A stretch of 39,948 nt of DNA from an uncultured Bacteroidales bacterium. GTDB taxonomy: Bacteria; Bacteroidota; Bacteroidia; Bacteroidales; Muribaculaceae. A model generated the notes under the pieces. That model ran no database searches and was not told the origin of the DNA. It saw only the letters and a list, made by a program, of their open reading frames with translations. The position numbers and the translations under genes were made by a program. Positions within the stretch are counted from its first letter, which is position 1; the number at the start of each line of letters is the position of its first letter. Positions 1 to 39,948 of the stretch are shown piece after piece. The stretch lies in the NCBI GenBank assembly GCA_902761475.1, contig CACWKM010000001.1, forward strand, positions 1-39,948, written 5' to 3'.

Positions 1-196
1 TGAAATTTGTAACGTGACATGGTATGTTGGTTTTCAATGAATTTCCTACTGCAAATTACCCATTGCGCACGAGAGAACGTGGTGGACCATGGTAGAGTGG
101 ACGGTATATGCCCCGTTTTTGAGGGGATTTCGACAAGATGATACTCGCAGCGTATACTCGGAAGTCCGGATATTCACCGTCACGGGGCTGTTCCGC

Positions 197-228
197 TTTG
201 CTCTTTCGCGGGATTGTCCTTATCTTTA
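197..228 (+). promoter_or_regulatory. Bacteroidetes sigma-A-type promoter (-33 TTTG / -7 TATCTTTA)
   Basis: TTTG at 197-200, 20-bp spacer, TATCTTTA at 221-228 (one mismatch to TAnnTTTG), 18 bp upstream of ATG 247. Confidence 0.55.
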
Positions 229-246
229 CATCGATAAAACGGGTTT

Positions 247-720
247 ATGGACATCATCATCTACGGCAGCCAGCACGGGTCTGCGAAACGATATGCCGAG
301 GGACTTGCTGAAAGGACAGGCCTCAAGGCCGTTGACTACAAAGAGGCCGATAGCCTAGGGCTGTATAATCGTATGGCCAAGTTGACCCATGGCCAGGAAC
401 TCTATGTCATCACCGTGGGTATGGTCGATCCGGAGGACCAAGCCTTCATCGGCCCGCTGCGGGAGGCTTTGAAAAAGCAGATTCCGCCGCAGATGTATGA
501 CGAGAACAGAATCTTCCACCTGCGTGGCGCCATTGACTACAGCCAGTTGGAACTGAAATACCGCATCTTGATGAAGATGATGTATTCGCAGGCTGCCAAG
601 CTGCCGGAGGAGAAACTGACCTCCGAATTCAAGGCCGTCCTGGCCACGTATGGCAAGAAGGTGGATTATGTGGATCTGGAGATGCTTCGACCGCTGACTG
701 CCGCTCTCAAACAAAGTTGA
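247..720 (+). CDS. Flavodoxin-domain protein (Flavodoxin_5/HemG-like), possibly internally deleted
   Basis: N-terminal IIIYGSQHGSAKRYAE FMN-phosphate loop, TVGMVDP and IFHLRGAIDYSQL motifs typical of this family. Confidence 0.75.
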   Translation: MDIIIYGSQHGSAKRYAEGLAERTGLKAVDYKEADSLGLYNRMAKLTHGQELYVITVGMVDPEDQAFIGPLREALKKQIPPQMYDENRIFHLRGAIDYSQLELKYRILMKMMYSQAAKLPEEKLTSEFKAVLATYGKKVDYVDLEMLRPLTAALKQS

Positions 721-740
721 AAGCCGATTCAGACAACAGT

Positions 741-986
741 ATGAACATCGATACATCGAATATGTGTTCGCATCTTCAGAAGAAACTCTTCGAAGATGAC
801 GGAGTCTATCATGGTCTTTGGACTTCCATGCAGGAGGACCCGGAACTGACTGCTGTCGTCCGTTCACGGCAACTTCACATCTACCGGAATGGAAAGAAGG
901 TGCTGGTACTGGCGGGGAAGGCCGCTCCCAAGGTCATCAGAGAAGATGCGCTGTGCGGGATGCTGCCAAAGGAAATCATGGGATAA
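741..986 (+). CDS. Small hypothetical protein
   Basis: Compact ORF (MNIDTSNMCSHLQKKLF...VVRSRQLHIYRNGKK). ATG 741 preferred over TTG 717, which overlaps the upstream stop. Confidence 0.65.
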   Translation: MNIDTSNMCSHLQKKLFEDDGVYHGLWTSMQEDPELTAVVRSRQLHIYRNGKKVLVLAGKAAPKVIREDALCGMLPKEIMG

Positions 987-1001
987 AGCCTATCTGACTA
1001 G

Positions 1002-1202
1002 ATGAAACTGAAGAAAAGAAAGTTCAAGTTCGCAGCGATATTTGGAATATGCTGGTTTGCCCTCCTGGTACTACTGGTTGACGGGATCCTGAAATTCCAG
1101 ACATTGGTCGACTATTTCGGCTCGTATGCCTTGGTGGAGATCACACTGCTGCTATTAGTCATTCTACCAACAGTGGCAGTATACATCTTCACGAAAGAAT
1201 AA
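1002..1202 (+). CDS. Small two-TM membrane protein
   Basis: Basic N-terminus followed by two hydrophobic stretches; fills the gap between neighbouring genes. Confidence 0.55.
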   Translation: MKLKKRKFKFAAIFGICWFALLVLLVDGILKFQTLVDYFGSYALVEITLLLLVILPTVAVYIFTKE

Positions 1203-1208
1203 CAAACA

Positions 1209-1226
1209 GATTAATCGGAATTTATC
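1209..1226 (+). repeat. Palindromic gene-boundary site GATTAA-TCGGAA-TTTATC
   Basis: Imperfect inverted repeat (extends to acagat...atctgt, 1206-1229) 6 bp after the stop at 1202; related to sites at 2073 and 2391. Confidence 0.65.
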
Positions 1227-1275
1227 TGTATCGCCAGCTCGTTTTGATAGAAATTAAATCCGCAGAGAACTCAGT

Positions 1276-2046
1276 ATGAGACATTTTATTATTTCAATCC
1301 TTCTCGTTTTGAATTCATGTCTGCTGTTCGCTCAAACAGTAGATGTTTGTGGTGTTGTTTATGATAAAGAAAACCTCTCGCCAATAAAGTATTGTTGGGT
1401 ATGTTCCTCTCAACAGAAGATTGTTTTTACCGATTCAGTAGGGCGATATACTGTTCCTGTTCCGATAAAAGGAAAGACCGAATTGGTATTTAAGTTAATT
1501 GGATATTATGATTCTGTTACTGAAATACTTCCCGGGGCAAAGGATGGTGACAATTACGATGTATGGATGGAACGAGATTCATTAGTGTTTGGACAGGAAT
1601 CCCAAAATGATAAGGTTGTGGCCGCGGCAATCGACGCAACCCCTCTATTGACTCCTTATGACGATAATCACTATTATTTCTTGCACAGTGCCGCCATCCC
1701 GGATGAATGCATAGAAATTATTATATATACACAGCCTCGGACTGCAAGGACTAAAAAGGAGCGAATGATATTCGGAGAGGAACCGTATTATTGTTCGTAT
1801 GTCGTTAGATTTCAAGATTCGAGCAGTGTAATAACCAATAAGTTATTCAAAGGAAGATTCTTAAGACACTTCAAGAAGATACCGGTAGAACAGTTGTCTA
1901 TCGAAGGCTTTCACCTTTTATATACCGATGTCGAGAAGAATGACCCTGTAGCACAGCGGGCGCTGCGCACGGTAAATGAGTATGGTCTGCGTTTCTACGG
2001 AAAACAAGAGACACCGGTGTTCTATTTCGTGAGAGAGGGGAAGTGA
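1276..2046 (+). CDS. Secreted protein with carboxypeptidase-regulatory-like (CarbopepD_reg_2) N-terminal domain
   Basis: Signal peptide, then VCGVVYDKENLSPI...TDSVGRY...LVFKLIGY pattern; visibly AT-rich. Confidence 0.7.
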   Translation: MRHFIISILLVLNSCLLFAQTVDVCGVVYDKENLSPIKYCWVCSSQQKIVFTDSVGRYTVPVPIKGKTELVFKLIGYYDSVTEILPGAKDGDNYDVWMERDSLVFGQESQNDKVVAAAIDATPLLTPYDDNHYYFLHSAAIPDECIEIIIYTQPRTARTKKERMIFGEEPYYCSYVVRFQDSSSVITNKLFKGRFLRHFKKIPVEQLSIEGFHLLYTDVEKNDPVAQRALRTVNEYGLRFYGKQETPVFYFVREGK

Positions 2047-2057
2047 CCAAAAATCAT

Positions 2058-2065
2058 TATCTTTG
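2058..2065 (+). promoter_or_regulatory. -7 promoter element TATCTTTG
   Basis: Exact TAnnTTTG match 24 bp upstream of ATG 2090. Confidence 0.55.
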
Positions 2066-2072
2066 AGAGTTA

Positions 2073-2090
2073 GATAAATCGTAATTTGTA
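2073..2090 (+). repeat. Palindromic gene-boundary site GATAAA-TCGTAA-TTTGTA
   Basis: Same motif and orientation as 1209-1226; its last base is the A of the ATG at 2090. Confidence 0.65.
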
Positions 2091-2395
2091 TGATTTGGTG
2101 GTTCATCTTTCTCGCAGTAATCCTGATTCTCATTGGGATAGCCTATCTCCGAGGCAAATGTGACGGGTTTATTGCCGGCTACAACACTTCTTCCCCCGAA
2201 AAGCAGAAGAAGTATGATATCAAACGCCTGCGGCTCATCGTAGCCTGTTTTCATTTTGCTCTGGCCGCCCTATTCTTCCTCTACCTGATGAAGAACGCTG
2301 ATTTAGCGGCAACAATCCATCTTTCCTGCGTGGCCATTCTGGCGGTCGCTGCCGTAGTTCTCGCCAATACCTGGGCGAAGAAAAGAGACAAGTAA
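2090..2395 (+). CDS. DUF3784-family small membrane protein
   Basis: TM helix, then GKCDGFIAGYNT...KKYD motif and two more TM helices, characteristic of DUF3784. Confidence 0.8.
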   Translation: MIWWFIFLAVILILIGIAYLRGKCDGFIAGYNTSSPEKQKKYDIKRLRLIVACFHFALAALFFLYLMKNADLAATIHLSCVAILAVAAVVLANTWAKKRDK

Positions 2396-2408
2396 ATTCT
2401 TATTTATC
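2391..2408 (-). repeat. Palindromic gene-boundary site, reverse orientation (rc GATAAA-TAAGAA-TTTACT)
   Basis: + strand AGTAAA-TTCTTA-TTTATC contains the DUF3784 stop (TAA 2393-2395) and ends 3 bp before ATG 2412. Confidence 0.6.
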
Positions 2409-2411
2409 GGC

Positions 2412-3107
2412 ATGGACATAAAGCATCATTTCATAGAGAAAGGCCAGGGAGATCCGCTTATACTGCTGCATGGAAACGGAGAGAACTGTGATTATTTCGC
2501 TGGGCAGATTGATGCGTTTGCCCAGTACTATCATGTCTATGCCCTGGACACACGTGGACACGGAAAAACACCGCGGGGCGACGCTCCGTTCACGATTCGG
2601 CAGTTCGCCGATGACCTTCTTGGCTTTATGGATGCAAATGAATTCGAGAAGGCGCATATCCTGGGTTTCTCGGACGGAGGGAACATTGCTATGGTCTTCG
2701 CGATGATGTACCGGGAGCGCGTGAGCCGGCTCATCCTGAACGGAGCCAACCTGGATGCAAAAGGTATCAAAAGCTACATACAGTGTCCCATTGAGATTGG
2801 CTATTGGTTTTCCAAACTGTTCGCAAACAAGAGCGCGGAAGCAAAACTGCATGCAGAGATGCTGGGACTGATGGTGAATGATCCGAATGTGAAGCCGGAG
2901 GAACTGTCAAGAATCCAGGCTAAAACGCTGGTCATTGCCGGAACCAAGGACATGGTTAAGGAAGAACATACACGACTGATTGCCAGCCATATCCCGGATG
3001 CTCAACTGGTCATTCTAGAAGGAAATCACTTCGTTGCCAGCAAATATCCGGATGCGTTCAACCGTGTAGTATTGGCTTTTTTGCGCGAAGAAGCAAAGGA
3101 GATATAA
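2412..3107 (+). CDS. Alpha/beta fold hydrolase
   Basis: LLHGNG oxyanion motif, DTRGHG, nucleophile elbow GFSDGG, GTKD acid, GNH histidine. Confidence 0.9.
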   Translation: MDIKHHFIEKGQGDPLILLHGNGENCDYFAGQIDAFAQYYHVYALDTRGHGKTPRGDAPFTIRQFADDLLGFMDANEFEKAHILGFSDGGNIAMVFAMMYRERVSRLILNGANLDAKGIKSYIQCPIEIGYWFSKLFANKSAEAKLHAEMLGLMVNDPNVKPEELSRIQAKTLVIAGTKDMVKEEHTRLIASHIPDAQLVILEGNHFVASKYPDAFNRVVLAFLREEAKEI

Positions 3108-3166
3108 TAACGCCGCTTATTTCCCCAAGGTCCGTAAGGGTGAATGAAAACATACAGCCAAATCCT

Positions 3167-4177
3167 CTATTTCTCGGATGTGGCAAGAACAGCTTTTACC
3201 GAATCCTTATACTTACGGGATACTGGGATCTCCTGGTTCCCGACGGAGACGACATCGGATGCCGTCAAGGCGGCATCAGCGATATTGACCAGGAATGACC
3301 GATGGACACGAAGGAAACCGGGGCCCAACGATTCTTCCCAAAGGCTGATGCCGGTCCTGTTGCGGTATTGCTGCCCATCACGCGTATATATCCAGACCTC
3401 GGAGTCTCGGGATTCAATGTAGAGGATATCCTCTTTTTTCAGAGTGATTTTCTTGTAGCCGGAGTTGAAAGTGACAGGACGTTCGGACGGATACTTGTTG
3501 TCAAGCCACTTCAAAAGCAGGAAATGCCCGTATGCGAGCAGGGCGAGAATGCCTGCAACAAAGACAGGATTCCAAAGCATGGATGGCATATCCCACCTGG
3601 TGTCACTGGCCCGGTCGATGACAAAGGCAACAAGCAACTGCAGCAGGTAGTAGACCAGCACGACCGCCGTCCCCAAGCCCAAACTCAGCGCTGGCGACCG
3701 AAGGATGCCCGACGCCAGCGACGGCACCGCCAGCGACACGCCCACCATGAGGGCAAAGCCCTGCATCACACACGACAAACCAATGAGCGCCGTGAGAATC
3801 TTCGTCTCGTTCACCGTGTGGTCGTCGAACAGGTTCTCGCGACGACGCGTGGAAAACATGTTGCGCACAAAGTTCTCTAGATATTTGTAACCGGTGCGAT
3901 AACTCAGCACCACCGCCATGGCCACCAGCATCATGAGTCCCATCACGACGGGGCTGCGCAGCGGACTGGGCGGCACCGGTGTGGGCGCGGCACCGGCCGG
4001 CATCTCCATCACCGTCGCCTCCTCCCACTGGTCGCGCGAGGGCAACGGCGTGGTCACGCCATGTCCAAAATCGGTGACGTAGTGGGGTGAGATGATGAGT
4101 TGCGCACTATCGACAACGGCGGCATGGGCCGTATCGACAGCAGCAGGCGTGGAGGGTACTGGTGTGGTGGCGGGCAT
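3167..4177 (-). CDS. Chimeric ORF: N-terminal DUF4271-like membrane protein fused in frame to TM + LytTR DNA-binding domain
   Basis: N-half has RRRENLFDDHTVNET and TM helices (DUF4271-like). C-terminus has ILYIES...FLRVHRSFLVN...IPVSRKYK (LytTR). Codon style changes near 3630. Confidence 0.65.
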   Translation of the reverse strand: MPATTPVPSTPAAVDTAHAAVVDSAQLIISPHYVTDFGHGVTTPLPSRDQWEEATVMEMPAGAAPTPVPPSPLRSPVVMGLMMLVAMAVVLSYRTGYKYLENFVRNMFSTRRRENLFDDHTVNETKILTALIGLSCVMQGFALMVGVSLAVPSLASGILRSPALSLGLGTAVVLVYYLLQLLVAFVIDRASDTRWDMPSMLWNPVFVAGILALLAYGHFLLLKWLDNKYPSERPVTFNSGYKKITLKKEDILYIESRDSEVWIYTRDGQQYRNRTGISLWEESLGPGFLRVHRSFLVNIADAALTASDVVSVGNQEIPVSRKYKDSVKAVLATSEK

Positions 4178-4191
4178 GGACTAACGGACGA

Positions 4192-4737
4192 TTAGAGACT
4201 ACGTTCTACCATATCGAGGGCCTCGCGCGGCGAGGACGCCATTTGCCACAACTCCTGGATGTGCGACTTGCGCATGAAGCCTTCCTCGGCACAATGCGAG
4301 AACATGGCAAGAAGATGGTCGAAGAATCCCGCCGTGTTCAACAGCACGATGGGTTTGCGGTCGATGCCCAACTGTCGCCATGTGATGGCCTCAAGGAGTT
4401 CCTCGAGTGTTCCCACACCGCCAGGCAGGGCAATCACGGCCTGCGACTGCTCGGCCATGAGCGACTTGCGCTGGTGCATGTCGGCCGTGATGAGCACATC
4501 TTCAAGGCGGTCGTAGCACCACCCGTTGTCGACCATAAACTTGGGAATAATGCCCTGCACGCGACCTCCGGCATCGAGCGCGCCGTCGGTCACGGCGCCC
4601 ATGACTCCCGTGGCGCCGCCACCGTTGATGCACTGGTGACCACGCTCGGCCATGAGACGACCCAGTTCGCGGGCGTCGTCCACATATTTTTTATCTATCG
4701 CGGCGCTCGACGCGCCATAGACTAATATCGTTGCCAA
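4192..4737 (-). CDS. LOG family protein (TIGR00730, nucleotide monophosphate nucleosidase-like)
   Basis: GGGATGVMGA, MHQRK and ALPGGVGTLEE (PGGxGTxxE) motifs; TTG start. Confidence 0.9.
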   Translation of the reverse strand: MATILVYGASSAAIDKKYVDDARELGRLMAERGHQCINGGGATGVMGAVTDGALDAGGRVQGIIPKFMVDNGWCYDRLEDVLITADMHQRKSLMAEQSQAVIALPGGVGTLEELLEAITWRQLGIDRKPIVLLNTAGFFDHLLAMFSHCAEEGFMRKSHIQELWQMASSPREALDMVERSL

Positions 4738-4774
4738 TTTGCTAAATGATGTGATAAAAGGGGGATGAATGTCG

Positions 4775-5647
4775 TCATTTCTTTTCGTCGGGGAACTTGT
4801 CGGGATAGGTGAGCGGCTCCCGGGGTCGTCGCATGGCGCGCACGGCGAGCCACAATCCCATGACGATGAAGGGGATGCTCAGCAACTGCCCCTGGTCGAT
4901 GCCCCATGTGCTGCGCATGGCAAGTTCCCACGGTTCCTGCACGTTTTTCACATATTCGATGAAGAAACGCGGCACGAAGATGCCCAGCATAAACACCCCG
5001 AAGATGAGTCCAGGCCGCTCCTGAAGGTTGTGGCGCCAATACATGACCATGCACACCACGCAAGTGACGAGGTAGCACAGTGCCTCATAAATCTGCGTGG
5101 GATGGCTGGGAGCCGAAAACACCGGGTCGGCGCCACGCATCCACTGGTTCACGTTGGTCACAAAGGCGAAGGCCCACGGCACGTCGGTGGCCGCGCCATA
5201 TATCTCGTGGTTCATCAGATTGCCCACCCTGATGAGCGCGGCGACAAGTCCCACGGGCACCACCACGCGGTCGAGTATCCACAGGTAACTGCGGTGCGAC
5301 ACATAGCGGCTGTAGAACCACAGCGCTATCATGATGGCGAGCACGCCGCCGTGACTGGCCAAGCCACCCTCCCATATCTTAGGAATCTCGGAAAGATGCT
5401 GCGAATAGTAGCCCCAGTCATAGAAGAACACGTGCCCCAGTCGCGCACCCACGATGGTGGCCACCACCACATAGATGAAGAGCGTGCCCACCCACTTCTC
5501 GGGGGCACCCTCGTGGCGAAACTCGCGCCACACCACCTCATAGCCGAAGAGAAACCCGATGGCAAACATCAGGCCATACCAGCGCACGGTGACAAAACTG
5601 TCGATGAGCACTGGGCTAGCCGTCCATGTGACAAAGTCAAGTATCAT
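4775..5647 (-). CDS. lgt: Prolipoprotein diacylglyceryl transferase
   Basis: VRWYGLMF, GARLGHV, IWEGGLASHGG, RVGNLMNHEIYG and HPTQIYEA motifs. Confidence 0.95.
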   Translation of the reverse strand: MILDFVTWTASPVLIDSFVTVRWYGLMFAIGFLFGYEVVWREFRHEGAPEKWVGTLFIYVVVATIVGARLGHVFFYDWGYYSQHLSEIPKIWEGGLASHGGVLAIMIALWFYSRYVSHRSYLWILDRVVVPVGLVAALIRVGNLMNHEIYGAATDVPWAFAFVTNVNQWMRGADPVFSAPSHPTQIYEALCYLVTCVVCMVMYWRHNLQERPGLIFGVFMLGIFVPRFFIEYVKNVQEPWELAMRSTWGIDQGQLLSIPFIVMGLWLAVRAMRRPREPLTYPDKFPDEKK

Positions 5648-5677
5648 TTTCTCGAGTCGTTACCTTAAAAATCGCTG

Positions 5678-5685
5678 CAAAGTTA
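5678..5685 (-). promoter_or_regulatory. -7 promoter element TAACTTTG for lgt operon
   Basis: CAAAGTTA on + strand, 30 bp upstream of the lgt start. Confidence 0.65.
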
Positions 5686-5731
5686 GTGAGAAAAAAGGAA
5701 TTGACCACGAGAAAAGTGCAATTAAAGCCGT

Positions 5732-8104
5732 TTATTGCCCTGCGAGCATCGCCGCCACAGCGTCGGCTCGGACGTGGACGTCGGCCTGCGGGAACGGGAT
5801 TTCGATGCCTGCCTCGTTGAGCGCATTGTAGATTTCCTCCTTCACGCGAGCCTGGTCGAGCACGCTCGTGGCCACACGCACCCAAATCACCACCGTGAGG
5901 TCCACGCTGCTATCGCCAAAGTTGTCGAAGAGCACGTTGATGCCCTTCTTGCGGTCGTAGCAGTCGAGTTTGCTCAGCCGGTCAATGATGAGTTTGCGCA
6001 CCTGCTCCACATGCGAGCCATAGGCCACGCCCACCGACAAACGAGCCATCTCGTAGCCATGGTTGCGCGTCATGTTCTTAAAGTTCTTGGCAAACAACTG
6101 GCTGTTCAAGAAGGCAATCACCGAGCCATCGATGGTTTCCACCAGCGTGCTCTGGTAGTTGATGTTGGTCACACGACCACGCACGCCGTCGCACTCTATG
6201 ACGTCGCCTATCTTCACGCGGCCACTCATGAGCGAGAGGCCGTAGAACAGGTTCTCCAGCGTGTCCTTCATAGCAAAACCGATACCAGTTGACAAACCCG
6301 TGAGGATGAGGGTGATGCCGGCACGGTTCACATGGAGGGTGACCATGGCCACATACACGAAGAGGCCCCACCCCACATACTTGATGATGTTCATGCTCAA
6401 CGACACGGCACGGTTCTTGGAGCGCGTCTTCACCTCCTTCCACACCACGTAGGTATTCACCACCACATAGATGAGATAATTGAACATGAATCCCACGGCA
6501 AGCAGCCACAGCAGCCGGTCGAGCGACACCACAATCACATCGGGGATGTCGACGAACTTATAGGTGAGTATCGACGCCACCCACTCGGTGTTGTCGAACA
6601 CGCCCGCGGCCCAATAGATTGCGGCACCCACGCTCAACGTGGCGCCGATGGGAATCACCATCTTGTAGATGGCATCGTAGAACCAGGTGTGACGTATGTC
6701 GGCATCCTTGGCTATGTGATTCGCCTCGTAGCGGTGCAACAGGTCGTAGATGACGATGATGGTGACAAAGATGGTGAGTTGCATAATCCACCAGATGAGC
6801 ACCTGCACGCTAAACATCGTGCTCCCCATCCACGACATGACGGCACTCACCAGCATCACCACCAACGACATCCACAAGAAGAACTTGTCGCTGCGCGGCA
6901 TCTCCTCCATGTGGCGGCGCATCGCCACCCACTGCCACAGCGTGCACAGCAAGATGACGATGGGAAACGTGATGTTGACCAGCGTGTTGGGCATGAAGGT
7001 GATGCGATAGGCAAACACGATGAATCCCAGCACCATCATGGGGGTGTACAGGCGGATGCCGCGACCCACCTGGTCGCCATTGAGGTGCACGATGAGCGAA
7101 ATCATGAGCACCGCCACCAGCCAGGCATACTCGCTCACCAAGCGCGCGGCAAGGATGATAAAGTTGTGGTCGTGCAACGTGCACGAGATGACCATGGTGA
7201 TGATGGCAAACAAGGTGGCGCTCGCCGCAGCGATGATGCTGCCGCGCTTCTTCTTAAACTCCTCAGTGACAAAGCGGCGCGGAATGAGCCAGCGAATGAC
7301 CACCGTGCTCAGCACAGCACTGATGACCACATAGGACAAGATGAAAAAGAACAAGAACACGATGAGGTTGCCTCGCCACTGGCTGTGCGTGTCGTCGGCA
7401 GGGCGATACTTGTCGTGGAACTCACTCATGCCCTGCTTCCAGTAGCGCGAGTACATGGGCACCTGCGAGAAGAATGACTGTCCGCTCGACGAGAACACGC
7501 TGTGGCGCACCTCCTCGATGGTGGCCATGGCCTGGTCGTTGAGTTGTCGCGCCTTTTGCGAGATGAGGGCAGTGCGTTTCTGCGCATTCTCGATGTGCAC
7601 GCGCTGCACGGCCATGTCCAGGGCAATGGCATTGGCCAGGCTCACGCAACTGTCGCGGTCGGCGCGCATCTGATCGGTGGTGAGCAAATAGTCGGGAATC
7701 TCTTCCAGCGACTTCACCAAGCGCACATACTGATGCACCTGGTCGAGATACTGCTGCGCGAAGACTTCAAAAGGCATCATGCGGCCATTCACCTCGTCGT
7801 TGAGTTTCGTAGCCTCGCTACACGCATAGGTGAGGTCGAACACATAGTTGGACTTCTGCGAATTGAGCATGAGTTCCACCTGCTGGCAGCGCGCCATGGT
7901 CTGCGCTATCATCTTGGCATAGCCGTTGTTCATCGACTCAAAACGCGCCACACGCTGCAACTGCTCGTGATGCGTAGCGTTGAGTTCGCTGCGCAACACG
8001 CTCAAGGTCTGCGCCAAATCGCCCTCCTTGAGCACCGCCTGAGCGCTCACCACGGCCACCACCGCAAGCAGCAGTGCCGTGAACATTCGTTTCATCGTTG
8101 TCAT
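5732..8104 (-). CDS. Large MscS-family mechanosensitive channel with periplasmic helical N-domain
   Basis: C-terminal GIGFAMKDTLENLFYGL, GDVIECDG, VGVAYGS, FDNFGDSS and IEIPFPQ motifs. Start moved to ATG 8104 (MTTMKRMF, signal peptide), supported by a promoter at 8128-8135. Confidence 0.9.
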   Translation of the reverse strand: MTTMKRMFTALLLAVVAVVSAQAVLKEGDLAQTLSVLRSELNATHHEQLQRVARFESMNNGYAKMIAQTMARCQQVELMLNSQKSNYVFDLTYACSEATKLNDEVNGRMMPFEVFAQQYLDQVHQYVRLVKSLEEIPDYLLTTDQMRADRDSCVSLANAIALDMAVQRVHIENAQKRTALISQKARQLNDQAMATIEEVRHSVFSSSGQSFFSQVPMYSRYWKQGMSEFHDKYRPADDTHSQWRGNLIVFLFFFILSYVVISAVLSTVVIRWLIPRRFVTEEFKKKRGSIIAAASATLFAIITMVISCTLHDHNFIILAARLVSEYAWLVAVLMISLIVHLNGDQVGRGIRLYTPMMVLGFIVFAYRITFMPNTLVNITFPIVILLCTLWQWVAMRRHMEEMPRSDKFFLWMSLVVMLVSAVMSWMGSTMFSVQVLIWWIMQLTIFVTIIVIYDLLHRYEANHIAKDADIRHTWFYDAIYKMVIPIGATLSVGAAIYWAAGVFDNTEWVASILTYKFVDIPDVIVVSLDRLLWLLAVGFMFNYLIYVVVNTYVVWKEVKTRSKNRAVSLSMNIIKYVGWGLFVYVAMVTLHVNRAGITLILTGLSTGIGFAMKDTLENLFYGLSLMSGRVKIGDVIECDGVRGRVTNINYQSTLVETIDGSVIAFLNSQLFAKNFKNMTRNHGYEMARLSVGVAYGSHVEQVRKLIIDRLSKLDCYDRKKGINVLFDNFGDSSVDLTVVIWVRVATSVLDQARVKEEIYNALNEAGIEIPFPQADVHVRADAVAAMLAGQ

Positions 8105-8127
8105 GTTTTCCTTGTAATTATTTGGCG

Positions 8128-8135
8128 CAAAATTA
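8128..8135 (-). promoter_or_regulatory. -7 promoter element TAATTTTG for mscS-family gene
   Basis: CAAAATTA on + strand, 23 bp upstream of ATG 8104. Confidence 0.65.
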
Positions 8136-8181
8136 CACTCTTTCGGCCAATCACACAAGAGATTGAACCACTTTGCGGCGC

Positions 8182-8217
8182 AAAAAAGCGGTCGCCCCGC
8201 GTGTGAGGGACGACCGC
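8182..8217 (-). terminator. Intrinsic terminator of the minus-strand susC/susD operon
   Basis: GCGGTCG-CCC...GGG-A-CGACCGC stem (8188-8217) preceded on + by A6 (U-tract on minus strand). Confidence 0.75.
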
Positions 8218-8275
8218 CATGATGTTGAGATGTGCCGCAGCGGCGCAATGGCCGCCACACGGCTACAATGCCATG

Positions 8276-9979
8276 TTACCAGCCAGGATTCTGCTTGGTA
8301 GCCTTGCTGTTCTGAATCTGGTCGGTGGGGATGGGATAGAGATAGTACTTGCCATCGAATACACGAGCGGCCGAAGTGCCAATAGCATATCCGTCCTTGA
8401 GAGCCACCTCGCAGTTGGGCACAACGCTCAGGTTAGCACCGAGCATGATGTTGCCATGCTTGTTGCTGTCGAGCCTGTCGAGTTGGTGCCAGCGCAGCAA
8501 ATCCCAGTAGCGGAAGCCATCGGTCATGAGTTCGCAACGACGCGCGCGACGAATCTCCCACAACAGCGGGTCCACGCCGTAGGTGTTGGCGGGGTCGGGA
8601 GCGGGGCTCAGGGTGATGCCCGGCAGACCAGCGCGCACCTGCAATTTGTTCACCGAGTTGTCAAGGTCGCCTTGCGTGATGCCACCCAATTCTGCCTTAG
8701 CCTCAGCATAGTTCAGATAAATCACTGCCAGCCAGTATATTGGAGCATCGGTGTAGCCCGTGCCAATGTTGTTGCGGTAGTAGTTCTGAGTCTTTGCATC
8801 GCCCATTTGGTCGGTATCGTACTTGGCAATGGTATAGCCCGTAGAAGCCGTCATCTCGGCAAGGTCGGGATGGCGAGCATAGCCGTGGCCCTTGAATGCC
8901 AGCACATGGTCCACGAGCACGCCCAGACGCTTGTCGCGCACCGAGAGCATCTTCTCAATGCTGTAGTGGCCGTTAGCGTCGAGTTCGGGAGCATCACTGG
9001 TGCTCAAGGCGGTGCTCTTCAGGGGCTTGCCATCGAGGAACAAGAAGGCATCCACAGCGTCCTTGCTGATGCCGCGCTGAGCCGTCGAACCAGTGGTGTA
9101 GTCCACGGTGCTGTGGCCGAGCACGTCCTTCACATACTTGCGAATGACGATGGCCTCTTTGTTGCCCGACAGGTCAATCGAGTTGTAGATGGTGCCATAC
9201 TCGTCGTTGAGGGCATAGCCGGCGTTCATGAGCGCCTGGCTTGCGGCCACGCACTCTTGCAGATACTTTTGCACACGTGCCGGAGCGGGAGCCTTGCCAT
9301 TCTCGTTGGCGGTGCGATACTTGCAATAGGTGCCCTCAAAGAGGCAGATTTCGCTCTTGAGAGCCAGGGCCATATCCTTGCTCCAAACCACCTTATTGCT
9401 GTTGCCCAGATGGCCAATGGCATAGTCCAGGTCGGCAAGCACATTGTCCATGACCACGTCGCGGTCGGTGCGCTCGCCCTGCACAAGCGGGTCGTTAGGA
9501 TCGGCATTCATCACAACCTCTTCAAGCCATTGCACATCGCCATAGGCGCGCACAAGACGATAGTAGTGCAAAGCACGATTCAGCCTGCCAATCGCAGTGT
9601 ACTTTTCCTTGTCGGCAGTGGACAACGTCGATGTCTCCATACCCTTAATCAGGTAATTGGCACGACGAATCTCGGTGAAGTTGGAATTCCACGCCGTGGC
9701 CGTTTGAGGCACAGAGGTGAATGTCCAGTTATCAAAGTTGGGGTTCACCTGGTCATCGCCCAAACTCGAGAAGTAGAAATCACCACCAGAGCCGCTCTGT
9801 CCATAACCCGAGAATGCGGTGTTATAGAACATATTGCAATAGTTCTCCACCTCATACTGGTTGCTCCAGAACGATGGATTATTGATGAACTGATCGCGTG
9901 GTTCCTTGTCAAGCAGGTCGTTGCAACTGGTCAACGCCAGCAACATGACAGCGAACACATATAAATATGATTTTTTCAT
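8276..9979 (-). CDS. RagB/SusD family outer-membrane lipoprotein
   Basis: Lipobox LTSC, RALHYYRLVRAYGDV, YLNYAEAKAELG, EIRRARRCELMTDGFRYWDLLRW and C-terminal QNPGW. Confidence 0.95.
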   Translation of the reverse strand: MKKSYLYVFAVMLLALTSCNDLLDKEPRDQFINNPSFWSNQYEVENYCNMFYNTAFSGYGQSGSGGDFYFSSLGDDQVNPNFDNWTFTSVPQTATAWNSNFTEIRRANYLIKGMETSTLSTADKEKYTAIGRLNRALHYYRLVRAYGDVQWLEEVVMNADPNDPLVQGERTDRDVVMDNVLADLDYAIGHLGNSNKVVWSKDMALALKSEICLFEGTYCKYRTANENGKAPAPARVQKYLQECVAASQALMNAGYALNDEYGTIYNSIDLSGNKEAIVIRKYVKDVLGHSTVDYTTGSTAQRGISKDAVDAFLFLDGKPLKSTALSTSDAPELDANGHYSIEKMLSVRDKRLGVLVDHVLAFKGHGYARHPDLAEMTASTGYTIAKYDTDQMGDAKTQNYYRNNIGTGYTDAPIYWLAVIYLNYAEAKAELGGITQGDLDNSVNKLQVRAGLPGITLSPAPDPANTYGVDPLLWEIRRARRCELMTDGFRYWDLLRWHQLDRLDSNKHGNIMLGANLSVVPNCEVALKDGYAIGTSAARVFDGKYYLYPIPTDQIQNSKATKQNPGW

Positions 9980-10011
9980 AACGTATCAATCAATTGTTTA
10001 AATGGTTCATG

Positions 10012-13000
10012 TTAGAAAGTTACCTGCAGACCAATTGACCAGCTACGAGTGGTGGGGTAAGTACGTCCCCAAGTTCCGTAACCGAGGTTACCCTGGCCGG
10101 CATTCATCTCAGGATCAACAGGCACCTTGCCGCAACCATTGTGCAACAGAGCAAGGTTGTTCACACTTGCATAGAAACGCAAGTTCTGCACGTAGAACTT
10201 CTTGGTGATTTCAACAGGAAGCGTGTAGCCCAAAGTGATGTTCTTCAGGCGCAGATAACTCAAGTCAACGAGGTACTTGGTCTGAGGATAGTAGTTGTGG
10301 CAGCCACCCTCACCACTCAAACCGGTCACGTTGCCAGCATACTCATTGCCAGGATACAGGCAGGGGAAGTCGTTGCTCTCACTGATGTTCACGTTGTTGT
10401 GTGCGGGATCATAGACGTTGTATTTCGTCTGGTTGGCGAAGATTGCCAAGTCGGCCTCGCGCATCTCGGGGAACACAAATGCACTCTGCGTCCACATGCT
10501 GCGCTTGCCCACGCCCTGGAAGAACAGGTCAAGGTCGAAGCCCTTCCAACTGCCGCCCAGGTGGAAACTATACTCATAGCGAGGCAGGATGTTACCAATC
10601 ACCTTCAAGTCGCCATGGTCTTCCTCGGTACCCTTGCCGCCATCAATCTTGCCATCGCCGTTGAGGTCCTTGAACTTGATGTCGCCAGGGCCATAGACGA
10701 ACTGGTTGGTCTGGATGCCGGTTTGGTCGGCCACGCCAGGAGCATACACCCACGAACCGTCGGCATTGCGGCTGGTGAAATCGGCCTCGGTGAAGTAGCG
10801 GTCGGTCTCAAAGCCCCAGATGTCGCCCCAGTTCATGCCGGTATAGGCATAGCCCGTGTTGCCCGGGTGACCGATAATCTTGCTGTCGGTGTCCCACTTG
10901 GTGACCTTCACCTTCGAGTCGCCCATGCTGAAGTTTGCATACAGGCGCAGGTCCTTGTTGATTTGACGCTGCCAGCCCAGGGTGAACTCCCAGCCGCGAG
11001 CGCGCAAAGTACCATTGTTCATGTAGGGAGCAGCGGCACCCACACTGGGAGGAAGCGCAGCACCCGGAGCAAGCATGTCGCGCGTGTCGCGCTGGAACAA
11101 CTCACCCGTGAACGTGATTTCGCCATTCAAGAAACTCAAGTCAAGACCGAGGTTCATGGTGCGGATGCGCTCCCACGACAAACTCGACGACACCCAAGCA
11201 GGCATGCCAAATGCATTGAACAAGTTGCCCGAAGCGTCAAGATAATTGATCGTGTTCATGCCGATGGTCTCAAGGAACATGGCGTCGCCCACGGCTTCGT
11301 TACCAATCTCACCAAAGGAGAAACGCAACTTGGCGTTGTCCACGACGTCGCGAATCTTGTCCCAATACTTCTCTTGCGAGAAACGATAACCCACCGAGAA
11401 CGAGGGGAAGAATGCCCAACGGTCACGGCCTGGGAAACTCGACGAACCGTCGTAACGGCCATTGAGTTCGAGCAGATAGATACCCTTGTAGTCATAGTTG
11501 ATACGGCCGAAGTAGCCTGCCGTAGCATAGTCGCCACGCAGACGCGAAATCTGGCGGCCACTCGTGCTGCTGCCGATGCCCCATTGCGAACGGTCGCCAT
11601 AGGTGAGGTACAGTTCGGGATAGTCCATCGAGTACAAGCCACTGCGCTGAGCGCTAAAGAAGTTGTAACTGCGCTCCTCACCGGTGCCACCAATCATCAC
11701 CTTGAGGTTGTGAGCCTCGTTGAAGGTCTTGGCATACTCCAAGTAGGCGTTGATGGTCCAGGTGTTGGCCTTCTCGTTGCCACGGTAGGTGGCCGAACTG
11801 TTCTGGCCCACGATGTTGGTGGGCTTCGTGCCGCTCCAGTTCATACCGTAAATCTGGAAGTCGCTCCACTTGCGGTTCACGTTGTCAATCTGATAGGTGA
11901 AGTCGGCATTGAAGGTCAACTCCTTGGTGATATTGGCCTTCAAGAAGGCGTTCAAGCGAGTCTGGTCATGCGTGGTGACGCGGCGGTCGGCCTGCTTCTG
12001 CATGGCAATCACGCGGAAGTCGTCGCCGTTGATGGTACCGCTCGGGATGAAGAACGAGCCCCAACGCCACAGGTACTGATACATGTTGTTATAGGTCTCG
12101 GCACGGTCCATGTTGCGGCGAGTGAAGTTCAGGCGGGCACCCACAGTGAGCCAGTCGGTCAAATCGGTCGAGAAGTTCAACGCGGCGTTGTAGCGGGTGC
12201 GCTTGCCAGGTTTGAACTTCATCAGGTCTTCCTTGCCACTGTAGCCAAACGATGCATAGTAGGTCGATCTGGTGCTCGAGCCGCTCACGCTCACGTTGTG
12301 GCTCTGGGCAGGGGCTGCCTTTTGATACCAAATGTCCTGAATGTCGAAGTCGGCATAGTAGAACGGCTGGTTGCCCACAAAGCGATAGTCGCCCACGTTG
12401 TTGTCATCGACATAGGGGCGCATCTCGCCGTAGCCAATCTTGCCCGAGTTCTGCTCTTTCCACTTCTCGGCATAGGGCAGCAACTGGTCGAAGTACATAC
12501 CGAACAACTCCACGCTGGCACCCGGACTCTGACGCTCCTTGGCCAGCAAGGCAGCCTTGAGTTGAGTGGGCACATCGGGGAAGTCGGGGAGTTTCACGGC
12601 GCGGTCCCACGAGAAGTTGTTGCTGTACTTCACGCGCACACGCTCACCCTTGCGTCCTTGCTTGGTGGTGATGAGAATCACACCAAAGGCTGCACGGGTA
12701 CCGTAGATAGAAGCCGAAGCAGCATCCTTGAGCACACTGATGCTGGCGATGTCGTCGGCATTGACCATCGAGAGGTCCTCAACAGGCACACCGTCGATGA
12801 CCACGAGGGGGCTGCTCGACGCGCCGTTGCTCAGCGTACCCACGCCACGGATGGTGAGCACGGGGCTGTCGTCGAGGTTACCGCTCGAGTTCACGACGCT
12901 CAGGCCCGGCACAGCACCTTGCAGGGCCTTGGAGAGGTCTTGCTCGGGACGTGAGTTCACCGTCTTGTCCAGGTCCACGGTCGACACGGCACCGGTGAGG

Positions 13001-13380
13001 TTCACACGGCGCTGGGTACCATAACCCACGACCACGACCTCGTCGAGGAGGGCGTTGTCGGTGGCCAGCGTGACCTTCACGCCGTCAACGGCCTTCACCG
13101 TGGCGCTCTTGTGACCCACAAACGACACTTGCAGCCTGCTACCCGGGATGGCTCTCAACGAGAAACGTCCGTCCAGGTCGGTGGCCGTTCCGCGGTTCGT
13201 TCCAATCTCTTGGACACTGGCACCGATGATGGGTTCACCCTGCTCATCGACCACAGTGCCCGTCACAACGGCAGTTGCCTGCGACGAGGCCACCACCTGC
13301 GGGGCGGGAGAGGCTACGGCATAGCCACCCATCCCACATGCCAGAAAAAGTGCTCCTAATAGAGCGAGCTGTTTTTTCAT
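10012..13380 (-). CDS. SusC/RagA family TonB-dependent transporter
   Basis: N-terminal CarbopepD_reg domain, LDEVVVVGYGTQ, SISVLKDAASASIYGTRAAFGVILITTK plug signature, C-terminal LQVTF. Confidence 0.97.
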   Translation of the reverse strand: MKKQLALLGALFLACGMGGYAVASPAPQVVASSQATAVVTGTVVDEQGEPIIGASVQEIGTNRGTATDLDGRFSLRAIPGSRLQVSFVGHKSATVKAVDGVKVTLATDNALLDEVVVVGYGTQRRVNLTGAVSTVDLDKTVNSRPEQDLSKALQGAVPGLSVVNSSGNLDDSPVLTIRGVGTLSNGASSSPLVVIDGVPVEDLSMVNADDIASISVLKDAASASIYGTRAAFGVILITTKQGRKGERVRVKYSNNFSWDRAVKLPDFPDVPTQLKAALLAKERQSPGASVELFGMYFDQLLPYAEKWKEQNSGKIGYGEMRPYVDDNNVGDYRFVGNQPFYYADFDIQDIWYQKAAPAQSHNVSVSGSSTRSTYYASFGYSGKEDLMKFKPGKRTRYNAALNFSTDLTDWLTVGARLNFTRRNMDRAETYNNMYQYLWRWGSFFIPSGTINGDDFRVIAMQKQADRRVTTHDQTRLNAFLKANITKELTFNADFTYQIDNVNRKWSDFQIYGMNWSGTKPTNIVGQNSSATYRGNEKANTWTINAYLEYAKTFNEAHNLKVMIGGTGEERSYNFFSAQRSGLYSMDYPELYLTYGDRSQWGIGSSTSGRQISRLRGDYATAGYFGRINYDYKGIYLLELNGRYDGSSSFPGRDRWAFFPSFSVGYRFSQEKYWDKIRDVVDNAKLRFSFGEIGNEAVGDAMFLETIGMNTINYLDASGNLFNAFGMPAWVSSSLSWERIRTMNLGLDLSFLNGEITFTGELFQRDTRDMLAPGAALPPSVGAAAPYMNNGTLRARGWEFTLGWQRQINKDLRLYANFSMGDSKVKVTKWDTDSKIIGHPGNTGYAYTGMNWGDIWGFETDRYFTEADFTSRNADGSWVYAPGVADQTGIQTNQFVYGPGDIKFKDLNGDGKIDGGKGTEEDHGDLKVIGNILPRYEYSFHLGGSWKGFDLDLFFQGVGKRSMWTQSAFVFPEMREADLAIFANQTKYNVYDPAHNNVNISESNDFPCLYPGNEYAGNVTGLSGEGGCHNYYPQTKYLVDLSYLRLKNITLGYTLPVEITKKFYVQNLRFYASVNNLALLHNGCGKVPVDPEMNAGQGNLGYGTWGRTYPTTRSWSIGLQVTF

Positions 13381-13886
13381 AAGCTAGTCTGTTTTAAGTT
13401 AATAATATAAAAGGTTGTCTATCACTTCGTTAAACAAAAATTAACCAAAAATTTGTCTATTTATCATAAACACAATGATGGTTTTTTCACCGCAAAGTAG
13501 AGAATTTTCTTGCACATGACCAATTTATTTTGCAAAATATTTAGTTAAAAAACCTAAGTTTTTGTAAACAATGTCTAAAAGACCCGCCAACACCTTGCCG
13601 CACCCACCCCACAGACACCGCATAACGAATTGCCACACAATGGATTAAATGCCACCAATGCATAATTATTCTTATGCGAAACGCGCTATGGCGGACTCAT
13701 GGTCGACAACGACCGTCAAAAATGCCCAAAAGGCGCATTGCGCAACGTGTAGCGCAACCAAAAACGAGGAGAAACGCCACCACTTGCGCGATGCCGCGCG
13801 ATGCCCCATTTTCACCCCGCAACGCCATCGGGGAGAGGTCTTGAAAGAACAAAATGCAAAAAAAACCCAAAAAAAAACAACAAATA

Positions 13887-13918
13887 TTTGGTGGTTTTAA
13901 AAAAAATGAACAATTTTG
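13887..13918 (+). promoter_or_regulatory. Candidate promoter for second susC (TTTG-N20-CAATTTTG) with A8 tract in spacer
   Basis: TTTG 13887-13890, 20-bp spacer containing A8 (13899-13906), CAATTTTG 13911-13918 (one mismatch to TAnnTTTG). Confidence 0.45.
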
Positions 13919-13935
13919 TGCTTGAAAAAGCGATG

Positions 13936-13980
13936 AAATCATCGCCGTGGCGAGAAAAAACTCGCCATGGCATTGATTTT
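13936..13980 (+). promoter_or_regulatory. Long hairpin in the putative susC 5' leader
   Basis: GCCGTGGCGAG-A6-CTCGCCATGGC stem (13944-13971), extendable by AAATCA/TGATTT, followed by TTTT. Confidence 0.5.
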
Positions 13981-14134
13981 CAGCGAAAAACGATGGGGCA
14001 ACGCCCCCACCACACATATTAACACTTTGAGAAGAAAACCACTATCATGCCAAGCGTGGCAATCAACATTAACATAATAATAGATTTTATCACTTTTTTA
14101 ATTCACTAACAGTAACTCACAAAAAAATGTGCGT

Positions 14135-17100
14135 ATGAAAAAACAACTCTTATTGTTGGCAGCGCTAGCCATCGCATGTGGGGCACCAGCAGGAATGACA
14201 GGCAGTCACTCCAATTGGGGCATCACTGCCGCCGCGCAAACCAACAGTGACAAGGTTACCGGTGTTGTGAAGGACAGCAACGGCGAGCCGCTCATTGGTG
14301 TGTCGGTGAAAGTGAAGGGTACCACCCGTGGTACCGTAACCGATCTTGATGGTCGCTACTCCATCAAGGCACCGAGCACAGCAACGCTTGTATTCTCCTA
14401 CGTGGGCTACAATGCCGTTGAGCTCCCTGCCGCACAGGCAGCACGCGTGACGCTGACCAACAACGAGCATGAACTCGAAGAGGTGGTGATCACGGGTGAG
14501 TTCGGTATGAAACGTGTGGCTCGCGCCGTGGGTTCCAGTGCCCAGAACGTGAAGGCCAGCGACATTACCGAGTCGGGACGTACCGACTTCATCACCGCCC
14601 TGCAGGGTCGTGTGAGCGGTATGACCGTGACCAACACCAGCGGTGCCCCGGGTGCCTCCACGCAGGTGATTCTGCGTAGCGCCACCTCTATCTCGGGCAA
14701 CAACCAGCCGCTCTACATCGTGGACGGTATCCCCATGAACAACTCGACGTTCAACGGTGGCAACAGTTTCGCCATCGCCGACGCCGTGAGTGTGCGTGAC
14801 GGTGACTTCTCCTCGCGTGGTAACGACTTCAACCCCGAGGACATCGAGAGCATGACCGTGCTGAAAGGCGCTGCCGCAGCAGCACTCTACGGCTCGGATG
14901 CTTCTAACGGTGCTATCATCATCACCACCAAGAAGGGCTCGCGCGGACACGCCAAGATCACCTACAGCAACCAACTGTCGTGGTCCAAGGCTTATGGCTG
15001 GCCCAAGATTCAGAACAAGTACACCAACGGTGCCTATGGTGCAACCAACTACTACTACACCAAGGCTTATGGTGGCCTGTACGACGGCCTGATCGACACC
15101 TACGACAACACCGCGGCAATCCTGCAAACCGGTTTCATGCACCGCCACAACGTGAGCGTGCAGGCTGGTAACGACAGAATGAGCATCCGTGGTTCGGCTT
15201 CGTTTACCGACCAAGACGGTGTGATCAAGACCACCAACCTCAAGCGTCAGAACATCTCGCTGGCCGGCCGCGCCGAACTCAGCAAGTATGTCAGTTTTGA
15301 GGGTTCGATGCAGTATGTGCACCAGAGCAACGTCAAGGCTCAGCGCTTCCAGTCGGGACCGCTCTATCGCAGTTACCGCTGGCCCAATGTGGACGACATG
15401 TCGAACTACATGGACCCCGACGGCGTGCACATGCGCTATCCTAACTACTACACCGACACCGACCTGTTGAACCCGCTGTTCGCTCTCTACAAGAACAAGA
15501 ACAACGACAAGACCGATCGTTTCATCACTGCCATGTCGCTCAACATCACCCCCATCGAGCACACCTACATCAAGGGACAGTTTGGTTGGGACGTGAGCAC
15601 CTCGCAGTATGAGTATGCTACTCACCCCTACTATCGCAGCAGCAACATCGGCTCGATCAACGGTGGTTCCTACAACTTGGCTAAGTACAACACCAACGAC
15701 CCGACCATCAACATCCTCGCAGGCTACAACAACACCTTCAACGAGAAGTACACCCTGGGCGTGCAAGTGGGTTACCACCAGCGCGAGAACGGTGTGACGT
15801 CGATGTCGACCTACGGTGAGAACTTCCAGGTGATCGACTTCTACTCGATCAACAACTGCTTGCCCTCGACCGTGGTGGCCAAGAAGAAAACTACCAAGCG
15901 CCGTCTGCAAGGTATCTCGGGTGCGTTGGAGTTGGGTTATGCCAACATGCTGTTCGCCAACTTCCGCTTCCGTAACGACTGGTCGTCGACCCTTCCCAAG
16001 AACAACAACCACTTCTTCTATCCTTCGGTAGAGTTGTCGTGGGTTGTTACCGAACTTCCTGCTCTGAAGAACCTTGGTTGGCTCAACTACTTGAAGATTC
16101 GCGGTGCATTTGCCCAGGTAGGTAAGGACGCTCCGGCTCTGTCTATCGACCCCGAACTCGAGGCAACCGAGCAGACCGGTGGTGGCTACCGCTACGGCTA
16201 CACTGGCCCCAACAAGGCCCTCAAGCCTGAGATGAACACCTCGTGGGAGGTCGGTTTCGAGGCCCGCTTGTGGGACAACCGCGTTAACGCCGACTTCACT
16301 TGGTTCCACACCCACTGCGCCGACCAGATTGTGGAAGGCTTCCGCCTGAGTTACGCTACCGGTTTCGTGCTGAACAACCTCAACGTGGGTACGTTCAACA
16401 CCTGGGGCTGGGAGGCTCACGTGGATGCCGACCTGGTGAAGGCTGGCGACTTCACGTGGAACTTGGGCATCAACGCTTCGCACACCAAGTCGAAAGTGGT
16501 CTATCTGCCCGAGAACGTGAGCGAGTACTACAACGCTTACACCTGGAACTCCGGTAACATCCGTAATGGTATCATGGTTGGCGAGCCCATCACCTCTCTC
16601 ACCGGTCGCGGCTATCTGCGCAACGACAAGGGCGAGGTGCTGCTGAACCCCACCACGGGTATGCCCATCATCGACAGCAAGTGGAAAGTGCTTGGCGACC
16701 GCGAGCCGTGGTTGCGCTATGGTATCACCACTTCGCTCTCCTACAAGGGCTTCCGTCTGAGCGCCATGTTCAGTGGCCGCTTCAACGCTACGATGGTCAA
16801 CGGTACCAGCCGCGCTATGGTGGCCGACGGTTTCGACGAACTGTCAATCCGCATGCGTGAGGGTGGCGACAACCAGTTCTTCGGCGTGTATCAGGATGGT
16901 CACGAGAACCCCACTTACTACACCCAGCGCGACGCCTATCTGGGCAACATCCCCAATGGCTACAAGGTGGGCGACGAGGTTCCCGGCAGTTACAATCCTA
17001 ACTACAGCACCAGTTCGGTTACCCCGATGGCAGGCAGTTACTACCTGTACTGGATGAACAACTACGACGAGCCTTGGGTGCAGAAGCACATCCACTATCT

Positions 17101-17353
17101 GCGCTGCCAGGAACTCCGTCTGAGCTACAACGTGCCCAGCGCATGGCTCAAGAAGACCACTCGCGGACTCGTGCAGAACGCTTTGATCTACGTGGCAGGC
17201 AACGACCTGTTCACGCTCACTAACTACCAGGGCTACGACGTGGTGGGCAACTCGCTGAGTGCCGCCGCAGGTGGTGTCGGTGGTGAAGGTATCGACTGCT
17301 GGTCGCTCCCCAGCCCCCGCACCTATAGTTTGGGTCTGAGTGTGACATTCTAA
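14135..17353 (+). CDS. SusC/RagA family TonB-dependent transporter
   Basis: Signal peptide MKKQLLLL (ATG 14135; track start GTG 14129), NQPLYIVDG, DIESMTVLKGAAAAALYGSDASNGAIIITTK, C-terminal LSVTF. Confidence 0.97.
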   Translation: MKKQLLLLAALAIACGAPAGMTGSHSNWGITAAAQTNSDKVTGVVKDSNGEPLIGVSVKVKGTTRGTVTDLDGRYSIKAPSTATLVFSYVGYNAVELPAAQAARVTLTNNEHELEEVVITGEFGMKRVARAVGSSAQNVKASDITESGRTDFITALQGRVSGMTVTNTSGAPGASTQVILRSATSISGNNQPLYIVDGIPMNNSTFNGGNSFAIADAVSVRDGDFSSRGNDFNPEDIESMTVLKGAAAAALYGSDASNGAIIITTKKGSRGHAKITYSNQLSWSKAYGWPKIQNKYTNGAYGATNYYYTKAYGGLYDGLIDTYDNTAAILQTGFMHRHNVSVQAGNDRMSIRGSASFTDQDGVIKTTNLKRQNISLAGRAELSKYVSFEGSMQYVHQSNVKAQRFQSGPLYRSYRWPNVDDMSNYMDPDGVHMRYPNYYTDTDLLNPLFALYKNKNNDKTDRFITAMSLNITPIEHTYIKGQFGWDVSTSQYEYATHPYYRSSNIGSINGGSYNLAKYNTNDPTINILAGYNNTFNEKYTLGVQVGYHQRENGVTSMSTYGENFQVIDFYSINNCLPSTVVAKKKTTKRRLQGISGALELGYANMLFANFRFRNDWSSTLPKNNNHFFYPSVELSWVVTELPALKNLGWLNYLKIRGAFAQVGKDAPALSIDPELEATEQTGGGYRYGYTGPNKALKPEMNTSWEVGFEARLWDNRVNADFTWFHTHCADQIVEGFRLSYATGFVLNNLNVGTFNTWGWEAHVDADLVKAGDFTWNLGINASHTKSKVVYLPENVSEYYNAYTWNSGNIRNGIMVGEPITSLTGRGYLRNDKGEVLLNPTTGMPIIDSKWKVLGDREPWLRYGITTSLSYKGFRLSAMFSGRFNATMVNGTSRAMVADGFDELSIRMREGGDNQFFGVYQDGHENPTYYTQRDAYLGNIPNGYKVGDEVPGSYNPNYSTSSVTPMAGSYYLYWMNNYDEPWVQKHIHYLRCQELRLSYNVPSAWLKKTTRGLVQNALIYVAGNDLFTLTNYQGYDVVGNSLSAAAGGVGGEGIDCWSLPSPRTYSLGLSVTF

Positions 17354-17403
17354 TGAGCGAATGTTTGTAACTTATATATATAATAAGGAATAAGAGAACA
17401 ACT

Positions 17404-19341
17404 ATGAAATTACATAAGTTATTGATAGCAGCATCGCTGGTTCTGTTAGGTGTCACAAGTTGCGACAACTACCTCGACGTGAACCGCAACGAAGATGCGC
17501 CCGACTATGTGGATGGTTACCTCTATCTCGCTGGTATCCAGCAGGCCTACCAGGGTCAGTACTGGGATATCCGCGCCGTGGGCCCACTCACTCAGATGAT
17601 GGGTACTACCAGTTACTCCAACTTCGCTGCCCACTACTACACGGCTGGCAGTGATGCCGCCGGCGAAATGTGGCGCACCGTATATTGGCTCCAGGGCATG
17701 AACTTGGAGAACATGATCAACCAGAGTGTCGCAGCCGAGAACTGGACACTCGCCGGAATAGGTTTGGCCATGAAGGCCTACTCATGGGATGTGCTCACCA
17801 AGTATCATGGCGAACTCCCCTTGACCGACGCCTATGTGCCTGGTCTGCTCTCGCACCGCTACGACTATCAGCCCGAAATCTACGCACAAGTGCGCCAGTG
17901 GGCTCGTCAAGCCATCGAATATCTTGAGAAAGAGGACAACTCCAACTATGGCACCAAGATTTCGAGCAACGACTTCATCTATGGTGGCGACAAGAGCAAG
18001 TGGATCAAGTTTGCTTACACCGTGATTGTGCGCAACCTTGCTTCGCTCACCAACAAGAAAGACTTCAACGAGAAGTACTATGCCGAACTCGTGGAGGCTG
18101 CCGGCAAGGCCTTTGGCAGCAACGCAGACAACGCCGCCGTGAAACTCGCTGGTGGTGGCGCCACCGCTGCCTATAGCGCTTACAACAACTTCTGGGGCAC
18201 CACCCGTGGCAACCTCGTGCAGAGTTACTTCCCCCACGAGTATGCCGTGGAGGTGATGACCGGCCGCGTGCCCAAGTACGACGCCAGTGGCAACTGGATT
18301 GAGGCTCCCAACAGCGACGTGGCCAACCTGCGCTACGAAATCGCCGATGAGCAAATCATCTGCGACACGCTCGAGGAAGTGGGTCACTTCGACCCCCGTC
18401 CGCTTGCTAAACTCTCGACCAAGAGCGGACGTCTGCTCGAGGCCAACGAGACCGACCTGGCCAAACTCAAAAAGTATGTGTTCTTCGGTGGCACGTTCAC
18501 CGGCACGCAGAGCAGTTTCTTGAACAACAGCAAGTGCGACCCCGACGGTGGCAACGATGCCAACGTGCCGGGCTTCCACAACATTCCTGCTGCAACGACC
18601 ACCATCAACGAGACCAACGCTGGCGAGGGACGCTGGATCTATCGCAACGATGCTCCTTACATCCTCACCACCTATGCCGAGGTGCTCTTTGACCTGGCCG
18701 AGGCTCAGTTTGTGCACGGCGACAAGGCTGCTGCTCTCGAGACTTGGAAGAAGGCTGTGGCTGCCGACCTGGAGTTCACCGCTTCCTACATCGTTCCGGG
18801 CAAGGCCATCAAGAATGGCGACAAGGTCACTGGCCACGAGGGCGACATCGTGAACAAGGCCGACTTCAACACCTTGGCTGCCCAGTATCTTGCTGGTCCC
18901 TATGTGGGCGGCATGACCCTCAACAAGTTCACCCTCTCGCACATCATGATGCAGAAGTTCGTGGCCCTCTTCCCCTGGGGCGCTCACGAGGCTTGGGTGG
19001 ATCAGCGCAAGTATCAGTACGACATCGTCCACAGTGGCGACTATCCCAAGTTTGCCAACGGTTGGGACCTGACGATGGTCAACCAGAAACTCGACAGCGA
19101 CCCCACCAAGGTGTTCAAGGGCTTCTATCTGGCTCCGGCACAGGTGCAGGGACGCAAGGGCACCTACAACAAGTTTAACGAAGGTTCGCCTTGCTTCCGC
19201 GTGCGTCCGCGCTACAACTCCGAGTACATGTGGAACTTGCCTAGCCTCAAGGGCCTCAAGCCCATCGCTGGCGATGCCGACAACTACCAGTGCTCGATGC
19301 CGTGGTTTGCTTATCCTGGTGATATGCCCTCAGCATTATAA
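17404..19341 (+). CDS. SusD/RagB family (SusD-like_2 type) lipoprotein
   Basis: Lipobox VTSC then DNYLDVN; YGGDKSKWIKFA, LTTYAEVLFDLAEA and IMMQKFVAL...EAWVDQR motifs; directly follows susC. Confidence 0.92.
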   Translation: MKLHKLLIAASLVLLGVTSCDNYLDVNRNEDAPDYVDGYLYLAGIQQAYQGQYWDIRAVGPLTQMMGTTSYSNFAAHYYTAGSDAAGEMWRTVYWLQGMNLENMINQSVAAENWTLAGIGLAMKAYSWDVLTKYHGELPLTDAYVPGLLSHRYDYQPEIYAQVRQWARQAIEYLEKEDNSNYGTKISSNDFIYGGDKSKWIKFAYTVIVRNLASLTNKKDFNEKYYAELVEAAGKAFGSNADNAAVKLAGGGATAAYSAYNNFWGTTRGNLVQSYFPHEYAVEVMTGRVPKYDASGNWIEAPNSDVANLRYEIADEQIICDTLEEVGHFDPRPLAKLSTKSGRLLEANETDLAKLKKYVFFGGTFTGTQSSFLNNSKCDPDGGNDANVPGFHNIPAATTTINETNAGEGRWIYRNDAPYILTTYAEVLFDLAEAQFVHGDKAAALETWKKAVAADLEFTASYIVPGKAIKNGDKVTGHEGDIVNKADFNTLAAQYLAGPYVGGMTLNKFTLSHIMMQKFVALFPWGAHEAWVDQRKYQYDIVHSGDYPKFANGWDLTMVNQKLDSDPTKVFKGFYLAPAQVQGRKGTYNKFNEGSPCFRVRPRYNSEYMWNLPSLKGLKPIAGDADNYQCSMPWFAYPGDMPSAL

Positions 19342-19375
19342 TTGTTTAACCAATTAAGCATTTATTCAAAACACT

Positions 19376-20305
19376 ATGAAATATTTGAAATATATCTTCA
19401 TGGCACTCACGGTAGCCTTTGTTGCCACATCGTGCGACAAGCGGGATCCCGACTTCAACGCTGAGCATGTGAGCAGCGACAAGGCCGAGGTGCAGGTGTT
19501 CCTCATGACCCCCATCCAGAACGTGTCCGCAAACTATGTGCACGCCGTGATTTTGAACGACGATGTCCACGCCAACAATGGTTCGGCGCTGCTGAACCCC
19601 TACAATGGCGCTCCTGGCGGAACGACTGGTGCTTACTGGACCGTGCCTGCTGGCAACACCCGCGTGCGCTTGCAGCGCGCCACACCGCGCACCGAGAGAA
19701 TCCTCGACTGGCAAAAGCCTGTCTTGGACGATGGCACCGAGAACTGGAAGGACACCACCTACTACGACTATGAGACCATCTACGACAAAGTCGTGACCGG
19801 CCTCGAGGGCGGCAAGAAGTACTTTGTCTTCGTCTATGACTTCGACAAGGCACCCATGGCCATCGACCAACTCGAGCCCCCCACGCAGACGTCGACCAAC
19901 ACTGCCGAGTATGCTGCAGTGCGTTTCATCAACTTCATGTGGGAGAATCCTACCACACCCTATGCTGGCAAGGTGCAACTGCGCATGCAGGACGCCACCA
20001 CCAAGGAGTATATCAACACCTGCGACCCCATCGGCTTCGGCGAGGCCACAGAATGGTTCATGCCCAGCGTGATCAAGACCTCCTTCAACTCGGGTGGCTC
20101 GCAGCGTCGTGACCTCGACGTGGCTGTCGTTAACGAGGCTGGCGAGGTGGGAGAGCGCATGCTCTACACCAACTCCAAGGGTAACAAGGTGGGCTTCACC
20201 GACTACTGGACGCTGTACATCGGCCGTGGCTATGTGTGGATTCTCTACGGAACCCGCGACGTTACTGTCCAGCCCGTGGCAATCCGTCAGTGGACGCTCC
20301 GCTAA
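19376..20305 (+). CDS. Surface lipoprotein, accessory to SusC/SusD pair (beta-sandwich, function unknown)
   Basis: Lipobox VATSC, same codon style as susCD, repeated V(Q/R)(V/F)(F/I) beta-strand segments; last gene before a terminator. Confidence 0.8.
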   Translation: MKYLKYIFMALTVAFVATSCDKRDPDFNAEHVSSDKAEVQVFLMTPIQNVSANYVHAVILNDDVHANNGSALLNPYNGAPGGTTGAYWTVPAGNTRVRLQRATPRTERILDWQKPVLDDGTENWKDTTYYDYETIYDKVVTGLEGGKKYFVFVYDFDKAPMAIDQLEPPTQTSTNTAEYAAVRFINFMWENPTTPYAGKVQLRMQDATTKEYINTCDPIGFGEATEWFMPSVIKTSFNSGGSQRRDLDVAVVNEAGEVGERMLYTNSKGNKVGFTDYWTLYIGRGYVWILYGTRDVTVQPVAIRQWTLR

Positions 20306-20352
20306 TCGTAGCATCTAACCAAACTCCACCGCGAGTTTGACAACCACTACCC

Positions 20353-20394
20353 GCAGGGGTGCACGACCACTCGGTCATGCACCCCTGCTCTTTT
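20353..20394 (+). terminator. Intrinsic terminator of plus-strand susC-susD-lipoprotein operon
   Basis: GCAGGGGTGCA...TGCACCCCTGC stem followed by TCTTTT. Confidence 0.85.
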
Positions 20395-20438
20395 ATCTAC
20401 CCCAATGACATCTCAAAAGTAGTGAAAATGCAGCAATC

Positions 20439-20980
20439 GAGCAAGTCGACAGCAAGGGGGTCGCCGCAGGCGACAGACGATAGTTGATACGACTACCCCC
20501 CAGTGAAAGCAACCTGCTCGCCGAGGCTCGCTCGGTCGCTTTTACTGGGGGTTACTCAGCGGGCACCCTCCGGGTGCGACGGCACCATCGCCACACACAA
20601 GGCGGCACTTCCACTGGGTGCTACGGCATCAGCGCCAGCACTCCTCCATTTGTGCTGCCACCATGTGAGGGTCGTCACCGGCATGAGGTAACTCCTCGCC
20701 CGGAGGGCGACCTTTGAGTAACCCCCAGTGAAGGCGGTCGAGCGAGCCCAGCGAGCGGGCCGCTTTCACTGGGGGGTGATAGCACTGCCATCATCTGTCG
20801 CCTGCGGCGACCACCTTGCCAGCGACTTGCTCAACTGGGGGTGCGACGGCACTATCGCCCTACGCGCAGCGGACACATCCGCTGGGGGCGGCAGATGGAC
20901 TCAATACCGCCAGCAAGGCAGCCTCCACCGGCATGAGGTAACTCCTCGCCCGGAGGGCGACCACCTTGCCAGCGACTTGC
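20439..20980. repeat. Nested palindromic mosaic element (REP/BIME- or MITE-like)
   Basis: ~135-bp imperfect inverted repeat 20439-20574 / 20699-20832. Identical 37-bp direct repeats at 20676-20712 and 20926-20962. 25-bp repeat at 20806-20830 / 20956-20980. Confidence 0.85.
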
Positions 20981-20986
20981 AATAAC

Positions 20987-21018
20987 AAAGGGTGCCTCGA
21001 CAATGCGAAGCACCCTTT
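20987..21018 (-). terminator. Terminator hairpin downstream of mscL (possibly bidirectional)
   Basis: AAAGGGTGC...GCACCCTTT stem with A/T-rich flanks. Confidence 0.75.
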
Positions 21019-21043
21019 ATTGATTGACAGAAGCCGCTCTCGA

Positions 21044-21478
21044 TTACTTGTCCTTCTTGAGCAGGTCGCGAATCTCACCCAGCAACTTCTCCTCGGCACT
21101 GGGCTCGGGCTCGGCTGCGGGCTCCTCGGCTTTCTTGCGAGTGAGTTTGTTCATGGCCTTAATCATGAAGAAGATACACAACGCCACGATGAGGAAGTCG
21201 ATGATGTTCTGGATGAAAGCACCCCAAGCAAACATCGACACGCCGGCCTCCTTCAAGGCAGCATAGTTGTGGGCCACGCCATCGGGCACCTCGCCCATGA
21301 TGACAAACTTGTTGGTAAAGTCCACGCCGCCCATTGCAAGGCTCACCACCGGCATAATCACATCGTTGACCAGACTGGTTACAATCTTGCCAAAAGCACC
21401 GCCAATGATCACACCAACAGCCATGTCCATCACGTTGCCCTTCATGGCAAACTCCTTAAATTCTTTGATAAATCCCAT
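21044..21478 (-). CDS. mscL: Large-conductance mechanosensitive channel
   Basis: [38 protein letters not shown] and C-terminal LLGEIRDLL. Confidence 0.98.
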
Positions 21479-21617
21479 TGTTTTTTAATCCTTTTTATGG
21501 TTAATAATGAGTGAATTATCGAGTGTCGTGTGCCGCACGAACTATTAAACAATCTTAATTATGGAAATTTTTCCATTTTTTGTGCGGCAACATGATTGTA
21601 ATAGAAAACATTTTTCG

Positions 21618-21625
21618 TAAATTTG
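21618..21625 (+). promoter_or_regulatory. -7 promoter element TAAATTTG for gap
   Basis: Exact TAnnTTTG; ATTG 19 bp upstream as a -33-like element. Confidence 0.65.
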
Positions 21626-21648
21626 CATGTGCGAAACTACTTTCATTG

Positions 21649-21656
21649 CAAAGATA
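21649..21656 (-). promoter_or_regulatory. -7 promoter element TATCTTTG, likely for mscL
   Basis: CAAAGATA on + strand; points toward mscL. Confidence 0.5.
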
Positions 21657-21719
21657 CGCATTATTTATAAATTTTGAGCATTATTAACCATTTAACTTAA
21701 CTATTTTAATAAACAAATT

Positions 21720-22748
21720 ATGACAAAAGTTGCTATTAACGGCTTTGGCCGTATCGGTCGTCTCGCTTTCCGTCAAATGTTCGAGGCCGAGGGTTATGAA
21801 GTAATCGCTATCAACGACCTTACCAGCCCCAAGATGCTTGCTCACCTTCTCAAGTATGACACCGCTCAGGGTGGCTTCGCTGGCAAGTTTGGCGAAGGCA
21901 AGCACACGGTTGAAGCAACCGACAACTCTATCATTGTCGACGGCAAAGAGATTACCATCTATGCCAAGCCCAACGCTGCCGAACTCCCCTGGGGCGAACT
22001 CGGTGTTGATGTAGTGCTCGAGTGCACCGGCTTCTACACCTCGAAGGCAAAATCGGAAGCACACATTCAGGCTGGCGCCAAGAAGGTTGTCATCTCGGCT
22101 CCCGCAGGCAACGACCTCCCCACTATTGTCTATAACGTGAACCACAAAACGCTGACCCCCGCCGACACCATCATCTCGGCTGCTTCTTGCACCACCAACT
22201 GCTTGGCTCCCATGGCCGCTGCACTGAACGCCTATGCGCCCATCTGCTCCGGTATCATGTCGACCATCCACGCCTACACTGGCGACCAGATGATTCTCGA
22301 CGGCCCGCAACGCAAGGGTGACCTCCGTCGCTCGCGCGCTGGTGCTTGCAACATCGTTCCCAACTCGACCGGCGCTGCCAAGGCTATCGGTCTGGTTATC
22401 CCCGAACTCAATGGCAAACTCATCGGCTCGGCACAACGCGTTCCCACCCCCACTGGCTCGACCACTATCCTGATCGCTGTTGTCAAGGGTAAAGACATCA
22501 CCGTTGAGGGCATCAACGCTGCCATGAAGGCTGCTGGCTCCGAGAGTTTCGGCTACACCGAGGACCAAATCGTTTCGTCCGACATCATCGGCATGAAGTT
22601 CGGTTCGCTCTTCGACGCTACCCAGACCATGGTTTCGAAGATTGACGACGAGACCTATCAAGTGCAGGTTGTGTCGTGGTACGACAACGAGAACTCCTAC
22701 ACCTCGCAGATGGTTCGCACCATTAAGTATCTTGCTGAATTGAAGTAA
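21720..22748 (+). CDS. gap: Type I glyceraldehyde-3-phosphate dehydrogenase
   Basis: INGFGRIGR, active-site [20 protein letters not shown] and SWYDNE; strongly biased highly-expressed codon usage. Confidence 0.98.
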
Positions 22749-22778
22749 TCGATTCTCGCAGATTCAAGACAACACATG

Positions 22779-22817
22779 CTGCCCTGCGCACTGAGCGATG
22801 CGCGGGGCAGTTTTTTT
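22779..22817 (+). terminator. Intrinsic terminator of gap
   Basis: CTGCCCTGCGCA...TGCGCGGGGCAG stem followed by T7. Confidence 0.9.
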
Positions 22818-22873
22818 GTCTATAAAATGAGCCGTTTCGTCTAAATTCTGTTGCCCATTCTGCTCACTTGGGC

Positions 22874-22881
22874 TATCTTTG
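22874..22881 (+). promoter_or_regulatory. -7 promoter element TATCTTTG for efflux operon
   Basis: Exact TAnnTTTG 32 bp upstream of ATG 22914. Confidence 0.65.
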
Positions 22882-22913
22882 TAGTTGCGAATCAACATTT
22901 TCAACACATCATC

Positions 22914-24242
22914 ATGACCTCACGACACATTCTCGCCGCCATAGCCTTGACGTTCGCCCTGTGCGCCCAGGCACAATCGTGGACGCTGCAACAATGCATC
23001 GACTGGGCGCGTGAGCACAGCATCACGGTGGCCAAGAACCGCGTGACCGCCGAGCAAGCGAAAATCGACCTCAAGGATGCGCGCGCCAACCGCCTGCCCA
23101 CCGTCTCGTTCACCACACGACAAGAATACAGCAACCGCCCCTTCCAGAGCAACTCGAGCCGCATCGTGGGCGACGATGTGGTGACCATCGACAACAAGAA
23201 CGTGTATAGCGGCAGTTACGGCATCAACGCCTCCATGCCCCTCTACGACGGCGGCAAGACGGGCAACACCATCAAGCGACAAGAACTGAACACCCAGATT
23301 GCCCAACTGCGCGTGGACGCCGCACAACTCACCATCGAGGAGGACATCGCCACCATCTATGTGCAACTGCTCTATGCCCAAGAAACCGTGGTGCAGGACC
23401 AGTTGCAGGTGGCACTCAGCGAGCAACAACTCGAGCGCGGCAAAGCAGTGTTTCAAGCCGGCATGCTCAACCGCGCCGACGTGTCGCAACTGGAGTCGCA
23501 ACTCGCCAACGACCGCTACCAACTGGTGGCCGACCAAATGGCCGTGGCCGACTACAAACTGCGCCTGAAGCAACTGCTGGAACTCGACGGCGACACGACC
23601 ATCACTATTGCCGACCCCATGCTCACCGCCGACGTGCTGGCGCCCCTGCCGCTCAAGAGCGAGGTCTATGCCGCCGCAGTGACGCAACGGCCCGAAGTGC
23701 GCGCACAGCAACTCGCCATCGACTGCAACGACATCGACGTGAAAATAGCGCGTGCGTCAAAATTGCCACAAATCACCCTGAACGCCGGACTGAGCAGCAG
23801 CAACAGTTCGGGCAACGGCAACATGTTCACCCAACTCAAGAACCAGTGGAACAACTCGGTGGGCGTGACGCTGAACGTGCCCATCTGGGACCACGGCCGC
23901 GCCAACAACGCCATGGCGCGGGCGCGCCTCGACCGCGAGACGGCACTGCTCAACCTGAGCGAAACACAAAAAAACCTGTGGCGCACCATCGAAAACTACT
24001 GGCAAAACGCCACCAGCGCACAGCAACGCTACATCGCCGCGCAGCAAAAGGTGGAGGCCGCGCGCACCAGTTTTGAACTCACCAGCGAACAATTCAGGCT
24101 GGGACTGAAAAACATCCTCGAACTCACCACCGACAAGACGCTCTACAGCGCCAGCGTGCAGCAAATGCTGCAAGCCAAGTACATGGCCATCCTCAACGCG
24201 GCGCTACTGCGCTACTACGGCGGGCAAAGCATCGCACTGTAA
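22914..24242 (+). CDS. TolC family outer-membrane efflux protein
   Basis: Signal peptide MTSRHIL..AQA, WTLQQCIDWA, two OEP repeats (RLPTVS...PLYDGG; KLPQITL...PIWDHG). Start moved to ATG 22914. Confidence 0.92.
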   Translation: MTSRHILAAIALTFALCAQAQSWTLQQCIDWAREHSITVAKNRVTAEQAKIDLKDARANRLPTVSFTTRQEYSNRPFQSNSSRIVGDDVVTIDNKNVYSGSYGINASMPLYDGGKTGNTIKRQELNTQIAQLRVDAAQLTIEEDIATIYVQLLYAQETVVQDQLQVALSEQQLERGKAVFQAGMLNRADVSQLESQLANDRYQLVADQMAVADYKLRLKQLLELDGDTTITIADPMLTADVLAPLPLKSEVYAAAVTQRPEVRAQQLAIDCNDIDVKIARASKLPQITLNAGLSSSNSSGNGNMFTQLKNQWNNSVGVTLNVPIWDHGRANNAMARARLDRETALLNLSETQKNLWRTIENYWQNATSAQQRYIAAQQKVEAARTSFELTSEQFRLGLKNILELTTDKTLYSASVQQMLQAKYMAILNAALLRYYGGQSIAL

Positions 24243-24291
24243 CGCCCCACTCACACTACAACATTAACCTGCCAAACAAACACATCGCATA

Positions 24292-25491
24292 ATGAACAAA
24301 CGCAACATCATTCTCATCGTGGTGGCCGTGGTGGCCGTTGCCATCATCGCCATGAAGTGCTCGGGCAAGAAAAACGAGCAAGGGGTGGGGTTTGAGACCA
24401 TGAAGGTGTCGCGCACCGACATCACCACCAGCGTCACCGCCACCGGCACCGTCGAGGCCGTGACCACCGTCACCGTGGGTACTCAGGTGTCGGGCATCCT
24501 CAAGCACCTCTACGTGGACTACAACAGCCCCGTGCGCAAGGGACAGGTCATCGCCGAACTCGACCGCACCAACCTCGAGACCGAACTGGCCAGCGCGCAA
24601 GCCAACCTGCGCAGCGCCGAGGCCGACTTGCAGTATCAGCAGAAGAATTACGCCCGCTACTCCGAACTCAACCAGAAGCAACTGGTGAGCGCCAACGAGT
24701 ATGACGTGGCGCTGCAAAGTTATCGCCGCGCGCAAGAGAGCGTCAGGGTGGCACAGCAGAGCGTGAACCGAGCACGCACCAACCTGGGCTACGCCACCAT
24801 CTATTCGCCCATCGACGGCATCATCATCAGCAAGGAGGTGGAAGAAGGGCAAACCGTGGCCTCGTCGTTCAACACGCCCACGCTGTTCACCATCGCCAAG
24901 GACTTGAGCGACATGCAAGTGATTGCCAACGTCGATGAGGCCGACATCGGTAACGTGAAGGAAGGCCAGCGCGTCACCTTTGCCGTCGACGCGTTCCCCG
25001 ACGACACCTTCAACGGCACCGTGCGCCAGGTGCGACAAAAGGCCACAACCACCAACAACGTGGTGACCTATGAAGTCGTTATCAGCGCGCCTAACGGCGA
25101 CCTCAAACTCAAGCCGGGCCTCACCGCCAACGTCACCATCTACACGCTGGAGCGCAACGACGTGCTCGCCGTGCCCAGCAAGGCGCTGCGCTTCACCCCC
25201 GAGCCCACTATCCTGGGGCCGAAGTACAAGATTGTGGATGCGCCGGGCGAACACAAGGTGTGGACCCTCGAGGGATTCACCTTCAAGGCCCACAAAGTGA
25301 ACACCGGCATCACCGATGGCACGCACACGCAAATCATCGACGGCATCTCCGAGGGCACGACCATCGTCACCGACATCACCACGGGCGACGAGATGGAGCA
25401 GGAGCAAAACGGTGGCGGCAACTCGCCCTTCATGCCCGGCCCACGCCGCAACAACAAGAACGGCGGCAACAAGACGCCTCAGAAGAAGTGA
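24292..25491 (+). CDS. Efflux RND/MacA-type periplasmic adaptor subunit
   Basis: VTATGTVE, VGTQVSG, IYSPIDGII, VDEADIG and LKPGLTANV motifs. Confidence 0.93.
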   Translation: MNKRNIILIVVAVVAVAIIAMKCSGKKNEQGVGFETMKVSRTDITTSVTATGTVEAVTTVTVGTQVSGILKHLYVDYNSPVRKGQVIAELDRTNLETELASAQANLRSAEADLQYQQKNYARYSELNQKQLVSANEYDVALQSYRRAQESVRVAQQSVNRARTNLGYATIYSPIDGIIISKEVEEGQTVASSFNTPTLFTIAKDLSDMQVIANVDEADIGNVKEGQRVTFAVDAFPDDTFNGTVRQVRQKATTTNNVVTYEVVISAPNGDLKLKPGLTANVTIYTLERNDVLAVPSKALRFTPEPTILGPKYKIVDAPGEHKVWTLEGFTFKAHKVNTGITDGTHTQIIDGISEGTTIVTDITTGDEMEQEQNGGGNSPFMPGPRRNNKNGGNKTPQKK

Positions 25492-25492
25492 G

Positions 25493-26239
25493 ATGGAAAA
25501 GAAACCTGTCATCGAAATCAACAACATCCGGCGCGACTTCGTGGTAGGCGAGGAGGTGGTGCACGCCCTTCGCGGCGTGTCGTTCACCATTGGCGAGGGC
25601 GAGTTCGTCACCATCATGGGCACGTCGGGGTCGGGCAAATCCACGCTGCTCAACATCCTGGGTTGCCTCGACACGCCCACGCAGGGCGAGTACCTGCTCG
25701 ACGGCACCCCGGTGCGCACGATGAGTCGCTCGCAGCGCGCCGTGCTGCGCAACCGCAAGATTGGCTTCGTGTTCCAGAGTTACAACCTGCTGGCCAAGAC
25801 CACCGCCGTGGAAAACGTGGAGTTGCCGCTCATGTATAACTCGAGCGTGAGCGGCTCGGAACGCCGCGAGCGCGCCATCAGAGCCCTGCAACGCGTGGGG
25901 CTGGGCGACCGCCTCAACCACAAGTCCAACCAGATGAGCGGCGGACAGATGCAGCGCGTGGCCATCGCACGCGCACTCGTCAACGACCCCGCCGTCATAC
26001 TCGCCGACGAGGCCACCGGCAACCTCGACACGCGCACCAGTTTTGAAATCCTGGTGCTCTTCCAAGAGTTGCACCGCGAAGGACGAACCATCATCTTCGT
26101 CACGCACAACCCCGAGATTGCGCAGTACTCCAGCCGCAACATCATGTTGCGCGACGGCAAGGTGCGCGAGGACACCGTCAATCCGCACATCCTCGATGCC
26201 GCCGCACGCCTGGCCGAACTCCCCATCAACGACGACTAA
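25493..26239 (+). CDS. ABC transporter ATP-binding protein (MacB/LolD type)
   Basis: Walker A GTSGSGKST, signature MSGGQMQR, Walker B ILADEATGNLD, VTH. Start ATG 25493 follows the adaptor stop. Confidence 0.95.
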   Translation: MEKKPVIEINNIRRDFVVGEEVVHALRGVSFTIGEGEFVTIMGTSGSGKSTLLNILGCLDTPTQGEYLLDGTPVRTMSRSQRAVLRNRKIGFVFQSYNLLAKTTAVENVELPLMYNSSVSGSERRERAIRALQRVGLGDRLNHKSNQMSGGQMQRVAIARALVNDPAVILADEATGNLDTRTSFEILVLFQELHREGRTIIFVTHNPEIAQYSSRNIMLRDGKVREDTVNPHILDAAARLAELPINDD

Positions 26240-26256
26240 AAAATGGCACCGCGACA

Positions 26257-27480
26257 ATGAACATAGCCAATCTTTTCAAAATCGCGCTCCGCGCAATAGC
26301 CAGCAACAAGATGCGCAGTTTCCTCACCATGCTGGGCATCATCATCGGTGTGGCCAGCGTCATCACCATGCTCGCCATCGGGCAAGGGTCGAAACTGCAA
26401 ATCAAGAAGAACATCTCGGAGATGGGCAGCAACATGATTATGATTCATCCCGGTGCCGACCGTGGCCCTGGCGGCGCCCGCATGAGCGCCGACGACGCAC
26501 AAAGCCTCACGTTGACCGACTTTCACAACATCGAGGAGCAAAACAAGTACCTTGCCGCGGTGAGTCCCAGCGTGAGCAGCGGCGGACAACTCATCTATGG
26601 CAACAACAACTACCAGACGAGCGTCACCGGAGTGAGCCGAGGCTATCTAACCATTCGCCAACTCAAAATCGAGAGCGGCGACATGTTTACCGAGGCCGAC
26701 ATCAAGTGCGCCGCCAAGGTGTGCGTGGTGGGCAAGACCATCGTGGACAACCTGTTTCCCGAGGGCAGCGACCCCGTGGGACAGGTGGTGCGCTTCAACA
26801 AAATCCCCGTCAGGGTGGTGGGTGTGCTCAAGAGCAAGGGCTACAATAGCATGGGCATGGACCAGGACAACATCGTGCTCATGCCCTACACCACGGTGAT
26901 GAAGCGCGTCTTGGCGCAAAACTACTTGCAGTCCATCTATGCCAGCGCCATCACCGAGGAAATCACCGACCTGGCCATCAAGGACGTGACCGCCATTTTG
27001 CGCGAGGGACACAAGTTGCGCGAGGGCGATGACGACGACTTCACCATCCGCTCGCAGGAGGAAATCAGTTCCATGCTCACCTCCACCATGGACATGCTCA
27101 CGCTGCTGCTGGGAGCCGTGGCGGGCATCTCGCTGGTGGTGGGCGGCATTGGCATCATGAACATCATGTATGTGAGCGTGACCGAGCGCACCCGCGAGAT
27201 TGGCCTGCGCATGAGCGTGGGCGCACGCGGGGTGGACATCCTGAGCCAGTTTCTCATCGAGGCCATCATGATTAGCGTCACGGGCGGCTTGATAGGTGTG
27301 CTCCTGGGCATGGGGGCCAGCGCCGCCGTGGAGAGCGTGGTGAAATGGCCCATAAGCGTCCAGCCATGGACGGTGATGCTCGCATTTGCTGTGTGTACCT
27401 TCACAGGCATCTTCTTCGGATGGTATCCCGCCAAGAAGGCTGCCAATCTCGACCCCATAGAGGCAATACGCTATGAATAA
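26257..27480 (+). CDS. ABC transporter permease (MacB/FtsX type)
   Basis: RSFLTMLGIIIGV, GGIGIMNIMYVSVTERTREIGLR and PIEAIRYE motifs. Confidence 0.95.
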   Translation: MNIANLFKIALRAIASNKMRSFLTMLGIIIGVASVITMLAIGQGSKLQIKKNISEMGSNMIMIHPGADRGPGGARMSADDAQSLTLTDFHNIEEQNKYLAAVSPSVSSGGQLIYGNNNYQTSVTGVSRGYLTIRQLKIESGDMFTEADIKCAAKVCVVGKTIVDNLFPEGSDPVGQVVRFNKIPVRVVGVLKSKGYNSMGMDQDNIVLMPYTTVMKRVLAQNYLQSIYASAITEEITDLAIKDVTAILREGHKLREGDDDDFTIRSQEEISSMLTSTMDMLTLLLGAVAGISLVVGGIGIMNIMYVSVTERTREIGLRMSVGARGVDILSQFLIEAIMISVTGGLIGVLLGMGASAAVESVVKWPISVQPWTVMLAFAVCTFTGIFFGWYPAKKAANLDPIEAIRYE

Positions 27481-28519
27481 CAAACGAAATCTTCTCATCC
27501 ATGTGCTGTGCTGGGGCTTCGTGGCCTGCATGCCACTGCTGTTTGGTCACAGCGACGACCAGTGGCCGCGCACGCTGCACCACTTCCTGCGGTCGCTGGG
27601 CGGCACGCTCACCTGTGCACTGCTGTTCTACATCAACTACCTGTGGCTCATCCCGCGGCTGCTGTTCAAGGAGCGCCGCCGCGCGTTCTACCTGTCTAAT
27701 GTGCTGCTGGTGGTGGCTGGCATGGGGCTCATCTACGGGTGGTGGCTGCTGAACAACCATGTGATGCCTGCCATTGACCCCGGCGCCGGGCCGCGCCCGC
27801 CACGGTTGCCCATGTTCTTCTACAACATCATCATGCTGGCACTGGTGGTGGGACTCGCCATTGCTGTGCGCATGAGCCAGCGGTGGCAACACCTTGAGGA
27901 GGCGCGCCGCGAGGCCGAGCGCAGCCGCACCGAGGCCGAATTGACCAACCTGCGCAACCAACTCAATCCGCACTTCTTGCTCAACACGCTCAACAACATC
28001 TATGCGCTCATCGCCTTCGACACCGACAAGGCGCAACATGCCGTGGAGGAACTGAGCCGACTGCTGCGACACGTGCTCTATGACAACCAGCAGAGTTTCG
28101 TGCCGCTCTACAAGGAGGTGGAATTCATGAACAACTATGTGGAACTCATGCGCATCCGCGTGACCGACCATGTGCACATCGACACCCACATCGACATTGC
28201 CCCCGACGACGCCACCCCCATCGCCCCGCTCATCTTCATCTCGCTGGTGGAGAACGCCTTCAAGCACGGCATCGCCCCCGACGGCAGCGGACACATCGCC
28301 ATCGAGATGAGCCAGCACGACGGCGACATCACCTGCTGCATCACCAACAGCAACCACCCCAAGCGCGGCAACGACAAGAGCGGCAGCGGCATAGGGCTGG
28401 AGCAAGTGGGCAAGCGACTGGAACTCATGTATCCCGGACGTTACACCTGGGAACGGGGAACTACCGACGACAAGACTATGTATTTTTCTAAAATCGTGAT
28501 TTATAGCCATGAACATTAA
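27473..28519 (+). CDS. LytS/YehU-type sensor histidine kinase
   Basis: N-terminal TM helices, LRNQLNPHFLLNTLNNIY, LVENAFKHG and GIGL motifs. Confidence 0.93.
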   Translation: MNNKRNLLIHVLCWGFVACMPLLFGHSDDQWPRTLHHFLRSLGGTLTCALLFYINYLWLIPRLLFKERRRAFYLSNVLLVVAGMGLIYGWWLLNNHVMPAIDPGAGPRPPRLPMFFYNIIMLALVVGLAIAVRMSQRWQHLEEARREAERSRTEAELTNLRNQLNPHFLLNTLNNIYALIAFDTDKAQHAVEELSRLLRHVLYDNQQSFVPLYKEVEFMNNYVELMRIRVTDHVHIDTHIDIAPDDATPIAPLIFISLVENAFKHGIAPDGSGHIAIEMSQHDGDITCCITNSNHPKRGNDKSGSGIGLEQVGKRLELMYPGRYTWERGTTDDKTMYFSKIVIYSHEH

Positions 28520-29228
28520 ATGCGCCATCGTCGACGACGAGCCGCTGGCAGTGGAACTGCTGGCGAGTTATGTGAGCAAAATCCCATTCCTGACGCTGGT
28601 GGGAAAATATAGCAATGCCACCGACGCGCTTCACGGTTGCACCGAGCAGCAAGTGGACCTGCTGTTTCTCGACATCCAGATGCCCGAACTCAACGGCCTG
28701 GAACTCTCGCGCATGGTGCCCGAGACCACACGCATCGTGTTCACCACCGCCTTTGAGCAATATGCGCTCGACGGCTACCGCATCAATGCCCTCGACTATC
28801 TGCTCAAGCCCATCAGTTATGCCAACTTCCTCGAGGCTTGCAACAAAGCCTTGCAATGGTTCACGATGGTGCGCGAGAACGAGGCCAAGAGCGAAGAGGC
28901 CGCCGGGCCCAAGAGCATCTTCGTCAAGAGCGAGTACAAGGTGCTGCAAATCGCCCTCGACGACATTCGCTACATCGAGGGGCTCAAAGACTACGTGAAA
29001 ATCTACACCGAGCAGTCGCCCCGCCCCATCTTGTCGCTCATGAGCATGAAAGGGCTCGAGGAGATGCTTCCCGCCACACGCTTCATGCGCGTGCACCGCT
29101 CCTTCATCGTCAACATGGAGAAGGTGCGCGAGATTGACCGCGGACGCATCGTCTTTGGCGACGTGTTCATCCCCGTGGGCGACAGTTACAAGCAAGCATT
29201 CCTGAATTACATAGGCAACGTGCGATAA
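28509..29228 (+). CDS. LytTR family response regulator
   Basis: Receiver IVDDEP...FLDIQMP...DYLLKP plus LytTR FMRVHRSFIVN. Confidence 0.95.
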   Translation: MNIKCAIVDDEPLAVELLASYVSKIPFLTLVGKYSNATDALHGCTEQQVDLLFLDIQMPELNGLELSRMVPETTRIVFTTAFEQYALDGYRINALDYLLKPISYANFLEACNKALQWFTMVRENEAKSEEAAGPKSIFVKSEYKVLQIALDDIRYIEGLKDYVKIYTEQSPRPILSLMSMKGLEEMLPATRFMRVHRSFIVNMEKVREIDRGRIVFGDVFIPVGDSYKQAFLNYIGNVR

Positions 29229-29367
29229 CTCACCGCATTGGCATGGTTTTTGCAAGTAATGGTGTTTGACAAGTCCGCAACGCCCCGAGGCTTGCACCGG
29301 GGTGCCATGGCAAAACAGATATTTTTTTGTTTCACAGTTTTAATCACATCTATTAAGACCTAAGAAA

Positions 29368-30048
29368 ATGAACTACTATCTCTTTGCATGCGGCCAAACG
29401 CAAGGCCCGTTCACCATCGAGCAACTTGCTGCTCGTGGTCTCGACCCTCTCACCGACGTGTGGGCTCCCGGCATGCCCTCGTGGCAACCGGCAAGTTCCG
29501 TGCCGGCACTGCGTCCACTGCTGAACTCGGAGACGGCAGCGCCTGCCACGCCTCCGCCCCTCCACACCCAGCAGACACCGCCTCCACACCCCTCTACCCT
29601 GGCGCCACAAATTGCGATGGCGCATGCGCCTGTCACCACACGACGTGGAGGATGGATTCTCGGCACAGTGGCCATCCTGGCCATCATCGCCGGAGTGCTC
29701 GCTTGGACAAACCCCACTCGCGCACAGCACCTCAACGCCATCAACGAGGTCACGGCCGAATGGGTGGGCGACAAGGTGGACCAGCACAATCCGGGCAACT
29801 TCTTGCTCGGCGAACTGTTCAAACTGCTGGGAAACACGGGCACAGGCTTTGCCATCGACCATTACCTCAAGGTGCAAAGTTATGGCGTGTGCTCGATAGG
29901 GCGCATTGAAGTGGGCAACAAGCCCCACATCGTGAGCGTGGGCGTGCTGGGACACGTCTACACATTTGACAAGCAAGACATTGAGCGCACCGTGGACCAA
30001 CTCATGCGCGAAACGATAAATGGCCACGATGACGACTACGACAGTTAA
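29368..30048 (+). CDS. GYF_2 (DUF4339)-domain membrane protein with DUF4359-like C-terminus
   Basis: QGPFTIEQL...VWAPGMPSWQPA GYF_2 pattern, Pro-rich linker, TM helix, TNPTRAQH...SYGVCSIG...VGVLGHV. Confidence 0.75.
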   Translation: MNYYLFACGQTQGPFTIEQLAARGLDPLTDVWAPGMPSWQPASSVPALRPLLNSETAAPATPPPLHTQQTPPPHPSTLAPQIAMAHAPVTTRRGGWILGTVAILAIIAGVLAWTNPTRAQHLNAINEVTAEWVGDKVDQHNPGNFLLGELFKLLGNTGTGFAIDHYLKVQSYGVCSIGRIEVGNKPHIVSVGVLGHVYTFDKQDIERTVDQLMRETINGHDDDYDS

Positions 30049-30071
30049 TTGCAAGACCCTCTGCAACCATG

Positions 30072-30106
30072 AGCGGGGTGGTGCCAACGCGGCGCCACCC
30101 CGCTTT
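30072..30106 (+). terminator. Terminator-like hairpin
   Basis: AGCGGGGTGGTGCC...GGCGCCACCCCGCT stem followed by a short T run. Confidence 0.65.
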
Positions 30107-30222
30107 GCGTCGTGGAGGCTCGAAATGCCCCCGCGGCACAAGCGGGCAAAAACACCGACAAACTTTGGGCGCTTGGTCACTTTTTTTTTGACTTATATGG
30201 GCAAAATGTGGAATATTATTTG

Positions 30223-30230
30223 TAATTTTG
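30223..30230 (+). promoter_or_regulatory. -7 promoter element TAATTTTG for TonB receptor operon
   Basis: Exact TAnnTTTG in an AT-rich intergenic region about 105 bp upstream of ATG 30336. Confidence 0.55.
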
Positions 30231-30335
30231 AAAACTTTAAACATTTGGTGGGCCAAAACCGCCCCCGTGTTTAGACAAATTAACTTAACGCAACCGACTA
30301 ATTTTTATAACCTCATACTAAAAAACCTATCACCT

Positions 30336-33116
30336 ATGAGACGAAAACTGTTCATGCTACTGACGCTGCTCGCTGTGCTTCCGGCACTTGCCGACACCGG
30401 CGTGTGTGGTGTGGTGATTGATTCGCGCACAGGCCAACCAATACCTGGCGCAACCATCCTGCTCGACAATCAGGGCAACACCGTAACCACTGGCCCCAAC
30501 GGCGATTTCAGCATCACCGATGCCCAACCAGGCAAAGACTTCATCTATGTGCTTGGCTATGGCTTTAAGGATTACCACATGGGAGTCGAGTTATTTAAGG
30601 ACGTTGTGACCGATATGGGCACAATTCGCATCGAGAGTTCCGACTTCAACGACGCGCAAGAGGCGACCACGTCATTCAACGATGTGGTGCTCTCGGAGAG
30701 CGAACTCGACAGCGAGGAGGGCGAGGCACAAACCATTGCCACGCTCACTGGAGCCAACGATGACCCGTACTACAAAGCCACCAACTTCACGTTCAGCATC
30801 ATGCGCTTCCGTCCGCGTGGCTACAACTCGGAGTACACAACCACCATGATCAATGGGGTGGATTTCAACGATGCCATCAGGGGCCGTTTCAACTACTCGA
30901 TGACGGGTGGTTTGAACCAGGCCTTCCGCAACAAGAGCATCGGTGTGGGCCTCGACGCCACGAGTTACAGTTTTGGCAACATCGGCGGCGCCAACAACAT
31001 CTCCACCTTTGCCAAGGACTTCGCTCCAGGCCTCCGTGCCAGCGTGTCCTACACCAACTCCAACTACCGCTGGCGTGGCATGCTCACCTATAGCACCGGC
31101 CTCAACAAGCATGGCTGGGCACTGGTGATGAGCGTCGTGGGACGTTATGCCGGAGAGGGCATCATCCCTGGTTCGTTCTACAACAGCATAGGCTACTTCC
31201 TGAGCGTGCAGAAGGTGTTCAACCAGCAACACTCGCTGGCACTCACCACCTTTGGCGCACCCACCAAGCGCGCAAGCAACTCGGCCATCTTCGAAGAGTG
31301 CGCCGACCTCGTGGGCAACAACCTGTACAACTCCAACTGGGGCTGGCAGATGGGCAAGAAACGCAACGCACGCGTCGTGGACACGTTCGACCCCACGGTG
31401 ATTCTCAACTGGCTGTGGAAACCCAAGATGGGCGTGTCGCTCAACACCGGTGTGGCCTATCACAAGTCGTTCTACGCCTCGAGCGCACTCAACTGGCACA
31501 ACGCTCGCGACCCGCGTCCCGACTACTACCGCTACCTGCCGTCGTACTACAAGGGCACCGACGTGGCCGACCTCTACACCGAACTGTGGCAAAGCGGAGA
31601 GGCTGCACAACTCAAGTGGGACCACCTCTACAACGTGAACTACCTGAACAACGTGGAGATGGACAACACGGGTAAGGAGATTGGCTCGACCTACTCGGTT
31701 GAGAAGCGCCACAGCAACCTGTCGGTGGTGCAACTCAACAGCACGCTGAATGCCCGCCTGGGCGACCACGTGTCGCTGCAAGGCGGCTTCGCCGGCAACT
31801 ACACCCGCGCTTCCTACTACAAGACGATGAAAGACCTGCTGGGTGGACGTTTCTGGGAGGACATCGACCAATATGCCGAGCGCGACTTCCCCGAGAATGC
31901 CGCTATGGCCGAGAACGACATGGACAACCCTGGCCGCAAGATTCATGAGGGCGACCGCTTTGGCTATGACTATAACATCCACACTCTCAAGGCCAAATTG
32001 TGGAAACAAACCACCATCAACCTGGCTCACTGGGATTTGAGTTACGCTCTGCAAGCCGAGTACAACGTGTTCTGGCGCGAGGGCTTCATGCGCAACGGTC
32101 GTGCTCCCGAGAACTCCAAGGGCCGCGGCTCGAAGCATGAGTTCATCACCGTGGCTGCCAAGGCTGGCGCCACCTACAAGATTGATGGCCGCAACAGTTT
32201 CACGGGCCACATCTACTACGGCACCCAGGCTCCTCTTGCTTGGAACGCCTATGTGTCGCCGCGCATCAAGGACGATGTCATCACCGACCTCAAGCGCATC
32301 AAGGACGATGTCATCACCGACCTCAAGAGCGAGAAGGTGTTCAGCGCCGACCTGAGTTACAATCTGTCCTATCGCCGCTTCAAAGGTGTGGTCACCGCAT
32401 TCTATACCGACATGCGCGACGGCACCGAGCGCACCTCGTTCTACGACGACCTCAACGGCACCTTCATGAACTACGCGCTCACCGGCGTGCACAAGGTGTT
32501 CAAGGGCATTGAAGTGGGCGCCAGTTACAAGATTACTAACAGCGTGACCCTCAATGCCGCCGGTACCATCGCCCGCTATCGCTACAAGAACCGCCCGCTG
32601 GGAACCCGCAGTTATGAGAACGGTAGCCAGCCCGACGTGACGCAGACCGTGTACTTGAAGAACTTCTATGTAGGTGGCACGCCGCAAGAGGCCTACACCT
32701 TTGGCGTGAACTGGGCAGGCCCCAAGATGTGGTTTGTCGAGGTGAGCGGCACATGGCTCAACCGCGCCTATGTGGACCTCTCCCCCATCCGTCACGAGGA
32801 AATGCCAAACCTCTACACCAAGGCCAACACCGAGGCCGAACTCCAGGCAATGATTAAGGACATCGCCAACCAGGAGAAACTCAACGAGGCATTTGTGGTG
32901 AACTTGAGCATTGGCCACGTGGTTTACCTCAACCGTCGCGCTTCGCTCAACTTCAACGTGAACATCCAGAACTTGCTCGACAACCGCAACATCCAGACTG
33001 GCGGCTACCAGCAAGGTCGTTTCGACTACAAGAACTACACCACCGACAAGTACCCCAACAAGTACTACTACGCACAGGGTCTCAAACTCTTCGTGAATGT
33101 GGGTGTGCGCTTCTAA
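30336..33116 (+). CDS. TonB-dependent receptor (non-SusC type, carboxypeptidase-regulatory N-domain)
   Basis: Signal peptide MRRKLF..ALA, GVVIDSRTGQPIPGATI, RFRPRGYNS plug region, beta-barrel, C-terminal VGVRF. Start moved to ATG 30336. Confidence 0.9.
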   Translation: MRRKLFMLLTLLAVLPALADTGVCGVVIDSRTGQPIPGATILLDNQGNTVTTGPNGDFSITDAQPGKDFIYVLGYGFKDYHMGVELFKDVVTDMGTIRIESSDFNDAQEATTSFNDVVLSESELDSEEGEAQTIATLTGANDDPYYKATNFTFSIMRFRPRGYNSEYTTTMINGVDFNDAIRGRFNYSMTGGLNQAFRNKSIGVGLDATSYSFGNIGGANNISTFAKDFAPGLRASVSYTNSNYRWRGMLTYSTGLNKHGWALVMSVVGRYAGEGIIPGSFYNSIGYFLSVQKVFNQQHSLALTTFGAPTKRASNSAIFEECADLVGNNLYNSNWGWQMGKKRNARVVDTFDPTVILNWLWKPKMGVSLNTGVAYHKSFYASSALNWHNARDPRPDYYRYLPSYYKGTDVADLYTELWQSGEAAQLKWDHLYNVNYLNNVEMDNTGKEIGSTYSVEKRHSNLSVVQLNSTLNARLGDHVSLQGGFAGNYTRASYYKTMKDLLGGRFWEDIDQYAERDFPENAAMAENDMDNPGRKIHEGDRFGYDYNIHTLKAKLWKQTTINLAHWDLSYALQAEYNVFWREGFMRNGRAPENSKGRGSKHEFITVAAKAGATYKIDGRNSFTGHIYYGTQAPLAWNAYVSPRIKDDVITDLKRIKDDVITDLKSEKVFSADLSYNLSYRRFKGVVTAFYTDMRDGTERTSFYDDLNGTFMNYALTGVHKVFKGIEVGASYKITNSVTLNAAGTIARYRYKNRPLGTRSYENGSQPDVTQTVYLKNFYVGGTPQEAYTFGVNWAGPKMWFVEVSGTWLNRAYVDLSPIRHEEMPNLYTKANTEAELQAMIKDIANQEKLNEAFVVNLSIGHVVYLNRRASLNFNVNIQNLLDNRNIQTGGYQQGRFDYKNYTTDKYPNKYYYAQGLKLFVNVGVRF
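32262..32327 (+). repeat. Perfect 33-bp in-frame tandem duplication (RIKDDVITDLK x2)
   Basis: CGCATCAAGGACGATGTCATCACCGACCTCAAG at 32262-32294 and 32295-32327. Confidence 0.97.
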
Positions 33117-33179
33117 TAGCCTTTCGTGACACAAATCATTCAGCATATTAATCAACAAATAGAATACAACAGAAAAACT

Positions 33180-35453
33180 ATGAAACGCTTCAATTTCTTT
33201 TTGAGCATGTTGCTCCTGTTGGTGATGGTCACCGGCTGTAAGGAGGACTTCGACACCCCACCCATGGTGGTGCCCACATCCACTCTCAAAGCAAACACCA
33301 CCATCGCCGAACTCAAGGCAAAGTACTGGAACGATGCCCGCAATTTTGCCGACACCATCAAGGAGGACATCGTCATCCATGGCTACGTGACCAGTAGCGA
33401 CGAACACGGCAACGTCTACAAATACCTGTTCATCCAGGACGAGACCGCCGGCTTTGGTATCTCAATCGATGCTAACAGCATTTACAACTACTACCGCCTG
33501 GGACAAGAGGTGTTCATCAACATGAAAGACCTGTGGGTGGGTAAATACAATGGCCAGTACCTCATCGGCAAGCCCGAGTGGTATGCCGCACAAAGCGTGT
33601 GGGAGGCTGGACGTATGCCCATCGAGACCTTGCAAGCGCACGCCGAAATCAACGGCCTGCCCGACCAGAGCAAGGTGGCGCCCGTGGTGACCAAGATTAG
33701 CGACTTCCTGGGCAAGGGCGACAAGGAAACGCAGGTGAAATACCAAGGTCTCTTTGTCAAGTTTGAGGACGTGAAGTGGCAAGAGGCCGACGGCGAAGCA
33801 CCCTACTCGCTCCCCGACGCCTCGACCAACCGCACCATCGTGGACGAAAATGGCAACGCCCTGACCGTGGTCAACAGCAACTATAGCGACTTCCGCGCCG
33901 AAATCCTGCCTCTGGGCAAGGGTAGCGTGCAAGGTATCCTGTACATGACCGGCAACGACCAGTGGAAACTCATGCTGCGCGACACGGGCGACTGCATCGG
34001 CTTTGACACGTCGAACAAGGGCACCAAGGTGAACCCCTACACCGTCGACGAGGCCATCGCATCGGTGAGCACCGAGAAGCACGCCGGATGGGTGAAGGGT
34101 TACATGGTGGGTGCCGTGGCTCCCGAGAAGCAGACGGTGGCTTCGAGCGCCGACATCGAGTGGAAGGCTCCTACCACCCTCGACAACACGCTGGTCATCG
34201 CTCCCACGCCCGACGAGACCGACATCACCAAGTGTATGATTATCGACCTCAAGCAGAACACCCCGATGCGCCAGCAGGCCAACCTGCGTGACAACGTGGA
34301 TGCCTACAAGACCATCATCCTCGTCAAGGGTACCTTCGGCAGTTTCATGGGCCAGGTGGGTATCAACGACAACAGCGGTAGCACCGACGAGTTCATGATG
34401 ACCGTCATCACTGGCGGCGTCGAGAGCCTCAACGAGGGCTTCGAGAGCGGTCTGCCCAGCGACTGGGCTAACGTCCAGGTGAAGGGCGACAAGAAGTGGT
34501 ACCAGACGTCGTTTGACAACAACGGCTATGCCGCTATGACGGGCTACAAGGGCACCGCACCGTTCGACTCGTGGCTCATCACGCCTCCTGTCGACATCAA
34601 GAAGGCCGCCAACAAGACGCTCACCTTCCGCACGCAGGTGAACGGCTACGGCAGCACCACGACGCACTTCGAGGTCTACATCCTTGACAATGCCGACCCG
34701 ACGATTGCCACCGTCAAGACCAAACTCAACCCCACCATCGCTACTGCTCCTGCAAGCGGCTATAGCACCTGGGCTCAGAGCGGCAACCTTGACCTGAGCC
34801 AGTTCAACGGCACTTACTACATCGGCTTCCGCTATGAGGCCGCCAGCGACGCCAACTACGCTACCTGGTGTGTCGACGACGTGAAGTTCAACTCCACCGG
34901 CGGCGGTGGCGGCGACGACCCCACACCTCCCGCACCCGTGAGCGGCACACGCGCCGACCTCGAGACCCTCAACAACGGTCAGTCGGCCAGCAAGTATGGC
35001 ACCTACACCTCGGCAGCCGGATGGAAACTCACTAACGGCAACGTGCTCGTGGGCGGTACCGTGAACCAGAACCCCGTCTTCCAGTTCATCGGCTTCGTGC
35101 CCGGCTCCACCACCGTCTATGCCATGGCAGCAAGCCTCAACGGCAACACCGGAACGGTGGGAACGCTCGTCTCGCCCACGCTCAAGGGTGGCATGAAGAA
35201 ACTCACCTTCAACTATGGCGCGGCCTACACCGACACGCAGGTGTCGTTCCGTGTGGACGTGAAACAGGGCGGCAACGTCGTCAAGTCGTTCACCGTGACC
35301 AAGAACCCCGTCACCAAGTTTGAGGTGTACAGTTTCAGCGAGGCCTTGGCCATCACCGGTGAGTTCACTCTGGAATTCACCAACTTGTGCCCGAGCAACT
35401 TGACAAGCAACAAGGACCGCGTGGCATTGTGGAACATCGAGTGGGAGCAGTAA
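33180..35453 (+). CDS. Multidomain surface lipoprotein (DUF5689 + DUF6359-like + cleaved-adhesin/DUF5017-like domains)
   Basis: Lipobox VTGC; ANTTIAELK, GYVTSSDEHGNVYKYLFIQDET (DUF5689); PYTVDEAI..WVKGYMVG; EGFESG...DSWLITP; Gly/Pro linker. Start moved to ATG 33180. Confidence 0.8.
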   Translation: MKRFNFFLSMLLLLVMVTGCKEDFDTPPMVVPTSTLKANTTIAELKAKYWNDARNFADTIKEDIVIHGYVTSSDEHGNVYKYLFIQDETAGFGISIDANSIYNYYRLGQEVFINMKDLWVGKYNGQYLIGKPEWYAAQSVWEAGRMPIETLQAHAEINGLPDQSKVAPVVTKISDFLGKGDKETQVKYQGLFVKFEDVKWQEADGEAPYSLPDASTNRTIVDENGNALTVVNSNYSDFRAEILPLGKGSVQGILYMTGNDQWKLMLRDTGDCIGFDTSNKGTKVNPYTVDEAIASVSTEKHAGWVKGYMVGAVAPEKQTVASSADIEWKAPTTLDNTLVIAPTPDETDITKCMIIDLKQNTPMRQQANLRDNVDAYKTIILVKGTFGSFMGQVGINDNSGSTDEFMMTVITGGVESLNEGFESGLPSDWANVQVKGDKKWYQTSFDNNGYAAMTGYKGTAPFDSWLITPPVDIKKAANKTLTFRTQVNGYGSTTTHFEVYILDNADPTIATVKTKLNPTIATAPASGYSTWAQSGNLDLSQFNGTYYIGFRYEAASDANYATWCVDDVKFNSTGGGGGDDPTPPAPVSGTRADLETLNNGQSASKYGTYTSAAGWKLTNGNVLVGGTVNQNPVFQFIGFVPGSTTVYAMAASLNGNTGTVGTLVSPTLKGGMKKLTFNYGAAYTDTQVSFRVDVKQGGNVVKSFTVTKNPVTKFEVYSFSEALAITGEFTLEFTNLCPSNLTSNKDRVALWNIEWEQ

Positions 35454-35483
35454 TCCCCCTCGCACACCACAGCACACATCACA

Positions 35484-35524
35484 AAGGACTGGAGCCCCCG
35501 CGCGGGGTTCCAGTTCTTGCTTTT
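35484..35524 (+). terminator. Intrinsic terminator of TonB receptor/DUF5689 operon
   Basis: AAGGACTGGAGCCCC...GGGGTTCCAGTTCTT stem followed by GCTTTT. Confidence 0.75.
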
Positions 35525-35572
35525 ATCCACGATTTCAACGCCACAAAGGTTGCCTATTCTTGCGTTTAGTTG

Positions 35573-35580
35573 TAACTTTG
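35573..35580 (+). promoter_or_regulatory. -7 promoter element TAACTTTG for ddl
   Basis: Exact TAnnTTTG 33 bp upstream of ATG 35614. Confidence 0.65.
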
Positions 35581-35613
35581 CAGGTCGAAAACGAAAAGAA
35601 TCTACTTTACGAC

Positions 35614-36615
35614 ATGAACAACGAAAAACGAACTATAGCAATCGTGTGTGGTGGCGACTCGTCGGAATATGAGGTGTCACTGCGCTCGGCCAAAGGATTG
35701 TACGACGCGTTCGACCACGAGCGCTACGAGGTGTATGTGGTCGTGATGCACGGCCTCGACTGGCACGTGAACCTGCCCGACGGCGGCACGGCAACCATCG
35801 ACCGCAACGACTTCTCGTTTGAGCATAACGGCACGGCCATCCGCTTCGACTATGCCTATATCACCATCCATGGCACCCCTGGCGAGAATGGCGTGCTGCA
35901 AGGCTACTTCGACATGCTTCGCATCCCCTATTCCACTTGCTCGGTGCTTGTGGAGGCGCTCACCTTCCACAAATATGTGCTCAACAACTACCTCAAGGGC
36001 TATGGCGTGACCGTGCCCGACAGCGTGTTGCTGCGCCGCGATGAGCAAGGGCCAGCCATGGAGGAGATTGTGCAAAAACTGGGCTTGCCCTGCTTCGTGA
36101 AGCCCACCGCCGACGGCTCGAGTTTCGGGGTGAGCAAGGTGAAATGCCTTGAACAACTCGCACCGGCCATCGACGCGGCATTCAAACTGTGCAACGAGGT
36201 GATGGTGGAGTCGTTTGTCGATGGCACCGAGGTGACCGTGGGCTGCTATCGCACCCGCGAGCACATGGTGGTGTTTCCCATCACCGAGGTGGTGACGCAC
36301 AACGAGTTTTTCGACTACGATGCCAAGTACAACGGCCAGGTGGACGAAATCACGCCAGCACGCATCAGCGACGAACTCACACAAGCGTTGATGCAAGACA
36401 CCAAGCACATCTACGACATCCTGCACTGCAACGGCATCATCCGCGTGGACTACATCGTCACGCACGAGGCCGACGGCAGCGACCGACGGGTGATGATAGA
36501 GGTGAACACCACGCCGGGCATGACGGCCACCAGTTTCATTCCGCAACAGGTGCGCGCAGCAGGCCTGGAACTCAAGGATGTGCTCACCGACATCATCGAG
36601 AACCAGTTCGCCTAA
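35614..36615 (+). CDS. ddl: D-alanine--D-alanine ligase
   Basis: GGDSSEYEVSLRS, IHGTPGENG, FVKP..GSSFG, FFDYDAKY and EVNTTPGMT motifs. Start moved to ATG 35614. Confidence 0.96.
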   Translation: MNNEKRTIAIVCGGDSSEYEVSLRSAKGLYDAFDHERYEVYVVVMHGLDWHVNLPDGGTATIDRNDFSFEHNGTAIRFDYAYITIHGTPGENGVLQGYFDMLRIPYSTCSVLVEALTFHKYVLNNYLKGYGVTVPDSVLLRRDEQGPAMEEIVQKLGLPCFVKPTADGSSFGVSKVKCLEQLAPAIDAAFKLCNEVMVESFVDGTEVTVGCYRTREHMVVFPITEVVTHNEFFDYDAKYNGQVDEITPARISDELTQALMQDTKHIYDILHCNGIIRVDYIVTHEADGSDRRVMIEVNTTPGMTATSFIPQQVRAAGLELKDVLTDIIENQFA

Positions 36616-36624
36616 CTTGCAGCC

Positions 36625-36764
36625 AAGTGAGGCTGCGCCTCGGAAAATTGCAAATGAATTTGCATTTTCGCTCGGCTTGCACTACGTTGGCCGCTCCGCG
36701 CCCGAAGTGAGGCGGCGCCTCGGAAAATTGCAAATGAATTTGCATTTTCGCTCGGCTTGCACTA
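36625..36764 (+). repeat. Two 60-bp direct repeats (80-bp period), each a hairpin
   Basis: AAGTGAGGC(T/G)GCGCCTCGGAAAATTGCAAATGAATTTGCATTTTCGCTCGGCTTGCACTA at 36625-36684 and 36705-36764, one mismatch. Confidence 0.95.
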
Positions 36765-36770
36765 ACTTTG
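36739..36770 (+). promoter_or_regulatory. Consensus promoter TTTG-N20-TAACTTTG formed by second repeat copy
   Basis: TTTG 36739-36742 and TAACTTTG 36763-36770, 42 bp upstream of the SDR ATG. Confidence 0.75.
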
Positions 36771-36812
36771 TGAGTTGAAACGAAACCTCAACGACACAAA
36801 AACAAGGATAAA

Positions 36813-37688
36813 ATGGAAACCAATAGCATCACTCCTCCCGCCGTGCCATTGTATGTTGTCACGGGTGCCACCGACAACACTGGCAGTGTGATTACGCGTC
36901 GCCTTGCCGAGCAAGGCAAGGCTGTGCTGCTGGCCAGCCTCAATCTGGAACGTGCCGAGGCCAGCGCAGCAGCGTTGCGCGAGGCCACGGGCAACAAAGA
37001 CATCAGTTGCTTGCAACTCGACCTGAGTTCCTTTGAGATGGTGCGCGACTTCGTGGCTCGCCTCAAAGCCTTGCGACGCCCCATCGCAGCACTGGTGAAC
37101 AACGCCAGCACGCTGCCACGACACAGCAAACTCTCGCCCGACGGCTTCGAACACACCATCCAGGTGAACTTCCTGAGCACTGTGCTGCTATCCATGGCCA
37201 CATTCCCCATCATCGAGGACGGCGGCAAAATCATCCTATCCACCTCGGTGAGCCGGCGCTTCGTGTCGCTCCCCTATGAGTTCCCCGCCGTGTCGCACTT
37301 CACACAGATTGGCGCCTACGCACAAAGCAAACTGGCGCTCACGCTGTTCTCCATCTACATGAGCACCGTGATGAAAATCAAGCACGTGAGCGTGAACTGC
37401 GTGAACCCCGGCGTGCTCAACACCGGCATGCTCGCACTGCATCGCTGGCTGGACCGCGCGGCCGACTACCTCGTGAACCCGCTGCGGCATCCCGAGAGCG
37501 GAGTGGAATCGACACTGCGCGCACTGGAATCTAACGACAGCGGATTCATCTTCACCACCGACGGCAAACAGGTGAAGACGAGCACCATGCTCAAGAACCG
37601 AGAGGTGTTCATCAAGTTGTGCAACGACACCATGCGCATCATCAAGAAAAACCTCCCCAGCGACGACGCCCCCACGGCCAATTCATAA
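36813..37688 (+). CDS. SDR family oxidoreductase (retinol-DH/WWOX-like subgroup)
   Basis: VVTGATDNTG, QLDLSS, LVNNA, DGFEHTIQVNFL, YAQSK (YxxxK) and VNPG motifs. Confidence 0.88.
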   Translation: METNSITPPAVPLYVVTGATDNTGSVITRRLAEQGKAVLLASLNLERAEASAAALREATGNKDISCLQLDLSSFEMVRDFVARLKALRRPIAALVNNASTLPRHSKLSPDGFEHTIQVNFLSTVLLSMATFPIIEDGGKIILSTSVSRRFVSLPYEFPAVSHFTQIGAYAQSKLALTLFSIYMSTVMKIKHVSVNCVNPGVLNTGMLALHRWLDRAADYLVNPLRHPESGVESTLRALESNDSGFIFTTDGKQVKTSTMLKNREVFIKLCNDTMRIIKKNLPSDDAPTANS

Positions 37689-38641
37689 TGAACGTCATCC
37701 TCAACACCGACCCCATTGAAAATCGTGGCGCAATGGTCGCCACTGTGGGGTTGTTTGATGGTGTACACCTGGGTCACAGGCACATCATCAATGCTTTGCG
37801 ACTGCGTGCCGCCGCACTGGGCGCACAATCGATGGTGGTGACGTTCGACCAGCACCCGCAGCACATTCTTGCACCCGACAAAGAGCCCGTGAAACAAATC
37901 TCGAGCATCCTCGACCGCGTCAACCGCTTGAACGAGGCCCAAGTGGACAACATGCTGGTGTTCGCCTTTGAGGACATCGTTTCGCTCACTGCCCGCGAGT
38001 TCATCATCAAGTTGCGCGACGACTACGGCGTGGTGAGCCTCGTGATGGGCTATGACAACCACATAGGCAGCGACCGCGCCGACGCGAGCCAGTGCGAAGC
38101 GCTGGGCGAGGAATTAGGGGTGAGCGTGGCGCGCATCTCCAAGGCCCCGCTGGGCGACGTGAGTTCCACGCTCATTCGCCACGCCATCGCCCACGACGGC
38201 GACATGCTCAAGGCCCACCTCATGCTGGGACATCCGTTTGCTATCTATGGCACCGTGATTCATGGCGAGCGACAAGGCACCGCCATGGGATTCCCCACGG
38301 CCAATGTGGGCGAACTGAGCAGTTACCAACTCATGCCCAAACTCGGAGCCTATGCCGTGGTGGTCGGGTTACCCGACACCCGACAACACTTTCCGGGCAT
38401 GGCCGGAGTGAGCCTGCGACCCACCTTCGCCCTCGACCCCGACGACGCCAACAGCCTCTCGGTAGAGGTGAATATTTTTGCCGACAACGTGGGCGACATC
38501 TATGGCAACAACATCATCGTCTATTTCATCGACCGCCTGCGCGACGAGATGAAGTTTGACAGCCCCGAGGCGCTCGGCAAGCAGTTAGAGCAAGACCGCG
38601 CCAAGGCAATGGAAAAACTGCAACAATTCTTTTCAAACTAA
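37688..38641 (+). CDS. ribF: Bifunctional riboflavin kinase / FAD synthetase
   Basis: GLFDGVHLGH, VSSTLIR, GFPTAN, RPTF and RLRDEMKF motifs. ATG 37688 overlaps the SDR stop (TAATG). Confidence 0.93.
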   Translation: MNVILNTDPIENRGAMVATVGLFDGVHLGHRHIINALRLRAAALGAQSMVVTFDQHPQHILAPDKEPVKQISSILDRVNRLNEAQVDNMLVFAFEDIVSLTAREFIIKLRDDYGVVSLVMGYDNHIGSDRADASQCEALGEELGVSVARISKAPLGDVSSTLIRHAIAHDGDMLKAHLMLGHPFAIYGTVIHGERQGTAMGFPTANVGELSSYQLMPKLGAYAVVVGLPDTRQHFPGMAGVSLRPTFALDPDDANSLSVEVNIFADNVGDIYGNNIIVYFIDRLRDEMKFDSPEALGKQLEQDRAKAMEKLQQFFSN

Positions 38642-38653
38642 ATAGATATATCT

Positions 38654-39310
38654 ATGGAAGTTATCAATTTGAGTGAACAAAACTCGCTTGTGGGTCAATT
38701 CATGAGCGAAGTGCGCGACAAGGTACTGCAACAGGAGCGTCTGCGCTTCCGCACTAACATCCACCGTCTGGCTCAAATCATGGCCTACGAAATCTCCAAG
38801 CGCCTGCGCTATCGCGAGGTGGAGGTCGAGACGCCGCTGGGCGTGAAAAAGACTCGCGTAATCGACGACCGCGTGGTGCTCGCCACCATCCTGCGTGCCG
38901 GACTGCCGTTCCACGAGGGATTCTTGAGTTACTTCGATGGCGCCGACAATGCCTTTGTGAGCGCCTATCGCAAGTACTTCCCCAAGACCGACGACTTTGT
39001 GGTGCACATTGAGTACATCGCCAGCCCGCGCCTCGACGACAAGACGCTGATTATCGTCGACCCCATGCTCGCCACGGGTTCGTCGATGGAACTGGCCTAT
39101 CAGGCACTCGTCACCAAGGGGCATCCCTCGCACATCCATGTGGCGAGCGTCATCGCCACCGACCAGGCCATCGAGGTGGTGCGCAAGCGGCTGCCCGCCG
39201 ACAAGACCACACTGTGGACGGCCGACATCGACCACGAACTCAACACCCACAGTTACATCATCCCGGGTCTAGGCGACGCCGGCGACTTGCTCTACGGCGA
39301 AAAGGAGTAA
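38654..39310 (+). CDS. upp: Uracil phosphoribosyltransferase
   Basis: ILRAGLP, PRPP-binding IIVDPMLATGSS and YIIPGLGDAGD motifs. Confidence 0.96.
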   Translation: MEVINLSEQNSLVGQFMSEVRDKVLQQERLRFRTNIHRLAQIMAYEISKRLRYREVEVETPLGVKKTRVIDDRVVLATILRAGLPFHEGFLSYFDGADNAFVSAYRKYFPKTDDFVVHIEYIASPRLDDKTLIIVDPMLATGSSMELAYQALVTKGHPSHIHVASVIATDQAIEVVRKRLPADKTTLWTADIDHELNTHSYIIPGLGDAGDLLYGEKE

Positions 39311-39338
39311 GCCCCCTGGGCCACACGACATAAAAACG

Positions 39339-39390
39339 ATTGCCACCGCAGCCGCTCCACAGGAGGGGCCGCGATGGCAATTTTTCTTTT
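39339..39390. terminator. Terminator hairpin between convergent upp and frr
   Basis: ATTGCCA-C-CGC...GCG-A-TGGCAAT stem, T-rich tract on + side and A-rich tract on the other. Confidence 0.7.
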
Positions 39391-39414
39391 TTTCGCGCTG
39401 CGCGTGAGGGATTT

Positions 39415-39948
39415 TTACACGGTGAGGATTTCCTTCTCCTTGGCGGCAAACACCTCGTCGATGCGCTTCATGTACTTGTCGTGGATTTTCTGCACCTTGG
39501 CTTCACCGTCCTTCGACACGTCCTCGCTCATGCCCTCCTTGATGGCCTTCTTGAGCCCCTCGATGGCGTCGCGGCGGGCGTTGCGCACACTCACGCGCGC
39601 CTTCTCGGCCTCGGCCTTGCTGTCCTTCACGAGTTGCTTGCGGCGGTCCTCGGTGAGCGGCGGAATGCTCAGGCGAATCACCTCGCCGTTGCTCTCCGGC
39701 ATGATGCCCACGTTAGAGTCGATGATGGCTTTCTCAATCACGCGGAACATATTCTTCTCCCACGGCATGATGGCGATGGTGCGCTGGTCGGGCGTGCTGA
39801 TGTTGGCCACGTTGCCAATGGGCACCTTGCTGCCATAGTATTCCACACGGATGCTGTCTAAGATTTTCACATTGGCCTTGCCCGCACGGATGTGGGCCAG
39901 GGAGTCGTCGAGATAGGCCACAGCCTCGCTCATCTTTTTCTCGGCGGC
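39415..39948 (-). CDS. frr: Ribosome recycling factor (5' end outside window)
   Basis: [38 protein letters not shown] and KEKEILTV motifs; frame stays open to the window edge (AAEKKM). Confidence 0.96.

Follow-up and report, generated by a model that had tools for sequence, protein, structure and literature searches.

Three gene joints on a Muribaculaceae contig belong to a family of sites found in gut Bacteroidales and Clostridia and in the phages of both

The gene array and its boundaries

The window is a stretch of 39,948 nucleotides from an uncultured Muribaculaceae bacterium (GenBank assembly GCA_902761475.1, contig CACWKM010000001.1), whose 2.16-Mb genome is 88% complete. Its first part holds the six co-oriented, closely packed genes described by the initial annotation, with spacers of 20, 15, 73, 43, and 16 bp. 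The same annotation proposed six short palindromes at the gene boundaries as recombination sites. In the following list of features, type A and type B refer to the spacers TCGGAA and TTGGAA.

233-249, plus strand: possible decayed type A site that has lost 1 bp and extends into the gene 1 ATG, behind promoter-like TATCTTTA; doubtful
247-720, plus strand: gene 1, flavodoxin-domain protein (Pfam ID PF12724)
741-986, plus strand: gene 2, 81 aa, no Pfam match; joined to genes 1 and 3 on other contigs
982-998, no strand: proposed site, unsupported; at most a type B relic at a stop codon
1002-1202, plus strand: gene 3, 66 aa, hydrophobic, with many differing neighbours
1209-1226, plus strand: type A site GATTAA-TCGGAA-TTTATC; breakpoint, score 26.9
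1276-2046, plus strand: gene 4, CarboxypepD_reg-like (Pfam match below the curated cut-off), GC3 0.39, between two direct A sites
2049-2072, plus strand: promoter-like piece TATCTTTG upstream of site 2073; similar flank in locus L220
2073-2090, plus strand: type A site GATAAA-TCGTAA-TTTGTA, running into the gene 5 ATG; breakpoint, score 22.5
2090-2395, plus strand: gene 5, DUF3784 protein (Pfam ID PF12650), a single-gene module with inward-facing A and B sites
2391-2408, minus strand: site in type B position, reading GATAAA-TAAGAA-TTTACT on this strand and covering part of the gene 5 stop region; breakpoint, score 17.3
2412-3107, plus strand: gene 6, alpha/beta hydrolase (Pfam ID PF00561), with no site at its 3' end (3' boundary shuffle p=0.67)
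3167-3630, minus strand: 3' part of a LytTR-domain gene (Pfam ID PF04397), belonging to the left block
3630-3641, no strand: join of the array block to the host backbone (DUF4271-LOG-lgt), creating a DUF4271/LytTR fusion ORF at 3167-4177

All six palindromes are present as quoted, and their overlaps with stop codons and ATGs are as described, yet only those at 1209, 2073, and 2391 are supported as sites. The scores come from a weight matrix built on 226 intergenic sites of other genomes with the window left out, its core positions being selected because the training set was gathered with the motif itself. Compared with 1,000 shuffles of each boundary, 1209, 2073, and 2391 stand out (p<0.001 each) but 716 (p=0.075) and 982 (best score about -7, p=0.50) do not, and several contigs of gut runs span the latter two without a break. 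Site 233 scores 4.8 (p=0.011); one contig parts there at 244, and a 1-bp longer allele occurs in two of four runs. The statement that most boundaries carry a working site reduces to three of six.

Seven positions in the whole genome score at least 16, the three supported sites among them. The initial annotation saw no motif at backbone boundaries, and this absence holds because, among 577 co-oriented boundaries between ORFs of at least 100 aa in this genome, the only two that score at least 10 both lie in the array; site 1209 falls outside this set because gene 3 is short. The spacer, described as six arbitrary bases, is in fact conserved, the site reading GATAAA-T(C/T)GGAA-TTT(A/G). Plain repeat finding in the window gave nothing beyond the 1209/2391 pair, and an Rfam search of six loci including the window block gave no match.

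The supported sites are also where related DNA diverges. Contigs of eight gut runs part from the window at 1208-1226, 2087-2091, and 2395-2396: loose ends lie at 1208 and 1222-1224, with pieces beginning at 1213, then at 2087 and 2091, and at the third site 2395-2396 is where contigs stop or start. At all three sites, rumen contigs go on to different neighbours. Several upstream neighbours part ways at 2049, the first base of the promoter-like piece, whose TATCTTTG we take to resemble the Bacteroidetes -7 motif. In one of four runs, a rumen contig joins 1212 to 2077 and gene 4 is gone; since its short side has 30 letters with 90% likeness, this joint may come from another organism.

The junction at 3630-3641 is likely an assembly chimera or strain-specific. 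None of the contig pieces listed bridges it, contigs in three of four runs continue into other DNA, and one covers 2395-3641 before doing the same. The contig looks misjoined at this point, and the array may therefore come from another rumen bacterium, while the host genome carries pad ends of its own.

Landing pads in other genomes

The three supported sites are genuine joints and belong to a family of sites that occurs in gut Bacteroidales and Clostridia and in the phages of both, which supports the earlier proposal of recombination joints for the strong sites. In other genomes, the sites frame a pad composed of a promoter, site A, a cargo gene, an inverted site B, and a terminator. The pattern RAYWAATYSSRATTTRY is found in 75 of 133 genomes of the genus with about 180 matches, compared with 9 for the reversed control, where some sites are counted on both strands and some are hsdS sites.

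Homology breaks at the sites. When the 226 sites are compared in pairs, shared sequence is confined to the preceding flank in 116 pairs and to the following flank in 48, and covers both flanks in 3, the de-duplication having taken out most pairs with both flanks in common. The sites are also polar: a gene start follows 55 of 100 TCGGAA sites and 12 of 99 TTGGAA sites, and a gene end follows 13 of 100 and 55 of 99, respectively, in counts that include non-independent kin. Inward-facing pairs, among the 25 commonest classes listed, combine A with B in 32 cases, A with CTGGAA in 8, and the same type in 5. The first two spacer bases are alike in 133 of 140 pairs with the same left flank and in 206 of 209 with the same right flank (baseline 0.47), which by sequence comparison is the pattern of exchange between identical or near-identical spacers; the G153 mini-elements described below do not follow it.

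Identical pads hold varied cargo, and one cargo occurs in varied backbones. A phage tail locus carries four different cargos across nine loci (two of which are one contig), and a related phage lacks the pad; a phage-borne pad holds another DUF3784 gene, as in our gene 5 module. A ThuA cargo shared by a phage and a relaxase/ParB element is 98.8% identical up to the site. The antibiotic resistance gene lnu(C) lies inside a full pad in locus L071, its match to plasmid copies begins and stops at the sites, and in ISSag10 the sites persist in decayed form. The genes beside the sites include lnu(C), acetyltransferases resembling vat and cat, and a protein with a serine beta-lactamase fold.

Most homologues of the array genes, however, have no sites. 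A boundary score of at least 10 was found for one of eight homologues of gene 2, three of twelve of gene 3 (a B-type site lies upstream in two of the twelve), and none of five of gene 6; a search of 371 genomes gave one and two distant matches for genes 1 and 5, none with sites. The 40-odd GACAAACCCGAATTT repeats of genome G150 represent a different repeated element and were left out.

Known systems and candidate enzymes

Integron attC sites are composed of R''/R' boxes in a hairpin of about 55-140 bp, and the system consists of IntI, attI, and attC. The sites are not attC, as the initial annotation said: positions 1-3300 contain no R-box pair on either strand, and the spacers measure 15-73 bp. 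Its integron-like layout does not stand, as sites of two spacer types lie in opposite orientations around the cargo, as in module exchange. The single orientation of integrons fails in the window, where 2391 is inverted relative to 1209 and 2073, and elsewhere, where inward pairs dominate. No intI with attI was detected in the 88% complete host genome. With integrons and CALINs the system shares small promoterless single-gene cargo (GNAT, NUDIX, SMR, cupin, and CAT-like), an upstream promoter, and arrays, but it has neither attC boxes nor the space for them, lacks intI, and uses both orientations with two spacer types.

The layout resembles the dif modules of Acinetobacter, for which excerpts of two papers (PMC13141974, PMC6449649) describe genes between inverted asymmetric sites with 6-bp spacers, in inward, outward, and direct types, single-module replacement at matching spacers, no recombinase in cis, and resistance cargo. 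The sites analysed here likewise lie inversely oriented and asymmetric around the cargo. They differ from the modules in those excerpts in that they are not XerC/XerD dif sites, use two fixed spacers instead of many, and add a promoter and a terminator. They are also spread over two or more phyla, in chromosomes, conjugative elements, and phages, while dif modules are characteristic of Acinetobacter according to PMC6449649. In its workings the system resembles the dif modules and not an integron, and its site is not the host dif.

A further likeness is to the TvrR shufflons of hsdS, known from the pneumococcal tvr locus (PMC6265443) and from clade 2 invertases (PMC7672463), whose sites have about 18 bp, TAAA/TTTA arms, and a six-base spacer of the type Y...AA; an 18-bp TAAA-N6-TTTA site with a shared spacer is what we find. 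The clade is described as spanning ten phyla, both excision and inversion are proposed, and in PMC6265443 the TvrR repeats, about 18 bp long, recombine through circles. As described there, shufflon sites lie inside hsdS beside the recombinase and shuffle specificity domains, unlike the whole unrelated genes and other spacers seen here, and no recombinase with hsdS segments was found in the window or at 330 site-bearing loci. A literature search on the site strings and the topic, judged on titles and abstract starts, found no description of the system.

The 6-6-6 tyrosine recombinase architecture read from the palindromes is supported, and the enzyme is indeed not in the window; the suggestion to look for it to the left leads nowhere, as the window starts at the contig end. 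The host genome has two tyrosine recombinase genes (Pfam ID PF00589), one of which passes the XerD cut-off, and no TvrR-clade gene. No recombinase recurs beside the sites: phmmer searches of five recombinases against 1190 proteins, TvrR-clade and resolvase profiles over the 330 site-bearing loci (1.99 Mb, no TvrR-clade gene), and a Pfam scan of 150 plus 57 site-adjacent proteins (chosen from 233 cluster representatives and from 62) returned only scattered carrier-element integrases. HUH (Y1) transposases occur in the four genomes searched, and one lies between sites in G153, but no result links them to the sites.

The TvrR clade, whose tyrosine recombinases shuffle hsdS, offers the best lead to the enzyme. 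Same-armed sites lie next to its genes: one recombinase family has repeated TAAA-N6-TTT sites with locus-specific spacers at 66 of 75 loci (0 of 75 after shuffling), and some of these spacers differ from that of site A by a single base (TCGCAA, TCAGAA). The TvrR-homologue table of PMC7672463 lists two members of the family, with 67% identity to the query. None of the fetched TvrR loci has the spacer TCGGAA or TTGGAA, the seven viral matches to hsdS sites with TCGGAA are not near a TvrR gene, and 60 fetched tyrosine recombinase loci of ten Clostridia genomes have no cassette-type site. A TvrR-clade match (E<=1e-30) is present in only 11 of the 133 genomes of the genus, compared with 75 with sites.

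Proposed gene exchange at matching sites

On balance, we lean towards a module system in which genes flanked by A and B are swapped by a trans-acting tyrosine recombinase, most likely of the TvrR clade. Each gene would sit between two inverted 18-bp sites, A before the gene and B at its stop, and a swap would need a crossover at each of the two, probably through a cointegrate or a circle. As spacers would have to match, each site type is expected to recombine only with its own kind, although the polarity could also reflect selection for expression instead of spacer matching. In the window, gene 5 would be an A-to-B module; the gene 4 module would lie between two A sites in direct orientation, where the DNA may be excised; and genes 1-3 would form a fused block with inner sites decayed or never there.

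An alternative that we consider unlikely takes the long half-site (CC-RRTTTATC-G...) as a transposon end with a YAAATTTR target and an AATT duplication, the cargo being DNA between inward ends. In G153, most of the 334 matches border mini-elements that contain REP sequences and whose sites face outwards. On the outer side of the long arm, 52 of 58 ends in G153 have a fixed AATTT, after which conservation ceases within one base, outward-facing mini-elements of different REP families have the same ends, and exact sites reach 160 and 89 in two genomes. Mini-elements also lie at a locus that lacks such modules in 17 of the 20 genomes compared, for which a double crossover gives no explanation; in G153 their spacer type follows neither flank (157/296 and 4/14). 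AATT on both flanks would fit a target duplication; at the glgA locus, the flanking genes of the empty alleles were just 73-78% alike and the alleles gave no alignment. However, neither a DDE transposase nor an autonomous transposase partner is found among 207 scanned site-adjacent proteins (the high-copy genomes being incomplete), and end-to-end junctions are missing from five genomes and the viral collection, where transient circles would not assemble. At cassette loci the spacer type follows both flanks, and repeated elements of genome G174 enclose whole inward-facing sites.

That the sites are extra dif-like targets of the host Xer (XerC/D or XerS-like), as Acinetobacter pdif, appears improbable. 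A housekeeping enzyme would account for the absence of a travelling recombinase, and excerpts on XerS/difSL and XerH/difH (PMC2965235, PMC5357621, PMC2731167) show a similar core, also in difH, and a stronger left arm, one common variant of the sites matching difSL (PMC2965235) by eye at 19 of 26 positions. Those excerpts describe single chromosomal sites, usually beside their own gene, unlike the multi-copy, mobile sites found here, none of which adjoins an XerC-, XerD-, or XerS-like gene in the loci checked. The canonical dif-like site of the host (C173:1492) has a right arm unlike that of the cassette site, and two phyla use the same site.

More improbable still is a serine recombinase acting on an 8-2-8 palindrome, GATAAATY-GG-AATTTATC, with crossover at the central GG. 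Site B is a perfect palindrome of this form, and two elements have a large serine recombinase gene close to an A site (67 and 507 bp away), but no site lies near 30 genus resolvase loci (30 of 81 matches fetched; one score of 13.7), the host genome has no resolvase match, same-armed TvrR sites vary over six bases, and the C/T position goes with both flanks. That the motif binds a regulator, or is a chance product of AT-rich DNA, in an ordinary island is hardly credible, as A sites just downstream of promoters and chance-level 716 and 982 are set against B sites at stop codons, homology breaks at sites, and controls near zero, which contradict it for 1209, 2073, and 2391.

Building on the module system, and more tentatively, gut anaerobes may have a common plug standard for the exchange of individual genes, in which a site taken from restriction-modification shufflons carries two fixed spacers. 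Across several phyla, chromosomes, conjugative elements, and phages would swap genes by double crossover with whichever TvrR-clade enzymes are present, and this may be the source pool of lnu(C) in ISSag10. If true, this would be a route for small accessory and resistance genes between Bacteroidota, Bacillota, and phages without integrons or insertion sequences, and would explain in part why gut genomes are so patchy in their small genes. Mobile genes could be searched for by these sites, and a minimal two-spacer site working across phyla would be a tool for engineering gut anaerobes.

Sites and breakpoints in the array

The array under study is the following.

Window 247-3107: six co-oriented genes encoding, in order, a flavodoxin (gene 1), an 81-aa protein, a 66-aa protein, a CarboxypepD_reg-like protein, a DUF3784 protein, and an alpha/beta hydrolase (gene 6)

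The initial annotation placed a palindrome at most of its boundaries, and all six quoted strings are present at their positions (233, 716, 982, 1209, 2073, and 2391). A weight matrix trained on 226 intergenic sites of other genomes scores 26.9 at 1209, 22.5 at 2073, and 17.3 at 2391, three of the seven positions reaching at least 16 in the source genome (G000), and all three lie far above chance in shuffled DNA (p<0.001 each). Because of their matrix scores and shuffle results, 233 (4.8, p=0.011) is doubtful, and 716 (-0.5, p=0.075) and 982 (about -7, p=0.50) are unsupported.

A change of neighbours at the sites is likewise supported for 1209, 2073, and 2391 and unsupported for 716 and 982. 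Aligning contigs of eight runs to the array gives, among the best-supported alignments, loose ends or piece ends at 1208, 1213, 1222-1226, 2087, 2091, and 2395-2396, while several contigs span 716 and 982 unbroken. One contig diverges at 244. A link from 1212 to 2077 that lacks gene 4, which lies between direct sites, is seen in just one contig, whose short side spans 30 letters. A further point of contig divergence, 2049, has no site and marks the start of a promoter-like piece, and homologues of gene 3 diverge at its ATG, not at 982. Most homologues of the window's genes lack sites; therefore, genes 4 and 5 alone are well supported as modules.

The array stretch is present in gut metagenome runs, for the most part bovine. 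Gene content and promoter type suggest a Bacteroidales-like host. The G000 assembly (2.16 Mb, 232 contigs, 88% complete) contains the window as the entire contig C1, so no sequence lies to its left. A minus-strand open reading frame (3167-4177) fuses a DUF4271 start with a LytTR domain, and within it, at 3630-3641, no contig piece among the best-supported alignments of four runs bridges the sequence; in three of these runs, contigs continue into other DNA. To the right of this join the DNA is common to the genus; of the sequence on its left, genes 2 and 3 alone turned up, in 11 of 132 genomes. This join probably reflects either an assembly chimera or a junction specific to the strain, and the array may therefore belong to another rumen bacterium.

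Site family and cargo across genomes

That a site-specific module system exists is, in our view, almost certain. Homologues of gene 3 have varying neighbours, and at two loci (L024 and L027) one gene precedes GATAAATCGGAATTT, beyond which the genes differ; a pattern derived from this element matches in 75 of 133 genus genomes (about 180 matches versus 9 for the reversed control). The site is seen in Bacteroidales, Oscillospiraceae, Christensenellaceae, Ruminococcus, Clostridium, and an Akkermansia MAG, with chance matches inside genes mixed in, and also on viral and metagenome contigs. Scanning 4 of the 64 parts of the collection yielded 121 stretches, from which we estimate a total of about 2000.

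The commonest arrangement is a promoter, site A (spacer TCGGAA), the cargo, an inverted site B (TTGGAA), and a terminator; sites in a module may face inward, outward, or form a direct repeat. G000 has such ends of its own, a promoter with an A-type site on contig C217 and a terminator with a B-type site on C190. Site A lies before a gene start in 55 of 100 cases and before a gene end in 13, site B in 12 and 55 of 99, respectively. Comparing the 226 sites, 116 pairs are alike in the preceding flank only and 48 in the following flank only. Near-identical flanks at one phage locus, situated between tail genes, enclose cargos of 875, 271, 410, and 721 bp, and a related phage lacks the unit. Cargos include GNAT, NUDIX, SMR, cupin, SnoaL, and a CAT-fold protein, as well as hexapeptide acetyltransferases. 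In six Bacteroidales loci (L175, L191, L212, L270, L327, and L332), a hexapeptide-repeat acetyltransferase, vat-like in appearance, begins right at the A site, with at least five different upstream flanks.

One cargo is a resistance gene, found in these places.

L071:3457-4015: lnu(C) in a phage, as a full unit (promoter and A site, gene, B site)
L876 and L877:1491-2031: lnu(C) on plasmids, with decayed site ends in ISSag10

The phage cargo is 96% identical to lnu(C) of 10 plasmids. In two plasmid records the gene follows the ISSag10 transposase; the match to the phage runs from within the A site to the B site, both decayed and still recognisable, suggesting that lnu(C) belonged to the site system as a module before its capture by ISSag10.

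Other arrangements were seen as well. Two convergent integrase genes each have an A site after them, facing the other (L629:3-4647); a short palindromic Bacteroidales repeat forms a gene-free module between two direct B-type sites (L213:7619-7711 and L214:4884-4975); and a complete Clostridium genome (G149:C1) has 9 of its 17 near-matches within 100 kb (2.43-2.53 Mb), a region without a recombinase.

Proposed exchange mechanism and candidate enzyme

The site family, its polarity, the breakpoints, and the shared arms are direct observations. A crossover at site A would join two molecules, and one at site B would then resolve them with the cargo swapped; the one-base difference between the A and B spacers would keep the gene oriented toward the promoter. 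In 133 of 140 same-left pairs and 206 of 209 same-right pairs, both sites have the same first two spacer bases (baseline 0.47). Selection for expression could be the source of part of this agreement; a tyrosine recombinase with spacer matching is, on these sequence comparisons, the somewhat favoured explanation.

No recombinase recurs beside the sites in the site-bearing loci and site-adjacent proteins searched. Two genus loci have same-armed sites with the spacer TCGCAA within hsdS segments adjoining a 329-aa tyrosine recombinase; at a Ruminococcus locus the spacer between the same arms is TGATAA. The family of this recombinase shows a repeated TAAA-N6-TTT site with a locus-specific spacer in 66 of 75 loci, compared with none of 75 shuffles. 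Since these loci share the arms and vary in the six-base spacer, the 6-6-6 reading of the site is fixed. The best enzyme lead is the TvrR clade, since tyrosine recombinases generally require that spacers match and not that they have a particular sequence. Table S7 of PMC7672463 includes two family members with 67% identity to the query recombinase among the TvrR homologues (60.6% and 58.5%), and TvrR is described to shuffle hsdS segments via circles, the repeats being about 18 bp long (PMC6265443). The spacers TCGGAA and TTGGAA occur in none of the fetched TvrR loci, and no TvrR gene is found within 330 site-bearing loci or in G000. We thus name this clade only tentatively as the acting enzyme.

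Many gut viral contigs (L432-L511 and L885-L992) have type I restriction-modification hsdS shufflons with a TvrR-clade recombinase, in which the sites form part of hsdS as I-N-x-N-L or D-K-S-K-F codons.

Possible transposon ends and known module systems

The sites could instead be transposon ends. Some Oscillospiraceae-like genomes have many exact copies (160 in G153, 89 in G174, and 27 in G163), and at least one copy occurs in 38 of 81 relatives and in none of the controls. In G153, the sites border outward-facing REP-containing mini-elements, the spacer type tracks neither flank, and elements of this type occupy a locus where 17 of 20 compared genomes lack them. This reading stays alive because the G153 elements look like transposition into YAAATTTR targets. 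The site-bounded REP-doublet mini-elements number in the hundreds in G153 (L396-L415) and G174 (L572-L581); in the latter they face inward and have outer ends of their own. A complete Wukongibacter genome (G150:C1, L582-L590) has about 40 dispersed copies of a different repeat starting GACAAACCYGAATTTC, probably a MITE.

Among known systems, Acinetobacter dif modules work similarly, their types C, D, and CD, as presented in PMC13141974, paralleling the inward, outward, and direct arrangements. The system does not belong to that class, the dif-like site of G000 having another arm.

G000:C173:1492: the host's canonical dif-like site

The difSL site, as given in PMC2965235, agrees by eye at 19 of 26 positions, but the cassette site differs in being multi-copy and not adjoining a xerS gene. 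Integrons have similar cargo kinds. The array is not an integron: positions 1-3300 contain no attC box pair, and neither of the two tyrosine recombinase genes of G000 was identified as intI.

A full-text literature search with the site strings gave no match, and topic searches at title and abstract level found no description of the module system. Site-bounded module exchange is represented here by a real variant of unusual breadth, one that is apparently undescribed.
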